DNA of 64,000 bases, from NCBI GenBank assembly GCA_043799545.1, contig JAZDNO010000020.1, positions 1 to 64,000 of the forward strand. The letters run 5' to 3'. This document shows, piece by piece, positions 1-64,000 of the stretch (within the stretch, counting starts at the first letter, position 1; every line of letters starts with the position of its first letter). The stretch comes from Methanobacteriota archaeon (GTDB lineage: Archaea; Thermoplasmatota; Thermoplasmata; SG8-5; DAIRED01). A program made the translations under genes and the position numbers. The notes under the pieces were generated by a model. The model had not been told where the DNA came from and ran no database searches. It saw nothing but the letters and a program-made list of their open reading frames with translations.

Positions 1-43
1 ACACTATAAATTTATAGCAGATGTACGATGCAGTATCTGAGGA

Positions 44-418
44 GTGAACTACATGAGTAAAAAGACTAAAGATTTGGATAAAGTTAGATATTTACAAAAG
101 ATAGCGAAATCTGCACAAAAACAAACACGCTTTGAAAAAGAACAGAAGAAAATAATGGTCGAAAATACACCGGATATATTGCGTGATTGTGAATCAGAGT
201 GGCATGATTCAAGTGGGCAGTTGACAATATGTAAAGAAAAGTATGAATTTGTGTGTAGCCAATGTTCAAAAGAAAATGTTTTAAAATTCACGTCGGGTGG
301 TATCACAAGAGGAAACAATATCAAAATTACGAATGAATCAAATAAAACTATAATTAAGTGCTATAATTGTAACAATTGCTTGTTCACAATTGATAAAAAA
401 GTCGACATAGTACTTTAA
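44..418 (+). CDS. Hypothetical protein, basic N-terminus and two CxxC motifs (Zn-ribbon-like)
   Basis: 124-aa AT-rich ORF; CSQC and CYNC motifs. Confidence 0.65.
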   Translation: MNYMSKKTKDLDKVRYLQKIAKSAQKQTRFEKEQKKIMVENTPDILRDCESEWHDSSGQLTICKEKYEFVCSQCSKENVLKFTSGGITRGNNIKITNESNKTIIKCYNCNNCLFTIDKKVDIVL

Positions 419-472
419 TCTCGATAATGCATAAAGAATTGTGCTCGTACGAATGTAATAATTGATGGACTA

Positions 473-709
473 CTACAGGTCCATCCGCTCCCTCGGTGTG
501 TAGATACTCTGGGCCGCATCCACGTGCCTGCAGTGCTCCCGGTAGAAGAATCCCACGCATTCGCAGTGCCAGCGCCCGCCCGGTCTCGTTACGAGGTGGT
601 TGTGCCCCGGTTGGCTGCGCGAGGGCACTAGGATTCCGTACTTCGTGATGCATGGCAGGCCTTCTGGATGCCTCTCGCAGGGCTCGCAGGCGACGGCGTC
701 GTCGTTCAT
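473..709 (-). CDS. SWIM zinc-finger protein
   Basis: WHCECVGFFYREHCRHV fits the SWIM pattern CxC-xn-CxH. Confidence 0.75.
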   Translation of the reverse strand: MNDDAVACEPCERHPEGLPCITKYGILVPSRSQPGHNHLVTRPGGRWHCECVGFFYREHCRHVDAAQSIYTPRERMDL

Positions 710-715
710 GTGTCA

Positions 716-859
716 TCACCCCAGCACGTAGGACCTGCCGCAGCTCCGGCAGCTCACATCCGCATAGTGGAGCCCGTCGCTCCATGTCTCAGAGCTCAGG
801 ACTGCGTCCCTGCTCCCGCAGTGCCTGCACGTGTGCGGACTCTGATAGAAGTCCAACAT
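716..859 (-). CDS. Small Zn-ribbon protein (47 aa)
   Basis: MLDFYQSPHTCRHCGS...VSCRSCGRSYVLG, two CxxC motifs; the longer ORF from 1144 runs through a palindrome cluster and is probably over-extended. Confidence 0.55.
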   Translation of the reverse strand: MLDFYQSPHTCRHCGSRDAVLSSETWSDGLHYADVSCRSCGRSYVLG

Positions 860-1062
860 TATTGGCGCTAGCTTGTTTTCCTCTACCGCCCCTGTCTCTT
901 GGACGCCCGGGGTGCAGGCGTCTACAGCGTCGTGCCGCAGTTTCTCACCGAGCTGAGCCGGGGAGAAACGGAGGCATGGAGCGAAGGGGCGAGGAGGACA
1001 AGCCACGAGGGACCTGTAGCCAAGGCGGGAACGTAGTGCTGGGGGGCACTCCTCATGGGTGA

Positions 1063-1237
1063 GCGGTTCTCCGACCAAGGCGAACCGCCACCCATCATTA
1101 CACGATGCGCGGCCCTTCCCCCACGGGGGAGGGGGCGGTACCATCGCTGAGCGATGGGCGCAGGGGTGGGGGCTTTAGCGAGGCGATGCATCGCCGAGCG
1201 TCAGGGAGCCCCGGGAGTGCCCCTGACGCGCGTCAGG
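1063..1237. repeat. Dense cluster of palindromes and hairpins
   Basis: GCGGTTC/GAACCGC (1063-1088), CCCTTCCCCC-AC-GGGGGAGGG (1113-1133), CCATCGCT-G-AGCGATGG (1141-1157), GGCGATGCATCGCC (1182-1195), GCGTCAGGG/CCCTGACGC (1198-1229), CCTGACGCGCGTCAGG (1222-1237). Confidence 0.85.
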
Positions 1238-1694
1238 AGCGCCGCCGAGGAGCCACGAGGGCAAAGGCCCAAATAGACGGCTTTGCGTTGGAAACCCGCA
1301 GCGAAGACGTCATTTGCGCGTTTGTAAGGAACATCCAGGGACAGCCCCGAGGGGTGAGACAAGGCGGCGCATATTTCGCCAATATATCTAGCATCTTCAC
1401 AGTCTCACATAAATGAACCTATACTACTCCGCGATTAACCTAATTCAGCATACACTTGTATCGGGAGATAATGACCATGGAATAGAAATACTCGAAAATA
1501 ACGGGTTCAAGAATGAACTGGAAAGTAAAACGAAAAAAGGTTCGTTTAATGAGGAGTAGACGACATTAGGCTCGGACGGGTGAAAAAATATATAGGATAA
1601 GGCAGCAATGTCGGATCGGTGAACACATGATGAACGAAAACACCGAGCTTAACGCTACGCCCCCTCGGGTTTTGTCCTTATATGCGTTCGGATC

Positions 1695-1747
1695 ACCTAA
1701 CAGGCGGGTATATGACTCAGACGTCAAATACCTGCAAGCCGTTTGGT
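1695..1747 (+). other. attC-like (59-base-element-type) recombination site 1
   Basis: ACCTAAC (RYYYAAC) ... GTTTGGT (one mismatch from GTTRRRY), with internal inverted repeats GCGGGTAT/ATACCTGC and TGAC/GTCA; just upstream of an RBS and the TIR gene. Confidence 0.6.
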
Positions 1748-1769
1748 GGAAAACTATGGAGGAAAATTA

Positions 1770-2159
1770 ATGACAAAAAAAAGAGCATTTATTAGTTTTG
1801 ATTACGACCATGACCTTGATATTAAAAATTTACTGGTGGGGCAGGCTAAAAATCCCGATTCTCCATTTGAAATTATTGATATGTCGATAAAAGAGGCAAT
1901 CTCTGAAGATTGGAAGGATAAAGCACGAACCCGTATCAAAGGGTGTGATGTAGCTATTGTATTATGTGGAGAATATACTGATTTTGCTACAGGTGTCTCA
2001 GCTGAATTAGAAATTACCCAAGAAGAAAACGTGGGTTATTTTCTACTGTATGGGAGGGCGGACAAAATATGTAAAAAACCAAAAAGCGCAAAGGCTAGTG
2101 ATAAATTATATAATTGGACTTGGGACAATTTAAAAAATTTAATTGGTGGTGGTCGATAA
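1770..2159 (+). CDS. TIR-like domain protein (ThsB/DUF1863 type)
   Basis: RAFISFDYDHD, DMSIKEA, VAIVLCGEYT and putative catalytic Glu in GVSAELE; GGAGG RBS at 1758 favours ATG 1770. Confidence 0.85.
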   Translation: MTKKRAFISFDYDHDLDIKNLLVGQAKNPDSPFEIIDMSIKEAISEDWKDKARTRIKGCDVAIVLCGEYTDFATGVSAELEITQEENVGYFLLYGRADKICKKPKSAKASDKLYNWTWDNLKNLIGGGR

Positions 2160-2224
2160 ATGCGAAAGACGTTAATTAAAGACCACATTTTACTCCTCGC
2201 AATTGCTTGGAGCGATGAAGAAAC

Positions 2225-2746
2225 ATGACTGTGAAAATACCAACATTTCTAAGCGTCGGTGAACCACACAATGAGGCACAGCGTAAGTATTTGGATGCAT
2301 TAGTTATATATTTAAGTAGACATGGTATTGTTGCAGAAACACTTGGTCGTTCATTTTGGTCTATTGAAAACCCATTAAGACCAGTGCAACAGAAGATGCG
2401 AGAAGTTAATGGCGCTGTCATTTTGGCTATGGAGCGATTCCATTCAGAAAAAGGTACCTATAAAGAATATAGTGCTTCGGGAAAAGTTGTTAACGACCAA
2501 TATTTTGTCACGGTTTGGACACAAATTGAAGCCGCCATGGCCTACCAACTTGAATTACCTCTCTTGATTTTAAAAGATGATAGGTTAGTTGCTGAAGGGA
2601 TGCTTGATCCAGGGATACACGAGTGGGTGATAGTTAGAATTAACCCTGAAAATCCTGATGAATTAAAACGGGATCCAATCAAAGCATTTATTGATAGTTG
2701 GATAGAAGCTGTTCGAAAATGCTATTACTCGAAGAAAGGTCGGTGA
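2225..2746 (+). CDS. Second TIR-like / Rossmann-like nucleotide-processing protein
   Basis: PTFLSVG N-terminal strand, GAVILAMER, WTQIEAAMAYQLELPLLILKD (TIR-like Glu helix followed by a P-hydrophobic strand). Confidence 0.6.
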   Translation: MTVKIPTFLSVGEPHNEAQRKYLDALVIYLSRHGIVAETLGRSFWSIENPLRPVQQKMREVNGAVILAMERFHSEKGTYKEYSASGKVVNDQYFVTVWTQIEAAMAYQLELPLLILKDDRLVAEGMLDPGIHEWVIVRINPENPDELKRDPIKAFIDSWIEAVRKCYYSKKGR

Positions 2747-2760
2747 AATATGGTGACGGC

Positions 2761-2842
2761 GTGTAACATCGGTTATGCGATTCGCTTCGCTCACACGAAT
2801 TGTGCCTTGAGTACAACTTCGCATACACTGAAAGCATTAAGC
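2761..2842 (+). other. attC-like site 2 (degenerate)
   Basis: GTGTAAC ... TATGCGA/TCGCATA inverted repeat ... ATTAAGC(GAAAT); lies between the TIR2 stop and the AbiV start. Confidence 0.6.
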
Positions 2843-2875
2843 GAAATAAACCCGTAGACTAATGGAGAATAAAAC

Positions 2876-3475
2876 ATGCAAAAAATAAATGCAGAAACGT
2901 TATATGATAATAGGAAAATGGCTTTATTGAATGCGAGAGAATTACTTAATGATGCACAGATATTATTCGAATCAAAGAGGTGGGCTAGATGTTTTTTCCT
3001 GGTACAAATTGCCACTGAAGAACTTGGAAAATATGGAATCATTATTTCATCAGCCATGAGTATAAAACACGGTTCTATTAATATAAGTAGTTTTATAAAG
3101 CGCTTTAAGAATCATAAGGAAAAGACAAGAAATATTCTGATGCTTGAAGACTTGAAGATATTTATCGATAATAAAGGTAAGTCTGAGTTGTTTAACTTCG
3201 ATTCAAGGAAAGAACACGCGGAAATGCAAGAGCAACTTAAATTTAGAGCGTTATATGCAGATTTTGATGAACGTGGAACACTTTGTATTCCATCCCAATT
3301 ATTTGGAAGAGATATATGTTCAATATCAATCAAGCTTCTAGAAAAAAGGGTTAGGTTAATGCAATCCTTTGAGAACGATATTGCTTCTAAATTTGATTTT
3401 AATAAAATAACAAAAGAAGAGATCGATGACTTTTATAACAAGATTGGACTTAATGAAATATTAAAGAAAAGATAA
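2876..3475 (+). CDS. AbiV-family (HEPN) abortive-infection protein
   Basis: NARELLNDAQILFE...RCFFLVQIATEELGK...NHKEK...RALYAD motifs typical of AbiV. Confidence 0.8.
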   Translation: MQKINAETLYDNRKMALLNARELLNDAQILFESKRWARCFFLVQIATEELGKYGIIISSAMSIKHGSINISSFIKRFKNHKEKTRNILMLEDLKIFIDNKGKSELFNFDSRKEHAEMQEQLKFRALYADFDERGTLCIPSQLFGRDICSISIKLLEKRVRLMQSFENDIASKFDFNKITKEEIDDFYNKIGLNEILKKR

Positions 3476-3488
3476 CTAACAAATTTTC

Positions 3489-3578
3489 GCCTAACAACGT
3501 AATATCATGATCGGCTCGTTAGACTCACCTTCGTCCAAATTTACTCCGCAAACTTCAGATAACCACCAGCCATTATAC
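3489..3578 (+). other. attC-like site 3 (degenerate)
   Basis: ATTTTCGCCTAAC is nearly complementary to the preceding cassette start TTAAGCGAAAT; TATC(A)TGA/TCAGATA inverted repeat; ends CATTATAC. Confidence 0.6.
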
Positions 3579-3667
3579 TAACAATAATTTTCTAACATTG
3601 GGGTGCTTTTCTTCTAATTGAACCCCCAATCGATTAATCAACCCCGTGGCATAAAGCATTTCGCCCC

Positions 3668-3741
3668 CTTCTTAAACCTTTCCTGTTCAGACAATGAGCC
3701 GAGAATACCTGGGTGTGCTATTTCCCCCACAGGTGACCAAG
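3668..3741 (+). promoter_or_regulatory. TATA promoter plus conserved operator-like motif and RBS (homologous to 14172-14246)
   Basis: CTTAAA-CCTTT-CCTGTTCAGACA ... CCACAGGTGA before ATG 3742. Confidence 0.6.
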
Positions 3742-4143
3742 ATGGTACACACAACAACCCAAGTAAACAACGCGCCGGGAGAAACCCCGGACGTGCTGGA
3801 GCCGATATCGTTCGATGCGACCGCCAAGATAGGGACCGCGCGCAACAAGTGCACGGAAATCCTGGAGATATGCGACGGGCTGGAAGCCAACGTCAAGGCG
3901 CAGATACGCGCCAGGATACAGGCCATCCGCCACGCGCTGACGGCGTTGCAGAACGACGTCGAAGAGATGATGGAGATAGGAGAGCCGGTGCAGCCTGAGA
4001 ACCAACAGTGGCCCCAGGTCAACCAGGCCATGCTCGACATCGAGGCGCTCGGCCACGAGGCGCGCATCTTCGTGGTGGACATGACGAGGTACCACGAGGT
4101 GTACCCGTTCGAGTGGCCCCCGGACCCAGACGTCCCCGACTAA
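3742..4143 (+). CDS. Hypothetical helical protein (island backbone)
   Basis: GC-rich ORF with strong third-position GC; AGGTGA RBS before MVHTT. Confidence 0.7.
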   Translation: MVHTTTQVNNAPGETPDVLEPISFDATAKIGTARNKCTEILEICDGLEANVKAQIRARIQAIRHALTALQNDVEEMMEIGEPVQPENQQWPQVNQAMLDIEALGHEARIFVVDMTRYHEVYPFEWPPDPDVPD

Positions 4144-4187
4144 TCGGCCTCCACGAAAACCCTTTTCTTTACTTTCAAGGTGATAAA

Positions 4188-4511
4188 ATGATGTCGCTGG
4201 AGCATTTCGCGCTGCTGGTTGTAATCGTCTCGTTCTTTGCTGTGCAGGTGTACACCAACGACAGGCTGCGCAGGCACGCGGTCGCCATCCTGACGAGGCA
4301 CCGGTCGAAGCTCTACGCTTTCCTGGACCCGGTGATAGATGATATCGCTGCGGAGCTGAACGCTGAGGTCCAGGAGCACTCGCGCGAATGGATTACCGAC
4401 GAGGTCCAGAGGCAGATGCTCGAGGTGGGGGTCTATGTCTTCACGGAGATGGGGAAGGAGAAGGCGCGGGAGCTAGTGGGAGATATCATCGAGGATATTT
4501 TATCAAAATGA
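4188..4511 (+). CDS. Hypothetical protein with N-terminal membrane anchor (island backbone)
   Basis: AGGTGA RBS before MMSLEH; hydrophobic FALLVVIVSFFAVQV. Confidence 0.7.
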   Translation: MMSLEHFALLVVIVSFFAVQVYTNDRLRRHAVAILTRHRSKLYAFLDPVIDDIAAELNAEVQEHSREWITDEVQRQMLEVGVYVFTEMGKEKARELVGDIIEDILSK

Positions 4512-4522
4512 CGGCACTGTTT

Positions 4523-5173
4523 TCAGAATAATTTTTCAATTATTCTTATACTACCTGTCAGCATTGCTATTGAATCAACTTTTTGGTAATCTTTATAATC
4601 GTGTTTATAGAGATTCTCCATCACACGAATTGTGTTTGCTACATGTGTGTTTTGTTTATTAATTAAATTATTTTTACTTGCCCATGTGATTAAAGCACAA
4701 AAATCAAATTTGGATGATGGAGCTTGTCCTGCCATGTTCGTATATTTAATTGTCAATGCTAACTCAACCGATACACCAGCCATGATACAACATGACCTTT
4801 CCATACCAAGTATGTAGTCATTACATGCTTCTTTGATAGTTTCAAAAACTTCTACCGGAGTTGTTGAATTTATATTTACCATCGGCTTTAGAGAGCCATC
4901 TTGTTGTTTCTGATATTTTACAACGTGGATATCAACTAGTGTTTTTAAACGCTTGTTGGTTTTTTGGCTATAATCTGCTACAGCTTTGTTATATCCCTGT
5001 GTATGGCCATCACGAAATCCTTCCGAGTATCCATCTGCCTTCCCTTTAGAATATCCGATAAGACCCCCACCGATAGCTCCCAATCCTCCCGAGATTAAGC
5101 CACCAACTAATCCGTCATCTTCTTGTTTCTCTGGTTTTTTCTGTGCAGTCATGGAAGCACACGATATTCCCAT
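4523..5173 (-). CDS. Glycine-zipper membrane protein with C-terminal DUF4145/HEPN-like domain
   Basis: GGLISGGLGAIGGGLIG; G-xxx-G repeats (YSEGFRDGHTQGY); SVELAL ... IRVMENLYKH C-terminal domain; AT-rich. Confidence 0.55.
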   Translation of the reverse strand: MGISCASMTAQKKPEKQEDDGLVGGLISGGLGAIGGGLIGYSKGKADGYSEGFRDGHTQGYNKAVADYSQKTNKRLKTLVDIHVVKYQKQQDGSLKPMVNINSTTPVEVFETIKEACNDYILGMERSCCIMAGVSVELALTIKYTNMAGQAPSSKFDFCALITWASKNNLINKQNTHVANTIRVMENLYKHDYKDYQKVDSIAMLTGSIRIIEKLF

Positions 5174-5337
5174 TTTTACGTATAATAATGTAGAGTATAA
5201 ACTTATCCCTCATTTCCCAAACTCAATTCCAACCCAGGCATAGACCGAGAGCGGAAGTTAATTTAGGATGCTGTGCATAGACGCTAAGAGAGATAAACTT
5301 AAATGGCAATCCGGCAATCCTAAGCCGTCGATTGCCC

Positions 5338-5511
5338 ATGAAAATAGAGAAGAAAGAGATTCGTCTCGAAGGATGCAACTGTATAAATTGCCGTCTGGAG
5401 CGAATGGAAACGGCTATCAACAATATGCACGAATCCGTCATACTCATTCTCGATAAAAATACTGAAATACCAGGTATGCCAAAAGAGAGAAACAAAATGA
5501 GTAGGAAGTAG
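5338..5511 (+). CDS. Possible small protein (57 aa) with CxCxxC
   Basis: MKIEKKEIRLEGCNCINCRLERMETAINN...; below the ORF-track length cutoff; no clear RBS. Confidence 0.3.
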   Translation: MKIEKKEIRLEGCNCINCRLERMETAINNMHESVILILDKNTEIPGMPKERNKMSRK

Positions 5512-5590
5512 TATAGACGAGGACGAATGGCATAAGACTATCTGGTTGACAAACAAAGGTGATGAAGCGATAAAGACATTACAAACTGGA

Positions 5591-6307
5591 TTAAGGAATT
5601 CGTAGGGTAACTTCCCTCTTCATGAACACAATTTTGACGTTTCTCGGTAAAGCCTTTCGTATGTCGCTGACCTTCGCGTAAAAGTTGGGAAAGGACTTCT
5701 TTGAATTGTGGAAGTGAATCGGTATGCACGTCGCCCCTTCCCCAAGTTTCAAGAATGAATCTAGGTTGGCTTCCTTCCCGATGATTGCCCAGACAGGGAA
5801 GAACACGATATCCGGTGCTTCCTTTATCATGGCTTTCGTCGCAATAGAGTCTCCCATGAAGAGGATCTTCTTACCGTTATAAATTATAAGAAAGGCGAGT
5901 CCCTCCGTGGCCTGGAGGACTCTCACCTGTACTCCGGCAATATCCACAGAGTCTCCAACATTGCACGGGCGCATGCGCTTGAAGAGCTTCCGAAGACCAT
6001 CGATATCCTTCGCCTCGAAACTCATCGCAAGCGATAATGGCTCGCCGACGGTTCTCGGGCAGCATATTGTCGTGGAGTCATTGCTGAGAGCCATGACCGT
6101 GTTAGAGTCAAAATGATCCCAGTGCTCGTGCGATATAAAGATGGCAGATGCCTTGCGCTCTTTCCTCGGGTTTAAGGTAGTACGAAGCAGATGATTCTCC
6201 CGCACGGGATCGAGGTAAAGGGAAGTATTCCCCGTCTGCATCTTCAGGCAAGAATGACCGAACCACATTATTCTAACATTAAAATTACCTTTGCTGTTCA
6301 TACCCAA
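5591..6307 (-). CDS. Metallo-beta-lactamase-fold hydrolase (UlaG/UPF0173-like)
   Basis: WFGHSCL, YLDP, FISHEHWDH (HxHxDH), FMGDS, IPIHF. Confidence 0.85.
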   Translation of the reverse strand: MGMNSKGNFNVRIMWFGHSCLKMQTGNTSLYLDPVRENHLLRTTLNPRKERKASAIFISHEHWDHFDSNTVMALSNDSTTICCPRTVGEPLSLAMSFEAKDIDGLRKLFKRMRPCNVGDSVDIAGVQVRVLQATEGLAFLIIYNGKKILFMGDSIATKAMIKEAPDIVFFPVWAIIGKEANLDSFLKLGEGATCIPIHFHNSKKSFPNFYAKVSDIRKALPRNVKIVFMKREVTLRIP

Positions 6308-6342
6308 GCCATCCCTCCACTAACAACCATCCTGGGCACTCT

Positions 6343-6486
6343 TCCGTTCGTTCCCAAGTGACGGTTCCTATTCGGTCTCACGACCTCTGAATGTACGTCA
6401 CACATATTAAAAATATCGACCCCGTGCCTTCGTTGAACTCGGATGAAGTTCACGGTCGAGGGTCTGAGCTACGAGACGATACGGTT
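6343..6486 (+). repeat. Cassette-junction site A: degenerate tRNA 3'-end fragment plus conserved arm with leftward TATA promoter
   Basis: TCCGTTCGTTCCCA then AGTGACGGTTCCTATTCG; 6353-6440 matches 10669-10756 at 85/88 nt; also GGATGAAGTTCACGG and CTGAGCTA...GACGATACGGT. Confidence 0.8.
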
Positions 6487-6491
6487 GAGGG

Positions 6492-6617
6492 TTACTTCTC
6501 GCCAAGCTCTCTAACTTCATCTGACTTCTTTACAGATGAGATGACAACAACCCTGCTAACATTTGTTTCATCTGGTTTCATTTTTACTTCCTTCTGTTCC
6601 TTCTCATCATCGGCCAT
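6492..6617 (-). CDS. Small charged peptide (41 aa) coupled to the upstream membrane protein
   Basis: MADDEKEQKEVKMKPDETNVSRVVVISSVKKSDEVRELGEK; GGAGG RBS; overlaps the stop of 6607-7374. Confidence 0.55.
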   Translation of the reverse strand: MADDEKEQKEVKMKPDETNVSRVVVISSVKKSDEVRELGEK

Positions 6618-7374
6618 ATCGAACCTCCATAATTTTATCCAAATCAGCCTTATCATAATGCGGGTATTTGTTATTAATTTCCATTACTTCCTTGTACTTA
6701 CCTTTAATCTTATTATGCATTTTCCACCAAATTGATACAACACCAGCAACACTAACACAGAATAACAATCCTATTTGAGCTAAATAGAAATCATACTTGT
6801 CTCCATTATCAATCATGTCTTGTGGATCCATTAAGGGCAGGAAAGAATAACTGAATAAAATAATGCCACAAAATATTAGAGTACTCATTGTTAGTATATG
6901 TCGAGCAATTTTCATATTCATGAATTCACATATCTTGATGTCCAGACTATTCCCACGAATCAAAGTATTAGTCAGTTCCTCTTTGGATTTATCCTTATAT
7001 TTTTCATATAACTCAATTTGATTTGGCCCCAATGAAAACATTACTTTTTCAGGGCTTAAATACAAAGATAATCCTAATAAAATCGACAATAGAACAAATG
7101 CAATCGATATCGCACAGATTAATGCAAAATTATCATAGATTTTAATTATAGCACTGTTATCTTCTGGCACAATCAAATCATTTAAAATGTAACTTAATAA
7201 CGCCAAGATAAAACCTATAACTCCTAATGCTAACGTAATAAATGAGCTGGCGCGCCCTAATAAGGTTTTATTAACATCAAGTATCTTATTTAAAGTTGAA
7301 TCACCTTCATTCTTAATCATCACAAGCGTGTCTAGCTTGCTTTCATTTGTAGGATCAATCATCGTAACCCTCAA
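6607..7374 (-). CDS. Multi-pass membrane protein (about 4 TM)
   Basis: Four hydrophobic segments; AT-rich; start may be ATG 7362. Confidence 0.75.
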   Translation of the reverse strand: MRVTMIDPTNESKLDTLVMIKNEGDSTLNKILDVNKTLLGRASSFITLALGVIGFILALLSYILNDLIVPEDNSAIIKIYDNFALICAISIAFVLLSILLGLSLYLSPEKVMFSLGPNQIELYEKYKDKSKEELTNTLIRGNSLDIKICEFMNMKIARHILTMSTLIFCGIILFSYSFLPLMDPQDMIDNGDKYDFYLAQIGLLFCVSVAGVVSIWWKMHNKIKGKYKEVMEINNKYPHYDKADLDKIMEVRYGR

Positions 7375-7383
7375 CCTCTACAT

Positions 7384-7687
7384 CCAATCGCTCATCCCCA
7401 AGTGGCGGTTCCTAGTCGTTCGTTTCACGAACTCTAAATACACTTCGTACCATAAATAATTCTCTACCCCGTCCCTTCGTTGGACTCGTGATTCCTCCTA
7501 AGTCCCCAAACCTAAGTGCTGGCCCATTATACCTAACAAAAGCCGGGATACAATGAGCCCATTCAGCTGCTAATCGTCGGAACCGTGCGCACTCCTGTCC
7601 CGCCGTCAAATTTAGGACGGAGATGCTCCGGCGAGGCATCCATGCGGCTTCTCGTCAATGAGATGGAGTTCATGGCCGAGGTGGCTC
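7384..7687 (+). repeat. Cassette-junction site B
   Basis: CCAATCGCTCATCCCCA (GCTCATCCCCA identical to site E), AGTGGCGGTTCCTAGTCG; 29 nt identical with site C (7458-7486 vs 8773-8801); GGCGAGGCATCCA; AGATGGAGTTCATGG. Confidence 0.8.
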
Positions 7688-7692
7688 ACTAA

Positions 7693-8691
7693 TTATCTGG
7701 TCGATGTTAAGTAATTACGATTGTACACCATATTTTGAAACAGTAATATTATTGGAATCAACTCAATAATTGCAAATTTTATCATCATAGCATTGTATAT
7801 ATTTATTATTTCCTTAAATTTAATTATTTCTGGTCTATCCTTTTTATTATGGTATAGATATAAACAGTCATTCCGCGTAATAAATTTACCATGAGCCAGA
7901 GTATTTCTCATTCTCCTTGTATCCGCTATTATTTCATTACGTTCACTCTCAACAAGTGATTTATATTTAAAATAAAGATTAAGTAATTTCATTCTTTGTT
8001 TATGATTCTGATTAGGCAATAACGCAGAGAACATTTTTACTCCTTGGTCCATATTTAACTGGAATTGGATTATCAATCCAAAAAGAATTAAATAAACTCT
8101 TGCCTGGCGATATTTTTTACGCTCTTTGTAAAAACTCTCGTAGATTGTTTTAATATTACCCAAATTGCCATCAATAATCGAGTAATGAAACCCAAGAGCT
8201 GATGGTGGGCTAATAATCATATTATATTCATCAATAGATTTGTCCAGCCATAATGTCCATAATTTACTAATAATTCGATGTGCTTCAAGATCGCCCCCAG
8301 TGTTTGTAAGAAAATCGGTTTTAGTACAATCACCAAGAATTCTTAATAGCAAATCTGGGTCTTTTTCACTTTTTATATATCCATTTATTTTCTTCACAAC
8401 ACATAATGTGTCAGTGTATCCAATTCTAGCTAACCTTTTTGTTAATAACCTGTACACTTTTGGATAAGTATCATATCGTGTCATTTGCCGCGAATATACC
8501 TCTTTTATTTGGTTGCATCCAACACATAATAAATTGGTCTTCCAAACAACTTTTTTTTTATTCAATGAAATACATGCTACTCTTACTCGTTCAACTGGCT
8601 CAAGCTTAAGTTCACTCGATAAACAATCTTCGCAAAAGAAATATGGGTTGTTATCTAAGAACTTCGATATTATAAAATCATTACCCAACAC
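7693..8691 (-). CDS. Zn-finger plus C-terminal HEPN-like protein
   Basis: N-terminal FFCEDCL...LCVGC; C-terminal RNTLAHG (R-x4-H HEPN motif). Confidence 0.65.
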   Translation of the reverse strand: MLGNDFIISKFLDNNPYFFCEDCLSSELKLEPVERVRVACISLNKKKVVWKTNLLCVGCNQIKEVYSRQMTRYDTYPKVYRLLTKRLARIGYTDTLCVVKKINGYIKSEKDPDLLLRILGDCTKTDFLTNTGGDLEAHRIISKLWTLWLDKSIDEYNMIISPPSALGFHYSIIDGNLGNIKTIYESFYKERKKYRQARVYLILFGLIIQFQLNMDQGVKMFSALLPNQNHKQRMKLLNLYFKYKSLVESERNEIIADTRRMRNTLAHGKFITRNDCLYLYHNKKDRPEIIKFKEIINIYNAMMIKFAIIELIPIILLFQNMVYNRNYLTSTR

Positions 8692-8704
8692 CTTTTTAGT
8701 TATA

Positions 8705-8960
8705 CGTTCGCCCCCAAGCGACGGTTTCTATTCGCCGGCTTCACAGGCTCTAAATATTGACGCACCTATATAAATTCTCTACCCCGTCCCTTCGTTGGAC
8801 TTGGGATTGGGGCTTGTATTATTGCCTAAGAACGCTGAGAGCCGTCTTCACTGGCAAGCGCTCCAACCGTGCGCTGCGCTGTCCCGTCGTCGTTGTCAGG
8901 TCGCGTGGCTCTGGCGAGGCATCCACGCCGCCGCTCGTCGTTTGGATGAAGTTCACGGCG
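8705..8960 (+). repeat. Cassette-junction site C
   Basis: CGTTCGCCCCCA then AGCGACGGTTTCTATTCG; ACCCCGTCCCTTCGTTGGACT; GGCGAGGCATCCACGC; GGATGAAGTTCACGG. Confidence 0.8.
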
Positions 8961-9169
8961 GAGTAGGCCGACCTTTACTACAATAACGGCTGTGTGCCCT
9001 TTAAAGCCAAAACGACGCGCAGTATCCCCTCGCTACGAATCCGTTTGTCTTCCACCTAAGCAAAATAAATTCAATATTGGCCAGACAAATAATTACACTC
9101 GTAACGAAACTAATTTATTCACAAGCTATGTATTATCATACATGCCAATAGATATGGCAGGATGATAAC

Positions 9170-9439
9170 ATGACTAGATATCGAGATGGAATAACCAGAC
9201 AAGCTGAAATACCAATGGCTGACCTCAATAAAAAAATTGACTCCTATCACGCCTTGTTGGTTTTGGGAAGGATAAATGATTTAACAGACGGAGAATGGAC
9301 TTCGTTCAATCTAGAGACAAACCTTCACTTCTCTGAATTGAGCGAGGTTGCACAAAAAAAGGTTCTTAAGATAAGGGACCAACAACCATCGCAACATTTT
9401 CGAGGCCAATATTCTAATCCACCAGATGATGATGAGTAA
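9170..9439 (+). CDS. Hypothetical protein (89 aa), inverted relative to neighbouring cargo
   Basis: Open AT-rich ORF with AGGA RBS. Confidence 0.6.
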   Translation: MTRYRDGITRQAEIPMADLNKKIDSYHALLVLGRINDLTDGEWTSFNLETNLHFSELSEVAQKKVLKIRDQQPSQHFRGQYSNPPDDDE

Positions 9440-9493
9440 TGAGTTCTGATGTTCCTAGATAAATCTCTGGTTGCTACTTAATTAAAACGATGA

Positions 9494-9958
9494 TTATTTT
9501 TTTGTCCTAAACTGGTATAGCGCCAACGATAATATAATCATTAAAATTCCCCCAGACACAAAAGTATATGGATTTTGATCTGGGAGCGTAGCCATCCCAA
9601 ATAATAGTATTGCTACAAATACTAAAAAGAGACATAATAAGGGTATTAACTCGCCAGCATTAGATTCCACGCTATTGTTACCTGCTCCAGTTAATGTTGC
9701 TCCATAATTATATTTCCAGGGAGATGTGCGGTAACCACTTTCTTTCATATGTGGGTGCTGACTTCTATGGCAATCTTCACATAGGCACACTAAATTATCG
9801 GAATAGTTTGATCCGCCTTTTGATAATGGAACTACATGGTGGGCATGTAATCTTATCCCTGATGCTCCACACTGTTCACATCGGCCGCCAGCTCTTGAAT
9901 AAGTTGCCTGTCGTTTCGAATCCCAATCCTCAGGGTAATCAGGGAAATTCCAACTCAC
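9494..9958 (-). CDS. HNH endonuclease with two C-terminal TM helices
   Basis: RCEQCG...LHAHHVVPLSKGGSNYSDNLVCLCEDCHRSQH; hydrophobic C-terminal hairpin. Confidence 0.85.
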   Translation of the reverse strand: MSWNFPDYPEDWDSKRQATYSRAGGRCEQCGASGIRLHAHHVVPLSKGGSNYSDNLVCLCEDCHRSQHPHMKESGYRTSPWKYNYGATLTGAGNNSVESNAGELIPLLCLFLVFVAILLFGMATLPDQNPYTFVSGGILMIILSLALYQFRTKK

Positions 9959-10019
9959 AGTTAGTTATTATGTACCACCATTATATGTTTTTCTATGTTC
10001 GTAACTTATAAAATCTATT

Positions 10020-10568
10020 TCACTTTCGATGCGCAAAGTCTATATCTATACCATAGTCGCTATCTTCGGAACTACTTACAGATAATTTAGGTTGGTTATT
10101 GTTAATTTCCTCCTCCAAGTGCTTTAAAACTTTCTCGCATTCAGTTAGTTGTAGACATTGTTCTAGGTCTTGTAATAATTTGCTACAGTTCGGCGAATAG
10201 GATTGTAGGCTAATCCTGAATGTATAATACTCTTTCTTACCAAATTCCTTATTACACCCTTTTTCCTCACCAGCTTTGATAATTGATAACACCTTTACAT
10301 ATTGATTGAAAAAATTATCTATATCTTTAGATGTCAAATTATATTCCTTTTCCAGGTCTGCTGAATACTTCAAATTTTGCCTAAGTGCATTTATGGCATT
10401 CCAATATATTGTGTTCTCTGCTACCTGAATAATATTTGGTCCAGCAATAGCTACCAAAGGTGCATTTTTAATTTGATTAATAATGTTCCTAGAATACTCT
10501 AAAGTAAGATTTAGCAACACATCAGACTTATCATGTATATCTTTACTTTCTTTTGATGCCATTATCAA
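10020..10568 (-). CDS. Hypothetical protein
   Basis: 182-aa AT-rich ORF; no recognised motif. Confidence 0.7.
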   Translation of the reverse strand: MIMASKESKDIHDKSDVLLNLTLEYSRNIINQIKNAPLVAIAGPNIIQVAENTIYWNAINALRQNLKYSADLEKEYNLTSKDIDNFFNQYVKVLSIIKAGEEKGCNKEFGKKEYYTFRISLQSYSPNCSKLLQDLEQCLQLTECEKVLKHLEEEINNNQPKLSVSSSEDSDYGIDIDFAHRK

Positions 10569-10658
10569 TCCCTTTTAATGACCTGATTTCTATCCTGTAT
10601 TTAAAAGGATTTGGAGGGGATACTACGCACGAGACGGGCACACAGCCTTAGCGTCCAG

Positions 10659-10897
10659 TCGGTCGTCCCCCAAGTGACTGTTCCTATTCGGTCTCACGAC
10701 CTCTGAATGTACGTCACACTTATTAAAAATATCGACCCCGTGCCTTCGTTGGACTCGTGATTCTCACTTTATACCCCATTCCTAAGTGTATCCAGATGTA
10801 CCGTGGAGAAACCGGCAAGGCATCCACGCGACCTCTCGTCGCTTACTGGTTGTTCAAGGTCCAGGTGCTGAGCTAAACGACGATACGGTCGTGGCTC
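10659..10897 (+). repeat. Cassette-junction site D
   Basis: CGGTCGTCCCCCA then AGTGACTGTTCCTATTCG; near-identical to site A over 88 nt; GGCAAGGCATCCACGCG; CTGAGCTA...GACGATACGGT; GTGGCTC end shared with B. Confidence 0.8.
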
Positions 10898-10917
10898 CCC
10901 CAGCCGATATCAAACAG

Positions 10918-12276
10918 CTAATAGAAGTTCTCGATTAAACGCTCACCATGTTCTAATATTTCTTGATAACTTAAACCAATGATGTTTTTCGAATCTTCTA
11001 ATGCCCAACGTATGTCGGAATCCTTTTTATAAACGATTAACGTTCCTTTAAAAACCGTTGCTGGAATATCTTCGTAAACTTGCGCATACATTTCTTTAAT
11101 TTCTCCCAGATATCCTCGCAATTGGCTAACAGCATCTTTAGTATTGACATTTTTATCGCTGGGACGTTTAAATTCGATAATGTGAATCTCGCGCGATCTT
11201 GATGTATAACCACCATCGAATATCACTAAATCTGGAATCATGCCAGTATCAGTTTTTCCTTTTGATACGATAAATTCAGGATGCTTCTTATAAAACAATT
11301 GAGAGATTGCGCCATTCTCTTGGTATATTTCAGATATTAAACTATGTCCCATTAGCCAGATATTGTCTTTTATCAAATCATGCGCTTCACATTCATAGGC
11401 ATCACCCTTATGAATAATACTTTTAAAGTCTGTCACAACTGAAATTCGATGTAAATATTTCTGATAAACTTCAAGAATTCCTTTATCTACTGGAATACTC
11501 ATTGTTTCATTAATTTGTTGATATGATGTTTCAAGCATTATATTTTTTAAATCATAGTGGGAGCTAGTTCTAGTCACCCCACTACCCAATATATATATTT
11601 CATACCCTCTTTGCCATATTTTATAGCTATCTTCACCTTCTTTTGGTAAAACTGATGTATCAATAGAATTTCTGACTTCTTGTGATATTGTTTTAATCTC
11701 TCCAATTATGTCCGATGGTGATGACGATTTTGGGATGGCTACGACCATGTCCACTCCATTAGTAAATATACTTAACTTTAATATCTGAAAATTATGTCGT
11801 TCAGCACGGTTAATAAAGCTGTTTTGAACATGCGTTGCACACTCAGACGTGGATATTGCATGCGCTTGATTTTTTGTCGAGAATATTAATCGGAATAACG
11901 TGAATTTATCACATGGTTCGTTTGTTATCTGGTTGACAATACTCCATTTTATTTTTTCTGTTGATGGTCTGTGTTGTTCATAATATTTCATCAAAATTAT
12001 GTATAGCGAACTTTTGACGTAATTATAAACTTCTTCCAACTTGTATTTCGGGCTTACAGAAATATCGAGCCATGTTGTAAAATTACTTGGAAAATATATC
12101 CCTTCAACCTTTACACGATCCAGTTCTTCAATTTTACTATAAAGTTCATTTTTCCATCGTCCAAAACTTTGCTTGATTATCGGCGCACTTACTTCCTCTA
12201 TCTGGATTCGATAAACAATGTAAAAAACCATTCCTTTTCCTTTACCGATATTAGCTAGCCATTCTCTTTTAGCCAT
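10918..12276 (-). CDS. Fusion of two degenerate IS200 TnpA (Y1-HUH)-like domains and a Shedu-like PD-(D/E)xK nuclease
   Basis: FRLIFSTKN...RAERHNFQILKLSIFTNGVDMVVAIPKSSSPSDIIGEIK...IWQRGY (TnpA fold, HUH lost); N-terminal SVSPKYKLEEVYNYVKS resembles a second copy; C-terminal IPDLVI...IIEFKRP...AVSQLRGY...LSYQEIL. Confidence 0.6.
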   Translation of the reverse strand: MAKREWLANIGKGKGMVFYIVYRIQIEEVSAPIIKQSFGRWKNELYSKIEELDRVKVEGIYFPSNFTTWLDISVSPKYKLEEVYNYVKSSLYIILMKYYEQHRPSTEKIKWSIVNQITNEPCDKFTLFRLIFSTKNQAHAISTSECATHVQNSFINRAERHNFQILKLSIFTNGVDMVVAIPKSSSPSDIIGEIKTISQEVRNSIDTSVLPKEGEDSYKIWQRGYEIYILGSGVTRTSSHYDLKNIMLETSYQQINETMSIPVDKGILEVYQKYLHRISVVTDFKSIIHKGDAYECEAHDLIKDNIWLMGHSLISEIYQENGAISQLFYKKHPEFIVSKGKTDTGMIPDLVIFDGGYTSRSREIHIIEFKRPSDKNVNTKDAVSQLRGYLGEIKEMYAQVYEDIPATVFKGTLIVYKKDSDIRWALEDSKNIIGLSYQEILEHGERLIENFY

Positions 12277-12323
12277 TATTCCACCATATTACTCGATAAT
12301 ACGCGAGGGGGTCCACAATCTTT

Positions 12324-12400
12324 GTTCGAATCCGCTCATCCCCAAGTCACGGTTCCTATTCGCGCTCACATGCCACAATGGGAGCGCCCATTTATAAAGT
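12324..12400 (+). repeat. Cassette-junction site E: best-preserved tRNA 3'-end fragment plus short arm and promoter
   Basis: GTTCGAATCCGCTCATCCCCA (12324-12344) parses as tRNA positions 53-73; followed by AGTCACGGTTCCTATTCG; TTTATAAA at 12391-12398. Confidence 0.8.
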
Positions 12401-12408
12401 TTGTTCGT

Positions 12409-12666
12409 TTACCCGAACTCTACGCCTTTATACTTCTCTCCAGATGGCGCCTTCGTCGCCCCCTCCACCCCGTCCTCGACCCCCATCATCATCTCCAGCA
12501 GTTCCTGGAACTTATCCGGATGCATCAGGACAAGAGCCACTCGCTCCTCTATCTCAGCTCCAACCTTCGTTTTGAACTCGATGGCGACGGCATCACCGTG
12601 TAGCCAGACGACGAACTCGTTGGCGTAGACCGGGAGCGGGCTACCATTCACCTTCGCCGTCTTCAA
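12409..12666 (-). CDS. DUF3467-like small protein (paralog 2)
   Basis: PVYANEFVVW...AIEFKTKVG...VLMHP..F; ends KYKGVEFG. Confidence 0.6.
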   Translation of the reverse strand: MKTAKVNGSPLPVYANEFVVWLHGDAVAIEFKTKVGAEIEERVALVLMHPDKFQELLEMMMGVEDGVEGATKAPSGEKYKGVEFG

Positions 12667-12905
12667 GCGAACTCCACCCCATTGTATTCCTTCTCCTCGG
12701 GGATTCCCACGTGCTCCTCCGTCTCCCCTTCCACGATGCTGAACATCGCGTAGAAGATGCGCTCGAACGTCTCCGGGGTCATGAAGACGGTGGTCGCGCC
12801 CTCGGTCTTCTTGCCAATCTTCGTCACGAACTCCATGCCGTAGCAGCCTTTGAGCGCCCAGAGCTTGCAGCCGTTCGCGTACACGGGCGTAGGACCGGCC
12901 TTCAT
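12663..12905 (-). CDS. DUF3467-like small protein (paralog 1)
   Basis: PVYANGCKLW...GMEFVTKIG...VFMTP..F; ends EYNGVEFA; ATGA-type overlaps with both neighbours. Confidence 0.6.
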   Translation of the reverse strand: MKAGPTPVYANGCKLWALKGCYGMEFVTKIGKKTEGATTVFMTPETFERIFYAMFSIVEGETEEHVGIPEEKEYNGVEFA

Positions 12906-13177
12906 CGCTTCCTCCCGTTCAGACTGTCAGCGGTCTTGCGGATGGCGCCCTCGGCGACATCTGGGACGGCGACGGCTGCGAAGAAGGCAGTGAGGATGTA
13001 ACCGTCTACGATGATAGCCGTGAGCAGGCCCAGGAAGCCGGAGAGCAGGAAGCCGAGGTAGAGCTTGCCGGCCTCCATCTTCGGCAGGGTTAGGGTGCCT
13101 TGAGAGCGCACGGCAGTGTGTATGACGCCTCCGGCGAAGCCAGCGAAGGCGAATGACAGTAGCGTGAGGTTGTCCAA
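12902..13177 (-). CDS. Small membrane protein (2-3 TM; holin-like size)
   Basis: FAFAGFAGGVIH, YLGFLLSGFLGLLTAIIV; basic C-terminus. Confidence 0.65.
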   Translation of the reverse strand: MDNLTLLSFAFAGFAGGVIHTAVRSQGTLTLPKMEAGKLYLGFLLSGFLGLLTAIIVDGYILTAFFAAVAVPDVAEGAIRKTADSLNGRKR

Positions 13178-13188
13178 GCCTTTTCCCC

Positions 13189-13299
13189 CTAGTCAACGGT
13201 TCCTGGAGCCTTCTCGGAGCCTACGTGGGGTCTTCTCGGATTCTTCGTGGATTCTTTACGGGGTTGAATCGGAGTTGATACGGAGTTGATCGGCAGCAT
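13189..13299 (-). CDS. Possible 36-aa peptide
   Basis: MLPINSVSTPIQPRKESTKNPRRPHVGSEKAPGTVD with GAGGTGA RBS; fills the operon gap. Confidence 0.3.
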   Translation of the reverse strand: MLPINSVSTPIQPRKESTKNPRRPHVGSEKAPGTVD

Positions 13300-13304
13300 G
13301 GCGT

Positions 13305-13574
13305 TCACCTCGGAGAGCATTTCTCCTTCACGAAGAGGTTGTAGCCAGAGCAGCCGCGCGCCCGCCTGTCGTACTCAGCCTTGAGCTTCCCGGAGAGCTC
13401 GGCCCATTCCTTGGCCGCCCGGGTGAGCCTGGCGCGTTGCTTTCGCTGCTTTCCTGTGTTGGCGTTCCTGGGCTTGGCGTACTTCCGGGCGTATTGCTGG
13501 CCGTGGCGCTCGTAGAATATCAGCTCGCCGAACCTGCCGCTGAACGTGCCGAGGAAGCTGGCCTTGACCTTCAG
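13305..13574 (-). CDS. Unlisted CTG-start paralog of the N-terminal domain of 13587-14171
   Basis: (M)KVKASFLGTFSGRFGELIFYERHGQQYARKYAKPRNANTGKQRKQRARL...WAEL...YDRRARGCSGYNLFVKE; GAGGGGG RBS upstream of CTG. Confidence 0.75.
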   Translation of the reverse strand: MKVKASFLGTFSGRFGELIFYERHGQQYARKYAKPRNANTGKQRKQRARLTRAAKEWAELSGKLKAEYDRRARGCSGYNLFVKEKCSPR

Positions 13575-13586
13575 GGGATTACCCCC

Positions 13587-14171
13587 TCAGGTCGTTACAG
13601 GCTGCGTCTGGTTCGAGACAGGCTGGTTCACCGCGATGGCGACCGTCGTCGGGATGGCGTCCGGCATCAGACCGGACAGGCGCGTGACTCGGTACCCGTT
13701 CCCGGATATCAGCACGTTGTACGGCCCGTCGATGGCCGTGAGCGCGTACTTGACCGTGCCGGTGTCGTCCGTGAGGCCCTTGAAGACGGTGTTCGTGCCC
13801 TTGAGGACTTCGACGACCGCGTTCATCAGCGGGACGCCGTTCGCGCCCGTGACGAGCATCTCGCACATCAGCGGGGGCTCGATGGGAGGTGTGTTGCCCC
13901 TGACGGCCGCGATGTACCTCTTCACATAGAGGTTGAAGCCGGTCATCTTGACCGCCATCTTGTCGTAGAACGACTTCTGCTCCGGGGTCAAGGGTTGCCA
14001 CGAGACCACGGCTTGGTCGAAGAGCTCCCTCTGGTCCACCTGGAACACGGTCTTGGGGTTGTGCGGGATGAAGTACTTCCTGATGTACTCTATCCCCTTC
14101 CAGCGCGAGGCCACGACCTTGTCGCCTATCGCGCCGCTGTACTCGTTGCCGAATATGTTACGGATCTTCAT
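13587..14171 (-). CDS. Basic N-terminal domain (DUF6266-like motif pattern) plus C-terminal beta-sandwich domain; possible virion or DNA-binding protein
   Basis: GNEYSGAIG...YIRKY...NPKT..Q..QR..F...W..L...Y...TGFNLYVK; C-terminal VTGANGVPLMNAVVEV...TDDTG resembles a carboxypeptidase-regulatory-like fold. Confidence 0.6.
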   Translation of the reverse strand: MKIRNIFGNEYSGAIGDKVVASRWKGIEYIRKYFIPHNPKTVFQVDQRELFDQAVVSWQPLTPEQKSFYDKMAVKMTGFNLYVKRYIAAVRGNTPPIEPPLMCEMLVTGANGVPLMNAVVEVLKGTNTVFKGLTDDTGTVKYALTAIDGPYNVLISGNGYRVTRLSGLMPDAIPTTVAIAVNQPVSNQTQPVTT

Positions 14172-14246
14172 TTTAGATCACCTGTGGAAGTGATGGTCGA
14201 GCTGGGTAATAGCAAAATTATGTCTGAACAGGGAATCCTTAAATAC
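14172..14246 (-). promoter_or_regulatory. TATA promoter plus operator-like motif and RBS (homologous to 3668-3741)
   Basis: Minus strand: TTTAAG-GATTC-CCTGTTCAGACA ... CCACAGGTGA before ATG 14171. Confidence 0.6.
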
Positions 14247-14544
14247 TGGCGGCTCAGGTCGGCGGCCACCATCGCCGCGCGAGCTTCTCGTCCCACTTGA
14301 AGTACCGCCCTCGGAAAACGCGGTAGTAGCCAGCGCCACGATTCAGGTTCTCGGGGTCGCTGGCGAAGTGCCTGAACTTCGGGCCGTAGAGACTTCTCAT
14401 GTGTTGGCGCGGCTTTCTCGGTTCCACATGTGGGAATTGGATGGATGGGATATAAAACGTTGGAAAAATGCCTAGGCATCAAAATGCGCGAAAAGTCCAC
14501 AACACCCACAAAATTTATAAAGATAGTCAAACATCAAACATCTT

Positions 14545-14745
14545 ATGATTGGGAAAAACGAAACCTGGCTTCTGTCTAAATGGAAAATGATAATGATACC
14601 TACAGGATCGTATATAGCGATTACAGTTCTACTCTCTTATTATGGATTAGGTCATTGGTGGCTTGAATTAACTGGCCCTATCGCTGTTATTATGGTTATC
14701 ATATCATTTTTTTATTATGTGTGGATGTCGTTCAATAGTGGTTAG
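14545..14745 (+). CDS. Small 2-TM membrane protein
   Basis: Two hydrophobic segments; AT-rich. Confidence 0.55.
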   Translation: MIGKNETWLLSKWKMIMIPTGSYIAITVLLSYYGLGHWWLELTGPIAVIMVIISFFYYVWMSFNSG

Positions 14746-14796
14746 GACTAGTTAACTTTATTTGATTACTCGTGTATTATTGCTTGGAGGTATACA

Positions 14797-14928
14797 ATGG
14801 GAAAGGGAGGAAGGAGTTCGAATGATCAGAGATCCGATGCGAAGAACCCAAACAGTTCGGAGAATCGTTCTGCCTCGGATAACCGGTCAAACCAGATGAA
14901 CCCGAATCACCGTGCATCGAAAAAATGA
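14797..14928 (+). CDS. 43-aa low-complexity protein with an internal (S/D)-x-R-S-x-x-x-N-P-N repeat
   Basis: MGKGGRSSNDQRSDAKNPNSSENRSASDNRSNQMNPNHRASKK; GGAGGT RBS at 14786. Confidence 0.7.
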   Translation: MGKGGRSSNDQRSDAKNPNSSENRSASDNRSNQMNPNHRASKK

Positions 14929-14989
14929 TGCGGATGAATGGAATGGCTAGTAAATCCTTTATTTCAATTAAACTGAGGAGGTAAATATC

Positions 14990-15406
14990 ATGCGTGGAGA
15001 CCCTTGGCATCCAGAATCGATATCTAAAGTCGTAGAAAAACTTGAAATGAAATATGCAGTTAGGCACCCTTACAATTTGCCTGTACAGACCAGGACGGGC
15101 GCATTATACCAGCCAGATATTTGTGCGTTCGATAAACAAACCAACGAATTGAAGCTAATCATTGAACTAGAAACCAAGCACGTACGTAAATCTATCATGG
15201 GTGCAGCAGTTCTGGCTCAAATATGCGTAAGGGAGATGTCCTTGAAGGGGAAGCCAAAATTGCTCTATATCTTGAAAGATATGAGCGACCAAGAGGCCGT
15301 TAGGAAATTACTTGTACGACTGGATAAGATGAGAAGTATGTTGAAGAACGATTATCTCGACGAATCAATTGAGATAATTTCCCTGGATGAATTTCTCAAG
15401 CGTTAA
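14990..15406 (+). CDS. PD-(D/E)xK nuclease-fold protein
   Basis: YQPDICAFD...IIELETK; GAGGAGG RBS. Confidence 0.65.
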   Translation: MRGDPWHPESISKVVEKLEMKYAVRHPYNLPVQTRTGALYQPDICAFDKQTNELKLIIELETKHVRKSIMGAAVLAQICVREMSLKGKPKLLYILKDMSDQEAVRKLLVRLDKMRSMLKNDYLDESIEIISLDEFLKR

Positions 15407-15408
15407 TG

Positions 15409-15597
15409 CTAAGACGCTGGCGGTTTCAACCGATAGTACTCGACGATGGCCTCCAGTATCAGCTCCCGCATAGCGCGGTCCTGGGCGGCGCTTTTAAGCC
15501 GCAGGTAGCGCAGGACGATGTCGGGCAGGGCGACGGTGGTCCTGCGCGTCTCGTCCCAGGAGCCGGTGACCTTGATAGGTGTGTCGAGGGAGTGCAT
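15409..15597 (-). CDS. Ribbon-helix-helix (CopG-like) regulator
   Basis: RRTTVALPDIVLRYLRLKSAAQDRAMRELILEAIVEY. Confidence 0.75.
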   Translation of the reverse strand: MHSLDTPIKVTGSWDETRRTTVALPDIVLRYLRLKSAAQDRAMRELILEAIVEYYRLKPPAS

Positions 15598-15633
15598 CCA
15601 GGAAGATATAGGAAAGGTGGGATATATAATTGG

Positions 15634-15855
15634 TCATCGTTTCGTTTTATTTTTACCTTTCAGGAGTGACTTCATCTCGTCAAGTGATACCGTCTCAGCA
15701 GGTGTCATCAGGGAGATGCGCAGGAATTTCCCTTCGATTTTGACCTCGGACATCAGAGTTCCCATCTCAACTATGTCAAAGTTCATTCCCCTCTTCTTCA
15801 ATTCGTTAATTCGGTAGTCTAGAGCCGTGTGCATCTCTTCTCTCAATGTTGTCAT
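15634..15855 (-). CDS. Hypothetical protein (73 aa)
   Basis: CAGGTG RBS; open ORF. Confidence 0.6.
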   Translation of the reverse strand: MTTLREEMHTALDYRINELKKRGMNFDIVEMGTLMSEVKIEGKFLRISLMTPAETVSLDEMKSLLKGKNKTKR

Positions 15856-15998
15856 AGGACACCTGCGGAGGCATCGCTCACTACGAGTAAAAGGTTTGCG
15901 AATTGGGAAAGAAATAAAAAAAGAAAAGGTGGGGATTTACCCTATTGCGGAAATTCTAGTACCCCTCGTTCTAAGAGTTAGCCAGATGGTCTCACTCT

Positions 15999-16015
15999 GA
16001 CTCCGGGTGGGCCCA
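15999..16015 (+). other. Candidate att scar: tRNA 3'-end-like 17-mer followed by a T-tract
   Basis: GACTCCGGGTGGGCCCA parses as tRNA positions 57-73 (T-stem CCGGG, acceptor TGGGCCC, discriminator A), followed by TTTTTT, at the island/host transition. Confidence 0.45.
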
Positions 16016-16202
16016 TTTTTTCATATTCAATTTTAATCATATCCAGGAAAAAATGGTAGGACTAGCGGCTTAAGTCATTTACTCAGCAGGGAGCTAGTCC
16101 GTACCCACGGCAAGAGCGCGTTGTATTCGGATTCTTGCCGTGATGGAGTTGAACGCTTGTCATCCGCAAACTTAATACCCATCCAATCATAATACCAGCC
16201 CA

Positions 16203-16268
16203 ATGTACCCGTGCCCTTATTGCCGCACGCAGCTGACCTGGGTCCCGCAGTACAACCAGTACTACTGC
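16203..16268 (+). pseudogene. Orphan duplicate of the first 22 codons of the gene at 16419
   Basis: 66-nt direct repeat with 16419-16484; frame then runs into a non-coding repeat and lacks the last Cys of the Zn ribbon. Confidence 0.7.
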
Positions 16269-16278
16269 GACTTCCGCC

Positions 16279-16370
16279 CAACCCCTTTTCCAGTCTCGCT
16301 GCGCCAGCTCGTCCTCGGGGAAAAGTTGTATGGTATCCCAAAAGCCTTGGCCTCGCCTGCTCGCTCGACC
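16279..16370 (+). repeat. 92-bp structured dispersed repeat, copy 1
   Basis: 78/92 identical (manual count) to the reverse complement of 57088-57179. Confidence 0.85.
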
Positions 16371-16418
16371 GTATTGAATGTAAAAGGATTCCGAATTGCT
16401 GCGAACGGGGGCGAGTAA

Positions 16419-16883
16419 TTGTACCCGTGCCCCTATTGCCACACGCAGCTGACCTGGGTCCCGCAGTACAACCAGTACTACTGCTATTTCTGCCACAGGT
16501 ACGTCCAGGCCGCTCCGCCTCAACGGGCATACGTTCCGCCCTATCCCGCACAGGCGCAGACGCACGCCACGCCTCAGCCTCCCGAGCCGCCGGTGGATGC
16601 TCCGAGACCAGTGCAGGTCCAACCGCAATCAGGTGCGCCGGCAAATGAGGCGGGGATACAGCCCATCGCGCCGGCTCCAGCGAATCAACCGACCCCCATC
16701 CCGGCTCCCGCCAAGCCGTCGATCGAATACGTTTCCAAAGGCGAACCGCCGCAGCCGGTCAGCGTGCCGGCCAGAGGCCGTGCCTCGCGCGCCGAGCCGA
16801 TATACCTCTGCAAGGTTTGCGGCACGCGGCTCGAGGTGAATGGGCAGCGGTGGTTCTGCCCCAGGTGCCAGCAGTACAAATGA
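16419..16883 (+). CDS. Protein with two Zn ribbons and a Pro-rich linker
   Basis: CPYC...YYCYFC at the N-terminus; CKVC...WFCPRC at the C-terminus. Confidence 0.75.
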   Translation: MYPCPYCHTQLTWVPQYNQYYCYFCHRYVQAAPPQRAYVPPYPAQAQTHATPQPPEPPVDAPRPVQVQPQSGAPANEAGIQPIAPAPANQPTPIPAPAKPSIEYVSKGEPPQPVSVPARGRASRAEPIYLCKVCGTRLEVNGQRWFCPRCQQYK

Positions 16884-16926
16884 TGCCGTGGGAAGATATT
16901 TGTAAGGAGAAGGCGTTCGTCCCGTT

Positions 16927-18177
16927 GTGAAATCAAAAACCGCAAAACGCTACCTTGGCGGTTTCTCCCTGAATGTGATTCTCATAGGGGCAATCAGCTT
17001 CCTCACGGATGCCAGCTCGGAGATGATTGTCCCGATTCTGCCATTGTACCTCATCGGCATCGGCGCACCCATGGTCGTAATCGGGCTGATCGAAGGCGCG
17101 GCCGAGAGCACTGCCAGCATCCTCAAGGCTTTGTCTGGCACGTGGTCGGACAAGATGAAGAAGAGGCGGCCGTTCATGCTGGCTGGCTACTCGCTCTCCA
17201 CCGTTTCGAAGTTCCTCTTCGTGGCGACGACCGCTTGGTGGCAGGTCGTGGGACTCAAGATATCGGAGAGGGCGGGAAAGGGCATCCGCGCCGCGCCGAA
17301 GGATGCTCTGCTGGCCGAGTCATGCGACCCGGATGTGAGGGGTAGAGTCTACGGATTCCACAAGGCAATGGATACGGCTGGCGCTGCATTCGGGGTGGTG
17401 CTGGCGCTGGTCGTCGTCGGCTTCCTGGCGCTGGGTTACAGGGAGATATTCCTCCTTTCGGCCATACCGGCCACCGTTGCGGTGATCCTGATTTTCTTCA
17501 TACGCGAGTCCGAGCCCGTCGAATGCGAGCCGCTGCCGAGAGAGAAGAAGCGCATCTTCGAGGGGTTCTCGAGGTTCCCACCGGAGCTGAAGCTATTCAT
17601 GGTTGCCATGTCAATCCTCTCCGTGACCTCAGTAATGACCTCGTTCCTGATCATACTGGCGCGAGACGCCCATGCTAGCCAGCTGCAGAACATCCTGATG
17701 TACCTCGGATTCAACGTGGTCTACTTCGCGATTTCTCTCCCTGCGGGTTCGATATCAGACAAGGTCGGAAGGTATCCAGTAATTCTCATTGGTTACGCGG
17801 CGATGATGTGCATGTTCGTCGTTGCCATCGCAGGCAGCTTTGTCAACGAAGGCCTCGATACTGACGAGACGACACTCCTGGCTTTGTCCCTCGCACTGGC
17901 CTCATTCCTGATTTACGGCCTATCATACGCGTTCACCCAAGGCGTCCAGAAGGCCTTCGTCGCGGACCTGTGCCCCAAGGACCTCAAGGGCACCGCGATG
18001 GGTGTTTACAACATGTCGATAGGGATAGCCGCCCTGCCGATGGCGCTCATCGGCGGAACGCTCTGGACCGTGTACGGTTCCTGGGCGACATTCGCGTTCG
18101 GGGCCGTCGCCTGCGCGGTCGGGCTTTCGATGCTCGCGGCGCTGGCCGTTCGAAGAGGGTTTTTCCGAACCGCTTGA
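16927..18177 (+). CDS. MFS transporter
   Basis: About 12 hydrophobic segments; GTWSDKMKKRRPF and GSISDKVGRYP MFS loop motifs. Confidence 0.9.
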   Translation: MKSKTAKRYLGGFSLNVILIGAISFLTDASSEMIVPILPLYLIGIGAPMVVIGLIEGAAESTASILKALSGTWSDKMKKRRPFMLAGYSLSTVSKFLFVATTAWWQVVGLKISERAGKGIRAAPKDALLAESCDPDVRGRVYGFHKAMDTAGAAFGVVLALVVVGFLALGYREIFLLSAIPATVAVILIFFIRESEPVECEPLPREKKRIFEGFSRFPPELKLFMVAMSILSVTSVMTSFLIILARDAHASQLQNILMYLGFNVVYFAISLPAGSISDKVGRYPVILIGYAAMMCMFVVAIAGSFVNEGLDTDETTLLALSLALASFLIYGLSYAFTQGVQKAFVADLCPKDLKGTAMGVYNMSIGIAALPMALIGGTLWTVYGSWATFAFGAVACAVGLSMLAALAVRRGFFRTA

Positions 18178-18292
18178 ATCAGGCGTTGAAATAAAATCCT
18201 CCGCGGGAAATCCGCTTTCGAAAAGTTAGTATATATAGTTTTCCTTCAGCATGTACATGCATCCACGTTTCTTGTGTAAGTTTTAAATAGCA

Positions 18293-18577
18293 ATGTACCG
18301 TTACCGTTATATGCGCTCCAACGGGAAGGGTGTTTACGGCGCAGGCGACCAGCTTCATTTTATCGTGACCGAGGATTTCGTGGAGACAGCGAACGAATTC
18401 ATGAGGTTCTGCAGGGCGAACTCCATCAACACGTCGGCCGCGATACGCACGGCGATGTCCGATTGGCTGGAGAAGAAGACCATGCGGGACAAGTGGACGT
18501 CCCAGATGGATACCGACAATCCGTTCATGCGGAGCTTCGCCGAGGAATACGAGCGGCGCGTGCTTAAGGAGGAGTGA
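18293..18577 (+). CDS. Ribbon-helix-helix-like regulator
   Basis: QLHFIVTEDFVET...FCRANSINTSAAIRTAMSDWL. Confidence 0.55.
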   Translation: MYRYRYMRSNGKGVYGAGDQLHFIVTEDFVETANEFMRFCRANSINTSAAIRTAMSDWLEKKTMRDKWTSQMDTDNPFMRSFAEEYERRVLKEE

Positions 18578-19392
18578 CCGTGATGGAGGTGGCGAGGAAG
18601 GTGTGCATCTGCGGCGACCCCGGCGTGGGTAAGAGTTCCCTGGTGAGGAGATTCGTCCTCCAGAGGTATGACGACAAATACCTGTCAACTCTGGGGACCG
18701 TGGTGTCGAAGAAATCAGTGGCAATCCCCCAGCTTGATTGCAACATGAGCCTCATGATATGGGACATCTCCGGACAGGCGGAGTTCAAGAGGATACACGC
18801 TTCTGCTTTCAGCAACTCGTCGGGGGGTTTTGTCGTTTACGACGTCCTTCGCCCCGAGACCCTGGAATCCGTGCAGGGCTGGATAGCGACGATGAGGCAG
18901 TGGGCGGGGGAGAAGGTCCCCATAACCATCCTCGCGAACAAAACGGACCTTCTTCCCAAGTCCGAGCGCCCACGCGCGGGGACGATGCTGGGATGTCCGA
19001 GCGTACCGACGAGCGCAAAGGCGGGGGAGAACGTCGATGACGCATTCCATTCCCTGGGAGAGGCCATAGCAAAACTGAACGGGATGCCGCCAATTCCGAC
19101 AATCGGCAATGCAAAAATCGAGGACCTCCCCGATAAATTCGAGAGTTCCGGCGAGCTGCTGGACTTCATCGCAATCAGCCTCTGCAAGACCCTCAAGGAC
19201 CAGGAGATGGGGATGCACATCCTCAGGAACCAGGTGACGAAATCCGGGATCGACTTCGTGCACATGCGGAAGGCCGACGCGGAGATGCTCGTCGACAGAT
19301 TGGGCGAAGTAGTCAAGGATTTCAAGGGCGGGCGAGAGGGGTCGGACATCAGGGTCAGGATGCACAGGGCGATAGAAAGGACCAAATGGTGA
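18574..19392 (+). CDS. Rab/Ras-like small GTPase with C-terminal helical extension
   Basis: G1 GDPGVGKS, G2 STLG, G3 WDISGQ, G4 NKTD, G5 SAK. Confidence 0.9.
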   Translation: MTVMEVARKVCICGDPGVGKSSLVRRFVLQRYDDKYLSTLGTVVSKKSVAIPQLDCNMSLMIWDISGQAEFKRIHASAFSNSSGGFVVYDVLRPETLESVQGWIATMRQWAGEKVPITILANKTDLLPKSERPRAGTMLGCPSVPTSAKAGENVDDAFHSLGEAIAKLNGMPPIPTIGNAKIEDLPDKFESSGELLDFIAISLCKTLKDQEMGMHILRNQVTKSGIDFVHMRKADAEMLVDRLGEVVKDFKGGREGSDIRVRMHRAIERTKW

Positions 19393-19396
19393 TTTT

Positions 19397-19888
19397 TTGG
19401 CAGAATACGTAAGGAAGGTCGTCCTGCTCGGCGACCCGATGGTTGGCAAGACCTCGCTCGTCCAGAGGTTCGTGAAGGACATGTTCGACGAGAGGTATCT
19501 CAGCACGATAGGGGCGAAACCGTCAAAGAAGGTCGTCAAGTGCGGGGGGCACACGGTCTCGCTGATGATATGGGATCTCGCGGGACACAGCTACGGGCTG
19601 CGCTCCGGTTTCTACGCTGGGGCGAAGGGCGCCCTGCTGGTGTGCGACATCACCCGCCGGGACACCTTGAACTCGCTCAACTCGTGGTACTCCGCGCTCG
19701 CGAAGGAAGTCGGGGATGTGCCGGCCATAGCCCTGGTGAACAAATCCGACATGGACGAGCGCGAGTTCGGACTCGATGAAGCCGGCGTCCAGGGTTTTCC
19801 GACACTTCTCACGAGCGCGAAAACCGGGGCGAATGTGAACGAGGCGTTCACACAGTTGACGGAGGCGGTTATCCGTGCGCGCCGCTGA
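19397..19888 (+). CDS. Rab/Ras-like small GTPase
   Basis: G1 GDPMVGKT, G2 STIG, G3 WDLAGH, G4 NKSD, G5 SAK. Confidence 0.9.
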   Translation: MAEYVRKVVLLGDPMVGKTSLVQRFVKDMFDERYLSTIGAKPSKKVVKCGGHTVSLMIWDLAGHSYGLRSGFYAGAKGALLVCDITRRDTLNSLNSWYSALAKEVGDVPAIALVNKSDMDEREFGLDEAGVQGFPTLLTSAKTGANVNEAFTQLTEAVIRARR

Positions 19889-19916
19889 GCCGGTCAGGAA
19901 CCGGGGTTTCTTCGTC

Positions 19917-20336
19917 ATGTACAGCGACGGGGTAAGGGCCCTTCAGAAGGAGCTCAACGCGGTCATGGGGAGGGACCTGGGGAGGAGCGTTCTTTTCAGG
20001 TTCGGCTTCAGATGCGGGAAGACCAGCGCCAAGGAGCTGGGCCTCGTGGGGCAGGGCAAGAAGGCCCTGGTGTACCTGAACGAGGCTTGGATTGAGATTG
20101 GCCTCGCGCGGCCCGTTTCCATCCGCGAGAGATCCGGCGTTGTCGAGGTCGTCCTGTCCAACTCACTCGAGGCGTCGCACGACGGGACTGGCTGCGATTT
20201 CACAAGGGGATTCCTCGGCGGCATGTACTCGGAAATCACCCACGTTCCCCACCACTGCGTCGAGCGCGAGTGCGTCTCGTTCGGGGGGGAGAGGTGCGTC
20301 TTCGTAATCCGGGAGGCGGAGAACGGGGGAAAATGA
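19917..20336 (+). CDS. V4R (4-vinyl reductase) domain protein
   Basis: CDFTRGFLGG...VERECVSFGGERCVF; stop overlaps the next ATG (ATGA). Confidence 0.85.
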   Translation: MYSDGVRALQKELNAVMGRDLGRSVLFRFGFRCGKTSAKELGLVGQGKKALVYLNEAWIEIGLARPVSIRERSGVVEVVLSNSLEASHDGTGCDFTRGFLGGMYSEITHVPHHCVERECVSFGGERCVFVIREAENGGK

Positions 20337-23300
20337 TGGGTGCGTTGGGAAAGGCATTGCTCATCGTCGTGGCGCTGGCCCTGGCCGCTCCCGCGTTCCA
20401 GGCTCCCCACCGGCAGAACCCCGCCGAAATCCCGCAAGCGCAACCCTCCTTCGCAGGCTCGCAGTGGCCGACGGTATCGAGCATCGGGCCATTCCCTCCG
20501 GCACCCGCTTCAAAGGCGAACGCCAAGAAGACGCTGTATCTGCACGACGATCCGCCTTGGCAAAATATAAACGATGATTATGATTCCTTGAACACTACTG
20601 CCCCGACAACCGTGGCCCTGTCGGATTTTGACAATGATGGGCAACCTGGCCTTTCCATATTGGAGAACTGGGACAATCTTGGTGGCGGCTTCGGGCACGT
20701 CAACCACGACAGGTACCAGTATTGGAACCTGACCCCCGTATTGGCTTCGGACCTAAGGATATCCTATTTGAATATGACCTTGTGGATTAGCACCACTTCC
20801 CAGGATGTAACAAACGAATTGAAGGTTGAATTGACAGATAACACACTAAAAACACTTGCCACGCCGAATGCAAACGTTTTCGCCAGCAGGCTCCTCACAG
20901 GAATAAACTGGCCTACCCCGGCGGGTAATTTCCAGAAATACTCTTTCGACCTGACTATGTTCAATGGAACCCAGGTGATTCCCAAAGGTAATAGAACGAT
21001 GCTCATCATCTATCGAACAGATAACAACAATAACAAGGACCTGCAAATCGCATACAATACAACAATCTACCCATCCCACCTCAACCTGACGACCGACACA
21101 TACGTCGACGTGAACTGGACCCAGACCTGGAACCTCACCGCCCAGACCGGCGACTTCTCGGTCGGCGAGGACGCGCGCATCGTCGCGAACGTCACCGACC
21201 CCTTCGGTTCTTACGACATCTCTGGGGCGACAGTCAACGTCACAGGCCCCGGCGGCGTCACGTACGTTCCCACCACCCCGATGGGCCTCAACGCCACGGA
21301 CCCGGCGGATCCGTCCGGCTGGAAGCATTTCAATTACACGTTCGAGCACATCCCCGCGCCTGGCATGTATAAGGCCGTGGTAACGGGCATCGAGTCCAAC
21401 GGCGTGACTTCGAACATGACGGCCTTCTTCAACGCCACCGGCTCCGCGAACCCGCTGGACCATGTCGAGCTGATGCCGATGTTCGCCTACCCTGCCAACA
21501 ATCCCGTGGCCGTCGCCGGCACGCTCGCAGGCTACATGGCCGTCGGCTGGAACGACGCGGGCCAGACCGAGAAGAACTACACCTGGGAACCCGAGTGGGA
21601 CACGACGGACGGGCTCGGGACAGTGGCCAACAAGGGGGGGAGCGCCTCCTCCGGCTTCACGGCTGACTACGTTGCCGGAGCGTCGCCCGGGTACGACAAC
21701 ATCACGGTCGCCAACGCGACGGCTGCGCCTGTGAGTTCCTGCGTACTCGTCACGCCGCTGGTGCTGGATCATATCGAACTCGCTCCGCTCGACCCGTTTC
21801 CAGGGGCCAACGTGCTTGCTGGGGGCACTCTAGGATATACCGCAATCGGCTGGGACGACGCTGGTGGAACTATCAAGAACAGCACTTGGATTCCCTTGTG
21901 GGATACGAGCGCCGGTCTCGGTTTGCCTGTTAACCCTGGTGGGGACTGGACCGCCGGATACACTATAGATTACTCGGCCGGTCTCGCCACTGGCTATGAC
22001 AACATCACAGTCGCTTGCGGCTCCGTCGGCAACGAGTCCTGCTTGAGAATCGTCGCGAACCCGCTGCACCACATCCAGCTGACGCCTATGTTCGCTTTCC
22101 CCCTCAACAACCCGATCGCAGTCGGCGGGACGACTGGCACCTACACCGCAGTGGGCTGGAACGATGCCGCAGAGGCGGAGAAGAACCTTACATGGAGCCC
22201 TGTCTGGGGCACGACGAACGCCCTCGGAACTGCCAGCGCCACAGGCGGGAGCGCCATCACCGGGTTCACTGCATCCTACACAGCCAGCCTCGCGCCTGGA
22301 TACGACAACATCACCGTGACCGATTCCACGGCGGCGGGCGTCGTCAGCGCCAGCTGCGTCAAGGTCGCCGACAACCCTCTGCTCCACCACATCCATCTGA
22401 CGCCGAAGGCCGCATATCCGTCGGCGGCGGACGTAGGGGCCGGCCTGACGCTCCCAGGCTTCATCGCGACAGGGTGGGACGACGCGGCAGAGACGAAGAA
22501 GAACCTGACGTGGGCGCCCATCTGGGGCACGTCGCACGGCCTCGGCACGGCCGGGAACCTCGGCGGCGGCGCGGCTTCGGGATTCACAGCCGACTACGCG
22601 GCCCTCGGCATCCTCGGCATGGACAACATCACCGTCTCGTGCGACTCGGTGTCCAACAGGTCTTCCATCAGGGTCGTGGCCGGCCCGCCTGCGGCGATGG
22701 CGTACGTGTCGGGGAACAACCAGATGGGCAAGGTCGGCTCGACACTGCCACTCCCGCTGGTCGTGCGCGTGACAGACCAGTTCGGCAATCCAGTGCAGGG
22801 GGCGGCCGTCAACTGGAAGTTCTTCGGGGGTCCCGATGGTTCGACGGGGCAAGCGCTGCTGCCAGGTAGCAACTCGACGGACGCCGCGGGGCGCTCGGGA
22901 ACGTGGCTCACGCTCGGGAGCGGGGTCGGGATTTACGGCGCCAACGCCTCGACGGACCTAGGGCTCGCCGGGGAGCCAGTCAACTTCACGGCAACTGCGA
23001 CGAGCGCGGCGCGGGACATCGTCATCGTCAGCGGGGACGGCCAGACCGCACCGGCCGGTACCGCCCTGCCGAAGCAGCTCGTCGTGGAGGTCAGGGACAT
23101 CGCGGGGACGCACGTCGGCTCAGGCGTGAAGGTCTGGTTCAACGCGACCACCGCAAACCTCGCAGGGGATGCGTCCATCACGCCAGCAAATCCGGTCCAG
23201 ACCGATCCAGACGGAAGGGCGTCCGTCTGGCTTCGCCTCGACACGCTTCCAGGAACGAACTACCTGACGGCCGAGATGACTGCTGGCGGGACGAGGAGAG

Positions 23301-25036
23301 TGACTTTCACTGCCATCGGGACGGCTCCCGGGGTCTCGCCCGTCCTCGCAACCGTTGCCGAGACCGTGGTCGGGGGGGACATGGTCACCTACATCCTTCA
23401 CGCCGACAACACAGGCGACGGCGCGGCCGTGAACGTCTGGATAAACGATACCCTGCCCCTTGGGATGGAATACGTCCACGACAGTTCCGCGCCCGCCGCA
23501 AGCGTCTCGGGCAGGGACGTTGCGTGGTTCTTCGATGAGATTGCCCCGGGAGCGATGTCGTGGACCATGACCTGCCAAGCTCAAGCCACGGTAGTCGACG
23601 GCACGGTTCTGTCCAACCGTTTCAGCGTCGAGTACGGCGACGAGGCCGGCCGACGGCTCCCGAGAGTAGAATCCAACACGGTGGACGTGACGGTCATCAC
23701 GGAGGAGAGCGACAACATACCGCCGACGATAGAGGGCGTCCCAGACTTGTACGTCCACTACGACTGGGATTATCACATCGACCTGTCGCCGTACGTCTGG
23801 GACCCGGACACCGAGCCAGGGGACCTCACAATCATCCTCTCCGACCTTGTGAGCGCCAGGGTGAACCTGCACAACAATCTGGCAATTATACTGAATTACA
23901 GCCGCTCCCTCCTCGGGTCGACGCAGAAATTAAACGTCACAGTCTCGGACGGAGGGGGCTCAGATTGGCAGCTGATACTTGTCCACGTCACCGACGACTT
24001 CCCCCCTGAGCTGCTGCAGCCGCTCCCGGACATCGCCCAGCATGAGGACACGGTCTCCTACCCGTTCAACATCACGGAGCACTTCTTCGACAGGGACGGT
24101 GACTCCCTGTTCTACACATATGGCGAGAAGCACGTGAACATAACGTTTCTCTGGAACTTCACCGTGCGCGTTCTCCCCAACCTGAACTGGTTCGGCCTTG
24201 AGCGAGTGACGTTCCGCGCCTCTGACCCGACCGGCGCACTCGTGGAGAGGACAGTCAATGTCACAGTCTCGCCGGTGAACGACCTCCCCGCCATCGGCGC
24301 CATCCCGGACCAGGCTGGCAAGGTCGGAAAGGCATGGATGATGGACCTGTTCCAGTACGTCAGCGACGTCGACAACGCGCTATCCGAGCTGAGCGTGACG
24401 ACCGACAGCGGCTCCGCCACGGCGAACGGCCTGAACGTCACCTTCAGATTCGCACGGGCTGTCGAGGGGGACATAGTGACCATCACGGTCTCGGACGGAG
24501 CCGGCCAGGCATACGGGCAGGTGAACGTCACCGTCGCGGCGAGCGGGGCGCTGGACCCGGTCTGCCTGGTCACGGCGCCGCTGGCTGCCGTCGCGCTCGC
24601 GGCCCTCGTCGTCATGCTCGTATACAGGCGGCGCAACAGGCCTGCCATCGAGAACATTTTCGCAATCTACAAGGACGGGACCCTCCTCGCTCACGAGATG
24701 AGGAAAGAACTGCCGAACTTCGACAAGGACATCTTCACAAGCATGCTGCAGGCCATCACAGACTTCGTGAAGGACTCGTTCCAGGACCGGAAGGACTGGA
24801 CCCTCGACAACCTAGAGTTCGGCGGAAGGAAGATACACATAGCCAGGAGCGCGACGGGCAACCTCAGCCTGGCCGTCGTCTACCAGGGGGGCGACATCGG
24901 ACTAAAGAAGCTCATGGATGCGCTGATTGCGGACATCGAGGGCACGCACGGCGAGCTGCTTGCCGACTGGGACGGCAACCTGACGAAGATGTTCGGCATC
25001 CAGACGATCGTGTCGAAGGTCTTCGACGACAACTGA
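20333..25036 (+). CDS. Large surface protein: signal peptide, four ~100-aa Ig-like repeats, Big_1-like, DUF11-like and cadherin-like domains, TM, cytoplasmic longin-like domain
   Basis: Hydrophobic N-terminus; repeats L(D/H)H(I/V)xLxP...GW(N/D)DA...GYDNITV; VSGDGQT Big_1-like motifs; TM LAAVALAALVVMLVY-RRR; C-terminal IENIFAIYKDG...FVKDSF...LEFGG. Confidence 0.85.
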   Translation: MMGALGKALLIVVALALAAPAFQAPHRQNPAEIPQAQPSFAGSQWPTVSSIGPFPPAPASKANAKKTLYLHDDPPWQNINDDYDSLNTTAPTTVALSDFDNDGQPGLSILENWDNLGGGFGHVNHDRYQYWNLTPVLASDLRISYLNMTLWISTTSQDVTNELKVELTDNTLKTLATPNANVFASRLLTGINWPTPAGNFQKYSFDLTMFNGTQVIPKGNRTMLIIYRTDNNNNKDLQIAYNTTIYPSHLNLTTDTYVDVNWTQTWNLTAQTGDFSVGEDARIVANVTDPFGSYDISGATVNVTGPGGVTYVPTTPMGLNATDPADPSGWKHFNYTFEHIPAPGMYKAVVTGIESNGVTSNMTAFFNATGSANPLDHVELMPMFAYPANNPVAVAGTLAGYMAVGWNDAGQTEKNYTWEPEWDTTDGLGTVANKGGSASSGFTADYVAGASPGYDNITVANATAAPVSSCVLVTPLVLDHIELAPLDPFPGANVLAGGTLGYTAIGWDDAGGTIKNSTWIPLWDTSAGLGLPVNPGGDWTAGYTIDYSAGLATGYDNITVACGSVGNESCLRIVANPLHHIQLTPMFAFPLNNPIAVGGTTGTYTAVGWNDAAEAEKNLTWSPVWGTTNALGTASATGGSAITGFTASYTASLAPGYDNITVTDSTAAGVVSASCVKVADNPLLHHIHLTPKAAYPSAADVGAGLTLPGFIATGWDDAAETKKNLTWAPIWGTSHGLGTAGNLGGGAASGFTADYAALGILGMDNITVSCDSVSNRSSIRVVAGPPAAMAYVSGNNQMGKVGSTLPLPLVVRVTDQFGNPVQGAAVNWKFFGGPDGSTGQALLPGSNSTDAAGRSGTWLTLGSGVGIYGANASTDLGLAGEPVNFTATATSAARDIVIVSGDGQTAPAGTALPKQLVVEVRDIAGTHVGSGVKVWFNATTANLAGDASITPANPVQTDPDGRASVWLRLDTLPGTNYLTAEMTAGGTRRVTFTAIGTAPGVSPVLATVAETVVGGDMVTYILHADNTGDGAAVNVWINDTLPLGMEYVHDSSAPAASVSGRDVAWFFDEIAPGAMSWTMTCQAQATVVDGTVLSNRFSVEYGDEAGRRLPRVESNTVDVTVITEESDNIPPTIEGVPDLYVHYDWDYHIDLSPYVWDPDTEPGDLTIILSDLVSARVNLHNNLAIILNYSRSLLGSTQKLNVTVSDGGGSDWQLILVHVTDDFPPELLQPLPDIAQHEDTVSYPFNITEHFFDRDGDSLFYTYGEKHVNITFLWNFTVRVLPNLNWFGLERVTFRASDPTGALVERTVNVTVSPVNDLPAIGAIPDQAGKVGKAWMMDLFQYVSDVDNALSELSVTTDSGSATANGLNVTFRFARAVEGDIVTITVSDGAGQAYGQVNVTVAASGALDPVCLVTAPLAAVALAALVVMLVYRRRNRPAIENIFAIYKDGTLLAHEMRKELPNFDKDIFTSMLQAITDFVKDSFQDRKDWTLDNLEFGGRKIHIARSATGNLSLAVVYQGGDIGLKKLMDALIADIEGTHGELLADWDGNLTKMFGIQTIVSKVFDDN

Positions 25037-25072
25037 GCGAGTCGCGAACGGGGGCGGACGGATTTCCCACGG

Positions 25073-25690
25073 TCAAATCCTATGTTTCAGGTAGTCGGCG
25101 ACTGCCCTGTCCACCGGCTTCGTGGAGGTTATCTCGTAGCATTTCTTCAACATCTTCTTGATGGTCTGCGGGTCCTTCGGGGCGCCATCCAGCTTCCCTA
25201 TCAGGTTGCCCAAATCCTCCTTGAAGTTCCAGGGGAAGATGAACCAGCGCCAGTTCTCCTTCTTCACCTCGACGCCGTAGAAGTCCGGGACGGTCTTCGA
25301 GTGGTTGATGTGGAGCAGGGTAGCGCATTTCACGTCCGCCGGACCCTTCGATTTGACGTGGTCTATCGACAGCTTCAGGCTTTCCCCTGTGTCGGTGATG
25401 TCGTCGACCAGCAGCACCTTCTTCCCTTTTATGTCGACGGCCAGCTCTTGGACGAGCTTCGCCTTGTTGTCCGTCCGCGCGGTGATGCCCCAATGCTCGA
25501 CCTTTATCGAGAAGAGGTTCTTGCAGACGAGCTGGTCGCAGAGAATCCTCGCGGGGACCCAGCCGCCGCGCGTGAGCCCAACGACGACATCGGGCGTATA
25601 CCCAGATGCCTCCATCTTGCAGGCGACCTTCTCTGCCCAATGGTCTATCTCGCTCCACGTGACGACCTTGCACCTGATGTCTTCTGGCAT
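25073..25690 (-). CDS. Purine phosphoribosyltransferase (HGXPRT-like)
   Basis: VVGLTRGGWVPAR; VLLVDDITDTGES PRPP-binding motif. Confidence 0.9.
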   Translation of the reverse strand: MPEDIRCKVVTWSEIDHWAEKVACKMEASGYTPDVVVGLTRGGWVPARILCDQLVCKNLFSIKVEHWGITARTDNKAKLVQELAVDIKGKKVLLVDDITDTGESLKLSIDHVKSKGPADVKCATLLHINHSKTVPDFYGVEVKKENWRWFIFPWNFKEDLGNLIGKLDGAPKDPQTIKKMLKKCYEITSTKPVDRAVADYLKHRI

Positions 25691-25759
25691 AGCGAATCCC
25701 TCGCGATGCCTAGCCGTATGGAACTCGTGAATATAACTTTATTCGATGCCGCGCTCGCA

Positions 25760-26140
25760 TCAGGCCTTGTCCAGCTCGTCGTATATCTGCCTGGCAACCT
25801 CGTCGGGCGAGCGGTCGACGTCGTGCTCCCAGAAGCGCATCACCTTCCAACCGGCGTCGGCGAGCCTGTGGTTCTCCTGCTCGATGTGGGCGCTGCAGCG
25901 TGTGGGCTCCGGGCCGAAAGGCTCCGCGACGTTGGGCGAGTCTTCCGGGCGCTCCCGCATCCCCTCGTAATGCTCCGGGCAACCGCAGCCGTCCGCGCAG
26001 GGGTCGACGAAGATAGCCAGCTTCTGGGCCGGGAAGGAAATCGGGACGCGCAATCCAATATAGGTCCGGTCCTCCTCGAAGTATACCTCGCGCTCGGCCA
26101 GCTCGTCCTTCAGGATGCGGAGGAAGGGGTTCTCGACCAT
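25760..26140 (-). CDS. Vsr/DUF559-like endonuclease
   Basis: KLAIFVD...LADAGWKVMRFWEHD. Confidence 0.7.
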   Translation of the reverse strand: MVENPFLRILKDELAEREVYFEEDRTYIGLRVPISFPAQKLAIFVDPCADGCGCPEHYEGMRERPEDSPNVAEPFGPEPTRCSAHIEQENHRLADAGWKVMRFWEHDVDRSPDEVARQIYDELDKA

Positions 26141-26183
26141 GATACTTCAATGTCGCACGCCATAGATAATCGTTTGGAATGGC

Positions 26184-26693
26184 TCAGTATTCGAACTCTT
26201 CTTCCCCCAGGCGGACGCCGCGCTTCCATCCAATCTTATCAAGTCCCCCGAAATCTATGTAAAGGTACACCTCTCCCAGCTTGTCGAAACCCGCGTCCCT
26301 GAAAAAAGATATCGCGCTTGCATTCCTCGCCACTGGCTTCACGCAGAGCGAGTTCAGGCGGCGCTCCCTCGCGGCCTTGACGACTGCCGCGAGGAGCGTC
26401 CGCCCTATCCCCCCGCGACGGCGGTCGCGTGCAACGACCGCCGGTTCGACCAGCCAGCCATCTCCCGATTTCTCGAGGCCAGCCATGCCGACTACAGCCG
26501 CCCCGTCCACCGCGAGGAAAACATTCTCGGCGCCGACCTTGGCAAGGTGATCGTCGAAATAGTGGCCGGGGTCGTCCCCGCCGATTGTCTGGTCTCCGTA
26601 GATATCTCGGTGATGCTGTGTGAGTTCGACCCATAACTTCCTGCAGCTCTCTAGGTCGGAATCCGTGTAAGTCCGTATCGCAACGCTAGTCAT
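26184..26693 (-). CDS. GNAT acetyltransferase
   Basis: VVARDRRRGGIGRTLL acetyl-CoA motif; start MTSVAIR overlaps the upstream stop. Confidence 0.85.
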   Translation of the reverse strand: MTSVAIRTYTDSDLESCRKLWVELTQHHRDIYGDQTIGGDDPGHYFDDHLAKVGAENVFLAVDGAAVVGMAGLEKSGDGWLVEPAVVARDRRRGGIGRTLLAAVVKAARERRLNSLCVKPVARNASAISFFRDAGFDKLGEVYLYIDFGGLDKIGWKRGVRLGEEEFEY

Positions 26694-27490
26694 CGCTCGG
26701 CCTTCCTTTTGCGCCCATTCTTCCTCCCGGGGTCCAGCTCGAAACCGCACGCCCTCAACTGCTCAAGCTGTCCATCGACATCGGGGTGCCACTGGCCCCA
26801 CTTGCGCGAGATGTGCTCCGTCCATGTGTAATCGTCGTACGTGAACGCGTCCTTTCGTTTTTTATCATGGATGGGTATCTTCGCCTTCAGCTTGCGGTAG
26901 TATCCGACCCTGGGGTAGTATTCGTCCATCGTCTTCATCGCGCGCCTTACCTCGGCCCGGGTCAGCTTCGGATATTCCCCCTCGAAGAGGACGTAGCCAA
27001 GCGGGTATCGGGGCCTGACCGGCGGGTCCTCTGCGGGATAGCCCATCGCCAGCATCACGAACGGGAAGACGCTTTCGGGCAACTTAAGGTTTTTCTTCAG
27101 CGTCTTGGCAATCATCATCGCATGCCCTATATAGCAGCTTCCGAGCCCGAGGCTCTCGGCGGCGATTACCATGTTCTCGGCCATGTAGCATGCGTCCTGC
27201 ATCGCGAAAAGGAGCATAGTCAGGTCGTTCGTCTTCACTTTCCAGCCGCGCTCCCTCATGAACAGCTCGACCCGGTGGACGTCTGCGCAGACCACGAACA
27301 TCAGCGGGGCGCCGAAGGCGTTGCGCTTCCGGTCGCGCAGCAGCACGACGCTGCACGCCTGGGCGGCGAAGGGGGCCCGCATGCCGGCGCGGACGATTGC
27401 TTCGACGACATCCTTCGGTGGAGCCTCTTGCTTGTACTTACGGATGGACTTGCGGGACATCAGGGTTCGGATTACTTCGTTGTCCTGCAT
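26690..27490 (-). CDS. Nitroreductase family protein
   Basis: SRKSIRKY; AENMVIAAESLGLGSCYIG; MLAMGYP. Confidence 0.9.
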   Translation of the reverse strand: MQDNEVIRTLMSRKSIRKYKQEAPPKDVVEAIVRAGMRAPFAAQACSVVLLRDRKRNAFGAPLMFVVCADVHRVELFMRERGWKVKTNDLTMLLFAMQDACYMAENMVIAAESLGLGSCYIGHAMMIAKTLKKNLKLPESVFPFVMLAMGYPAEDPPVRPRYPLGYVLFEGEYPKLTRAEVRRAMKTMDEYYPRVGYYRKLKAKIPIHDKKRKDAFTYDDYTWTEHISRKWGQWHPDVDGQLEQLRACGFELDPGRKNGRKRKAER

Positions 27491-28329
27491 TTAATCGCCT
27501 CAATCACTATCGAATGCGGTATTCTCAGGTTGCCTTTGAAATACGCCGAATGATCACGTAGGCCTTTTATCGTCGGCTTTGGCTCGTCGAGCCGAGATAT
27601 GTGTAACCCAGCATCGTTGAGGGCGTTCGCATAGTCGGTCAGGGTCCTATGGAACGAAGTGGTCTTGAAAGGGCGCTTCAACCGCGCCATCCTCCAATCC
27701 ACGGTGTCGGGCGATTCGTCGAAATAGCAATCGATGGAATAATACTGGGGCTTCATTCCTTCGGCCCTCGCCCTCTCGACCTCCGAGCCCCATTGCTTTA
27801 TATGGTTTCCGTAGACCCATCCGCCTATTTTCTTGCCTCGTACGACCCGCGCCTCGAAACATGGGTGGCATATCGCGAATACGAACCGCCCGCGCCGCTT
27901 GAGAACTCGGGCAGTTTCACGGATTGCTGCGCGATAATCCTCTATGTCCATCAGCGCCATGAACGAAGCGACTATGTCGAAAGAGCTGCTGTGGAGCTTT
28001 CGCAGGTCCGCGGCGTCCGAAACGAAATAATCAATTCCCTGATTCCCCGCCTTCTCCTCTTTGAGGGCCAGTTTTACCATTTCCTTCGAGAAATCAACTC
28101 CGGTGACTTTGGCGCCCTTCGCGGCCATGAGCCTCGTGTTGTACCCTTCGCCGCAGCACAGGTCTAGGATTTTTTTCCCCTTGATGTTCCCGAGCATCCT
28201 GAACATCGCCGGGTTGTTCAGCTCCTCGCGGGTCCAATCCTTGCCAGCTCGGACGAAATCGGCCCAGGGTTCTGAGGCGTCGTCCCACTGGCTCATGACT
28301 TCTTTTCCCTTCGCCTGCTTTCGTGCCAT
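27472..28329 (-). CDS. Class I SAM-dependent methyltransferase
   Basis: ILDLCCGEG; GVDFS; SFDIV. Confidence 0.9.
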   Translation of the reverse strand: MARKQAKGKEVMSQWDDASEPWADFVRAGKDWTREELNNPAMFRMLGNIKGKKILDLCCGEGYNTRLMAAKGAKVTGVDFSKEMVKLALKEEKAGNQGIDYFVSDAADLRKLHSSSFDIVASFMALMDIEDYRAAIRETARVLKRRGRFVFAICHPCFEARVVRGKKIGGWVYGNHIKQWGSEVERARAEGMKPQYYSIDCYFDESPDTVDWRMARLKRPFKTTSFHRTLTDYANALNDAGLHISRLDEPKPTIKGLRDHSAYFKGNLRIPHSIVIEAIKCRTTK

Positions 28330-28373
28330 CGGACGCGAATCGCCTGATGGATTAATAACCTATCCCGTGAGTT

Positions 28374-29276
28374 TCACTCCCTGGACATCCATATCCACGG
28401 GTTCCTGTTGAACGTCGTGACGAAGCCCATCGCTTTATAGAACGTCTGGCCCGACCCGACGTACGCCAGGGTGGCGCCCAGCTCGCCGCAGCGCCTGATG
28501 CTATCCATGACGACCGCCTTCCCCAGCCCCATCATCCGGTACTCTGGGTCGGTTGCGACGGGCTCGACGTAGCAGATTTTGTGCTGCTGCTGGTACCAGA
28601 TCCCGCCGTACGAGACGTAGCTGCCGTCAGGCGCCACCGCGACAATGTTCAAGTCCCTTCTGAAGTTCGGGGCGGACTGCATCAGCCTCCGGCAATCGGG
28701 ACCCCCTGGGCCATCCATAGGCGGTTCGCCGTTGTTGTTGAATCCCCGGTGCATTATCCTGTGGACCTTGAGGATGTCGTTCTCGTCTGCAAGGCTTTGC
28801 AGGCGGAATCCGTCAGGCAATTCAATCTTCGGAAATGGCTTCGGGATTTGCATCGACGACTGCGCGTCGGCGTTCTGGGGGTCCTTGCGGAAACCGCGCT
28901 CAGCAGCCAGAGCCTCCATCTCGGCGTCGAAATCGTTTATCCAGGCCACGAGCCGCCTGCGGGAGCCGACGGGCCTGGTGAGGTTCTTCAGGGCATAGTC
29001 CAGCATCTCGCCCTTCAGATTCAGGTGGTCGGGATGGAGCTGGAAGAATGCGTGTCCGATGTCGCCCTCGTAGTTGACGACGCCCACGATTTCGCCCCGT
29101 TCCTCCCAGACACCAATTTTGCTGAGGCTTGACGTGTCGAGGATGGGGTGGAAGTGCATGTACTCCCAGCGAGGGTGGAGCCAGTTGCCCTGGGGGACTG
29201 CGTAGGTGCCGATGAGGAACCTGCCGATGCGGTCGAAGTCCTTCGCCCGGTTGTATGGTCTGGATGTGGTGCTCAT
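28374..29276 (-). CDS. GNAT acetyltransferase (tandem fold)
   Basis: VEPVATDPEYRMMGLGKAV. Confidence 0.85.
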   Translation of the reverse strand: MSTTSRPYNRAKDFDRIGRFLIGTYAVPQGNWLHPRWEYMHFHPILDTSSLSKIGVWEERGEIVGVVNYEGDIGHAFFQLHPDHLNLKGEMLDYALKNLTRPVGSRRRLVAWINDFDAEMEALAAERGFRKDPQNADAQSSMQIPKPFPKIELPDGFRLQSLADENDILKVHRIMHRGFNNNGEPPMDGPGGPDCRRLMQSAPNFRRDLNIVAVAPDGSYVSYGGIWYQQQHKICYVEPVATDPEYRMMGLGKAVVMDSIRRCGELGATLAYVGSGQTFYKAMGFVTTFNRNPWIWMSRE

Positions 29277-29369
29277 GTAAGTTTGTGCCTGCTGCTGGTT
29301 GTCGTTCGTATCATCGTTCCGATATCGCGCCCATATAATTCAAAGCAGACCCTGCAAGGGGAAGTCGAT

Positions 29370-30560
29370 TCACTTCCCCTTCTTCAGCTCCTCGACGAAC
29401 TTCGGTATGAACTCGTGCAGGTCCGCGACGATTCCGATGTCGGCGATTGTGAATATCTGCGCGTTCGGGTCCTTGTTCACGGCGACGATGAAACCGGAGT
29501 TCTGCATGCCGGCGCGGTGCTGGATTGAGCCGGAGATGCCGCAAGCGATGTAGAGCTTCGGGCGCACGCTCTTTCCGGTCTGGCCGACCTGGTGGTCCTT
29601 CGTGACCCAGCCCTTCTCCACCGCGACGCGGGAGCCGCCGACCTCTCCGCCGAGCGCGTCCGCGAGCAGCTGGATGGTCTTGAAGCCGTCCTTGCCTCCG
29701 ACGCCCCTGCCTCCGGAGACGATTATCTTGGCGTCCTCGAGGTTCGCGACCTTCTTGACCTCCCTGACCACCTCAAGAACCTTTGTCTTCATGTCGTCCG
29801 GCTTAAGCTCGACCTTGAAGGGGATGACCTCGCCCTTCCGCGCCGGGTCTGCGTCAATCTCCTTCATGATTCCGGGGCGGACCGTGGACATCTGCGGCCT
29901 GTGGTTCTGGCACCATATCGTCGCCATTACGTTGCCCCCGAACGCCGGCCTGGTCTGCTGCAGCAGCTTCTTCTCCTTCTCCACTGTCAGCTCGGTGCAA
30001 TCGGCCGTGAGGCCAGTGCCGAGCCGCCGGGCAATCCTGGGGGCTAAATCCCTGCCGACGTGGGTTGCCCCGTAGAGCACGATCTCCGGTTTAGTCTTGA
30101 CTATGAGGCCCACCATCGCCTTCGTGTATGCCGTGGTCGTGTACTTCTCAAGCTGCGGGTCGTCTATTACGTAGACCTTGTCCGCGCCGCGCGCAATCAG
30201 GTCCTTTGCCGACCCATCAATCTTGTGCCCTATCAGCGCTGCCGAGACGTCGCACCCCAGCTCGGCGGCGAGCCCCCGTGCCCTCCCCAGCAGCTCTATC
30301 GAGACCTTCTTGAGCCTGGCGTCGCGCTGCTCGGCGAAGACCATGATTCCCTTGTACTGGGTGATGTCCATCTTGCTCCCGCTTTCCTTCTTCAGCTCTA
30401 TCGCGTCCGTCGGGCAGGAGCCGACGCAGGCCCCGCACTCGACGCAGCTCGGGGTGAACCTCGCCTTCTTGTCCACGATTTCGACGGCCCCCGGGTAAGG
30501 GCAGGCTTTAACGCACTTGGAGCATACGATGCACTTTTCATCTATGATTTTGATTGCCAT
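29370..30560 (-). CDS. etfA: Electron transfer flavoprotein alpha with N-terminal 2[4Fe-4S] ferredoxin
   Basis: CIVCSKCVKACP and CVECGACVGSCP; VSGGRG, QVGQTGK, YIACGISGSIQH. Confidence 0.92.
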   Translation of the reverse strand: MAIKIIDEKCIVCSKCVKACPYPGAVEIVDKKARFTPSCVECGACVGSCPTDAIELKKESGSKMDITQYKGIMVFAEQRDARLKKVSIELLGRARGLAAELGCDVSAALIGHKIDGSAKDLIARGADKVYVIDDPQLEKYTTTAYTKAMVGLIVKTKPEIVLYGATHVGRDLAPRIARRLGTGLTADCTELTVEKEKKLLQQTRPAFGGNVMATIWCQNHRPQMSTVRPGIMKEIDADPARKGEVIPFKVELKPDDMKTKVLEVVREVKKVANLEDAKIIVSGGRGVGGKDGFKTIQLLADALGGEVGGSRVAVEKGWVTKDHQVGQTGKSVRPKLYIACGISGSIQHRAGMQNSGFIVAVNKDPNAQIFTIADIGIVADLHEFIPKFVEELKKGK

Positions 30561-30570
30561 TTTTCTCACC

Positions 30571-31359
30571 TCACTGCACTATGTTCTTCTCCCGGAGCGT
30601 CGCTCTCAGCTTCCCAGCCAGCTCGTCGGTCTTGCCCGTCAGGACAACCCCCTTCCCTTTGGGCTCGGGGGCGAAGCTGCGCCACACCGAAGTCGGGGAG
30701 CCGTTCATGCCTATTTGCATCGGGTCCGCGTCTATGTCCTTCGCGGTCCAGACCTTCGCCTTCTTGTCGCGGTAGGCCTCGACGATTCCGCGTATCGAGG
30801 GGTATCGCGGCTTGTTGATGTCGGCTATGCAGGTCAAGAGGACGGGGGTCTTCGTCTCGATGCGCTCGAACCCGTCCTCCAGCGCCCTTTCTGCGACGAC
30901 CTTCTTGCCGTCAACGTCCACCTTCTTGACGTAGGTTATCTGGGGGATGCCGAGGTATTCGGCCATCTGGGGGCCTATCTGCGCCGTGTCCCCGTCTATT
31001 GCCTCCCGCCCGCAGAAGACAATGTCGAACTTGCCAACCTTCTTTACCGCCGTCGCCAGCGTGTAAGACGTGGCGAGCGTGTCGGCGCCCGCGAAGGCCC
31101 TATCCGACAACAGAATCGTCTCGTCCACTCCCATCGCGGAGACCTCCCTGAGGGCTTCCTCAGCCTGCGGCGGGCCCATCGTGATTGCCGTGACTTTGCC
31201 CCCGTGCTTCTCGCGGATGCGGAGGGCCTCCTCCACGGCGTGCTTGTCGTCCGGGTTCACTATGCTGGGCACGCCCTCCCGTATCAGGGTCCCGGTCTTC
31301 GGGTCTATCTTCACGTCCGTCGTGTCCGGCACCTGCTTGATGCAAACCACCATTTCCAT
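30571..31359 (-). CDS. etfB: Electron transfer flavoprotein beta
   Basis: VCIKQVPDT; FAGADTLAT; GDTAQIGP; PRYPS. Confidence 0.93.
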   Translation of the reverse strand: MEMVVCIKQVPDTTDVKIDPKTGTLIREGVPSIVNPDDKHAVEEALRIREKHGGKVTAITMGPPQAEEALREVSAMGVDETILLSDRAFAGADTLATSYTLATAVKKVGKFDIVFCGREAIDGDTAQIGPQMAEYLGIPQITYVKKVDVDGKKVVAERALEDGFERIETKTPVLLTCIADINKPRYPSIRGIVEAYRDKKAKVWTAKDIDADPMQIGMNGSPTSVWRSFAPEPKGKGVVLTGKTDELAGKLRATLREKNIVQ

Positions 31360-31368
31360 TTTCTCACC

Positions 31369-32508
31369 TCACTTCAGCAAATCGCCGGAGATGACCATTC
31401 GCTGGACCTCCGACGTGCCTTCGTATATCTCCGTAATCTTCGCGTCCCTGTAATACCGCTCGAGCGGGTAGTCTTTGGTGTAGCCGTAGCCGCCGTGTAT
31501 CTGGACGGCGTTGCGAGTCACCCTGACGGCAACGTCAGATGCGTACAGCTTCGCCATCGCCGCCGGTACCGCGTACTTCCGTCCCTGGGACTTCTCGTAG
31601 GCGGCCTTGTAGACCAGCATCCGCGCGGCGTCTATGTCCGTCGCCATCTCCGCCAGGAACCACTGGATAGCCTGGAACTTGGCGATGGGCTTCCCGAACT
31701 GCTCGCGCTCCTTGGCGTACTTCAACGAGGCTTCGAACGCCGCCTGGGCGATGCCGAGGGCCTGGGACGCGATGCCGATTCGCCCCCCGTCGAGGGTGGC
31801 CATCGCAATCTTGAAACCGTCCCCCTCTTTTCCCAGGATGTTCGCGGCGGGAACCTTCATCTTGTCGAATACCAGCTCCGACTGGATCGAGCCGCGTATG
31901 CCCATCTTCTTCTCGATAGATCCTATGTTGTATCCTTCGAAAGTATCCTCGACTATGAATGCCGAAATCCCCTTCATGCCCTTGGACTTGTCAGTCATCG
32001 CGAAGATTATCGCCACCTGGTTCTTGCTGCCGTTGGTTATGAAAACCTTGGAGCCGGTGATGACGTAATTGTCGCCGTCTTTCACCGCCAGCGTCGTCTG
32101 GGAGCCCGCGTCCGTCCCCGCGTTCGGCTCGGTCAGGCCGAATGCGCCCAGCTTTTTTCCCGAGGCCAGGTCGTTGAGGTACTTCTTCTTCTGCTCGTCC
32201 GTGCCGAATTTCATGATGGGCCAGCATACGAGGGAGTTGTTGACGGACATCGTCACGCCGTGGGAGGCGCAGGCCCGGGAAACCTCCTCGACGGCTATCG
32301 CGTAGCAAACGTCGTCGACGCCGCCCCCGCCGAACTCCTTCGGGACGGTCATCCCCATGAGTCCCAGCTCGCCCATCTTCTTGACTGTCGCAGCCGGAAA
32401 CTCGCAGGTCTCGTCTATCTCCGCGGCGATGGGCGCTATCTCCTTCTCCGCGAATTCGCGGACCATCTTCCTAACCGCTTCCTGTTCTTGAGTGAGGCCG
32501 AAATCCAT
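31369..32508 (-). CDS. Short-chain (butyryl-type) acyl-CoA dehydrogenase
   Basis: FGLTEPNAGTD; GSKVFITN; QIHGGYGY; IYEGTSEVQR. Confidence 0.92.
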   Translation of the reverse strand: MDFGLTQEQEAVRKMVREFAEKEIAPIAAEIDETCEFPAATVKKMGELGLMGMTVPKEFGGGGVDDVCYAIAVEEVSRACASHGVTMSVNNSLVCWPIMKFGTDEQKKKYLNDLASGKKLGAFGLTEPNAGTDAGSQTTLAVKDGDNYVITGSKVFITNGSKNQVAIIFAMTDKSKGMKGISAFIVEDTFEGYNIGSIEKKMGIRGSIQSELVFDKMKVPAANILGKEGDGFKIAMATLDGGRIGIASQALGIAQAAFEASLKYAKEREQFGKPIAKFQAIQWFLAEMATDIDAARMLVYKAAYEKSQGRKYAVPAAMAKLYASDVAVRVTRNAVQIHGGYGYTKDYPLERYYRDAKITEIYEGTSEVQRMVISGDLLK

Positions 32509-32635
32509 AATTAGCCCTCGCTGTCCATGGCTGGAAATGTGGATATATTAGATAAATGTATTGATGCGTCCCGGAATGTCTGGTGGAAACGTTATTATAC
32601 CGTTCCACTTATGCCACCCGAGAGAGCGCGCGACG

Positions 32636-32962
32636 ATGAAAAAAGCCGATGCCGAGGAAAGTCAGGAAACGGGAGAGGTTGGGGAACAACCCGCGGACAG
32701 GCGCAAGATGGTCATCGACAGCATCGTCGAGGGCCGGAAGATGGAGGCGTACGCCGAGCATCGGACGAAGGAGATGCACTCGTGCTGGATGTGCGGGGCG
32801 ATATGCTACAGGAAGAAGGCGGCCAAGAACATCAGCAACCGCTGGATTTGCATCGACTGCCTCAAGCAGCTGAAGGAGAGCATGGACACCCTGTCGCAGT
32901 GGGAGGAAGGGATAGCGCTCCAGCGTGACATCACGAGGCAGCTCGACGATTTGAAGCAGTGA
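32636..32962 (+). CDS. Hypothetical Zn-finger/coiled-coil protein
   Basis: CWMC...WICIDC; start uncertain. Confidence 0.7.
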   Translation: MKKADAEESQETGEVGEQPADRRKMVIDSIVEGRKMEAYAEHRTKEMHSCWMCGAICYRKKAAKNISNRWICIDCLKQLKESMDTLSQWEEGIALQRDITRQLDDLKQ

Positions 32963-33057
32963 GCGCATCCGGCATCCTGCCGTTTTATCCCCTGCGCCGA
33001 TACCTTTTATAGCGACTGACAACGTTTTAAATACAGGGTAGCTCATTTCGATATTAC

Positions 33058-34083
33058 ATGGCATTAATCCTTCCACCAGTCCCGCACGGGGAGATTTTCG
33101 AACAGATGGTGGCTGGAGCCAAAAACGTGCTGACGAACGTCCTGGCGGTCAAGCCTGGCGAGCACGTCCTCGTGGTCATCGACGATTCGAAAAAACGAAT
33201 CGGAAGGGCTTTCTCCGACGGTGCGACCGCCCTGGGGGCGAGCGTGAACACATATTCCCTCTCGAGCCACGACAGGCCAATCAACGAAATCCCATACGAG
33301 CTGAAGGCGATGCTCAAGGATTACAGCGTAATCATAAACACATTCTATTCCGATTCGAAGGAAACCCCGTTCCGCGTCAAGCTGCTGTACGAGGAGATAT
33401 CGCACAGCGCGCGCGTCGGCCACGCTCCAGGCATCACGGAGGACATGATGCACAAGGGCCCCATGAACGTGGACTACCGGAAGGTAGTGGAGATAACTGA
33501 AAAGGTCCTGAAGGCGTTCGACAAGGCCACCCTGGTCCACATCACCACCAGGGCCGGGACGGACCTGACCATGGACGTCACGGGCAGGGATTTCGAGACC
33601 GACGTCAGGATAAACAGCGGGAGCTTCGGAAACCTCCCAGCGGGCGAGATATGGTGCGGCCCGGTGGAGGACAGCGCGAACGGCGTCCTGCTGGTGGACG
33701 GAACAATCGGGGACCTGGGATATGTCAAGAAGCCTCTCAGGATTACGATCAAGGACGGCCGGATAAAGGGGCTGGAAAGCGAGGACGAGGCGTTCGCAAG
33801 TCAGGTGAGGGAGCTAGTCACCATAGACGCAATGGCGGACGTCATAGGCGAGCTGGGCATCGGAACGAATCCCGGGGCGCGCCTGGTGGGCAACATGCTG
33901 GAGGACGAGAAGGCTGGCGGCACTGCGCACATAGCCTTCGGCAACAACATGGACATGCCTGGCGGGCAGAACAACTCCGACACGCACCGCGACTTCCTCT
34001 TCCACAAGCCAACGTTCGAGATTACTCGTTCGGACGGAAAAAAGCACGTCGTCATGCGAGACGGCGTGATGACTGGCCAGTGA
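33058..34083 (+). CDS. Aminopeptidase (M29 / thermophilic leucyl aminopeptidase-like)
   Basis: GNLPAGE; IGELGIG; LEDEKAGGTAHIAFG; HRDF. Confidence 0.88.
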   Translation: MALILPPVPHGEIFEQMVAGAKNVLTNVLAVKPGEHVLVVIDDSKKRIGRAFSDGATALGASVNTYSLSSHDRPINEIPYELKAMLKDYSVIINTFYSDSKETPFRVKLLYEEISHSARVGHAPGITEDMMHKGPMNVDYRKVVEITEKVLKAFDKATLVHITTRAGTDLTMDVTGRDFETDVRINSGSFGNLPAGEIWCGPVEDSANGVLLVDGTIGDLGYVKKPLRITIKDGRIKGLESEDEAFASQVRELVTIDAMADVIGELGIGTNPGARLVGNMLEDEKAGGTAHIAFGNNMDMPGGQNNSDTHRDFLFHKPTFEITRSDGKKHVVMRDGVMTGQ

Positions 34084-34087
34084 AAAA

Positions 34088-35122
34088 TCATCCGAGCTTC
34101 GCGCCGCATTTCCTGCAGAATGCATCGCCCTTCTCTAGCTCGATTCCGCATCCGGGGCACAGCAGCTGGAACTGCAGCTTGGCGCCGCACTTCCTGCAGA
34201 ATGCATCGTCCTGCGTGACCTGGCCGTTGCAATCGGGGCAAACCATCTCCTCTGCATCAGGCTCGCTCGGAGCCATGGGGTTCTCATCCTTCCAGCGCTC
34301 GACGTTCTCCGCCGTCGGCGCCCCCACGTCCGTGACCGCCGGCCCGCTCTCCCCCGCCGCCGGACCCGACGGCAACCCCTCGGCCAGCTTTTTGGCCTTG
34401 AGGGCCAGGGACAGCGCTTTTCCGTAATCCCCTCGGCCGAAAGCCGACTGCGCCTGCGCCAGCATCCTTCTGGCCGACGAGACGTCCTTCCCGCAGCCGT
34501 CTGCCGCCCTTATCGAATCCTCCGCCGTGGTCAGCATGAACTTGGACTGGAGGTAGTTGTCAGGAAGCTTGGGCATCGACCCCTTCGGTATCTCCTCCGG
34601 GGACTGGCTTATCGGCTCGTAGCCTTGTTCGGCCTCCGCTTCCGGTGCAGGAGCCGTGAAGAGGTCCTGCGTTGGCTTCAAAGGGGTCTGGGCGCTTATC
34701 GAATACTTCTTCGCGCTCATCAGCGTGACCCGCGCCGCGTTCGCCCTTGCGATCGCATAGCCGCTGTCGCCTCTCGAATGCGCGCGCCGGGCCTCGCCTA
34801 GCGCCGCGTCGGCCTCGCCCGTGTCGACCCCCTGCGCCTTAAGGATGGCCGATATCTTCTCCGTGCTGGCGATGGCGTTGTGCGCCTCGTCGAAATCGTC
34901 GCTGGAATTGAAATTATAGCGTCTCGGCGAGTACTTCGCCCGCCGCCTCCTGCGGAGCAGCCAAAGCTCGAACAATATGACGACGACCATTGCGACAAGG
35001 AGGGTTATCTGAAGCTGTTCACCCAAATCCAAAGCCAATCGCGCAACCTCTGTCAATGATTTGTCGCTACGCATATATAACTTTCTGCGTCGTTGACCTA
35101 CAAAAGTAATTGTAATTACCAT
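34088..35122 (-). CDS. Membrane-anchored protein with helical repeats and double zinc ribbon
   Basis: TM near the N-terminus; CPDC/FCRKC/CPGC/FCRKC; start uncertain. Confidence 0.75.
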   Translation of the reverse strand: MVITITFVGQRRRKLYMRSDKSLTEVARLALDLGEQLQITLLVAMVVVILFELWLLRRRRRAKYSPRRYNFNSSDDFDEAHNAIASTEKISAILKAQGVDTGEADAALGEARRAHSRGDSGYAIARANAARVTLMSAKKYSISAQTPLKPTQDLFTAPAPEAEAEQGYEPISQSPEEIPKGSMPKLPDNYLQSKFMLTTAEDSIRAADGCGKDVSSARRMLAQAQSAFGRGDYGKALSLALKAKKLAEGLPSGPAAGESGPAVTDVGAPTAENVERWKDENPMAPSEPDAEEMVCPDCNGQVTQDDAFCRKCGAKLQFQLLCPGCGIELEKGDAFCRKCGAKLG

Positions 35123-35131
35123 ATATTTATT

Positions 35132-35844
35132 ATGGGGTGTTCCCTCGCCCGACCCGTGAACGATGCGGTAAAAGGCGCGGTCTCCGACTTGCTCGCTGGT
35201 CGCTTCGTCCTAGTCTACGATGCGGACGGGCGAGAGGAGGAGACAGACTTCATGGTCCTGGCGAGGCTCGCCAAACCGAACCACGTGCGCACGATGCGGA
35301 AGGAAGGCGGCGGTCTCATCTTTCTCATGGCCCACCACGACGTCTGCGAGAAATTCAAGCTTCCCTTCATGACCCAATTGTACGCCTCCGCGGGACATGA
35401 GCATCCGGTCCTGGGCGTGCTGGACCCGAACGACATCCCATACGACACGAAATCCTCATTCTCCCTGACCCTCAACCACAGGCGGACTTTCACGGGAATC
35501 ACCGACATAGACAGGGCGCTGACTATTAGCAGGTTCGGCGAGCTGGCCGCCGAAACCACCGGGGGAACAAGCGATGACGCAGTCGCGAAGCTCGGGAAGG
35601 AGTTCAGGAGCCCCGGCCACGTCGCGGTTTGCCGGTCATCGGCCAGTCCTCTGAAGGACAGGTTCGGCCACACCGAGCTGGGCACGGCCCTTGCGGTCAT
35701 GGCGGGCGAAACCGCCGTAGTCGCGGGGTGCGAGATGATGGGAGATTCCGGCAAGTCTCTGCCAAGGAAAGACGCAAAGGCTTATGCAGAAAGGAACGGG
35801 TTCAGGTTCCTCGACGGCAGCGAGATAGTGGAGGCGTGGCGGAA

Positions 35845-35857
<13 letters not shown>
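35132..35857 (+). CDS. ribB: 3,4-dihydroxy-2-butanone 4-phosphate synthase
   Basis: YDADGREEETD; TFTGITDIDRA; FRSPGHV; GHTE; CEMM; start approximate. Confidence 0.92.
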
Positions 35858-36764
<907 letters not shown>

Positions 36765-36819
36765 TGACGGTTGACAGGTCAGGGTCAAAGCTGTCGATAA
36801 AGAAAAAGGGGGTGTAAAA

Positions 36820-36855
36820 ACGAAAATAGGGATAATAGTGAGCGAGTTCAACTAT
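36820..36855 (+). pseudogene. Orphan copy of ribH codons 1-12 (start mutated to ACG)
   Basis: ACG AAA ATA GGG ATA ATA GTG AGC GAG TTC AAC TAT = (T)KIGIIVSEFNY, a synonymous variant of 36958-36993. Confidence 0.75.
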
Positions 36856-36903
36856 CGCGACCAGTTGGTTTCCTTTGAAATTAATGAGCGGAGGAGGTCT
36901 CGA

Positions 36904-36929
36904 CCCTCGCAACCTTCGGTTGCTACGGG
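36904..36929 (+). repeat. UUCG-tetraloop hairpin within the insert upstream of ribH
   Basis: CCC-TC-GCAACC-TTCG-GTTGC-TAC-GGG. Confidence 0.6.
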
Positions 36930-36957
36930 CGAACCAAACCTGCTAGGAGGTGAATGA

Positions 36958-37365
36958 ATGAAAATCGGAATCATTGTAAGCGAGTTCAATTACGACGTCA
37001 CCCAGATGATGCTGGAGCGCGCGAAGGCGCACGCCGACTTCCTGGGCGCGGACGTGGCCGAGATAATGCACGTGCCGGGCGTGTACGACATGCCCCTGGC
37101 GGCCAAGCGGATGCTGGGAAAGAAGAACATCGACGGCGTGGTCGTCCTCGGAGCGGTGATAGAGGGCGAGACGGGCCACGACCAGATAGTCATCGGCCAG
37201 GCCGCGCGGAAGCTGACAGACCTGTCTGTCGAGTACGACAAGCCAGTCGGGCTGGGCATCACAGGACCGGGCATGACGCGCCTGCAGGCTGAGGACCGCA
37301 TCGAGAACGCGAAGGCCGCTGTCGAGGCGGTCGTGAAGATGCACAAGAGGCTGGCGAAGAAGTAA
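36958..37365 (+). CDS. ribH: 6,7-dimethyl-8-ribityllumazine synthase
   Basis: IGIIVSEFN; VPGVYDMP; LGAVIEGETGHD. Confidence 0.93.
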   Translation: MKIGIIVSEFNYDVTQMMLERAKAHADFLGADVAEIMHVPGVYDMPLAAKRMLGKKNIDGVVVLGAVIEGETGHDQIVIGQAARKLTDLSVEYDKPVGLGITGPGMTRLQAEDRIENAKAAVEAVVKMHKRLAKK

Positions 37366-37408
37366 ACTATTAACTCTCGTTCGGCCTTCATCCCTCGGTG
37401 AAGTAGCG

Positions 37409-40400
37409 ATGCCCGTCCTGGAAAAGGCCTGCCCGTCTCCCGACCATCAAAGCGGACGGACAGTTTTCGTTGGGCGGGAGCGCGAGCTCGGATTGCTGGA
37501 CGCCGGCCTCGACAGACTCTTCCGCTCGGCCGGTTCTACTTTCCTCGTGACTGGTGAGCCAGGCGCGGGAAAGACCAGACTCGTTGAGGAGTTGAAGGGA
37601 AGAGCGCTCTCGCGCGGTGCGAAGGTAATCTGTGGCTCGGCCGCGCAGGGCAATCAGAGCCCATTCCATCTCTTTTCAGGCATCATGCCCGGAGACAGCG
37701 CCGAAGAGCAATTTTCCGAGCGCGAAAGCGTCGGATTCGCCCAGGTCTTCGCGATAGACAAGGGCGGGTCCAAGGTGGCGGAGGCCGGTGCCGGAGGCGT
37801 GGATGGCCTGAGCGCCGACGCCATGGCAGATGTTATCGCGGCAGTGCAGTCGTTCGTGGGGGATTCGCTGGGGAAATCCAGCGGGGCTGGTGCGGGGCTG
37901 GGGCGCCTGGAGTACGGTGGCAAGACCATTTTGCTGGAACACGGAGCCGGTTTCGTCATAGCCGGCATAGTCCCCAGGGGCGAGAGCGAGAGGATGCGGC
38001 TGGCCATGAGGAATACCCTGGCAGGCATCGAGTCTAGCGGCGGTGGCAGGGCAGCAATAGAGGCGAGGCTGAGCGAACTCGCCGCCTTAAAATTTATAGT
38101 CAGACGCGACCTGGGCGAGGTGAACATCGAAAGAGAGAGGATACGCGTTGCGGACATGTTTCTGGAAAAAATCTCGGCGTTCGCTTCCGAAAAACCCGTA
38201 TTGCTGGTGCTGGAGGACCTGCACTGGGCGGACGCGCCTTCCTTGCTCGTGCTGCAGTACCTTGCCAGGGTCGTCGTGGAACTGCCGTTGATGGTAGTCT
38301 CGACCGTCAGGCCGTCGGAAGACGCGAAGAGGATGGAGGCGCTCTCGCAGTCCATGGCAGCCGCGGGATGCGCGAGGATAGACCTCCGGGAACTGGACGA
38401 ATCCGCGGTCGCGTCGCTCGTGGAGGGCATCATAGGGGCGAACGATTTCACACCGGACTTTCTGTCGGGCTTGCAGAGACAATCCGGGGGCAACCCGTTC
38501 TTCGTTGTGGAGTTGCTCGGGCAGATGGGGCGCGACGGCGCAATCGTGTCGCGCGACGGCATAAGCAGCATCTCCATAGAGAACTTATCCATCCCTTCTT
38601 CAGTCGAGGATGTCGCGCGCAGGCGCCTGGACTCGCTGGAGCCGGAGGAGGTCGCCATCGCCGAATACGCATCATGCATAGGCCAGGAATTCGATGTCGA
38701 AGTTGCGACATCCTTCCATTCCGCCACCGACGCCGCTGGTTCGCTGGACGGTCTGGTCTCGATGGGGATTTTATCGCGTTCCGGAAACAGGCTTGCGTTC
38801 GCCCACGCCATCATACACAGCGTCATCTACGCGGACATAGCCGCGAGGTGGAAGTCGACGCACCACAGGAGCATAGGGCTTTTCCTCGAATCGAAGCACG
38901 GCGCCGATTTGGACGCTGTAATCTACGACGTCGCGAACCAGTTTGCCAGAAGCAACGAGCACGCCAAGGCTTCCGGATATTGCGTTATGGCCGCTGAAAA
39001 GGCCGAAGGGTCGTACGCGCTCGAGCTTGCGAAAGATTTTTACGGGAAAGCGATGGCATCGTCGCATGCGGCCGGAGGCTCCTTCGAAACCGTCGAGCGC
39101 AAGGCAGACCTATTGGAGCGGTTGAGCGGCGTTTGCGCTGTCCTCGGGGAGTTTGACATCGCGATAAGATATTTGGACGAGGCCTTGCCGCTTGCCAGCA
39201 GGGGCTCTGCAAGGGTGAGGGTTCTGAGGAAGTACGGTTACGTGTACAATAGAATGGGCAAGATAGACGAGTCTATAACCAAACTCGACGAGGCGCTCGT
39301 AGCGCTCGAAGTGAAGTCCGGTTCCGAGTACGGCATCATATGCACGACGCTGGGCAACAATCTGTGGTACAAGGGGGAGGTCGACAAGGCCCTTTCTTAC
39401 ACTGACAAGGCAATAGAGATATTCAGCTGCGACGAGCCAGACGAGAACGAGCTTGCGGACGCCTTCCGGGTCAAGGCTTTGATACTCAGCGGGACTGGCA
39501 AGCACGATATGGCGCTCGACGTCTATCGCCGCAGCCTTGATATCTGGACCAAGTTGGGGAACGAGCGACGCATGGCGGCGATGCTAGGCAATATGGGCAA
39601 CGTGTTTGCGGAAAAAGGCGAGTTCGCAAAATCTCTCGAATATTACGAGAAGGGCCTCGTCCTCCTCCGCAAGCTCAGGCACAAGCACAACATCGCGGTC
39701 ATGACAGTCAACATGGGGGCGACGTATTACTCGCTGGGAAATATCGATAAGGCGATAGAATTTTTCAAGGAGAGTGGAGACGCTTTCGGAAAGATCGGAG
39801 ACGCATTCGGGCTAGCGACCACGTTTCTGAACACCGGTGCAATCTACCTCCAGTTCGGAGAGTATGACGAGGCCAAAGATGTGCTCGTCAAAGGCCTGGC
39901 TATTGCGGAAAAAAACCATATCACAGGGACTGCGTCGAGCATACTCGAAGCGCTGGGGGGCATCTTTGTCGAATCCAAGGATTACGCGAAGGCCGAGGAA
40001 TTCTTCGCACGGTCTTTGGAAATAGCGAAGAACGGAAGGCTAATCGGAATGGTTGCGAGCGGGCATACGAACATGGCCGATATGCATTCCGAGATGCGTA
40101 ATGTTGAAAAAGCAATCGAATGGGCGAATGAAAGCTTGCGCATATCGGAGGAGAATGGCCTGGACAGGGAGGGTGCCATTGCCAAGATAGCACTGGGAAG
40201 GGCTCGACTTCTCGCGGTGGACTTGCCGAAGGCGGCAGAGTTGTTCGAGTCTGCCAAGACCGCATTCGAAGGGATGGGCGAACGGACCGAGGTTGCGATA
40301 ACGGAATACTTCCTGGGTTCTGTGTACCGCACCAATGGAGAAGCGGCGAAGGCAAAGGGATTTTACGAAAAGGCGCTCGCCACTTTCGAGGAATGCAAAT

Positions 40401-40456
40401 TCAAGGTGTGGGCCGCGAAGACTAGAAAGGAATTGGACGCATTCAATCGGGAATGA
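37409..40456 (+). CDS. STAND-type AAA ATPase with inserted longin-like domain and C-terminal TPR array
   Basis: FVGRERE; Walker A GEPGAGKT; Walker B LVLEDLHWAD; GGNPFF; many TPR-like repeats; insert of about 37736-38036. Confidence 0.85.
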   Translation: MPVLEKACPSPDHQSGRTVFVGRERELGLLDAGLDRLFRSAGSTFLVTGEPGAGKTRLVEELKGRALSRGAKVICGSAAQGNQSPFHLFSGIMPGDSAEEQFSERESVGFAQVFAIDKGGSKVAEAGAGGVDGLSADAMADVIAAVQSFVGDSLGKSSGAGAGLGRLEYGGKTILLEHGAGFVIAGIVPRGESERMRLAMRNTLAGIESSGGGRAAIEARLSELAALKFIVRRDLGEVNIERERIRVADMFLEKISAFASEKPVLLVLEDLHWADAPSLLVLQYLARVVVELPLMVVSTVRPSEDAKRMEALSQSMAAAGCARIDLRELDESAVASLVEGIIGANDFTPDFLSGLQRQSGGNPFFVVELLGQMGRDGAIVSRDGISSISIENLSIPSSVEDVARRRLDSLEPEEVAIAEYASCIGQEFDVEVATSFHSATDAAGSLDGLVSMGILSRSGNRLAFAHAIIHSVIYADIAARWKSTHHRSIGLFLESKHGADLDAVIYDVANQFARSNEHAKASGYCVMAAEKAEGSYALELAKDFYGKAMASSHAAGGSFETVERKADLLERLSGVCAVLGEFDIAIRYLDEALPLASRGSARVRVLRKYGYVYNRMGKIDESITKLDEALVALEVKSGSEYGIICTTLGNNLWYKGEVDKALSYTDKAIEIFSCDEPDENELADAFRVKALILSGTGKHDMALDVYRRSLDIWTKLGNERRMAAMLGNMGNVFAEKGEFAKSLEYYEKGLVLLRKLRHKHNIAVMTVNMGATYYSLGNIDKAIEFFKESGDAFGKIGDAFGLATTFLNTGAIYLQFGEYDEAKDVLVKGLAIAEKNHITGTASSILEALGGIFVESKDYAKAEEFFARSLEIAKNGRLIGMVASGHTNMADMHSEMRNVEKAIEWANESLRISEENGLDREGAIAKIALGRARLLAVDLPKAAELFESAKTAFEGMGERTEVAITEYFLGSVYRTNGEAAKAKGFYEKALATFEECKFKVWAAKTRKELDAFNRE

Positions 40457-40477
40457 GTGGTTTTTCACCAAATCCAT

Positions 40478-41857
40478 TCAGCTCTTCCGGGCGCCAACCC
40501 TCTTCACCGCTATGTCCGCCGCCCTGGACAGCACGTCGAAAACGTCGCTCACTGGCGGGCAGTAGGCGAACTCCGTATCCTCCAGGTCCCAGATGGTCAT
40601 CCCCTTCGTCGCCATGATACCGATGACGTTCATCCTCCAGGCCGCGCCCTCTTTTCCGATTGCCTGGCCTCCGAGAATCTTACCGGTGTCGCCGTCTACG
40701 ATCATCCTCAGCGCGAGTTCGGAATTCTTAGGGATGTAGTGCGGCCTGAGCGCTCCCTTCACGGATATTGGTTTGGCGTTCTGGTGGCCGGCCTTCAGCG
40801 CTCCCTCGAGGTTGAATCCGGTCGCCGCCATCTCCATGTCTCCGACGAACGAAACGAAGGTGTTGTAGAATCCCTTGTACTTCGCGTCCCCGCCGGCGGC
40901 GTTGATGCCTGCTATTGCGCCTTGGCGGTAAGCGGTCGTCGCCAGCAGCGCAGGTCCTTTCGAGCCGTCCATCCGGGAAAATGACTCGGCGCAGTCCCCC
41001 ACGGCGAAAACGCGTGGAACGTTCGTTTCCATGCGCTCGTTCGTGACGAAGCCGTTCTTGTTCGCAGAGATGCCAGATGCTTCGCCCAGGGCGGTGCGCG
41101 CCCTCATACCAGCCGCCATCACGACCACATCGCAGGGTATTACCTGGCCGGCGATGGTGACTGATTCGACCGAGTCGGTGCCATTGATGCTTTCTATGCC
41201 TTTCCCGAAGTACTGGTGTATCCCCAATTCCGCGAGCTTGTCGAGGACGAGTGTCCCCATTTCGGGGTCGAAGATGTCGGCCATGACCGGCGGCGTCCGC
41301 TTCGTGACGTGGACGTCAAGACCGAGCACTTTGAGCGCAGCCGCGACCTCCAATCCGGTAGCGCCGCCGCCCACGACGCACGCGGCTTTCTTCTTCGAAT
41401 TCAGCGCGGCGTTCCTGAGCGCCGCCGCGTTCGAGGGGTTCGTGCAGAAATGCACGCCCTTGCCAGCGAGTTCCTTCGCCCCGGGTATCGGAAGGTTTGT
41501 CGGGTCCGCCCCAGTCGCTAAAACGAGAGAGTCCCAAGCCATCTCCGAAATGTCGCCAGTTTTCAGGTTCTTCACTTTGAGCTTTTTTCCTTGAGCGTCG
41601 ATGGACAAGACCTCGTGCGAGAGCAATTTTTTAAAGCGGCCCGTTTCAGGCACCGTGTATTGGAGGGACGCAAAGTCCTTGACCACGCCCTCTATCGCGT
41701 AAGGCAGCCCGCAAGGGCTGAACTGGTCGAAATCCCGCTTCTCGATTATCGTGACGTTGGCCTTGCGGTTTGTCCCCGAGGCGTACTTGGAGGCGTAGAG
41801 TCCTCCGACTCCCAGGCCGATTATGATTACGTTCGTCTCTATATCAATTGATGGCAT
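40478..41857 (-). CDS. FAD-dependent pyridine nucleotide-disulfide oxidoreductase (NADH oxidase/CoA-disulfide reductase family)
   Basis: GLGVGG; SPCGLPY redox Cys; ATGA; GGGATG; AVGDC; YCPP. Confidence 0.88.
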   Translation of the reverse strand: MPSIDIETNVIIIGLGVGGLYASKYASGTNRKANVTIIEKRDFDQFSPCGLPYAIEGVVKDFASLQYTVPETGRFKKLLSHEVLSIDAQGKKLKVKNLKTGDISEMAWDSLVLATGADPTNLPIPGAKELAGKGVHFCTNPSNAAALRNAALNSKKKAACVVGGGATGLEVAAALKVLGLDVHVTKRTPPVMADIFDPEMGTLVLDKLAELGIHQYFGKGIESINGTDSVESVTIAGQVIPCDVVVMAAGMRARTALGEASGISANKNGFVTNERMETNVPRVFAVGDCAESFSRMDGSKGPALLATTAYRQGAIAGINAAGGDAKYKGFYNTFVSFVGDMEMAATGFNLEGALKAGHQNAKPISVKGALRPHYIPKNSELALRMIVDGDTGKILGGQAIGKEGAAWRMNVIGIMATKGMTIWDLEDTEFAYCPPVSDVFDVLSRAADIAVKRVGARKS

Positions 41858-42006
41858 CGTTCACATCCTGTGTCGGGGTCCGGCAAAGCGGGGAGCGGAT
41901 ATGACCTTTTCGATTGCCCTGCCAATCACACGTACTGGAGCGCGGAGAAGGCTTTTTGTATGCAAATCCTCATGTCCGGCCGGTTACAGGTTTAAAAGGT
42001 GGCGAC

Positions 42007-43095
42007 ATGACAATAAAAACACCGTTCTACGAGAAGCACGGGAAGCTCGGCGGCCAGGTAATAGATTTCCACGGATGGTGGCTGACAATGCAGTTCTCAG
42101 GCATACCCGACGAGCACCGGGCCGTTAGGGAAGGCGTGGGGATGTTCGACGTCTCCCACATGGGCAACTTTACGATAAAGGGCAAGGGGGCGACCGACTT
42201 CCTGAACGAGACGCTGACCAACCGCTTCGACAACATCAAGATGAACCAGTGCAAGTACTGCCACATACTCCAGGACGACGGCAAAATCATCGACGACAAC
42301 ATCGTCTCGAAGATAGGCGACGAGGACTACTTCTGCGTGCCGAACGCCACGATGATAAAGACCGATTACGACTGGTACACGAAGCACGCCCCGAGCACCG
42401 TGAAAATCGAGAACCTCTCGGACAAGTACGGCATCCTGGCGCTCCAGGGGCCGAAGGCCAAGCTCGTCATGCAGAAGGTCACCGACTTCGACGTCTCGTC
42501 GGTCAAATTCTTCTTCTGCGGGATGATGAAGATAATGGGCCTCGACCACGACACGCTCGTCTGGCGCACTGGATACACGGGCGAGGACGGCTTCGAAATC
42601 ATGGCGCCAGAGAAGGACGCGTCGCACATCTGGGACGCGATTTACGAGGCGGGGAAGGAGTTCGGTGTGAAACCGATAGGGCTGGGGGCGCGCGACACCC
42701 TCAGGCTGGAAAAGGGCCTGCTGCTATCGGGCCAGGACTTCAACTACGACCGGACGACAATCGAGACGTACCAGAGCGGCAAGTTCGCCCTGAACATGGA
42801 CCACGACTTCAGGGGGAAGAAGGTGCTGGAGGGGCAGCTCGCGAAGGGAGACTACTGGCGCATCATCGGCATCAACATCGGCGGCGCGGGAATCCCGAGA
42901 ACTGGCTACGAAGTCGTCCATGACGGGAAAGTAGTCTCGAAGGTCACCTCAGGCACGTTCGTGCCGACGACGAAGAAGGGCATCGCGATGGCCTACCTGC
43001 CGCCGGAGCTGGCTAAGCCGGGCGTGGACGTTGCCATAAGGATACGCGGAAGGGACATCCCCGGAAAGGTGTTCAGCTTCCGCGACAAGGTTTAA
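42007..43095 (+). CDS. gcvT: Glycine cleavage system T protein (aminomethyltransferase)
   Basis: GMFDVSHMG; RTGYTGEDGFE; GLGARDTLRLEKG. Confidence 0.93.
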   Translation: MTIKTPFYEKHGKLGGQVIDFHGWWLTMQFSGIPDEHRAVREGVGMFDVSHMGNFTIKGKGATDFLNETLTNRFDNIKMNQCKYCHILQDDGKIIDDNIVSKIGDEDYFCVPNATMIKTDYDWYTKHAPSTVKIENLSDKYGILALQGPKAKLVMQKVTDFDVSSVKFFFCGMMKIMGLDHDTLVWRTGYTGEDGFEIMAPEKDASHIWDAIYEAGKEFGVKPIGLGARDTLRLEKGLLLSGQDFNYDRTTIETYQSGKFALNMDHDFRGKKVLEGQLAKGDYWRIIGINIGGAGIPRTGYEVVHDGKVVSKVTSGTFVPTTKKGIAMAYLPPELAKPGVDVAIRIRGRDIPGKVFSFRDKV

Positions 43096-43134
43096 TACGA
43101 TAATCCAGATACGGAGAAAAAGGACGGTGAGAAA

Positions 43135-43545
43135 ATGGAAGCGAAGGGAACCAAGGTAATGCCAGGTTTGAAGTACACGAAGACCAGCGAATGGGCGAAG
43201 GTCGAGGGGGCCAACATAAGGGTCGGCCTGACGGACTTCGCGCAGCACGAGCTGACGGACATAGTTTTCGCAGACCTGCCCAAGGTCGGCGCTAAGACGA
43301 AGCAGGGCGAGTCGTTCACAGCCGTCGAGTCGGTCAAAGCGGTCTCGGATTTCTACGCGCCAGCATCGGGCGAAATCATCGAGGTGAACAAGACGCTGGA
43401 AAACCAGCCGGAGCTGATGAACAAGGACCCGTACGGCATAGGCTGGCTGGCGGTCATCAAGGTGGCGGACCCGAAGGAGTTGGAAAAGCTCTTGGACGAC
43501 AACGGATACGTTCACTACCTGGAACATGAGCATAAAGGGCATTGA
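43135..43545 (+). CDS. gcvH: Glycine cleavage system H protein
   Basis: GLTDFAQ; VESVKAVSD lipoyl-Lys motif; NKDPYG. Confidence 0.93.
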   Translation: MEAKGTKVMPGLKYTKTSEWAKVEGANIRVGLTDFAQHELTDIVFADLPKVGAKTKQGESFTAVESVKAVSDFYAPASGEIIEVNKTLENQPELMNKDPYGIGWLAVIKVADPKELEKLLDDNGYVHYLEHEHKGH

Positions 43546-43625
43546 GTCTCATTGAGATTTCAAATCCTTTTCTAAATCGTTTCAATTTATGAAATTTTCA
43601 ATGCTCGCAATTACTCTTGGGGGGA

Positions 43626-44729
43626 TTAAATTAGTTTTCCCCATGAGTGTTCAAAATTCGACGCGGTGAAGCCCAGGTCCTCCTTCTTCACGACGACCGA
43701 GCCATCCAGGGTCCGGAACGAGAACTCCTCGACCGTGGCCGGGAACTCGTTGTAATACAGGATTGAATTCATCAGGTAGCGCTTTTTCTGCTGGAAGCGC
43801 CAGAATGCCCGCGAGTAAGCCCTGAGCCTGAGATGGAGTTCCTTCTCCTTGTCCCTTCCCCAGATGTCGAAGACCGGCATATCGCCGTCGAGCTTGTGCC
43901 TTATCTTCACGGCCCTTTTCTTGAACGTGAACTCGCGGTCGGAGCCCTTGTGGTAGAAGTGTATCGACCTGGAGAAAGGGATGTCGCCCCAGTCGGCGAC
44001 CGATTGTATCTTCTCTTTCGTCCTGAACGTCTGCGGTCCGATGAACGGCTGGAAGTAATCGATGAAGCTCCCGTCCTCGCAGTGGACTAGCCCCCAGTAC
44101 CATGTCGGCGCCGGGGCGTTGACCGTGACCCGCTGGAGGTATGCCGTGCCCTCGACAGGCTTTCCGCCTATGAGGCCAGTCATCCTCATCCCGAATATCT
44201 TCATGATGTTGTAGGAGTACTTCTTCGTGTACGAGTTCTCGTTGAACCTGTGCTTCTGGAGATAGTCGTTCCACGGCGTCATCTCGAAGTGGAAGTCGTT
44301 CGACTTGTCTTTTACGTTCACTGTGTATTTTTCCGGCCCGCCGAAGAAACGGTAGTCTGCGCCTTCTTTGACCGGCTTGAGCTCACCCGACTCTCCGTCG
44401 TGCCTCACCTCGAAGTCCATCTCTTCAAGTACGCACGGGTCTTTCATCGTCTTTCCGTCGAACCACCAGGCGGCCGTCATGCCGTTGAACCTGAGTGCGC
44501 CGTCCTCCTCTGTCGGGAGGCGCTTGGACGACCATTTCTTGTCCATGACCATGATTTCGTCGGTGTACTTCGTGGACCAGAGAATCATGAGCTGCTTCGT
44601 CTTGCCGGGGCGCTCGGGGTCGCGGATGAAGAATATCCACCACCACCACCACCATGTGAGGTTCGGGATGTTGTCGTCGGTCTTGAGGACCCACATGTTC
44701 TCGTAAGGCTTGCGGGGCGCGTCGGGCAT
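43626..44729 (-). CDS. Hypothetical aromatic-rich beta protein (lipocalin/tocopherol-cyclase-like fold possible)
   Basis: TWWWWWWIFF; GTAYLQRV...WYWG pattern. Confidence 0.7.
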   Translation of the reverse strand: MPDAPRKPYENMWVLKTDDNIPNLTWWWWWWIFFIRDPERPGKTKQLMILWSTKYTDEIMVMDKKWSSKRLPTEEDGALRFNGMTAAWWFDGKTMKDPCVLEEMDFEVRHDGESGELKPVKEGADYRFFGGPEKYTVNVKDKSNDFHFEMTPWNDYLQKHRFNENSYTKKYSYNIMKIFGMRMTGLIGGKPVEGTAYLQRVTVNAPAPTWYWGLVHCEDGSFIDYFQPFIGPQTFRTKEKIQSVADWGDIPFSRSIHFYHKGSDREFTFKKRAVKIRHKLDGDMPVFDIWGRDKEKELHLRLRAYSRAFWRFQQKKRYLMNSILYYNEFPATVEEFSFRTLDGSVVVKKEDLGFTASNFEHSWGKLI

Positions 44730-44832
44730 TGGGGCTGGATGGAGAGGGGGTTAGAAAAGGTTTGCGGAGAAAATGAGCCTGTAATTAACATTTTTTTGTA
44801 AGGGGGTTTCGTTTCATCTTCGTTGAACTATA

Positions 44833-45543
44833 TTAATCATCATTTCCTAATTCTACCACTTGTGAATTTGTTGTTGTTGCTAACCCATATAAATCCGGAA
44901 ATAATGTTTTCCTTGATATTCCATATTGCCAAAGTTCGGTTTTAATATTTTTTCGAGCGATATTTTTTACTATTATTTTAATTGTCACAAAGGGTGAAAA
45001 GTCTTCAGTAGGTTGGTGATGAATTGTGAATACTGCGCTTTGCGACTGCATTTGGGGTGCTACGTAAAGTGGTAGAAACACATAATTTTCTTCGATATTA
45101 AAAGGAGTTAATTTCTCACTCTTAATTTCTTTTGCAGTTATATGTCTCAGCTTAATAGGATGAGATTTAATCACATAGACAATACTATCCTTCTCCGAAT
45201 TTAAATCTTCAACGGCGAAATACAATGCAACCAAGGGACTTTCCGTCCAATCCAATAACCTTGTTGCCAAACCATAATGTTGACCAAGTGTTAATCGTTC
45301 CCAATCATCATCTAATCGACTATTATAACGAGACATGTACTCCCGTTTGAATCGTCTGAATATTTTTAATTCAGCCCCATGACATCCATCTTCATCCGTA
45401 TCTCGTCCGATTGTTGGTTTCAATCCATTGAATTCCTCTTTCTGGCCCCGATACAGGTATCCCTCACCCACAAATTGTTTCATTATTTTTAAATACTCAG
45501 CCAAACTTGCTACATCTTTGCTTTCCATTTGTTTCACATCCAA
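44833..45543 (-). CDS. FRG domain protein (AT-rich insertion)
   Basis: LYRGQ; LGQHYGLATRLLDWTESPLVALYFAV; QSAVFT. Confidence 0.88.
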   Translation of the reverse strand: MDVKQMESKDVASLAEYLKIMKQFVGEGYLYRGQKEEFNGLKPTIGRDTDEDGCHGAELKIFRRFKREYMSRYNSRLDDDWERLTLGQHYGLATRLLDWTESPLVALYFAVEDLNSEKDSIVYVIKSHPIKLRHITAKEIKSEKLTPFNIEENYVFLPLYVAPQMQSQSAVFTIHHQPTEDFSPFVTIKIIVKNIARKNIKTELWQYGISRKTLFPDLYGLATTTNSQVVELGNDD

Positions 45544-45578
45544 TTCTTATGTTATTAGCATCCCTCTATTAATCATTC

Positions 45579-45689
45579 CTACTCCGTCAAATCCAAATCC
45601 AGCACCGTTATCGCCCTCCCAGGGTCCTCGTCCAGCGTCCCCTTGTAGAATATCAGGTCCCGTATCGCGCGGACCTCCCTGTCAGGCAT
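45579..45689 (-). pseudogene. Truncated 36-aa GC-rich ORF remnant at the FRG insertion junction
   Basis: MPDREVRAIRDLIFYKGTLDEDPGRAITVLDLDLTE; overlaps the ORF6N gene stop and ends where AT-rich sequence begins. Confidence 0.4.
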
Positions 45690-46698
45690 GCATTTCCTCC
45701 AGCCTGGAAAGCATCTCGACCGCCCCTATGTCCATCTTCGAGAAGGCGAACCACTTCTTGCCCAGGTCCTTGAGGGACGCGCCGAAGTGATAGACGTCCT
45801 TCTGGTCTATGATTATGAATCGGTCGTGCGACTGCTCGAACTTCCGCAGCTCGATGCGCGGGTATTGCTTGTTGAACTTCTCGACGTCCAGGGCCAGCGC
45901 GTCGGACACGTTTCTAGTCAGGAGGACGACCCGGACGCCCTTCTTCCTCTTGTTGAGGTGCACGAGGACGCTCTCGTCCAGGAAGTTGTCGATTATCGCG
46001 ATGGACTCTTTCGCGCTCAAGAAAAGGTCCGAGACGAACTTGTGGGCGTCGAAGACCTGGCCCTCGAAAAATATCCCCTGCTTCGGCCGGACCACACCAG
46101 ACTCCAAGGCGTTGAGGACCTTCTCGACCTTCCTGTCGGTGTCCATTTGCCTGACTTCGAGTGTGTCCAACCTCTGAAACACGGCAGCGTTGGAAGCGAT
46201 GAATCGCCGCATGGCGACGAAGGCGTTCATTATCTGGATGCTCGTCCTCACGGCGGTATCGCCCCGCAGCACCGTGGACAGCATGGCCACTCCCTGCTCG
46301 GTGAAGGCGTATGGGAGATACTTGCGGTGCTGGCCCCGCCTTTTCTTTATGGTCACAAATTGTGATGTTTGAGATACACCTGCCTTTAAGGTCACATTTT
46401 GCGACCTTAGAGTGGAATGCTCTTCAGCCGTCAACTGGAACATGAATTCAGCAGGAAATCTGCCTACATTGCGTTTGACCTGCTGGTTTAGGACCCTGAT
46501 CTCGACGCCGTAGAGATCGGCAAGGTCGCTGTCGAGCATGACTTGCACGCCGCGGATTGTGTAGATTCGGCTTTGGATGTCGTCCCTCAGCATCAGAGCG
46601 TGCACGCCTGTGCCCGCTTCCGCTCTATTGCTCAAATCCTCCACCCCAGACTTCTTGGCGCCCGTCTCGTTTGTCCTCTGCCCGGCTTGACGGTGCAA
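45682..46698 (-). CDS. ORF6N (KilA-like) DNA-binding domain protein
   Basis: IYTIRGVQVMLDSDLADLYGV...FPAEFMFQL...PYAFTEQGVAMLS; C-terminal HDRFIIID; start may be 46593. Confidence 0.88.
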   Translation of the reverse strand: MHRQAGQRTNETGAKKSGVEDLSNRAEAGTGVHALMLRDDIQSRIYTIRGVQVMLDSDLADLYGVEIRVLNQQVKRNVGRFPAEFMFQLTAEEHSTLRSQNVTLKAGVSQTSQFVTIKKRRGQHRKYLPYAFTEQGVAMLSTVLRGDTAVRTSIQIMNAFVAMRRFIASNAAVFQRLDTLEVRQMDTDRKVEKVLNALESGVVRPKQGIFFEGQVFDAHKFVSDLFLSAKESIAIIDNFLDESVLVHLNKRKKGVRVVLLTRNVSDALALDVEKFNKQYPRIELRKFEQSHDRFIIIDQKDVYHFGASLKDLGKKWFAFSKMDIGAVEMLSRLEEMHA

Positions 46699-46757
46699 TC
46701 AAGATTCGACCATAATCGGATATCGTGATTTGTGATTTCAAGACGCACCATCTCCTC

Positions 46758-46940
46758 TCATTTCCCCGCCCTCGCCAGGTGCTTGAGCTTCGAGCGCTTC
46801 TTTCCCAGCAAAGACGGCTTCTCCAGCTCCGCCTTGTGGACGGGGCACGGCCTCCCCAGCTTGCAGTACCTGCACTTCTCCTTCGGAGTCGGCGGGCAGG
46901 CGCCTATCAGATGGCCGTACTTCCTGCGGGGCATCCGCAC
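46758..46940 (-). CDS. Small basic Cys/His protein
   Basis: CRYCKLGRPCPVH; Lys/Arg-rich. Confidence 0.5.
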   Translation of the reverse strand: MRMPRRKYGHLIGACPPTPKEKCRYCKLGRPCPVHKAELEKPSLLGKKRSKLKHLARAGK

Positions 46941-47046
46941 CCGATTGCCACGATGGGATTAAAGGTTATTGCGGCCCATGGAACCCTTTCACACAACAGG
47001 CTAGAAATTTTATAGGCCTACACGATACTCCATCCGAGGTTGCCCG

Positions 47047-48153
47047 ATGTCTGAGGTATATTTGGCTTCGTTGAGGGCAGAGAAAGGCGGCGATAGCCTA
47101 CTCAAAAAGATTGGCAGGCTGTTCGACGCGGCCCAGTTCGGGGGATGCATCGCCAAGAACGACCTCGTGGCGGTCAAGACCCATTTCGGCGAGGAGGGCA
47201 ACACGGCGTTCATACAGCCGATTTTCATAAGGCCAGTCATCGACTCTATCAAAAAGGCAGGAGGCAGGCCCTTCCTCACGGACGCGAACACGATGTACGT
47301 GGGCCAGCGCGCCAACGCCGTCGACCACATCGGCGTCGCTGAGCGTCATGGATTCCTCCCTTCGGTCGTCGATGCTCCAGTTGTGATTGCAGACGGCCTG
47401 ACGGGCCGGGATTTCGTCGAAGTGCCCGTAGCCCTGAAGCATTTCAAAACAGTCAAAATCGGGTCTGCGGTCGTGCATTCGCAGGCGCTCATCAGCGTGG
47501 CGCACTTCAAGGGTCACATTGTCGGGGGGTTCGGGGGCTCCATCAAGAACGTGGGAATGGGCTTCGGAAGCCGAGCCGGCAAGCAGCAGATGCATTCGGA
47601 CGTGAAGCCGGAGGTCAACGAGGGTAAGTGCGTCGGGTGCGGGACTTGCGCGCGTTATTGCCTGGCGCAGGCCATCACGCTCAATTCCAAGAAGGCGCGA
47701 ATCGACCACGCCAAGTGCGTCGGGTGCGGGGAGTGCCTGATATCGTGCCAGTACAAGGCAATCGGCCAGAGATGGGACTCGAAGGCGGACAAGCTGCAAG
47801 AGAAGATGGTCGAGTACATGGCGGGAGTGATGAAAGGGAAGGCTGGCAAGTGCGGGTTCTTCAACTTCGTCACGAATGTGGCGCCGGGATGCGACTGCGC
47901 GCCGTGGAGCGACGCGCCCATCGTCGGTGACGTCGGAATACTGGCTTCCAAAGACCCAGTGGCGATAGACCAAGCATCGGCGGACTTGGTGAACGCCGAA
48001 CCAGGAAACCCCCGGTCGATGATAAAGAAAAGCCTCGCTTCCGGCGCGGATAAGCTAAGGGAGGCGAACGACGTCGATTGGACGATTCAGCTCAAGTACG
48101 GTGAGGAAATCGGCATGGGGTCGAGAAAGTACCAACTCGTATCGATTGACTAG
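47047..48153 (+). CDS. DUF362-family Fe-S protein with 2[4Fe-4S] domain
   Basis: VAVKTHFGE; AHFKGH; CVGCGTCARYC and CVGCGECLISC; CDC; DPVAIDQAS. Confidence 0.88.
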   Translation: MSEVYLASLRAEKGGDSLLKKIGRLFDAAQFGGCIAKNDLVAVKTHFGEEGNTAFIQPIFIRPVIDSIKKAGGRPFLTDANTMYVGQRANAVDHIGVAERHGFLPSVVDAPVVIADGLTGRDFVEVPVALKHFKTVKIGSAVVHSQALISVAHFKGHIVGGFGGSIKNVGMGFGSRAGKQQMHSDVKPEVNEGKCVGCGTCARYCLAQAITLNSKKARIDHAKCVGCGECLISCQYKAIGQRWDSKADKLQEKMVEYMAGVMKGKAGKCGFFNFVTNVAPGCDCAPWSDAPIVGDVGILASKDPVAIDQASADLVNAEPGNPRSMIKKSLASGADKLREANDVDWTIQLKYGEEIGMGSRKYQLVSID

Positions 48154-48274
48154 GAGTTCAAATTATATCTGTAACGTGCGCGCACGTCTAATTAGTAAAA
48201 TGTCGAAAGTATTATATATTGTCAATCTATACTTGATAATATAAATTGGTATATAACGTCCGGATGGGAGACAC

Positions 48275-50200
48275 ATGAAAGCAGAAGAGAGAGATAAGAT
48301 GGCTTGCCCGAGATTAATGACCCTGGCTGTTGCGGCGGTTTTGGCGTTTTCTATGTTCGCCTCGCTGCCGCTGGGGGCGATAGGGGCGGATGGACCAAGC
48401 TGGACCTCCGCCGCATCGCCCGCAGACCCGACTCCCCTCAACTTGCCGCTGCCATACGAGCCGAAAGTGCCTGGTGCTATGAATATCCTAACGTGCCAAG
48501 CGGATGGAGGTGGAGGAGAGAGTGTTAGGTCGCATCTTCTAAGTTTCTCGGAAGTAGCAGCAGTTGACTCGTACGATGCAAGATCCGGTACACCGACATT
48601 GGGCTATCTACAAGGATACGATATGGTTTTTGCGTGGACCAACAACGATCCTGCGAACTGCGTCGCACTAGGCGACGTCCTAGCCGACTATGTGGACGGC
48701 GGAGGTAAGCTTGTCATACTTGCTTTCGCTTGGTGGTCTGATGACGGTCAGTATTCGCTTTCTGGTAGAATCGTAACAGATGCATATGGCCCATTCCTGA
48801 GCGAGGATGGCCATAACCATTACTCGACTTCAAGCCTTGGAACATACGACGCCTCACATCCGCTGATGCAGGGCGTGACAACCGCCAGCGATTATTACAG
48901 GGACTATGTGTCGTTGGCAACAGGTGCAACGCTCGTTGCATCATGGGACGATGGAGAGGAGTTCGTGGCAGTAAAAGGCAACATAATCGGTATCAATTCA
49001 CACATGGGTTCTGCGAGCTCATATGGTGGTGACATGGGGCAGTTGCTTCACAACGTCGTCAATTACAACTGGCCCGGAACTGCTGCCTGGATGAACTCGC
49101 TATGGAGCCGGGCAATCCCGGTGACCATCGACAACACTGCAAACCCCGAACTGACCGATTACCAGATTTCGATTACGGTGCCTTACATGGAAGGGATGCG
49201 CCTTGATTATGGGGATGTGAGGTTCGCCGAAGTGGGCGCCATAGTCCCGCTCCCGCATTGGATGGAGATGAGCTCCCCAACTTCGGCCACGTTCTGGGTC
49301 AAGGTGCCAACGATACCGGCGTACAGCACGATGATAATCTGGGCTTATTACTACAACCCGGGGGCGACCAGCACGAGCAACGGGGACGCGACCTTCGAAT
49401 TCTTCGACGATTTCGCGACTGCCGACACCTCGAAATTCTCGTACGGGCAGACAGTTCCAGGAACTGCACCCTACCAGCCAATTTTCTACGATGTGGCGAA
49501 CGGAGAACTGAGGGAATGGAGCGACGGTACTTGGCGGTGCCTGAAAATGAATAAAATATTCGCACCCGCGGACACCTTCGCCATAGGTTCGCGCTTCAAG
49601 ACGTCTGGTCCGAGCACCTGGCACCAGAACTACCTCGCCCAGGACACAAACGTCGACCGCAACCGCCTCGGTTTCTATTCACAAGGTGGAACGTCGCCGC
49701 CCCAATTCCATTATCAAATGGCATACGACGGGTCGTACAATGACGGCAACTGGCTGACCCTGTCTTTCAATACCTGGTTCAAGAACGAGATAATAAAAAC
49801 CACCCCCACGGGTATCCAACTCGTGGTCCTAAATAACGATCGGTCGAACACCATTGGCCACGCATCCTTCGGAGCGGCAGCGTGGGCCGACGAAACCTGG
49901 ACATGGGTCAACTGGCAAAATGAAAACGTCAACGTTTACCACGACTGGATATACGTGCGAAAGGCCATAGCGTCCGAACCCACATTTAGCGTGGAGGCGA
50001 CCCCCATCTATCCGCCAGGCCAGGAAGGAGGGGCGGCAATCCAGGAGCAGACCGTAATCGTTTCACCGCCAACGGGGCACACCGCGGAGACGGTCGCAGC
50101 GCGCAGCTCGCAGTTCGACTTGCTTGTCGGAATCACGGTGATGGTTGCGATGGCTTGCATGGCGATTCCGATAATCGGAAGGCGCATGAGGAGGGATTGA
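48275..50200 (+). CDS. Surface protein with DUF2341 domain and C-terminal TM anchor
   Basis: Signal peptide; LTDYQI...DYGDVRF...LPHWME...FWVKVP...YYYNP...FEFFDDF; C-terminal TM plus RRMRR. Confidence 0.8.
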   Translation: MKAEERDKMACPRLMTLAVAAVLAFSMFASLPLGAIGADGPSWTSAASPADPTPLNLPLPYEPKVPGAMNILTCQADGGGGESVRSHLLSFSEVAAVDSYDARSGTPTLGYLQGYDMVFAWTNNDPANCVALGDVLADYVDGGGKLVILAFAWWSDDGQYSLSGRIVTDAYGPFLSEDGHNHYSTSSLGTYDASHPLMQGVTTASDYYRDYVSLATGATLVASWDDGEEFVAVKGNIIGINSHMGSASSYGGDMGQLLHNVVNYNWPGTAAWMNSLWSRAIPVTIDNTANPELTDYQISITVPYMEGMRLDYGDVRFAEVGAIVPLPHWMEMSSPTSATFWVKVPTIPAYSTMIIWAYYYNPGATSTSNGDATFEFFDDFATADTSKFSYGQTVPGTAPYQPIFYDVANGELREWSDGTWRCLKMNKIFAPADTFAIGSRFKTSGPSTWHQNYLAQDTNVDRNRLGFYSQGGTSPPQFHYQMAYDGSYNDGNWLTLSFNTWFKNEIIKTTPTGIQLVVLNNDRSNTIGHASFGAAAWADETWTWVNWQNENVNVYHDWIYVRKAIASEPTFSVEATPIYPPGQEGGAAIQEQTVIVSPPTGHTAETVAARSSQFDLLVGITVMVAMACMAIPIIGRRMRRD

Positions 50201-50201
50201 A

Positions 50202-51149
50202 ATGAAAGCAAGGTTGTTCGTAGCTCTGGTAGTCGGGGCTATGCTCACCATGTCCCTCTCGGCAATGGCTTTGCCAGTCTACGACCCATCGGTCAATGGT
50301 GTCGTTACAGCATGGCAGCCGATGTTCAGCGACAACTTCGACCAGGACAGCGGGAGATGGGTCTATACAAACGCAGCCGTGAGGGTGAACGGACACGCAA
50401 GGCTCACTCCAAACGCTACAACCCAAGTGGGAGTGATGTGGTTCGACACGCAAGTGGCATACGACTTCCAGGTCGAGTTCGATTACCTGATTGAGGGCGG
50501 CAACCACGCGGACGGCATGGTTTTCATGTTCTTCAAACAACAGGATGGTTATGTACCTTCCACTGGCGGGTCGATGGGATTCTTCCAATACCCGAACACA
50601 CCAGCGGAAGGATACGGCGTCGAACTCGACACATACTGCAATCAGAACATCGGGAACGAGCCATATACGAATCCCCCTGAGAACCACGCATACCTGGGAA
50701 TAATCCAGAACACGCCGTGGAACCATCTGGCCACAGTCGCTGAACCCCGAGTGAGGGACGCGGAAGCGGCAGGGCATCACATCAAGGTCAATGTCGACAA
50801 CAAACTCATCAGCGTATACATCGACGACATGGACAATGCCATACTGACTTGGACCGGAGAAATCGACAGGGGGCACGGCGGTTTCGGTTTCGGAGCAGGA
50901 ACCGGCGGGCGAACCGACAACCACTGGATTGACAACGTCGAAATTTCCAAGAAGGTGACTTACCTCGTGGAGAATGGCAAGGTGGTCTCGCAGGTCGATG
51001 TAGTCCAGGGGCCCGAAGAACAAATCGAGGACGCCCCGGTCCACGAGAGCGCGACCTGGACTATGATCGCTGGTAATACGGTTCTGCTGGTGATAACGAT
51101 ATTCATCGTGCTGCTGATCGCGCGAGGAATCATGGTTAGGAGGAGGTGA
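50202..51149 (+). CDS. Surface protein with L-type lectin (ConA-like) domain
   Basis: RLTP...GVMWF...FQVEFDY...ADGMVF...YGVELDTY...GFGFGAGTGG; C-terminal TM. Confidence 0.85.
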   Translation: MKARLFVALVVGAMLTMSLSAMALPVYDPSVNGVVTAWQPMFSDNFDQDSGRWVYTNAAVRVNGHARLTPNATTQVGVMWFDTQVAYDFQVEFDYLIEGGNHADGMVFMFFKQQDGYVPSTGGSMGFFQYPNTPAEGYGVELDTYCNQNIGNEPYTNPPENHAYLGIIQNTPWNHLATVAEPRVRDAEAAGHHIKVNVDNKLISVYIDDMDNAILTWTGEIDRGHGGFGFGAGTGGRTDNHWIDNVEISKKVTYLVENGKVVSQVDVVQGPEEQIEDAPVHESATWTMIAGNTVLLVITIFIVLLIARGIMVRRR

Positions 51150-53767
51150 ATCTCATGCGTAGAATAATCGCTTTGGCTTTGGCGTCGATGTTTATGATAT
51201 CCGCTTTCGGAGTCTTCTTCGGAGACTTCGCACAGGCGGCTGAGCCGAAAAATGGCACACGTGCTATGCCGGAACCAAACGGCATATGGTACGACCCTTC
51301 TTGGGCTCAGGTGACCTCTATATACATCTCTAATGCCAACAACGTAAATACACTTTACAACTACCAAGTAAAGCTAAACCTTCAATACCTGCCAGGCATG
51401 CGCGCTGATTTCGGCGATGTGCGGTTCACCACAGACGACGGGACGACGGAGCTCCCGTATTGGATGGAGAGCAAGACGGATTCTGTGGTGGCCACATTCT
51501 GGGTGAACGTACCAGAGATACCGGGCAGCAGCACGATTCTTCTTTACGCTTATTACAACAACCCTGCGGCAACCTACTCGGGCAGTGGAAGCTCGGTGTT
51601 CATGTTCTTCGATGACTTCAGCAGTATAGCGGGTTGGACGGCATATGGACCCGGGGTGTCGGTATCAAGCCCGGCGGCAGGTATCATGCAGCTTAACAAC
51701 CCGGGCAGCCTGACAAGGGCATGGGCGGTTCCAAATACAGTCAACAACTTTGGTAACTTCGTTCTTGAGATGACCTACCTCGTCCAGAACAATGCCGTAG
51801 GCGAGGAAGGGGGACCCCTCATCAGGATACCTGGCAGTCCCGCTGACGGGCAGATAGACGGTTACCAGCCAGCACTCAGAGGCCGCACGGCGAACGATAT
51901 GCCGGTCTGGCGGATGGACAACATGTGGAACAACGCCGCGGGCATAACACAGATTGCTGGAGGAGGAACCGGCTGGGCAGTGCTCAACTCCTGGTATCAC
52001 GGCCTTTTGACAGCCAACGGAGCCACGATGAGCTGGTACCCAGACACATCCGGACACGTTGCGACGAGCGTCACTTGGACCGACAGCACCTATGGCAGCG
52101 GCAACATAGGAATATGGGAGTACTCGGCAAGCGTCATGCAGGTAGATTGGCTATTTACTAGGAAGCTCGCAAATCCCGAGCCTCGCGTATGGCTGGACCC
52201 GGCGTGGAACCAGCTCGCAACGATGACCATTGTCAATTCCAATGCCGCAACGCTTACTGATTATCAGGTTAAAGTCACGACGCCTCTCCTGGACGGGATG
52301 CGTGCCGACTTCGGGGACGTGAGGTTCACAATGGATGGCTCGATATCCTGGCTTCCGTATTGGATGGAGAGGAACCAAGGATCCTCGGCGACGTTCTGGG
52401 TAAAAATCCCAACCCTTCCGGGCAACAGCAACACTCGGCTGTGCGCATACTACGACAACCCCGCGGCGACATACATGGGCGACGGGAACAACGTTTTCAT
52501 CTTCTTCGACGATTTCTCGGGTGCGGCTGTGGACACGGGGAAATGGATAGACGATACCACGCAATTTACAGTCTCGGGCGGTTATCTCCATGGATCGTTC
52601 AGCAATTATCGGCTAAGGTCTGCAGTTACCTTCACAGGCCCAATCATAAGCGAAACGCGGACAAGGGGCAATACAGTCGCCGCAAACGGCGAGCAAGTGC
52701 TGGGTTTCTGGGCCAGCGCAGCAAACAGCATCGGGCTTCTCGCCCACGGAGGGCCGGTCATGTACGTCCGCAATAACGGCGCCTGGCCATCCTCATGGGG
52801 ATGGAACCACGCCCCTTGGTTGAACGCAAGGGCAACCATTAACACAGGCGGCACTGGCCAGTTTTACCTCCTCAATGATGTCGGTACCACGTACACCTAT
52901 AATTTCAACAACGTAGTGAGCGGCGAGAGGCTGGCGTTGGGCCGGCGCTATGACGACGCGAACTACGGCCAGAATTATAACCAGGAATGGGATTGGATAT
53001 TCGTCCGCAAGTGGGCGAGCCCGGAGCCATTGATAAACATGAACCCAGAGAACAAGGACGACACCATCAGCCTCGACGAGGACTCGATAAACTACTCGAT
53101 AAACCCTCTCGATAACGACAACGACGTCGAAGGGAACACGCCGCTGAGCATCAGTTACATGTCGTCTGCGCAGCACGGTTACACCGAGCTGGTCGGCAAC
53201 CAATTGAGATACACACCCGACGCCAACTACAACGGACCTGACCTTGTGAGATACCGTGTTGTAGACACTTGGGGAAATGGTGACGATGGCTTCATCCGCA
53301 TCAACGTCCTAAATGTCAACGACATTCCGGTTGCTGAAGACGACTTCTACGAGGTCAAAGAAGACTCCATCAACAACACGTTCAGCATACTCGTGAATGA
53401 CTATGACGTGGACGGCGACATTTTGTCGTTTGATGGCATTTCTGGGACGCTGAACGGCAAGGTGGCAGCCGCACCGGACGGAGTGTCTTTGCTGTACACG
53501 CCGAATCCAGATTTCTACGGGACCGATACATTCCAATATACGATTATGGACGGGAACGGCGGAACTGACGTGGCGACCGTGACAATCACGGTTGTAAACA
53601 TGCCTGAACCACCGGCTCCAACGCAGCAGGAGATTGGGTCTCCGCCTCTCTCGGAGCAATCCGCTACGTCGAGCGCAGCCTTCAACATGATTGTTGCAAT
53701 GGGAATACTCGTCGCCATAGCAATCGTACTGCTCGTGGTTCTGGGGAGAAGGAAGAGTAAGGACTAG
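51146..53767 (+). CDS. Surface protein with two DUF2341 domains and two cadherin-like (tandem-95/Big_9) repeats
   Basis: Two DFGDVRFT...LPYWME blocks; LDNDNDVEG/NDYDVDGD...YTPxxxYxGxD repeats; C-terminal TM. Confidence 0.82.
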   Translation: MNLMRRIIALALASMFMISAFGVFFGDFAQAAEPKNGTRAMPEPNGIWYDPSWAQVTSIYISNANNVNTLYNYQVKLNLQYLPGMRADFGDVRFTTDDGTTELPYWMESKTDSVVATFWVNVPEIPGSSTILLYAYYNNPAATYSGSGSSVFMFFDDFSSIAGWTAYGPGVSVSSPAAGIMQLNNPGSLTRAWAVPNTVNNFGNFVLEMTYLVQNNAVGEEGGPLIRIPGSPADGQIDGYQPALRGRTANDMPVWRMDNMWNNAAGITQIAGGGTGWAVLNSWYHGLLTANGATMSWYPDTSGHVATSVTWTDSTYGSGNIGIWEYSASVMQVDWLFTRKLANPEPRVWLDPAWNQLATMTIVNSNAATLTDYQVKVTTPLLDGMRADFGDVRFTMDGSISWLPYWMERNQGSSATFWVKIPTLPGNSNTRLCAYYDNPAATYMGDGNNVFIFFDDFSGAAVDTGKWIDDTTQFTVSGGYLHGSFSNYRLRSAVTFTGPIISETRTRGNTVAANGEQVLGFWASAANSIGLLAHGGPVMYVRNNGAWPSSWGWNHAPWLNARATINTGGTGQFYLLNDVGTTYTYNFNNVVSGERLALGRRYDDANYGQNYNQEWDWIFVRKWASPEPLINMNPENKDDTISLDEDSINYSINPLDNDNDVEGNTPLSISYMSSAQHGYTELVGNQLRYTPDANYNGPDLVRYRVVDTWGNGDDGFIRINVLNVNDIPVAEDDFYEVKEDSINNTFSILVNDYDVDGDILSFDGISGTLNGKVAAAPDGVSLLYTPNPDFYGTDTFQYTIMDGNGGTDVATVTITVVNMPEPPAPTQQEIGSPPLSEQSATSSAAFNMIVAMGILVAIAIVLLVVLGRRKSKD

Positions 53768-53886
53768 ACAGATATTCCATTGAATACGGGCGAAAAGCGA
53801 TAGATGGTTGCACACGCCAGCGGAAGCGAGCGTACCATGTAAAGAACTGTTTAGAAGGTTTTTCACTAGTTGCGTCTGGCTATTGT

Positions 53887-54264
53887 TCACTCGATGTTCC
53901 ACTTCTTCGCGGCTTTCATCACCAGGAATATGAAGACGCAGACGATGCCAAAGGTCAAGGCAGCCATGAGGAACAGACCTGGCCTGTATATGCCGAACTG
54001 ACCTGCACCGAGGCTGTCCGCATTCGCCGCGCTCAACATATCCTGGATTCCCGGCATTATCAGTCCCTGCACTAGCCCCTTCACGACCTCGCCTATGTAC
54101 ATGCCCAGGACGAAGGCGACCGCCAGCCCCAAAACCTTGTACTTGCCCACGAAGTCTATGAATTCCCCGACGAGCCCTTTCCTTCCCGCGGGCGCAGGCT
54201 TCGGTGTCAGCAGCTCGCGTATCTTCCTCATCTCCTCTAACATCTCAGTTTGTTGGTCTGTCAT
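53887..54264 (-). CDS. mscL: Large-conductance mechanosensitive channel (N-terminal helix variant)
   Basis: EFIDFVGKYKVLGLAVAFVLG...LVQGLIMP...GLFLMAALTFGIV. Confidence 0.8.
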   Translation of the reverse strand: MTDQQTEMLEEMRKIRELLTPKPAPAGRKGLVGEFIDFVGKYKVLGLAVAFVLGMYIGEVVKGLVQGLIMPGIQDMLSAANADSLGAGQFGIYRPGLFLMAALTFGIVCVFIFLVMKAAKKWNIE

Positions 54265-54295
54265 GTGCATCCCGTTCGTATATATCAGAGGTGCA

Positions 54296-54973
54296 TTATA
54301 TATTTTTCCCCAATCGGGAGATTGCATCCTTCGCCATCAAAATGTCGTCTGCCATTATGCCGTCCGCGCCTATTCTCATCGCCGTAGACACCCCCCGCGG
54401 GTTGCGGACATCCCAGACAATGACCCGTATGCCCTGCGCGTGAGCATCGTCGACCATCCTTGGCGCGGCGCGCCTCAGCCTGGGATGTATCTCAATACAC
54501 CCCGAACCCACTGCGTCGGCTATTGGGCTCCCGCGCCTGTCCCACAACAGCGCTTTCGGCGCGCTTTCCAGGCCAGCCAACGCGAGAGGGTCGAACGAGG
54601 ATGCCGTGATTCTCGCATGGGGGATTCGCGCCGCGAGGCGTTCCAGCTCCGGCGCCGCTCCCCGGTCTTTCAGCTCTGCATAGATCGTTGTTTTCCCGCC
54701 GAATGCGTCCAGGACTTCCTCCAGCGTGGGAACCGTTTCCCCGTTTGCAAGCCTGGTCCGGCTCAACCGAGAATGTGTCAAATCAGAAACGGCGGCATTA
54801 TCCCCCGCCGTCCTTTTCAGGGTCGGGTCGTGCATCGCGACGGCCACCTCGTCCGAGGTCGTGCGGACGTCCTGTTCGATGCCGTCCGCCCCTTGGGCGA
54901 CCGCCAGCCGAAACGCCTCCATGCTGTTCTCTGGCGCATGCAAATGCGCACCCCTGTGTGCTATGACGAGCAT
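54296..54973 (-). CDS. Glycerophosphodiester phosphodiesterase
   Basis: IAHRGA...PENSMEAF; IEQDV; HDPTL; GADGIMAD. Confidence 0.9.
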   Translation of the reverse strand: MLVIAHRGAHLHAPENSMEAFRLAVAQGADGIEQDVRTTSDEVAVAMHDPTLKRTAGDNAAVSDLTHSRLSRTRLANGETVPTLEEVLDAFGGKTTIYAELKDRGAAPELERLAARIPHARITASSFDPLALAGLESAPKALLWDRRGSPIADAVGSGCIEIHPRLRRAAPRMVDDAHAQGIRVIVWDVRNPRGVSTAMRIGADGIMADDILMAKDAISRLGKNI

Positions 54974-55049
54974 CGCGGAGAAACCCGCGCGTGAATACTT
55001 AACCGTTGCCCTCAAAAGGATTATCTCCACCGAGGCCAATCACGGGCGC

Positions 55050-56069
55050 ATGGGCGTCGACATATCGGGCATCGTTCAGGCGAGGCCGTGCACCCTGGAG
55101 GTGTTCAGGGGCAAGGTCGTGGCGATTGACGCATACAATGCCCTTTACCAGTTCCTGGCGAGCATCAGGCAGCCGGACGGCACTCAGCTAATGGACTCGC
55201 ACGGCCGCGTCACCTCGCACCTCGCCGGACTCTTCTCCCGCACGACGACGATGATCGAGATGGGCATCAGGCCGGTCTACGTCTTCGACGGCCCGCCGAA
55301 CTCCCTGAAGCTCGGAACGCTCCGCGACCGCAGGGGCAGGCGCGAGCAGGCTGCGCAGGACTGGAAGGAGGCGCTCGAGGCCGGGGACATGGAGACCGCC
55401 CGCACGAAAGCCCAGCAGAGCACCTCCATGAGCAAGACGATGGCGGCCGAGGCCAAGGAGCTTCTGGGATACATCGGCGTCCCTCACGTGGACGCTCCGG
55501 GGGAGGGGGAGGCGCAGGCGAGCCACATGGTCGGGAAGGGAGACGCTTGGGCGGCGGCTTCGCAGGATTACGACTGTCTGCTGTTTGGCTCGCAGAAACT
55601 TGCCAGGAACCTCACTCTGGCCGGTAGGAGGAAGCTCCCGCGGCAGGAGAAGTACGTCACGGTCGTCCCGGAAACGATAGACTTGGAGACTGCGCTGGCA
55701 ACCCTGAAGCTGACGCGCGCTCAGCTCGTGGACCTGGGAATCATCATAGGCACCGACTTCAACGAGGGGATTCGCGGGATAGGCCCGAAGAAGGGGCTCA
55801 AGCTGATTCAGGAATGCTCGGACGCGCAGGGAGCGCTGGCAAAGCTCGGAAGGGAGATACCCAGCCTTGACGCGGTGCGGAAGATTTTCATGGAGCCGGA
55901 CGTGACGGACGATTACAAGCTGGCCTGGAGCGGACCCAAACGCGACGAAGTAGTGAGGTTCCTCTGCGACGAGCGCGATTTCACTCCAGGCAGGGTAGAA
56001 CCGGCGCTGCAGAAGCTCGACAGCTCCCAGGCCCTGATGAAACAGAAATCACTGGACAGATGGTTCTGA
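55050..56069 (+). CDS. fen: Flap endonuclease 1
   Basis: AIDAYNALYQFL; YVFDG; EGEAQA; SQDYD; GTDFNEG; C-terminal PIP box QKSLDRWF. Confidence 0.95.
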   Translation: MGVDISGIVQARPCTLEVFRGKVVAIDAYNALYQFLASIRQPDGTQLMDSHGRVTSHLAGLFSRTTTMIEMGIRPVYVFDGPPNSLKLGTLRDRRGRREQAAQDWKEALEAGDMETARTKAQQSTSMSKTMAAEAKELLGYIGVPHVDAPGEGEAQASHMVGKGDAWAAASQDYDCLLFGSQKLARNLTLAGRRKLPRQEKYVTVVPETIDLETALATLKLTRAQLVDLGIIIGTDFNEGIRGIGPKKGLKLIQECSDAQGALAKLGREIPSLDAVRKIFMEPDVTDDYKLAWSGPKRDEVVRFLCDERDFTPGRVEPALQKLDSSQALMKQKSLDRWF

Positions 56070-56095
56070 GGTTTCGCCGCCAAGATGCAGGATAT

Positions 56096-56977
56096 TCATG
56101 CTCCGAATGCAGGCGGAATCCCGGATTTGATGCCCTTCAGGCTCGATGAAATCGCCTGCCGCGACAGCCCGACAAGGGGATGGAGTAGCGGCATCTCCTC
56201 GCCCTTGCCCAAGAGCGATGGGTGGTCGATGTCTCCTCCCGTGACTATCGCCTGGCATTTCAGCTTCCCGGCGAGCCGTTCTGCCGAATCCCCGAGGCTC
56301 TTGAAGATTCGGATGTTCGGGTCCCACAGGCGTAGCGGCTCGACCGGCGACTCGTCCTCTGCGAGAAGCGCAGCCTTGCACCCGCGGCGCATCATCAGCC
56401 ATGCTGCGACGTTGTCGCGCTCGCTCTCGATTATTGCCAAAACCTTTCCCTGCGAGCCCATCGGCAGGCCTCCAGGCCCCTTGACTGCGGAGGCGAAGAT
56501 ATACGCCCTCGCGTTACGAACCTCGATGAAAATCCGTCTGTCTGGCTTAGTGAGGTCGACTCTGACCCCTCGGTTCTCGTTGGCATCATGAATCGCGCCG
56601 CCGACCTCCCTGGCGACGTCCATGCTCGTGTATTTGTGGCTCCCCTGGCGCGTGGCCTTCACCGCGAACGATTCGCCGTCTCCAATCAATGGGGATGCAT
56701 ATTCCACGACGCTCCGCTTCATGCTTTCCATGTCCGACGGAACCTCGGCCACGACGCTGAAAGAGACTATCCCGAAGACCTTCCTCAGGATTGCAGTCGC
56801 GGAGTCGGCATCGTCCACGCTGACGTAGATACGCCCGCGCTCGCTCTCTATGCGGCACTGCGACTTTGCGGCCAGGAAGCCATTCTCGATGTTCTCCATG
56901 AGGGAGCGCTCGAACCTCCTTCGGACCGAATTGGATTTCAATCCGATTTCGCCGTAGCGCACAAGCAGTTTCGGCAT
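56096..56977 (-). CDS. thiI: ThiI-like THUMP-domain protein with degenerate PP-loop
   Basis: LLVRYGEIGLKS; VFGIVSFS; GPGGLPMGSQGKVL; SGGxDS replaced by ESERDN. Confidence 0.7.
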   Translation of the reverse strand: MPKLLVRYGEIGLKSNSVRRRFERSLMENIENGFLAAKSQCRIESERGRIYVSVDDADSATAILRKVFGIVSFSVVAEVPSDMESMKRSVVEYASPLIGDGESFAVKATRQGSHKYTSMDVAREVGGAIHDANENRGVRVDLTKPDRRIFIEVRNARAYIFASAVKGPGGLPMGSQGKVLAIIESERDNVAAWLMMRRGCKAALLAEDESPVEPLRLWDPNIRIFKSLGDSAERLAGKLKCQAIVTGGDIDHPSLLGKGEEMPLLHPLVGLSRQAISSSLKGIKSGIPPAFGA

Positions 56978-57087
56978 CGCCCCCGCGAAACGGTGGTGGG
57001 ATAAAAGGGTGGCGACGTACAATCGACGCCCCGTCCTTTCTACCCAGTCGGTTCACCTAAACGAATGCAGCCTCCCGCAGGAGGTAA

Positions 57088-57179
57088 GGTCGAGCGAGCA
57101 GGTGAGGGCGAGCCTTTTGGGATACCATACCACTTTTCTGCGAGCCCGAGCCAGCGTGGCGAGACTAGAAAAGGGGTTG
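57088..57179 (-). repeat. 92-bp structured dispersed repeat, copy 2
   Basis: Reverse complement of 16279-16370 at 78/92; begins right after the resolvase stop codon. Confidence 0.85.
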
Positions 57180-57692
57180 TCATCGGGCGAGATAGTCTAT
57201 GAACTTGTTCAGCGCCATCCCTTCGTTCCACCTCAGGATGAGATGGCCGCCGCGCTCAGGCTCCAGCTTCGGGAGGATGCCGTAGATGAAGCGGAGCGTG
57301 CCCTCCACGCCGTCCACCTTTACAGTGAACACGCGCCACGGGTCGTCGCCGCGCACGCGCTTCATGCGGTAGGCGTAAAGTGGTACGAGATGCGCCTTCC
57401 TGCACGCGCTGAGAAGCTCGTCCGCCTGCTGCGTGCCGCGACCGCTGGAAGCGCTGAAATGGATGGTGTCGTTCACTGACGATTTGACTTCGATCGGGAA
57501 CGAGACGTCGCCGCGTATCGCAACGAGGTCCACGCCGAAAGAGCCCGCTGCCCTCAGAACTATGAACGGGCGCTCCGTCATCTTCAGATAGGCGCGCATC
57601 ACGTCCACTGGCAGGTTGCGGCTCACGCCCTCGATCCATTTCCTGTCGCCGGACAGGATACCTTTCAGTTCGCGCTCGTATACGTGCGACAC
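57180..57692 (-). CDS. hjc: Holliday junction resolvase (Hjc-like)
   Basis: YERELK; RAAGSFGVDLVA; IEVKS. Confidence 0.75.
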   Translation of the reverse strand: MSHVYERELKGILSGDRKWIEGVSRNLPVDVMRAYLKMTERPFIVLRAAGSFGVDLVAIRGDVSFPIEVKSSVNDTIHFSASSGRGTQQADELLSACRKAHLVPLYAYRMKRVRGDDPWRVFTVKVDGVEGTLRFIYGILPKLEPERGGHLILRWNEGMALNKFIDYLAR

Positions 57693-57795
57693 AGGGGGTG
57701 ATTGGAGCCCTTGGGTATATACCTAACGCCCGGTTGGCCGAAAGTGAATCTTCGTTCGATTCGTGAATGGCCAGCGCGATGGTTGCGACGAAGCT

Positions 57796-59019
57796 TTACC
57801 TGCTCATGGCTTTCCTGAACATCGGGACCGCAATCGCCAGCAAGACCACGCCGAAGGTGAAGAGGATGGCCACCTCAATCCAAACCGACTCAATTCCCGC
57901 ACCGAGCACCATGACCTTTCTCAGCGCGGTCGCCGCATATGTGAGCGGCAGCGCCTTCGACAGCGCCTGCATGTACCAGGGCATCTGCTGGATGGGGAAG
58001 AAGACCCCGCTCATGAACATCATCGGGAACATGAGGGCCATCATCACCATCGTCGCCGTCTCCTCCCTGTCCGAGAAAGATGTGATGAGGATTCCAAGGC
58101 CGACGAAGCTGAAGACGGAGAGCAGTATCAGCGCGATCACCAGGAATATGCTGCCGTGTATCGTGACTCCGAACAGCACGATGGCCAGAGTGAGGATTAT
58201 CGCAGCCTGCACGATGCCGCGAACTGTCTGGGCCATCACTTTCCCAAGGATTATGGATAGGCGGCTTATCGGTGCCGCGAGCATCCCGTCCAGCGTACCC
58301 ATGTCCTTCTCGTAAGAGATGGCGTGAGGTAGGCCCGTCATCAGGGACATCATCACCGTCATGGCGATGATTCCGGGGGCGACGAACTGGAAGTAGTTCG
58401 AGGAATCCCCGGGCACGATTCCCCTGACCTCGATGGTGTATGGCTGGATGGTCGCCTGGGTGAGGTTCATCGAAACGCCATACGTGTGGTTCAGGTTGTA
58501 TTGGGCCATCTGGGCGCCCATCGCCTTGATTGTGCCGCCGAGCACGGACTGCATCATCGCGGACATCTGGGGGTTCGACTGGTCCGTCACAATCTGGATG
58601 GTCCCCTGCCGTCCCGCCAGGATATCGCTTGTGAAATTCACCGGAACTATGATGCCGCCGCTTAGCTTGCCCTCCTGAATCTTGGCCTTTATGTCGTCGA
58701 AGCCTGGAGAGATGCTGAGCTTCATCATCCCGGTCTGGTTGTTCACGGCGTGAAGCTGGATTAGGAATGAATCTCCCATTGCCATATGCACGGTGGAATC
58801 GGTGCCGGGGACTGGCATCTCGAAAGGAGCGTCAAGGTTTGCCAATGCCACGGGCTGGTCCTCCAGCGTCGCGCCAGAGTTGAATATGAAGCCGACCATC
58901 CCCATCATGAAGAGGGGCATGAGGATCAGCATGACCAGGCGAAGCCTGCTCCTGCCGAACTCCAGCAGGTCCTTCCAACAAATCCAGCTGCTGTGGCGCA
59001 CTATTTTCACGAGGCTCAT
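57796..59019 (-). CDS. ABC-2 type transporter permease
   Basis: FVAPGIIAM; EKDMGTLDGMLAAP; FMSGVFFP. Confidence 0.9.
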   Translation of the reverse strand: MSLVKIVRHSSWICWKDLLEFGRSRLRLVMLILMPLFMMGMVGFIFNSGATLEDQPVALANLDAPFEMPVPGTDSTVHMAMGDSFLIQLHAVNNQTGMMKLSISPGFDDIKAKIQEGKLSGGIIVPVNFTSDILAGRQGTIQIVTDQSNPQMSAMMQSVLGGTIKAMGAQMAQYNLNHTYGVSMNLTQATIQPYTIEVRGIVPGDSSNYFQFVAPGIIAMTVMMSLMTGLPHAISYEKDMGTLDGMLAAPISRLSIILGKVMAQTVRGIVQAAIILTLAIVLFGVTIHGSIFLVIALILLSVFSFVGLGILITSFSDREETATMVMMALMFPMMFMSGVFFPIQQMPWYMQALSKALPLTYAATALRKVMVLGAGIESVWIEVAILFTFGVVLLAIAVPMFRKAMSR

Positions 59020-59020
59020 T

Positions 59021-60064
59021 TCACCTCACCCTCCCGCCACTGCCGCCGCCCATCCTGTGGCCGCCCGGCCCCGGTCCGCCGCGATGGTGGTTCTTGGCGT
59101 TGTTCGAGACCGCATCCCTGACCTCCCGGCCAGTAAGGTGCAGGAAGACATCTTCGAGCGAAGGCTCGAGGTTCTTTATCGCCTTGATTTTGCCTTCGTT
59201 CTTTCTGATAGTATCGATAATCACGTCGAAGCAATCCTCTCCGATCCCCCTGACTTTTATCTTCGTCTGGTCGTCCTGCAGGACCGATGTTATGCAGGCG
59301 TTCGCCTTGATTGCCTCCATCATCCCTGCGTTCAGGTTAGGTATCTCGATTTCAAGCAGAGTCGTGTCCGTTCCCGAAACCAGCTTCTTCAGGTTCGCCG
59401 GGGTGTCAAGCGCGACTATCTTTCCCCTATCGATTATCCCAATCCGGTCGCAGAGCAGGTCGGCCTCGGCCATCATGTGGGTTGTAAGTATCATCGTCGT
59501 ACCGTTTTCGGCGTTTATCTTCCTTATCAGCTCGCGTATTTCGGCCGTTGACTGCGGGTCCAGGCCCAGGGTCGGCTCGTCGAGGAACAGTATGTTCGGC
59601 TGGTTTATCAGCGCCCGGATGACGTTTATCCTTTGCTTCATGCCCGTGGAGAACGTGCCGATTCTGGCGTCAGCCCACTTCTCCATGTGTACGTATCCCA
59701 GCAGTTCGTCGATCCTCTTCTTCAGCGCGTCGTTAGGAATGTCGTAGAGCTTGCCGAAGAGCTTGAGGTTCTCAGTCGCCTTGAGGTCGTTGTACATAAT
59801 CATCTTCTCTGAGACGAGCCCGATGTGCTCCCTGACCTTGCTGTGGTCCTTGACAATGTCAAAGCCGGCGACCTTGGCCGAGCCCCCCGACGGAGCGCTG
59901 AGGGTGCAGAGCATCCTTATGGTGGTGGACTTGCCTGCACCGTTCGGGCCGAGGAATCCGAATATCTCCCCCTTCTTGACGTCGAAGGAGATGCTGTCGA
60001 CGGCTGTGAAGACGCCGAACTTCTTCGTCAGGTTCTGGCAACTGATTGCGACGGTCTCGTCCAT
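59021..60064 (-). CDS. ABC transporter ATP-binding protein (DrrA-like)
   Basis: GPNGAGKS; FSTGMKQR; LDEPT. Confidence 0.92.
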   Translation of the reverse strand: MDETVAISCQNLTKKFGVFTAVDSISFDVKKGEIFGFLGPNGAGKSTTIRMLCTLSAPSGGSAKVAGFDIVKDHSKVREHIGLVSEKMIMYNDLKATENLKLFGKLYDIPNDALKKRIDELLGYVHMEKWADARIGTFSTGMKQRINVIRALINQPNILFLDEPTLGLDPQSTAEIRELIRKINAENGTTMILTTHMMAEADLLCDRIGIIDRGKIVALDTPANLKKLVSGTDTTLLEIEIPNLNAGMMEAIKANACITSVLQDDQTKIKVRGIGEDCFDVIIDTIRKNEGKIKAIKNLEPSLEDVFLHLTGREVRDAVSNNAKNHHRGGPGPGGHRMGGGSGGRVR

Positions 60065-60077
60065 TTAGGCGCCTCGC

Positions 60078-63050
60078 TCATTCGTTTCCCCTCAGCGCCT
60101 CCGCTGCTGGTATCCTCGACGCCTTCAGAGCCGGCGCGATGGTGCATGCCAGCGACGCGACGTAGGTGATTCCTATCAGCCAGCCTAGCTGGAGCCACGG
60201 AACCTTGAACGTTACGTCTATGCCCTCTACCATTATCACGAATATCTCGTACGCGACGCCGATGCCTATCACGACGCCAATGACGACCGCGAGCGTCGTG
60301 ACGAACAGTATCTCGGTGACGAAGGAAGCCAGTATTTTACGTTTTTCGAAACCGATGGCGCGCATGATGCCGATTTCGCGACGCCGCTCCACAACGCTGC
60401 GAATTGCGATGATTCCAAGGCCTGCGATTCCCACGACAAGGCCGAGGCCGAGGAATATCTGGAAGAGCAGGAATATGCTGTTGATCAAATTGAGCATGGT
60501 CTCGACATTGTCTCGAAGGTTTATTGTGTTCATGCCCAGCCCGCGGTAGTCCTTCTCGAGGTTGAAGGTGACCTCCTGGACGTCCAGCCCGTCCTTCACG
60601 TCGAAAAGGAACAGGACGTTGCCCACGAATGTGTGGGGCCCGCCGAAATAGGCCGCGGCGTTCTCCTTGGTGGTGAATATCCCCGTGATTATCATCTCGT
60701 CTAGGATGCCTATGACAGTGAAATTCTTCACGCCGTAGTTCGTTGTTATGGATATCACGGTGCCGAGGCCGACCGAAGCTGGCGCCTCGCCGCCCCCGAA
60801 GCCGCCTCCGCCACCGCCGAACGACATCCCGCCGTATACGACGTTGGTGCCGTTCAACGTGCTAACGGCCGCCCACACGTCGGCAGGCGTCGAGTAGTTT
60901 GCCTCGTCGAACTCGCTGAATTCGAATCCGTTGTTCTGTATGAAGTGGTCGTCGACCCCGAGGAGGTTCGTCATCCCCATGAAGCTCATGCTCGGGTCGG
61001 GATATGGTTTTCCTTCGATGGTCATCTCAGGAAGCGGCATCACCACGGAAACCGCCTCGGACTTCTCAATCGATTCGTTCAATGTGCTGGACCAGACCCG
61101 CGTCAGGCTCATGGTCGAGGGGTCGAACACCGATGCGTTGTCGAGGGACTGGACGGGAACCTGAGACGAGCCGATTATCTGGTATCCCCCGCCCTGCTGC
61201 TCCACGGTGTCGTCCACGTTCATCGTGAATATTGCGGAGAAGACCGAGACCATCACGATGGTGTATATCACGAGGGTGAACATCGAGACAGTCATCCCGG
61301 TCCTGAAACGCTTGTTAAGGGGATGGGACACCGCAGTTTTCACGACTGGCCTCATAGTTCCGATGCGCCCCAAAGTCCCCGTTACACCAGCCACGACGAC
61401 GGACGAATTGAACATGACCAGCAGGACCGCCGCTAGCACCAGGAACACTCCGCTCGTGATGAAAAGGTATTCGGTCCCGTCGCCGGTCTCATCGAAGAAC
61501 GTCGCAATGGCATACAGCGTCCAAACAATCATTCCGATTGCCGTGGTCGAGAACGAGTACTTAGCGCTCATGAATCCCCTCAGCGCCATTCCGATGCCGA
61601 ACAATGCGACGCACGGCGCGACGTACCGGACCACGAGGTTGTCGTAGCTCAGCGCGAAGGCCAGCAACGAAACTCCGATTATGACTCCTCCGAGGACGAC
61701 GCCCGCTTTCGAGCCCTTCTCGTGCACCGGATCCTCGATGTCCCGTATGGCCCTGACTATGTTGATGTTCGTCACGCGCCACGAGGCCATGACGATAGTC
61801 AGGAGGGTGATTGACGCGCCCATGCAGAATGCGTTGATGAGGCTGTCAGTCTCGAAGTAGAACGGAATCTTGATGCCCTCGAATATCGAGAAAATGTTGT
61901 TGACGCCCCAGATCAGCGCGAAAGCGATTCCCAGGCCGGCCAGGGTTCCCATCGCGGCGGCGGCTATCGTGTACGTCGAGCCCTCGAACATGAACATCTG
62001 CATCAGGTCGCCGCGGGTCATCCCGACTGCCCGCGCCATCCCCAGCTCGGACTTGCGCTCCTCCGCCAGCATCGTGAAGATGTTGATGATGAGGATGACT
62101 CCCGCGATGATGCTGAACGAGCCGAATATCGTGATGAAGGTAGTGACCATCTCGCCGATTTGCTTGCTCTGCTCCAGCGAGGTCTCCTTTATGGGTATCG
62201 GCGCGACTCGCGAAGCGTCCGGGTCCGACGACGCCGTGAGCGTGCCGTTCACTGCGGTCATAATCGAATCGGTTTCATGGACCCCGGCCCTCATGCCTCC
62301 GTAGCCAGATATTTTGATGAGGTTCAAGCGCCCCGAGACGTTGTACATGTCCTGCACGACCGGCAGGCTGATGAAAACGTCCGCAGACATCTGGTAGTTG
62401 CCCTTGCCCTTGTCGAGGACTATCTGCTTGATTGTGAACGTCGAGACCTGCCCGTAGGACTCGCCCGACGGCAGGTACCTCAGCGCCAGCGTGTCCCCGA
62501 CTTGGGCGTTGAGCTTCTCGGCAGCGTTGGTGTTGATAAGGACCTCGGTACTCGCCAGGTCGCCGCCAGATGTGGTTCCGCCGCCGGAGATTGAGAATTC
62601 CCCGAAACCGCCGTCACGTGCGGAATCGAAGCCCACTATCAGCATCGACGACTCGGACTGCCCGCTCTGAAGGTCTTCCACGGAGGCCTGCTCGACTATC
62701 GCCGGAGCTACGGCGTCCGCGTGCGCTGCCAGCTCTGAGTTCCCGTCTATCTCCGTGAATATCGTCTCGTTGAAGTACGCGTCGTTAGAAGCCTTCACTG
62801 TTACGTCGATCAGATCCAGGGAATCGTAGGTTGTCTTCACTATGAAGTTGTCTATAGAATCCCCGGTAACCATGGCACCAGCAATTATCGAAGTGCCGAT
62901 CAGCAGCCCTGCGACTACGAGCGCGGAATGCGTTCTGTGCCTCACGAAGTTGCGCGCGCCCATCTTGAACAGGACGCGTCTGCGCGATGCCATCACAAGC
63001 ACGACGAGCATCAGCGCGACGAAGAGCCCGACGACCATCAAATTGAGCAT
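60078..63050 (-). CDS. FtsX/MacB-like ABC permease (duplicated)
   Basis: Two AEERKSELGMARAVG / VERRREIGIMRAIG motifs; large extracellular domains. Confidence 0.9.
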   Translation of the reverse strand: MLNLMVVGLFVALMLVVLVMASRRRVLFKMGARNFVRHRTHSALVVAGLLIGTSIIAGAMVTGDSIDNFIVKTTYDSLDLIDVTVKASNDAYFNETIFTEIDGNSELAAHADAVAPAIVEQASVEDLQSGQSESSMLIVGFDSARDGGFGEFSISGGGTTSGGDLASTEVLINTNAAEKLNAQVGDTLALRYLPSGESYGQVSTFTIKQIVLDKGKGNYQMSADVFISLPVVQDMYNVSGRLNLIKISGYGGMRAGVHETDSIMTAVNGTLTASSDPDASRVAPIPIKETSLEQSKQIGEMVTTFITIFGSFSIIAGVILIINIFTMLAEERKSELGMARAVGMTRGDLMQMFMFEGSTYTIAAAAMGTLAGLGIAFALIWGVNNIFSIFEGIKIPFYFETDSLINAFCMGASITLLTIVMASWRVTNINIVRAIRDIEDPVHEKGSKAGVVLGGVIIGVSLLAFALSYDNLVVRYVAPCVALFGIGMALRGFMSAKYSFSTTAIGMIVWTLYAIATFFDETGDGTEYLFITSGVFLVLAAVLLVMFNSSVVVAGVTGTLGRIGTMRPVVKTAVSHPLNKRFRTGMTVSMFTLVIYTIVMVSVFSAIFTMNVDDTVEQQGGGYQIIGSSQVPVQSLDNASVFDPSTMSLTRVWSSTLNESIEKSEAVSVVMPLPEMTIEGKPYPDPSMSFMGMTNLLGVDDHFIQNNGFEFSEFDEANYSTPADVWAAVSTLNGTNVVYGGMSFGGGGGGFGGGEAPASVGLGTVISITTNYGVKNFTVIGILDEMIITGIFTTKENAAAYFGGPHTFVGNVLFLFDVKDGLDVQEVTFNLEKDYRGLGMNTINLRDNVETMLNLINSIFLLFQIFLGLGLVVGIAGLGIIAIRSVVERRREIGIMRAIGFEKRKILASFVTEILFVTTLAVVIGVVIGIGVAYEIFVIMVEGIDVTFKVPWLQLGWLIGITYVASLACTIAPALKASRIPAAEALRGNE

Positions 63051-63081
63051 TGTTTCACCTCATCACAGTTGAACGAATCCG

Positions 63082-63792
63082 TCAGGTCCTCACCGGCACG
63101 TACTCCTTCTCAATCTTGCCGTCGCGCATTTTGAGGACGCGGTCCGCCCTGTCCCCCACAGTCGAATCGTGCGACACTACGATGAACGTCTGCCCCTCCT
63201 CCTTGTTCAGGTTGCAGAGAAGGTCCATTATCTGGCGCGACGTCTCGGCGTCGAGGTTCCCCGTAGGCTCGTCCGCCCAGATTATCGCCGGGTCGTTCAC
63301 CAGGGAGCGGGCTATCGTGACGCGTTGCTGCTCCCCGCCCGAAAGCTCCGAAGGCTTGAAATTCGTCCTCTTCTCCAATCCGACGAGCCGGAGCATCTCC
63401 TCCGCCTTGCGCCTCGCTTCGGCAGGCTTGACCCCCGTGACCAGCAGCGGCAGCTCGACGTTCTCGACTGCGCTCAGCACCGGGAGGAGGTTGTAGTTCT
63501 GGAATATGAACCCCATTCTCTTAGCCCGGTGACGGCTCTTCTGGTTGTCGTCCATCTTCATGAGATCCTGGTTCTCGATGAGTATCCGCCCTGAAGTCGC
63601 GTCGTCTATTCCGGAGAAGCAGTTGAGCAGGGTCGTCTTCCCGCACCCGCTCGGCCCCATTATGGAAACCATCTCCCCCTTCTTGACCATGATGTCTATC
63701 CCGTTCATTGCGTTGACCTTTATCTTTCCAGTGTCGTAAATTTTCACAACGTTCTCGCCGCGTATTATGATGTCGTCTTCCATGCATGCCAC
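63082..63792 (-). CDS. ABC transporter ATP-binding protein (LolD/MacB-like)
   Basis: GPSGCGKT; LSGGEQQR; ADEPTGNLD. Confidence 0.92.
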   Translation of the reverse strand: MACMEDDIIIRGENVVKIYDTGKIKVNAMNGIDIMVKKGEMVSIMGPSGCGKTTLLNCFSGIDDATSGRILIENQDLMKMDDNQKSRHRAKRMGFIFQNYNLLPVLSAVENVELPLLVTGVKPAEARRKAEEMLRLVGLEKRTNFKPSELSGGEQQRVTIARSLVNDPAIIWADEPTGNLDAETSRQIMDLLCNLNKEEGQTFIVVSHDSTVGDRADRVLKMRDGKIEKEYVPVRT

Positions 63793-63793
63793 C

Positions 63794-64000
63794 TCACTTG
63801 GTCTTCTTGCCTATGACGTTGCCCTTGCGCTTAGCCCCTTCCGCCAGCGCCGCCCAGTTTGCCATCTCCGCCGTCAGCATATGAAGCACGTCATCCAGCA
63901 CGTCGACTTTTACCAGCATGACGCCCATCAGAGGCCCGGGGCCGCCGACCACGAGCAGCTTGTCGCCGGCCGACAGGCCCAGACGCTTCCTTGCGCTCGC
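63794..64000 (-). CDS. AbrB/SpoVT-family regulator (5' end outside the window)
   Basis: ...ARKRLGLSAGDKLLVV... open frame from 64000 to the stop at 63794. Confidence 0.7.
   Translation of the reverse strand, partial: ASARKRLGLSAGDKLLVVGGPGPLMGVMLVKVDVLDDVLHMLTAEMANWAALAEGAKRKGNVIGKKTK

Follow-up and report, generated by a model that had tools for sequence, protein, structure and literature searches.

A probable integron-like gene-cassette platform in Thermoplasmatota, built on folded boundary modules with a TATA-like box and linked to a Y1 transposase

The window, i.e., the whole 64,000-nucleotide stretch of the Thermoplasmatota contig that was analyzed, holds five copies of a 22-nt core, CGAATAGGAACCGTCACTTGGG, which a scan of its plus strand placed at positions 6353 (site A), 7397 (B), 8713 (C), 10669 (D) and 12341 (E). 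Each copy has at most two mismatches, and zero matches were expected from shuffled sequence. The five related sites pointed out by an earlier reading of the letters without database searches (the sequence-only reading) are hence real, and so are the AT-rich units described between them: GC content alternates between 0.27-0.40 in the cargo and about 0.5 in the modules, or arms, that end at the cores. The array, read on the minus strand, opens with the core-only entry site (E); four cassettes follow, and A is its last arm. The attI-like entry site comprises a promoter part at 12363..12401 (TATA-like box at 12390-12399, then a 6-bp stem) and core E at 12341..12362. It has no 5' arm domain, its match to the arm profile being restricted to profile positions 264-337 (at 12401-12333), and it abuts a backbone DUF3467-like gene (12409-12666). 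The proposal that E serves as a short entry site beside the backbone is borne out, E being reduced to a TATA-like box and a core. The orthologous site in a second genome (G001:C172) resembles E through the end of the core and differs beyond it.

Downstream of the entry site, always on the minus strand, cassette 1 (10906..12340) carries one gene (10918-12276) in which, according to Pfam, a Y1_Tnp-like domain is fused to a Shedu SduA_C-like nuclease. Its linker and left stem half (12295-12342) pair with a right stem half at 10863-10910 (end duplex of -35.8 kcal/mol). It is followed by arm D (10663..10905; profile positions 5-98 and 179-335; core at 10669-10690), from which the middle helices are missing. 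Cassette 2 (8988..10668) contains genes at 10020-10568 (-), 9494-9958 (-, HNH) and 9170-9439 (+), and is bounded by a two-part terminal inverted repeat pairing 10637-10648 with 8988-8999 and 10614-10628 with 9017-9031 (-45.0 kcal/mol). Arm C (8705..8987; core at 8713-8734) separates it from cassette 3 (7705..8712), whose single gene (7693-8691) encodes a 332-aa product with no family match in Pfam and has a stop that extends into the spacer of arm B. The end duplex of this cassette (-26.5 kcal/mol) is the weakest among the four. Arm B (7389..7704; core at 7397-7418) is full length. Cassette 4 (6495..7396) encodes a 255-aa product (6607-7374), again with no family match, and its ends form a perfect 13-nt terminal inverted repeat (7364-7376 with 6483-6495; -45.1 kcal/mol), the left half of which overlies the GAGG directly ahead of the ATG. 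In the short-form arm A (6345..6494; profile positions 11-67 and 238-337; core at 6353-6374), the first helix region is fused straight to the promoter-hairpin-core part. Past core A, a terminal segment (4512..6344) with genes for a metallo-beta-lactamase-fold protein (5591-6307) and a DUF4145-like protein (4523-5173) ends against convergent backbone genes (3694-4511, +), and neither a closing arm nor a right stem half was found in it. In G001:C172, the same two backbone flanks lie just ~1.5 kb apart, around one core and different cargo. Besides A and D, the fragment at C15:1522-1584 is a truncated arm.

The motif blocks of the sites are ordered as had been claimed, with ACCCCGTSCCTTCGTTG present in A-D and absent from E, and the close likeness noted between A and D amounts to 97% identity over 89 nt. 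The sequence-only reading had, however, taken the plus strand as the reference and the arm as an appendage of the core, neither of which survived. Cargo genes, TATA-like box and G-U-containing helices all read on the minus strand, apart from the gene at 9170-9439, which is annotated on the plus strand. On that minus strand, which is the coding strand of the cargo, each site forms the 3' terminus of a module of ~320 nt, in which a 5' domain of covarying helices is followed by a BRE/TATA-like box, a hairpin (6 bp, GAA loop, stem free to vary) and the invariant 22-nt core, itself 5-100 nt upstream of the next start codon. The distance from TATA-like box to core is fixed across all copies. Over 65 unique arms, the predicted pairs comprise 1683 Watson-Crick, 270 G-U and 9 A-C combinations, and two-sided, compensatory changes occur in helices P1, P3 and P4 and in the hairpin. 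The consensus fold is more stable on the sense strand than on the antisense strand (-26.7 vs. -15.3 kcal/mol). The core stays identical between families although the stem of the adjacent hairpin drifts, and in the 12 genomic copies, without exception, a gene begins right after the core on the same strand. The arm is a folded 320-nt module whose TATA-like box is placed to drive the next cassette. Rfam covariance models gave zero matches at the gathering score over the whole window, and zero at E<=1 within 6300-12450.

Each cassette lies between two arms, beginning with the last Gs of a core and ending at the CCT that precedes the next arm, and its own two ends pair with each other. The pairing has three tiers, of which the outer one is constant, the middle one shows three co-varying linker/spacer types, and the inner one is a cassette-specific stem of 9-13 bp. 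Exact terminal inverted repeats of at least 9 nt were found in 10 of 14 matched end pairs vs. 2 of 182 mismatched pairings. In a set of 49 cassettes, end-duplex energies averaged -40.1 kcal/mol for matched and -22.8 kcal/mol for mismatched ends, 84% of the matched pairs lying beyond the 5th percentile of the mismatched ones; the four cassettes of the window range from -26.5 to -45.1 kcal/mol. The left stem half frequently overlies the GGAGG/GAGG ahead of the start codon, and in cassettes D and C15a it lies about 50-80 nt away from that codon.

The arm/core family is represented by 12 copies in this genome (the five of the window plus seven more), by 30 in a congener, and on 27 groundwater metagenome contigs, with up to 12 full arms in succession. 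The cargo of the two congeneric species is unrelated, their cassettes differing almost completely. One entire 636-nt cassette is common to two families, at 82% identity and with different neighbors. As anticipated by the sequence-only reading, which had called for a scan of other genomes and a comparison between strains, the same arm flanks different cargo in other genomes, also in other orders, and the array behaves as one with interchangeable cargo: in related strains, the same cassettes recur with other orders and neighbors. This is illustrated by metagenome contigs L112 and L100, in which the cassettes run 28-11-12-29 and 28-11-12-X-29, respectively, and by cassette 34, whose next neighbor is cassette 35 in L111 and a different one in L117. 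Some borders of exchange are sharp. In one pair of strains identity begins exactly at the 5' edge of an arm, in another it resumes directly past the core, E and its G001 ortholog diverge right past the core, and a cargo-less unit shows one fixed junction following the core in several contexts. Across four strain comparisons, breakpoints were located at both borders, namely the 5' edge of the arm and the point directly past the core, and also behind helix P3, within the middle of the arm and between its 5' domain and the TATA box. The arms are mosaic. Such a spread along the arms fits homologous recombination or gene conversion, and therefore points to homologous recombination as an additional agent.

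The array of the window contains no integrase between its sites, as had been observed, and no recombinase at all, so that any enzyme would act in trans, again as proposed. The nearby tyrosine integrase that had been expected was not found: this genome has four PF00589 genes (C10:213132, C10:219117, C12:73938 and C25:2690), none of them in the window array or adjacent to any array. Instead, in four genomes from two families, the start of the main array adjoins an E-like entry site and a single-copy, conserved gene of the IS200/IS605-type Y1 (HUH) transposase. In a genome of a third family (G020, f4), an entry-like site also lies beside the Y1 gene, in divergent orientation, bringing the association to five genomes, three families and two arrangements. 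Two further f4 genomes (G015 and G019) have divergent arm-like copies 1.6-1.7 kb upstream of the Y1 gene. Each of the three PF01797 matches of the present genome either falls in cassette 1 or has a core site no more than 1 kb away, and in G001, G002 and G003, which have one match apiece, that match stands at the head of an array. The protein (~150 aa, PF01797 score of 89 bits) aligns with IS608 TnpA at the HUH motif and the catalytic tyrosine, and in the alignment to 2a6m and 2ec2 its DHVH falls under DHIH and its YISAQ under YIENQ; from these motifs it is predicted to be catalytically intact. In this genome, neither TnpB nor another dispersed hairpin family that Y1 could serve was found. Some observations count against the Y1-driven reading. 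The window array itself has no free-standing Y1. Of 22 genomes of the order, 16 have a Y1 ortholog, and some of these 16 lack detectable arms. In G021, which has arm-like copies at other places, GC content is ordinary over the 11 kb examined downstream of Y1, and in G099 (89% complete) the arm is present and Y1 was not found.

The region probably belongs to an undescribed integron-like platform driven by Y1. More fully, we give about even chances to its being a gene-cassette array of an undescribed kind, integron-like in its working with none of the integron's parts, on which Y1 acts in trans alongside homologous recombination. Y1, in trans on the window array, would cut and rejoin the folded sense strand at both borders of a cassette, which the end-to-end stem would bring together. 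Cassettes would exit in the form of single-stranded circles and be inserted on the 3' side of a core, similarly to the "peel and paste" of IS608, while homologous recombination and gene conversion between arms would contribute to the shuffling. The arm would supply the next cassette with a promoter and a 5' leader, and the previous one with a structured 3' trailer. A stronger version, which we offer tentatively as a possibility short of even, is that a domesticated IS200-type HUH transposase represents a second, independent invention of the integron principle: it would capture, excise and reorder promoter-equipped cassettes as folded single strands, recognizing both the 320-nt structured module and the stem in which the ends of each cassette pair.

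The same arms could also be seen as portable expression modules working at the RNA level, cassettes being exchanged after DNA uptake through nothing but homologous recombination between arms, with Y1 a bystander or otherwise employed. Promoter, protective 5' hairpin and conserved leader would then come from the 3' part of the arm, and the structured 3' trailer of the preceding gene from its 5' part. The two ends of the cassette would pair in the mRNA over the ribosome-binding site, keeping possibly toxic cargo silent or stable. The fold-back pairing of hok mRNA is a model for such behavior. The breakpoints scattered along mosaic arms, the favored folding of the sense strand, the constant distance of the TATA-like box ahead of the core and the Y1 orthologs in genomes without detectable arms all speak for this account. 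So does the left stem half where it overlaps the GGAGG/GAGG adjoining the ATG. This overlap, and an elaborate 230-nt fold with conserved G-U pairs that resembles RNA more than a transposase substrate, indicate that the structure may serve the mRNA; in D and C15a, however, the distance to the start codon means that no ribosome-binding site is masked. As a full explanation it seems rather unlikely to us, since it leaves unaccounted for the entry-like site that repeatedly abuts Y1, the location of every Y1-family match of this genome at core sites, the identity of the core across families while the hairpin stem drifts, and the sharp borders at the arm 5' edge, right after the core and at the junction of the cargo-less unit.

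Far less probable are two further accounts. That the arms are passive relics, being copies of one intergenic or promoter region that was duplicated, or insertion-sequence ends in decay, and play no part in gene exchange today, would agree with the truncation of A, D and the C15 fragment and with the terminal segment after core A that has no closing arm; compensatory changes in four helices, cassette-specific end pairing, cores identical across families and an order of cassettes that is polymorphic between strains make it very improbable. The original proposal, that the cores are tRNA 3' ends duplicated by tandem integration through a tRNA-targeting tyrosine integrase in trans, is barely credible. 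Copy E does resemble tRNA positions 53-73 on the plus strand, and a second array of this genome sits between tRNA-Leu and tRNA-Ile. Nevertheless, none of the 40 tRNA genes matches (6% of the genome being unassembled): E and its closest tRNA disagree at 4 of 21 positions and agree mostly in the universal T-loop, and the other copies have 6-7 mismatches in 17-19. The GTTCGAATCC letters on which the proposal rested are absent from the other 11 genomic copies, and the T-loop-like letters of E lie in its cassette-specific linker. Besides, the tyrosine recombinase genes adjoin no array, the array heads in G002 and G003 have no tRNA, and the functional signals are all on the opposite strand.

Integrons, which have been reported in Archaea (Ghaly et al., 2022; PMC9668308), and CALINs share with this system a recombinase gene accompanied by an entry site, an array of small cassettes that are mostly unassigned or defensive, secondary arrays without recombinase, a folded strand-specific repeat at each boundary whose structure is conserved above its sequence, and a cassette content that varies between close relatives. 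Here, however, the linked enzyme is a Y1 HUH transposase and no IntI-type tyrosine recombinase lies beside the array; judging from alignments, there is no attC (a 57-141-nt imperfect palindrome with R''/L''-L'/R' boxes and a GTTRRRY core), the repeat being 320 nt long with several helices and a core that is not GTTRRRY. The variable stem joins the cassette ends across the cargo, not within the repeat, and each repeat has its own TATA-like box, so that cassettes need not rely on one upstream promoter. Whereas attC has one fixed crossover and travels with the upstream cassette, the breakpoints here are not confined to one point. With the IS200/IS605 elements (IS608, ISDra2) and PATEs, the likeness lies in a linked enzyme that is a typical subclass 1.1 TnpA of about 150 aa with HUH and Y...Q motifs (PMC6006769), in units that always follow one fixed sequence, here the core, in a hairpin at a fixed distance (22 nt) before the border, and in structure on one strand only with no visible target duplication. 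In contrast to these elements, which insert 3' of a fixed tetra- or pentanucleotide, enclose tnpA and occur in several copies per genome, tnpA is here single-copy, conserved across an order and outside the units, TnpB is absent, the units are in tandem with unrelated passenger genes, the two ends pair mutually rather than each forming its own subterminal hairpin, and the constant part is 320 nt with a TATA-like box; cleavage sites are unreadable from sequence alone. REP/BIME repeats with their RAYT (TnpA-REP) likewise combine a single-copy, apparently domesticated Y1 with a neighboring repeat family on which it may act. REPs, however, are 20-40-nt palindromes in hundreds of scattered copies without genes, and the Y...Q motif of the present enzyme is of the IS200 type, which is the one subclass reported from archaea (PMC6006769); the enzyme does not belong to a RAYT subclass.

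The integron is the textbook example of a device that stocks and reshuffles genes, and every known integron relies on a single family of tyrosine recombinases. If the Y1-driven reading is true, a cassette platform based on an HUH transposase would mean that this strategy evolved more than once, a domesticated IS200 enzyme would gain a cellular role in Archaea, and a new site-specific tool for single-stranded DNA would be at hand. If Y1 is uninvolved, the arm would still be a new, well-supported structured element that packs TATA-like box, leader and trailer into a portable form, and it marks a fast-turning pool of mostly unassigned proteins, with a few nuclease-like ones, in groundwater Thermoplasmatota. 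The arm profile finds arrays in fragmented metagenomes, and the cassette pool can therefore be catalogued directly. The cargo seen so far consists of small genes, mostly of unassigned function, with a few that are nuclease- or defense-like.

The array in the window is built on a 22-nt core present in five copies (at 6353, 7397, 8713, 10669 and 12341, within sites A to E in plus-strand order), each with two mismatches at most, against an expectation of 0 in shuffled sequence. These matches confirm the five related sites described in the sequence-only reading; the longer blocks that it listed are present in the order claimed, the ACCCCGTSCCTTCGTTG block being restricted to A-D. The arms, i.e., the folded repeats of ~320 nt that end in the core, have a GC content of ~0.5 and alternate with AT-rich cargo in a genome of 0.59 GC. 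This genome (G000; 2.06 Mb, 94% complete) is that of an uncultured archaeon of the Thermoplasmata (Thermoplasmatota), and the window is its contig C28. Seven further core copies were found in it: five at the end of contig C25 and the start of C15, which probably form a single array split by the assembly, one on C12 and one on C20. The congener G001 contains 30 core copies and G002, of another family, contains four; the remaining 19 genomes of the order yielded one lone match with 3 mismatches. A profile search with the arm retrieved full arms in G003 as well, together with partial arm-like copies in G015, G019, G021 and G016, all from a third family of the order (f4), and on one contig from another family. 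The arms were also considered as displaced ends of a backbone gene, a candidate that was rejected since BLAST against the genome gave just other arms or arm fragments.

Read on the minus strand, the array leaves the backbone operon through site E, which consists of a TATA-like box and a core only, and continues with cassette 1 (a Y1-like/Shedu-like fusion), arm D, cassette 2 (an unknown gene, an HNH gene and a small ORF), arm C, cassette 3, arm B, cassette 4 and the short arm A. A segment with a metallo-beta-lactamase-fold gene and a DUF4145-like gene then precedes the convergent backbone genes. Except for the small ORF (9170-9439), all cargo genes of the window array lie on the minus strand, and each starts shortly after a core; genes are placed after the core likewise in other arrays of opposite orientation. 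Pfam and PADLOC named only HNH, the Y1-like/Shedu-like fusion, a HEAT-repeat protein and DUF4145 among the cargo families, all other cargo being without a match in either. The fusion gene of cassette 1 (10918-12276, minus strand) encodes 452 aa, with an IS200-type Y1_Tnp-like domain (E 5e-9) and a Shedu SduA_C-like nuclease domain (E 4e-5, under the family cut-off); in an array that is itself linked to a Y1 enzyme, this transposase fold, of a hairpin-binding type, may act as sensor for a defence nuclease resembling Shedu. The two backbone flanks of the array have paralogs, 81-88% identical, at the ends of contig C19 (G000:C19:935-1428 and 19149-19882). No core follows the DUF3467-like gene of the paralogous DUF4257/DUF3467 operon on C19; hence, the array flanks are ordinary paralogous genes that lie outside the platform. 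A separate AT-rich island, on the opposite strand (1350-3600, plus), carries a ThsB-type TIR gene (1743-2159) and an AbiV gene (2876-3475), and is without arm or core copies, which indicates an insert of a different kind.

Along the sense strand, each arm runs from a spacer to helix P1 with a variable 24-nt loop, helix P3, the long-range helix P4 around a variable middle and the small hairpin P5, followed by a purine-rich stretch, a TATA-like box, ~20 variable nt, a 6-bp hairpin with a GAA loop and finally the 22-nt core. Predicted pairs, counted in 65 distinct arms of genomic and metagenomic origin, comprised 1683 Watson-Crick, 270 G-U and 9 A-C combinations. Two-sided changes were seen in P1, P3, P4 and the hairpin, whose stem has four or more variants, each with full complementarity, and the consensus fold reached -26.7 kcal/mol on the cargo-coding strand vs. 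-15.3 kcal/mol on the other. Taken together, pair counts, two-sided changes and strand energies indicate a conserved structure that is read on the coding strand of the cargo, as RNA or as single-stranded DNA. A search of Rfam returned no match at the gathering score and none at E<=1. From the position of the TATA-like box, a transcript would be predicted to run from the hairpin onward, with the core as its leader. Among 35 arms, the types of last 5' segment, hairpin and linker occurred in free combination. Some units lack cargo, the arm coming straight after a core; of the six copies found, five have the same fixed 12-nt junction, with differing arms upstream. Such units (L118:128-446, L019 in G001:C320, L109:1836-1940, L099:127-437 and L114:57-371) have an extra AT-rich insert of ~20 nt in the P1 loop.

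The sequence just 3' of a core is complementary to that just 5' of the next arm, and this pairing is specific to each cassette. Exact inverted repeats of 9-13 nt, differing between cassettes, were found at the ends of 10 of 14 cassettes, as compared with 2 of 182 random end pairings at 9 nt or more. For 49 non-redundant cassettes, the mean end duplex energy was -40.1 kcal/mol with matched ends vs. -22.8 kcal/mol with mismatched ones, 84% of the matched ends lying past the 5th percentile of the values for mismatched ends. The resulting stem has three tiers: the last Gs of the core with CCT before P1, a linker of one of three types with the matching type of spacer, and an innermost part specific to the cassette. 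In the window, the end duplexes of cassettes 1 to 4 have -35.8, -45.0, -26.5 and -45.1 kcal/mol; for the segment after core A, a right stem half was looked for and not found.

Cassettes are reshuffled between genomes and strains. The backbone flanks, ~7.9 kb apart in the window, are ~1.5 kb apart in G001, where they enclose one core and unrelated cargo, and once arms were masked nearly all cargo differed between the two species of the genus. A whole 636-nt cassette is common to G001 and G002 at 82% identity, with different neighbours. The cassettes of D, C15a and G099 have a 60-nt start in common; the proteins encoded in D and C15a are unrelated. The G099 copy lies on a 3.1-kb contig with one arm, binned to a genome of another family (L078, G099:C158:1-3000); its cassette begins with ~60 nt that are nearly identical in window cassette 2 and in C15a, its cargo is different, and either inter-family transfer or a binning error would account for it. 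The exact core was present on 27 metagenome contigs from groundwater and other samples, with up to 12 full arms on one of them (12.2 kb), which also has partial copies at either end. When cargo was clustered, the maps of these contigs read 28-11-12-29 in L112 vs. 28-11-12-X-29 in L100, 34-35 in L111 vs. X-35 in L112 and 34-Y in L117, and 14-28 in L112 vs. 14-Z in L096. The prediction that cassette order varies between strains is thus borne out, the same cassettes having different neighbours, as is the expectation of the same arm beside different cargo, seen in G001/G002 and on the metagenome contigs. A search for public sequencing runs listed one, of DNA (Logan contigs, with a 0.06 share of the sampled words), and none of RNA. 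Compared with the window, this run gave 12 short contigs at a depth of ~3, several of them identical to the window, and apparent joints arose only from other arm copies.

Exchange breakpoints were located by aligning arms at four order polymorphisms. Upstream of cassette 35, L111 and L112 are unrelated until the 5' edge of the arm and then 100% identical over arm, core and cargo, and between L112 and L100, at 12/29, identity with the cassette 29 side returns directly after the core. Downstream of cassette 34, L111 and L117 are identical through P3 and diverge beyond. Downstream of cassette 14, L112 and L096 are identical as far as P3 and again over the final part of the 5' domain, with patchy identity in the middle, and they differ from promoter to hairpin and core. 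This mixed identity, together with the free combination of segment types, means that the arms are mosaics, on which homologous recombination or gene conversion is clearly at work. The ends of the cassette stem coincide with two of these four breakpoints, a sample too small to call an excess.

The heads of the arrays are physically linked to a gene for an IS200/IS605-type HUH transposase (PF01797, Y1_Tnp; hereafter Y1). All three PF01797 matches in G000 lie at core sites, namely the N-terminal part of the cassette 1 fusion protein, a gene 0.7 kb from the C12 core, and C25:29915-30370 (151 aa), followed by a tRNA-Leu, a degenerate entry site and the C25/C15 array. Orthologs of the C25 gene were found in at least 10 other genomes of the order at 55-89% identity, and PF01797 matches in 16 of 22 genomes, mostly as one full-length copy each. 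G001, G002 and G003 each have an array that starts at the ortholog and shares its strand. The arm-like copies of G015 and G019 are divergent from the Y1 gene, at 1.6-1.7 kb on its upstream side. Beside the gene, the entry-like site combines a form of the final 5' segment with an AT-rich box, CGTGACTTGGG and a linker sequence. It begins within ~100 nt past the Y1 stop codon in G002 and G003, after the tRNA in G000 and G001, and upstream of the gene in opposite orientation in G020. Alignment with IS608 TnpA and other solved IS200/IS605 transposases showed that the HUH motif and the catalytic tyrosine are present, and the motifs fit subclass 1.1, the sole subclass reported in Archaea (Quentin et al., 2018; PMC6006769). 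An origin from TnpB/omega-RNA was rejected, no TnpB exceeding the family cut-off in G000, and no REP-like or other dispersed hairpin family for Y1 to serve was found in this genome.

The sequence-only reading had taken the core for a tRNA 3' end duplicated by a tyrosine integrase, a model that now appears scarcely credible. ARAGORN identified 40 tRNAs in the genome, none with a 3' end matching any of the five sites, and none within the window. Site E comes closest, with 4 mismatches over 21 positions to its best tRNA and an agreement mostly confined to the universal T-loop; the other copies show 6-7 mismatches over 17-19. The GTTCGAATCC letters occur only in E, one of 12 genomic copies, and since likeness between E and its G001 ortholog stops directly after the core, its T-loop-like letters belong to the linker of cassette 1. 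Nor was the anticipated nearby integrase encountered: the four tyrosine recombinase genes of the genome adjoin no array. That the arms are passive relics is likewise very improbable, set beside a fold maintained by two-sided changes.

The cassette array with its folded module and TATA-like box, the end pairing specific to each cassette, the reshuffling between strains and the linkage of array heads to Y1 are all observed. On the combined reading, in which Y1 takes part in moving the cassettes, the evidence is about evenly poised, the role of the enzyme itself being held more tentatively. By an IS608-like mechanism, Y1 would cut the folded sense strand at the borders of a cassette and rejoin it, acting in trans on arrays such as that of the window. 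Alternatively, the structure could serve the mRNA, as a 5' hairpin, a leader, a 5'-3' fold-back over the ribosome-binding site and a structured trailer, the cassettes being moved by homologous recombination alone. This is in line with scattered breakpoints, an RNA-like fold and a left stem half that overlaps GGAGG. However, the adjacency of the Y1 gene and the entry site in two arrangements, a core that stays invariant while the hairpin beside it drifts, and sharp borders all favour Y1 over this alternative, which we regard as less likely, if the most serious competitor. No description of Y1-linked cassette arrays was found in the literature searched. The likeness to integrons is one of working: among the features that define membership, array variability alone was found, and the array is without IntI, attC or a single crossover point, every arm instead having its own TATA-like box. 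Similarly, the Y1 enzyme belongs to the TnpA family, but the units described here are not insertion sequences of the IS200/IS605 family as defined.

Several minor observations concern the surroundings of these genes. Between the Y1 gene and tRNA-Leu on C25, a partial copy (~50 nt) of the 5' half of the tRNA-Leu is present (L060, G000:C25:28457-31801, at ~1925-2040, and also L063) and is conserved in G001. In f4, the region 3' of the Y1 gene (L074, L075, L067 and L072, from G015, G019, G020 and G017, respectively) contains repeated GAATGC...GCATTC and CCGGTAAT...ATTACCGG hairpins, and in G015, G017 and G019 also a second partial copy of the C-terminal half of the gene; G000 is without hairpins of this type. 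An exact core on metagenome contig Ga0335085_10062332 (L097, 1351-1372; contig GC 0.53), without arm, TATA-like box or AT-rich cargo, may be fortuitous or put to some unrelated use. On C12, a lone piece of the arm 5' domain (G000:C12:72872-72983) lies ~1 kb upstream of a tyrosine integrase gene (C12:73938-74411) and a tRNA-Arg (75005-75080), a locus that looks like a conventional integrated element. Finally, a GC-rich element of ~60 nt (G000:C12:59020-59110), just upstream of the second Y1 gene (C12:58482-58985), recurs on C2 at ~95000-95060 and may be an end of this IS200-like copy or another small structured repeat.

Follow-up and report, generated by a model that had tools for sequence, protein, structure and literature searches.

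Can the DNA-binding fold of a transposase be turned into the sensor of a defence nuclease? The question is raised by one reading frame in a 64,000-nt stretch of DNA from an uncultured Thermoplasmata archaeon (hereafter the window), for which the initial annotation had proposed two tandem, catalytically dead IS200 TnpA-like domains fused to a Shedu-like nuclease. TnpA is an obligate homodimer that binds folded ssDNA hairpins, and in type 1 Shedu an N-terminal domain keeps the nuclease inactive until foreign nucleic acid is sensed. We sought to establish whether the proposed anatomy holds, which proteins share it, and what such a fusion might do in its host.

A complete gene within a low-GC island

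The reading frame, P0001, occupies 10918..12276 of the window, exactly as first delimited, and lies on the minus strand, which had not been given. It is complete, starts with ATG and encodes 452 aa, arranged as two successive TnpA-like domains, a linker and a Shedu-like PD-(D/E)xK nuclease. Random sequence at ~34% GC has ~7% stop codons, so a frame that stays open for 452 codons cannot be put down to chance. P0001 is equipped with a TATA-like box and a GGTGG ribosome-binding-like site of its own. Its GC content is ~34%, against 58% for the genome (source assembly: 2.06 Mb, 94% complete), and it is part of a low-GC island (34-40% GC) that covers ~1.7-12.4 kb of the window; P0001 is foreign in origin. 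A scan of the source genome found a single copy.

All sequence motifs quoted in the initial annotation are present in the translation: FRLIFSTK (128-135), NGVD (173-176), VAIP (179-182), IIGEIK (190-195), IWQRGY (220-225), PD (348-349), IEFKRP (367-372), AVSQ..Y (382-389) and SYQEIL (436-441). The architecture proposed there, i.e. tandem dead TnpA domains followed by a Shedu-like nuclease, is well supported, given that both N-terminal domains model as a Y1/HUH fold and that the C-terminus is of the PD-(D/E)xK type.

The middle domain is TnpA-like and lacks the HUH histidines

The clearest similarity to a transposase lies in the middle of the protein (residues ~125-258; 11503..11904, minus strand). 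Pfam Y1_Tnp matches residues 128-237 with an E-value of 5.2e-9 and 36.7 bits (cut-off 23), and an HMM built from 22 canonical archaeal TnpAs, searched against 17,306 ORFs, finds the same domain at E 3.3e-8. The score with NCBIfam transpos_IS200 is 37.9 bits, under its equivalog cut-off of 55, and a PHROG transposase family also matches. At the level of structure, the predicted model matches ISHp608 TnpA (2vhg_A) with a Z-score of 9.4 over model range 79-240, in a comparison with 48,161 PDB chains. A TnpA-like stretch had been placed at residues 155-265; the domain itself stands, but the numbering was ~27 too high, its actual extent being ~126-240.

Aligned with four canonical TnpAs, each with D-H-V-H at the HUH site, the middle domain reads N173-G174-V175-D176, as had been noticed from the start. 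The tryptophan of the last strand (W221) is conserved. The term catalytically dead refers to the loss of the metal-binding histidines in both N-terminal domains; a tyrosine, Y241, remains in the middle one at W221 + 20, the catalytic-Tyr spacing of a canonical TnpA (L018), in a helix with pLDDT below 50 whose MAFFT alignment is inconsistent. Together with D176, an acidic residue at the position of the second histidine, Y241 may leave some chemistry to the domain. Other traits of IS200-type elements are absent around P0001: it is present once in the genome, it is flanked by generic head and tail modules of a cassette array (see below), and there is no tnpB nearby.

P0001 is a singleton with an archaeal sister family

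P0001 is an orphan in protein databases. A word search among 5.8 billion proteins matched P0001 only, and phmmer over 1.84 billion cluster representatives returned P0001 itself and one other protein, P0002 (276 aa, E 1e-4), which aligned in the C-terminal part alone. A profile search revealed no further architectures. P0001 was not found in the congeneric genome, in the genome G002 or in 400 genomes of the class. Across 60 relatives and these 400 genomes we found only canonical TnpAs, plus one protein of a different kind: P0006 (431 aa), from a genome of the same class (G048), which BLASTP aligns to residues 40-195 of P0001 with an E-value of 4e-6.

P0006 belongs to a family of ~26 archaeal protein clusters (P0006-P0031; 405-584 aa), from Thermoplasmata and metagenomes, whose members consist of two homologous HUH-less domains followed by an Mrr_cat domain. 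An HMM of this sister family built without P0001 matches P0001 collinearly over both domains (E 4e-5). Taken domain by domain, N-terminal matches N-terminal at E 0.0012 and middle matches middle at E 0.0021. P0001 and the sister family thus have in common a two-domain N-terminal module in the same order, the loss of HUH in both domains and a length of ~410-465 aa, and they share the core positions F38, G39, F66, P76, K135, P182 and W221. They differ in the effector, which is Mrr_cat in the sister family and not SduA_C, and their identity is ~20-23%; MAFFT misaligns their C-termini. One sister protein (P0021) adds an N-terminal TIR domain, recognised by defence TIR models at E 4e-21.

In the sister family the HUH positions read C-I-Y in the N-terminal domain and S-V-E in the middle domain. 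The position of the second histidine, D176 in P0001, is Glu in 23 of 24 sister proteins, and the tyrosine is invariant. The source annotation calls these proteins 'RayT transposase' or 'transposase', a RayT/IS200 assignment that is unlikely since the HUH motif is missing. The sister loci have no conserved neighbour gene by BLASTP, and hence give no evidence for a partner protein, and show no clear defence island.

The N-terminal domain is supported as a degenerate copy of the same fold

Upstream of the middle domain, residues ~18-117 (11926..12225, minus strand) form a second predicted TnpA-fold domain with the order beta-alpha-beta-beta-alpha-beta, delimited with the AlphaFold2 model and the sister-family HMM. 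With residues 1-125 as the query, neither Pfam nor the PDB sequences gave a match, and BLASTP of the N-terminal domain against the middle domain found nothing. The HMM of 22 canonical archaeal TnpAs gives no direct match to the N-terminal domain, and phmmer of each piece of P0001 against PDB sequences yields nothing relevant. The case for a TnpA fold is instead transitive and structural.

The transitive part runs through the sister family. Its N-terminal domain HMM, built without P0001, matches the corresponding domain of P0001 with the E-value of 0.0012 given above, and it also picks up ORFs of canonical TnpAs, with E-values of 1e-6 to 1e-3; these ORFs have HUH and Tyr intact and some of them adjoin tnpB. 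Among the 16,829 ORFs of the source genome, no unrelated ORF fell below E 0.3 with this HMM. The reverse test, from the TnpA HMM to the N-terminal domains of the sister family, gave E-values of 9e-7 to 0.03. Within P0001 itself, hhalign of the N-terminal domain against the middle-domain profile gave a 67% probability and an E-value of 5e-5 over 36 columns, with the beta3-alpha2 region in register.

The structural part comes from AlphaFold2, run on residues 1-285 with an alignment made of the sister family (pLDDT 68, pTM 0.64; pLDDT 73-92 over residues 21-100). The model consists of two consecutive beta-alpha-beta-beta-alpha-beta units. The top structure match among 48,161 PDB chains is an S. 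tokodaii IS200 transposase, 2ec2_A, with which 98 residues (model range 18-117) align at a Z-score of 10.4 and an rmsd of 2.7 A. The best two chains of the 48,161, 2ec2_A and 2vhg_A, are both IS200-family transposases, and the RAYT structure 4er8 ranks 28th. Foldseek, run with the two-domain model against the PDB, retrieved only generic tandem ferredoxin/ACT-like matches (TM 0.2-0.35), and it was in the exhaustive VIA comparison that TnpA surfaced. Both lines of evidence support a degenerate TnpA fold in the modelled N-terminal domain. The suggestion of a more degenerate second copy at residues ~15-125 was thus right, and here the numbering was correct.

The equivalent of HUH in this domain, from the alignment with the four canonical TnpAs, is T67-T68-W69, preceded by F66. 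The domain has no alphaD/Tyr helix and runs straight into the middle domain. Compared with IS200/IS605 TnpA (IS608 TnpA, 2VHG; S. tokodaii TnpA, 2EC2) and with domesticated RAYT/TnpA-REP proteins, P0001 shows the same fold and topology in both domains, and the alignment keeps alpha2, the Trp strand and the conserved Pro-x-x-S/P ('SIPP'-like) turn in register with TnpA. It departs from TnpA in that neither domain has HUH, that two domains lie in one chain instead of forming a homodimer, that an alphaD-like helix with Tyr is found in the second domain alone, and that the whole is fused to a nuclease, without tnpB and in single copy.

Could P0001 still be an active, if unconventional, Y1 enzyme, using Y241 with D176 or other metal ligands, so that its fusion to a nuclease makes it a novel transposase or relaxase? 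The spacing of Y241, the invariance of the tyrosine in the sister family and the acidic residue kept at the second histidine position would all fit such an enzyme. But both histidines of HUH are missing in both domains, and neither transposon ends of P0001's own nor multiple copies of it were found, so we regard this as very improbable.

The C-terminus is a borderline Shedu-like nuclease with complete motifs

The nuclease domain covers residues ~295-452 (10921..11394, minus strand), as defined by the SduA_C score, four motifs and an ESM-Atlas model. By inspection against E204/D249/E264/K266/Q295 of B. cereus SduA, we assigned motif I to E295/E297, motif II to D349, motif III to E368-x-K370 and motif IV to Q385, all in order. 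The four motifs are also kept in P0002, the sole detectable homologue. SduA_C is the best-scoring family for residues 295-401 (E 9e-6 to 4e-5), with 24.3 bits for the whole protein, 26.4 for the C-terminal piece and 25.8 in the genome scan, i.e. 0.6 short of the cut-off of 27 at best. The PADLOC SduA model matches P0001 weakly (E 0.0016-0.0065). The C-terminus matches PDDEXK_9 as well as SduA_C, and gives no match to Mrr_cat. The ESM-Atlas model of residues 280-452 aligns with SduA_C clusters at TM 0.69-0.77 over ~155 residues, a comparison of predicted with predicted structures and hence a lead; the clusters include a classical SduA_N+SduA_C one (100% of its members carry SduA_C and 62% SduA_N) and GHKL-ATPase+SduA_C clusters. 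The Shedu-like character announced in the initial annotation hence stands as regards the PD-(D/E)xK class, motifs I-IV and the best family, but membership in SduA_C is borderline by HMM score.

The resemblance to type 1 Shedu (SduA of B. cereus and E. coli) goes beyond the catalytic domain. Each consists of a single gene whose product ends in a PD-(D/E)xK domain of the SduA_C/NucS type with motifs I-IV, and each has a variable N-terminal regulatory or sensor region, a helical linker and a location in a defence island. The differences are that the N-terminal region of P0001 is a tandem HUH-less TnpA fold, that its SduA_C score falls just under the Pfam cut-off, and that motifs III and IV are 15 residues apart instead of the 29 of B. 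cereus SduA.

The two-domain module of P0001 is thus joined to one PD-(D/E)xK effector (SduA_C-like) and that of the sister family to another (Mrr_cat), which makes it a reusable unit. From these two nuclease effectors and the TIR variant, we read the module as a dead-transposase sensor with swappable effectors.

These observations also bear on the idea that P0001 is a decaying or neutral chimera, i.e. an orphan fusion carried as cassette cargo with no working function. Such a protein could well be a highly diverged singleton in very large databases, as P0001 is, and could fold as poorly in prediction as the whole of P0001 did with single-sequence AlphaFold (pLDDT 36). Decay is however hard to reconcile with an uninterrupted frame of 452 codons in AT-rich DNA, with four intact nuclease motifs, with the retention of the core positions common to the sister family, and with a TATA-like box and ribosome-binding-like site of its own. 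We consider it improbable.

An integron-like array with P0001 as its first cassette

The low-GC island around P0001 is a defence island. It holds a ThsB-like TIR gene (1743-2159), an AbiV/HEPN gene (2876-3475) and an HNH endonuclease gene (9494-9958), as well as an MBL-fold gene (5591-6307). A conserved element, at most ~300 nt long, stands before every minus-strand gene from 12.4 to 5.6 kb; its core, GAATAGGAACCGTCACTTGGGG, occurs at 12361, 10689, 8733, 7417 and 6373, and it also has hairpins with compensatory changes and a TATA-like box. P0001 opens this integron-like array as its first cassette. Upstream of it there is the 'head' (3') module of the element alone (12330..12401, minus strand), made of a TATA-like box, a short hairpin and then GAATAGGAACCGTGACTTGGGG. 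Downstream lies a junction element (10656..10866, minus strand; from nhmmer and alignment), in which the 'tail' (5') module occupies 10812-10866; a middle part with some of its sequence deleted and the next cassette's head module take up the remainder (10656-10804). Neither the window nor the junction elements matched an Rfam family at E-values up to 5. With regard to IS200-type ends or an attC analogue, array heads carry the 3' module only and array tails the 5' module only, and the boundaries of the element are not sharp.

Arrays of the element are also found on other contigs. Among 401 genomes of the class, only three have copies: the source genome (12), its congener (26) and a further genome from the same order (3). 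The four canonical TnpA genes of these three genomes (G000, G001 and G002) all head or adjoin such arrays, and at the syntenic locus the two congeners have different first cassettes behind the TnpA gene. The array of the window has no canonical TnpA at its head.

This context invites another explanation, in which P0001 belongs to the machinery of the array: the dead-TnpA module would bind the array's hairpins and the nuclease would cut there, serving excision or insertion, homing or addiction. P0001 occupies the first position of an array that has no canonical TnpA at the head, its junction elements carry covarying hairpins, and the association of all four canonical TnpA genes with arrays speaks in the same direction. 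Yet neither the congener, with its 26 copies of the element, nor G002 has P0001. Its TnpA-like domains are also closer to the TnpAs of other genomes (E 3e-9) than to the local ones (E 3e-5), and both its 34% GC and the head and tail modules on either side identify P0001 as one more cargo cassette. We think that a role in the array is unlikely.

A candidate transposase-derived sensor for an immune nuclease

The reading that we favour, and hold to be somewhat better than an even bet, is that a pair of dead TnpA domains replaces the homodimer in a single chain, binds folded ssDNA, and senses for and gates a Shedu-like immune nuclease. The regulatory part would be an exapted IS200/IS605 transposase, with two tandem TnpA-fold domains devoid of metal-binding histidines standing in for the two subunits of TnpA. 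The module would most likely recognise single-stranded or hairpin DNA, such as might be exposed by invading or replicating elements in the form of rolling-circle or ssDNA replication intermediates, transposon circles or injected DNA. On binding, the module would release or direct the effector, presumably a Shedu-type (DUF4263-like) PD-(D/E)xK DNase with complete active-site motifs, and this would cut the invading DNA, or cellular DNA if the response is abortive infection. The scheme takes its ligand, its activation step and its immune role by analogy from the behaviour of TnpA and type 1 Shedu; the defence island, the sister family with another nuclease and its one TIR member provide a context consistent with sensing and defence.

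According to the main text of a survey of Shedu nucleases, these have very diverse N-terminal sensors, with 79 N-terminal domain families in 7,687 homologues, 47 of them archaeal, and removal of the N-terminal domain activates the enzyme (bioRxiv 10.1101/2023.08.10.552793); the same main text mentions no transposase, HUH or IS200 class among them. On the transposase side, the classification of TnpA-Y1 proteins recognises 12 subclasses, all with a HuH/Y core, of which only subclass 1.1 (IS200 type) is found in Archaea, and its text contains no tandem, inactive or fused form (PMC6006769). Full-text literature searches returned no transposase-nuclease fusion of this kind.

The ligand is where the main competing account departs. 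P0001 could be a restriction-like enzyme of type IV or Mrr style, whose module recognises double-stranded, modified or sequence-specific DNA, with neither hairpin or ssDNA sensing nor allosteric switching. The sister family does carry the Mrr_cat domain, which is the catalytic part of modification-dependent restriction enzymes, some Shedu homologues have restriction-type partners, and the HNH gene and other restriction-like genes lie near P0001. But all characterised proteins with a Y1/HUH fold act on single-stranded DNA, as is well established (PMC6006769), and P0001 comes with no methyltransferase or modification-reading domain. A restriction-like role is unlikely.

The sensor reading can be taken one step further, to a speculative proposal that we deem unlikely at present: that the module mimics a transposase dimer, recognising folded ssDNA hairpins of the class used by Y1 transposases, and that P0001 and the Mrr/TIR family provide immunity against ssDNA intermediates of mobile elements. 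The targets could be IS200/IS605 circles, rolling-circle plasmids or viruses, or the lineage's own TnpA-driven traffic of cassettes. In the last case, the immunity would be encoded as a cassette in the very type of array that a TnpA may build.

Implications

It is already known that Shedu-type and Mrr-type nucleases borrow many sensor domains. In the literature searched we found no exapted, histidine-less IS200 transposase that is doubled within one chain as a putative pseudo-dimer, and the module is apparently undescribed. P0001 is probably a single-gene defence nuclease, Shedu-like and of the PD-(D/E)xK type, with a transposase-derived sensor module, apparently new, that is common to a small archaeal family. 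For this module the comparison with TnpA offers a concrete ligand hypothesis, ssDNA hairpins. As a consequence for annotation, dozens of archaeal proteins now called 'RayT/IS200 transposase' are probably not transposases. P0001 also adds a defence cargo to the integron-like, TnpA-associated cassette arrays of its archaeal lineage and, if the sensor reading is true, would represent a clear case of the enzyme of a selfish element recycled as an immune sensor.

Cassette arrays share a junction element found in three of 401 genomes of the class

The window carries an integron-like cassette array on its minus strand (6336-12401), in which a conserved, structured element, about 300 nt long, lies between AT-rich cassettes of one gene each. 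Further sites of the array or its element in the source genome lie on contigs C12 (59667-72983), C25 (30830-33154), C15 (1-1584), C20 (24546-25046) and C11 (515-563), and several contigs end within an array. From 5' to 3', the element consists of the 'tail' module, a central part that includes a TATA-like box, and the 'head' module, which carries a covarying hairpin as well as the core GAATAGGAACCGTCACTTGGGG. The head module stands alone at array starts, and the tail module alone at array ends. The element had no match in Rfam and, among 401 genomes of the class, was found in three and no others: the source genome, its congener, where it occurs 26 times, and one further member of their order.

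These three genomes have four canonical IS200-type tnpA genes in all, at C25:29915-30370 and C12:58590-58937 in the source genome, at 7300-7758 of locus L049 in the same-order genome (G002:C18) and at 4543-5064 of locus L050 in the congener (G001:C138). Each of the four directly adjoins a cassette array, has its HUH motif and Tyr intact, and lacks tnpB. At a locus syntenic between the two congeners, the first cassette following tnpA is not the same. No canonical TnpA was found at the head of the window's array, which is directly preceded, on its upstream side, by two small paralogous genes in tandem (12409-12905, minus strand; 85 and 80 aa), GC-rich and host-like, both bearing PVYAN...GVEF motifs.

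Within the array, one cassette (9494-10568, minus strand) holds two genes. One encodes a 182-aa protein that matched no family. The product of the other, an HNH endonuclease of 154 aa, has a C-terminal tail that is hydrophobic, and its gene matched two kinds of PADLOC HNH model, ZorE-like and type IV restriction. On the opposite strand, in a low-GC island common with the array, lie genes for a ThsB-like TIR protein, an unannotated 173-aa protein and an AbiV/HEPN protein (1743-3475, plus strand).

Tandem TnpA-fold domains in other proteins

An architecture of two HUH-less TnpA-fold domains followed by Mrr_cat is common to about 26 protein clusters (P0006-P0031; for example L005:1393-2685 in G048, a genome of the same class), annotated at source as RayT or IS200 transposase. 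In the second TnpA-fold domain of this sister family, a Tyr is invariant, and a Glu is nearly invariant at the second HUH position; one member, P0021, bears an extra N-terminal TIR domain.

In the ESM Atlas, residues 14-316 of P0001, the 452-aa protein of the window array's first cassette, aligned structurally to a cluster of 279-aa Acidobacteriota proteins (TM 0.63, 218 residues aligned), 98% of which contain Y1_Tnp. Because of this match, double-length TnpA-like proteins may occur in bacteria too.

Follow-up and report, generated by a model that had tools for sequence, protein, structure and literature searches.

Eukaryotic membrane traffic depends centrally on small GTPases and their roadblock or longin partners. 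The TRAPP core, built from Bet3-family and longin subunits, is a GEF for Rab1/Ypt1, and in the Ragulator-Rag system a membrane-anchored roadblock/longin platform recruits a pair of unlike GTPases. Outside eukaryotes, to our knowledge, such GTPase-partner sets have been discussed mainly for Asgard archaea. MglA-MglB and the actinobacterial conservon (CvnA-D) are among the closest known systems, and in conservons the combination includes a membrane sensor. Longin/roadblock dimers are established as GTPase platforms (PMC10933270, PMC3521125); the V4R and Bet3 domains are related at the superfamily level, and Thor-TRAPPC3 also has a zinc-site V4R domain (PMC10933270). In bacteria, signalling outputs have been described for Rup GTPase systems, and the cytoplasmic domain of the Group 1 Rup system was left unnamed ('Unc') by Wuichet and Sogaard-Andersen in 2015 (PMC4316618).

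Here, we analysed a five-gene operon (18293-25036, plus strand) within a 64,000-nucleotide stretch of DNA (the window) from a member of the Thermoplasmatota. An earlier note on this DNA had listed the operon as a TRAPP-like set of parts in a non-Asgard archaeon, namely an RHH-like protein, two GTPases, a V4R protein and a surface protein with a longin-like tail. The organism is indeed not an Asgard archaeon, and all of these parts are present at the expected positions, as five tightly packed or overlapping ORFs. The gene for the RHH-like small protein (94 aa; 18293-18577, +; an alternative start at the ATG at 18311 is possible) is overlapped at its stop, by 4 nt, by the start of the gene for a long Ras/Rab-like GTPase (272 aa; 18574-19392, +), after which a short Ras/Rab-like GTPase is encoded (163 aa; 19397-19888, +). 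The V4R gene (153 aa; 19875-20336, +) overlaps the short GTPase gene by 14 nt, and the surface-protein gene (20333-25036, +) probably starts with the ATG at 20333, where it overlaps the stop of V4R, so that its product has 1,567 aa. As read from these gene boundaries, the RHH-like, GTPase and V4R genes form a co-transcribed, start/stop-overlapping set with the surface-protein gene. The 115-nt gap 5' of the operon contains a TATA-like A/T-rich stretch (agtatatatag; 18226-18246, +) that was read from the sequence as a possible archaeal promoter. No operator-type inverted or direct repeats were found in 18150-18320, and no terminator-like site was found 3' of the operon. An ORF at 25082-26302 (+) was rejected as a gene because it is a shadow of minus-strand housekeeping genes.

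The surface protein, identified from its translation and from Pfam and NCBIfam searches, is a type I protein with a signal peptide and a transmembrane helix; it crosses the membrane once and ends in a cytoplasmic longin-fold domain. Its hydrophobic segments lie at residues 21 and 1428 (in a 1,588-aa reading of the ORF), and the transmembrane helix (24551-24619, +; from a hydropathy scan and the sequence) is followed by RRRNR, in agreement with the positive-inside rule. Matches to DUF11, Big_1, Big_9 and cadherin-like domains were found by Pfam. The distal ectodomain (about 20333-22620) does not align with that of orthologues, and the proximal ectodomain (about 22620-24550), with Big_1, DUF11 and cadherin-like/tandem-95 repeats, is conserved; in BLASTP comparisons, the protein aligned with its orthologues only from residue ~650-765 through ~1560, at 43-49% identity.

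The cytoplasmic tail (~130 aa; 24632-25033, +) had no Pfam or NCBIfam match at E<=0.01, with weak matches to Robl_LC7 (E 0.066) and to Fuz_longin_1 (E 0.034, in one of 24 members). When the tail was modelled with AlphaFold2 (pLDDT 84.8, pTM 0.77), a bb-a-bbb-aa topology was obtained, and DSSP assigned the elements E11-19, E24-29, H38-57, E66-69, E72-78, E84-91, H97-117 and H123-138 to the model, an order that is the longin permutation and the opposite of the roadblock one. Foldseek matched the tail to AP sigma (E 3e-5 to 1e-3), TRAPP Bet5/Trs23, Sec22b, Ykt6 and Mon1-Ccz1. By VIA-align, Sec22 was the best match (Z 13.1; 117 residues superposed at an rmsd of 2.3 A), followed by CPLANE (Z 12.0), VAMP7 (11.4), sedlin (10.9) and the Loki longin (10.6); AP-3 sigma and Ykt6 also superposed on the tail within Z 10-11.4, and the AP sigma/mu subunits and SRX were also among its best structural matches. 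These model-based comparisons identify the tail as a longin fold, as the earlier note had supposed from the predicted pattern of strands and helices. The operon differs from the MglA-MglB/conservon systems, since its partner protein has the longin permutation rather than the roadblock order (MglB reached a Z of only 9.0, over residues 9-118 of the tail model, versus 13.1 for Sec22), the domain and the receptor are a single polypeptide, and the GTPases are Rab/Rup-like rather than MglA-like.

Both GTPases matched the Pfam families Ras and Roc (E 1e-24 to 1e-32). The long GTPase (Ras 1.1e-29, Roc 9e-24) carries the G domain motifs GDPGVGKS, WDISGQ, NKTD and SAK, and its best PDB matches were Rab1, Sec4 and Thor-Rab (E about 1e-20 to 1e-23). 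For the short GTPase (Ras 2.9e-32), the best PDB match was a Thorarchaeota Rab (1e-25), then Sec4 and Rab43/2/1. Overall, the PDB matches of the two proteins are Rabs (Thor-Rab, Sec4, Rab1, Rab43, Rab2 and Rab35; E 1e-25 to 1e-21), and their relatives are labelled 'Rab family GTPase' by NCBI; Pfam Gtr1_RagA matches were weak and confined to the G domain. Neither C-terminus (short, ...VIRARR; long, ...IERTKW) contains a prenylation motif (terminal CC, CXC or CAAX). The long GTPase has an 85-aa, four-helix C-terminal extension (given at 19075-19389). Folded alone, this extension again gave four helices (pLDDT 85.5), and a Foldseek search against the PDB returned nothing below E 2, so it was given no fold name. 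The extension is kept in paralogues and orthologues of the long GTPase, and a sample of 300 genomes from the phylum had it in 10. In the short GTPase of this operon, the G3 motif WDLAGH does have His in place of the catalytic Gln that the long GTPase keeps, as previously noted, but this replacement is not a fixed feature: the orthologues, which form one divergent clade, have H, Q or V at the end of G3, and Gln-to-His was therefore rejected as a defining trait of the protein. A FastTree tree of prokaryotic sequences did not resolve a specific sister relation between the short GTPases of the operon and bacterial Rup GTPases.

The V4R protein matched Pfam V4R (PF02830) at 2.6e-8 (34.3 bits versus a cut-off of 31) and XylR_N at 2e-4, and its profile matches were PoxR (4.7e-5), MJ1460 (6.5e-4) and MopR (8e-4). 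Orthologues all keep residues C107, E130, C133 and C141, and this C-E-C-C set aligns with the zinc site of PoxR/MopR. The nearest Atlas clusters were V4R and DUF835-V4R (TM about 0.8); no TRAPP/Bet3 cluster was among the nearest Atlas neighbours, and no Pfam TRAPP/Bet3 model was matched. By sequence, the protein is an ordinary prokaryotic sensor domain of the zinc-site PoxR/MopR type and not specifically Bet3-like.

The assignment of the first gene product is more tentative. No Pfam match was found for it, the best PDB matches of its orthologue profile were CopG/Arc/MetJ antitoxins at weak E values (0.056 and 0.82), and its Atlas neighbours were CopG/RHH clusters (TM 0.55-0.60) on a low-confidence Atlas model (pLDDT 0.65). 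The family has invariant residues (GDQxH...DF...N.S.A.R...W) and a conserved C-terminal motif (YERxVLKE), and in two relatives (P0031 and P0066) the RHH-like protein is fused N-terminally to the tail domain.

Gene-order conservation had been proposed earlier as a check on the operon, and the arrangement held up: the order RHH-like protein, long GTPase, short GTPase, V4R and tail receptor also occurs in five other genomes (G001, G002, G003, G014 and G015) from three families of the order, which argues that the arrangement is not due to chance. Long and short GTPase genes lie directly 5' of V4R at 23 of the 27 V4R loci in the order. A second triad, composed of a long GTPase, a short GTPase and V4R-DUF835, is present in nearly every genome of the order, with no longin gene near these triads.

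The tail domain itself is far more widespread. Stand-alone homologues of 77-245 aa did not come up in a word-based search, but exhaustive HMMER searching found many, and the family comprises 1,817 cluster representatives at E<=1e-3. Its signature is F.I..DG.L.AH...D.D...ML.AI.DFV.DSF...L.FG...DWDG. Most often the domain forms the C-terminal end of a large membrane protein (a transmembrane helix followed by the C-terminal domain in 74 of the top 150 members), but it is also found in soluble STAND-TPR proteins; about nine AAA_16-TPR paralogues carry it. This lineage shows a strong expansion of the family, to as many as 23 copies in one genome, and the 2-Mb genome studied here encodes 17 longin-domain proteins and 10 GTPases. 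Among 34 archaeal loci that encode the tail domain, only 8 lie within 5 kb of a GTPase gene, and in this genome only 2 of 17 are near one; the domain may thus have other partners as well.

Homologues of the tail were also found in bacteria (tblastn E 1e-10 to 1e-14), with the signature common to both along the whole domain. In these proteins, the domain is the cytoplasmic part of OmpA-type membrane proteins in which OmpA is C-terminal. A Ras-like GTPase gene follows directly, within 300 bp, at 40 of 46 bacterial loci, and genes for a histidine kinase, a cyclase or a SpoIIE phosphatase come next; at two loci (L086 and L099), a coiled-coil protein and kinase/cyclase output genes are present. These bacterial loci are the Group 1 Rup system (PMC4316618). 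The two systems share a homologous cytoplasmic domain of a membrane protein that is directly coupled to a Ras-family GTPase. The bacterial GTPase often has another residue, mostly Glu, in place of the catalytic Gln; in this archaeon the short GTPase has His there, with Gln or Val in orthologues, and the long one has Gln. The two systems differ in architecture, with a cytoplasmic domain, transmembrane helix and periplasmic OmpA in bacteria versus a giant ectodomain, transmembrane helix and C-terminal domain here. Moreover, the bacterial loci combine one GTPase and a coiled-coil protein with kinase, cyclase or phosphatase outputs, whereas the archaeal operon has two GTPases (one of them four-helix-extended), a V4R protein and an RHH-like protein, and has neither a coiled-coil protein nor a kinase/cyclase output gene. 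When profiles of V4R and of the long-GTPase extension were compared by hhalign with the small protein encoded after Rup in one bacterial locus (L099:11809-12210), no relation was found. The longin fold was modelled for the archaeal member only.

Given that the tail domain stands beside Ras-like GTPases in many bacteria, the operon probably specifies a receptor-to-GTPase module and not a TRAPP complex. That it is, as a whole, a receptor-coupled small-GTPase signalling module is a reading to which we give about even chances. In such a module, the tail would dimerise, by analogy with other longin/roadblock platforms, and its most conserved helix (ML.AI.DFV.DSF) may be where one GTPase, or both, would dock; once the ectodomain is engaged or clustered, this would alter the location or the bound nucleotide of the GTPases. 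Since V4R follows long and short GTPase pairs, it may be their cognate partner, and judging from this adjacency it would most likely regulate them or act as their effector, gated by a ligand or by redox state. Some relatives have the RHH-like protein joined directly to the longin domain, and it would be the likely output; if the weak RHH assignment is right, it could be a DNA-binding protein that the platform holds or releases. Judging from the numbers of longin-domain proteins and GTPases in this genome, a few GTPases might receive input from many receptors and STAND-TPR sensors. A module of this kind would resemble Ragulator-Rag in having a membrane-tethered platform domain and two unlike small GTPases whose genes lie together, and of these GTPases one may hydrolyse GTP poorly. 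It differs in that its GTPases lack C-terminal roadblock domains, the long one having a four-helix bundle instead.

Among the alternatives, we consider it unlikely that the tail is a sorting or anchoring handle through which the GTPases target, position, turn over or vesicle-shed the surface protein, in analogy to the SRX longin domain of SR-alpha with SR-beta, to longin SNAREs and to adaptor sigma subunits. The closeness of the tail to the Sec22 and VAMP7 longins, AP sigma/mu and SRX, together with its usual place at the end of large membrane proteins, is in keeping with such a role; yet a common fold alone shows no function, soluble STAND-TPR proteins and RHH fusions also contain this domain, and the homologous bacterial systems have classic signalling proteins as outputs, namely a histidine kinase, cyclase or SpoIIE phosphatase (PMC4316618).

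The earlier note had further proposed that V4R and the longin tail form one membrane complex that carries out nucleotide exchange on the Rab-like GTPases. TRAPP and the Asgard proteins do share with this locus the joint occurrence of the V4R/Bet3 superfamily, a longin domain and a Rab-like GTPase, here within one conserved operon; the tail also matches the TRAPP longins sedlin, synbindin and Bet5/Trs23 in structure (Z 9-11), and a longin-TRAPPC3 fusion has been reported from Asgard archaea (PMC10933270). On the other hand, V4R is closest to the PoxR/MopR/MJ1460 sensors, with the zinc site kept, bacterial longin-GTPase systems contain no V4R, V4R-GTPase triads occur without a nearby longin gene, and the one longin domain here is fused to a receptor, with no soluble pair of the Bet5/Trs23 type. 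Because V4R is of an ordinary kind and the longin-GTPase and V4R-GTPase couplings are separate, the proposal is only partly supported: a transmembrane path from receptor to GTPase remains the best reading, and a single V4R/longin GEF complex seems improbable.

Equally improbable is a conflict or defence sensor in which a variable-tip protein detects viruses or neighbouring cells and triggers a GTPase-gated response with STAND-TPR proteins, for although the distal ectodomain does not align among orthologues, unlike the conserved proximal part and tail, and although AAA_16-TPR paralogues and a lineage expansion accompany the domain, none of the five operon proteins matched a PADLOC defence-family model, no effector-type domain (nuclease, TIR or protease) was found in the operon by Pfam, and the operon has the usual G+C of the genome and housekeeping neighbours.

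Taken together, these data show that surface receptors of an archaeon outside the Asgard group carry a longin-fold domain, unmatched here by Pfam or NCBIfam models, that is conserved with a fixed set of partners. The unnamed partner of the bacterial Rup GTPases is the same domain, which allows a structural interpretation of a system that the 2015 study had left open, and points to bacterial candidates for genetics, e.g. the cyanobacterial loci among those found. If binding were confirmed, the longin-GTPase pairing would originate well before eukaryogenesis, and the receptor tail, the two GTPases, V4R and the RHH-like protein would make a defined set for biochemical reconstitution. It is a speculative and rather doubtful further step to regard the longin-fold GTPase platform as an old, widespread prokaryotic receptor-coupling domain rather than an Asgard or eukaryotic invention, serving a G-protein-style archaeal pathway and representing a pre-eukaryotic V4R-longin-Rab-like combination that TRAPP later used. 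Were this true, dozens of receptors at the surface of Thermoplasmatota, and STAND sensors as well, would be linked through the platform to a few Rab-like GTPase pairs that have V4R as their partner and an RHH protein as output.

All five ORFs of the operon (window positions 18293-25036) are on the plus strand and arranged head to tail. The gene for the RHH-like protein (18293-18577, 94 aa) is overlapped at its stop by 4 nt by the start of the long GTPase gene (18574-19392, 272 aa). The short GTPase (19397-19888, 163 aa) and the V4R protein (19875-20336, 153 aa) are encoded next, with a 14-nt overlap between them, and the likely ATG of the giant surface protein (20333-25036, 1,567 aa) overlaps the V4R stop. 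Domain searches agreed with this parts list, which the earlier note had read from the sequence. An MFS transporter gene lies upstream of the operon, separated from it by 115 nt of A/T-rich sequence that includes a TATA-like stretch; downstream, housekeeping genes lie in convergent orientation. The G+C content of the operon is the same as that of the genome at large, and the closest matches in public records are MAGs of Thermoplasmatota and Thermoplasmata, recovered from groundwater and sediments. Another plus-strand ORF (25082-26302, 406 aa) was rejected as a gene; its product is rich in Arg and Leu, and it appears to be a shadow of minus-strand genes, among them a real phosphoribosyltransferase gene at 25073-25690.

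The first gene product displays an RHH-type strand-helix-helix pattern, with the invariant residues GDQxH, DF, N.S.A.R, and W and a conserved C-terminal motif, YERxVLKE. Its best PDB profile matches were to CopG/Arc/MetJ (E 0.056), and its Atlas neighbours were CopG/RHH proteins (TM ~0.6). These weak but consistent signals suggest that it may be an RHH protein.

The giant surface protein matched DUF11, Big_1, Big_9, cadherin-like, and tandem-95 repeats. It contains an N-terminal signal-type hydrophobic segment and one more such segment at residue 1428 (of a 1,588-aa reading), which is followed by RRRNR and then by a 130-aa tail (24632-25033, plus strand). Orthologues match the membrane-proximal part of this receptor at 43-49% identity, over at least ~800 residues with the tail counted in, and the distal part (up to ~760 residues; 20333-22620) did not align to them. 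Four repeats of ~115 aa were also seen within this distal half.

When the tail was used in an exhaustive HMMER search against 1.84 billion cluster representatives, 1,817 relatives were found at E<=1e-3 and 475 at E<=1e-10. Among the best 150 relatives, the commonest layout (74/150) had the domain at the C-terminus, immediately preceded by a hydrophobic segment; others were giants that lack a TM segment and hold two or three copies, proteins with four TM segments and a tandem pair of domains, short stand-alone proteins, and two fusions with an RHH-like N terminus. In the relatives P0031 and P0066, the RHH-like module of the first gene product is fused, at the N terminus, to the longin-fold domain, which argues that the two work together. 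Five relatives (P0023, P0035, P0048, P0052, and P0060; ~550-580 aa) carry three to four hydrophobic segments and then two tandem longin-fold copies, an arrangement that would amount to a pseudo-dimer of the platform within one chain.

No Pfam or NCBIfam model covered the tail domain, the best being Robl_LC7 (E 0.066). All statements on its fold are based on a single AlphaFold2 model of the archaeal tail, made from a 24-row alignment (pLDDT 84.8, pTM 0.77), in which the elements run strand-strand-helix-strand-strand-strand-helix-helix. Foldseek matched this model to AP sigma subunits, TRAPP Bet5/Trs23, Sec22b, Ykt6, Mon1-Ccz1, and LAMTOR. In an independent all-against-representatives alignment, Sec22 was the top match, superposing over 117 residues with an rmsd of 2.3 A (Z 13.1). 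After it came CPLANE/Fuzzy, VAMP7, AP-3 sigma, sedlin, a Lokiarchaeota longin domain, Ykt6, SRX, and Mon1-Ccz1. The roadblock class, with MglB as an example (Z 9.0), ranked lower and aligned with part of the model only. Given the element order, the Foldseek matches, and this ranking, the tail is, as modelled, a longin-fold domain, and the longin-like tail previously guessed from its sequence pattern is borne out by the predicted fold. In the literature that could be searched, no account of this domain as longin-like was found; a 2026 preprint mentions, as unpublished observations, that profilin-longin-like domains are frequent companions of GTPases. By analogy with SRX and SR-beta, or with adaptor complexes, the system might serve in the handling of surface proteins, a reading that we regard as unlikely.

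A homologue scan for the tail domain, using one genome per species, returned Thermoplasmatota together with many bacterial loci, from cyanobacteria, Acidobacteriota, Desulfobacterales, Planctomycetota, Thiothrix, Gemmatimonadota, and Nitrospirota. The bacterial copies lie at about residue 160 of 500-650-aa proteins with a C-terminal OmpA domain, publicly named 'OmpA family protein' or not named at all. Their link to a Ras-family GTPase is tight: in 40 of the 46 bacterial loci, the gene for a 165-aa GTPase of this family begins less than 300 bp downstream. In these clusters, a coiled-coil protein precedes the longin-OmpA/GTPase pair, and genes for signalling enzymes (histidine kinase, cyclase, or SpoIIE phosphatase) follow it. 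Two loci (L099:8770-14351 and L086:8647-16266) show the order coiled-coil protein, longin-TM-OmpA protein, GTPase, and output gene. Calothrix has a histidine kinase as the output; Desulfonema has a cyclase together with a SpoIIE phosphatase and a hybrid kinase. The bacterial loci are the 'Group 1 Rup' system of Wuichet and Sogaard-Andersen, described as having an uncharacterised domain without a Pfam match and a GTPase without the catalytic Gln (PMC4316618). Archaeal and bacterial domains share one signature over their whole length, the first helix (MLTAIQDFV.DSF) being most conserved.

Both operon GTPases matched Pfam Ras and Roc (E 1e-24 to 1e-32), and their closest solved structures are Rabs (Thorarchaeota Rab, Sec4, and Rab1; E 1e-21 to 1e-25). 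Their relatives carry the NCBI name 'Rab family GTPase', and single Rab-like GTPases were already noted in Thermoplasmatales in 2016 (PMC4915359). Motifs G1, G4, and G5 are intact in both; G3 reads WDISGQ in the long GTPase and WDLAGH in the short one. Inspection of both sequences revealed no C-terminal prenylation cysteines. The G3 motif ends in Gln in all but one of 36 archaeal long GTPases (the exception ends in Thr), whereas the GTPases of bacterial Rup loci mostly have Glu there. For the short GTPase of this operon type, the end is His in three genomes (this one, G001, and G002), Gln in three others (G003, G014, and G015), and Val in one (G005). The long GTPase carries an extension predicted to form a conserved four-helix bundle, for which no informative structural match was obtained; of 300 genomes sampled from the phylum, 10 were found to have it.

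The fourth protein matched Pfam V4R above the gathering score, and its profile matched MJ1460 as well as the phenol-sensor domains of PoxR and MopR. Residues C107, E130, C133, and C141 are invariant and align with the C-E-C-C motif of PoxR/MopR/MJ1460, which is the zinc site of PoxR and MopR. Zinc binding has been confirmed for PoxR and Thor-TRAPPC3 (PMC10933270). The nearest Atlas clusters were V4R and DUF835-V4R proteins rather than TRAPP subunits, and by sequence the protein appears to be a standard prokaryotic V4R.

The order RHH, long GTPase, short GTPase, V4R, and tail-bearing giant recurs in G002, G003, and G014, and in V4R-centred loci of G001 and G015; the genomes sharing it represent three families of the order. 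In G003 and G014, a third short GTPase gene, with a G3 motif ending in Leu or His, was also seen upstream of the RHH gene (L023:6402-6902, plus strand; L024:10913-11404, minus strand). The link between V4R and the GTPase pair is likewise recurrent: 23 of the 27 V4R loci of the order have long and short GTPase genes directly upstream, most of them in another triad, which is more widespread and has a V4R-DUF835 fusion (on contig C2 in the present genome). The earlier note had further proposed that V4R and the longin tail form one TRAPP-like GEF complex acting on the Rab-like GTPases. That interpretation is supported in part: the operon parts and the longin-fold tail stood, and the gene order proved to be conserved. 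The specific complex we hold to be quite improbable, because the V4R does not appear specifically Bet3-like, the longin-GTPase and V4R-GTPase couplings each occur independently, and there is a single, receptor-fused longin domain.

Of 31 related genomes, 29 were found to carry the tail domain, and genomes of the same taxonomic order, each of ~2 Mb, have as many as 23 copies. The present genome has 10 Ras-like GTPase genes and 17 tail-domain genes, only two of which adjoin a GTPase gene. About nine of the 17 encode AAA_16(STAND)-TPR proteins of ~1,000 aa with the domain at residues ~90-260 (37409-40456, plus strand, and on contigs C1, C8, C22, C25, C30, and C31); in this genome, surface receptors therefore share the domain with soluble STAND sensors. 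A further reading, which we consider rather doubtful, is that of a conflict sensor that has variable tips and STAND paralogues. A second module type was also observed, combining a long GTPase bearing the four-helix extension with a longin-fold protein (contig C10:198337-202416; L026; L027). Its partner in relatives is TM-less, 1,540-1,580 aa long, with two internal domain copies and CARDB and DUF5915 matches; in the present genome it is 1,082 aa, convergently oriented, with one longin-fold copy near the C-terminus.

We favour a general model in which the receptor tail is a GTPase platform, and judge the chances that it is correct to be about even. Longin and roadblock dimers serve as GTPase platforms elsewhere (PMC10933270, PMC3521125); by analogy, the tail would be a platform on which one or both GTPases dock and are regulated, and the state of the ectodomain would control this platform. 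The V4R protein would serve the GTPase pair as its cognate regulator or effector, perhaps with a ligand in its cavity as the gate, and the RHH protein would be the output of the pathway. The pairing of a prokaryotic small GTPase with a roadblock/longin-superfamily partner is of a known kind; the variant described here is new, with an unusual, receptor-fused longin platform, a GTPase pair, a V4R, and an RHH. The longin fold, as modelled for the archaeal tail, gives a name to the unnamed domain of bacterial Rup systems.
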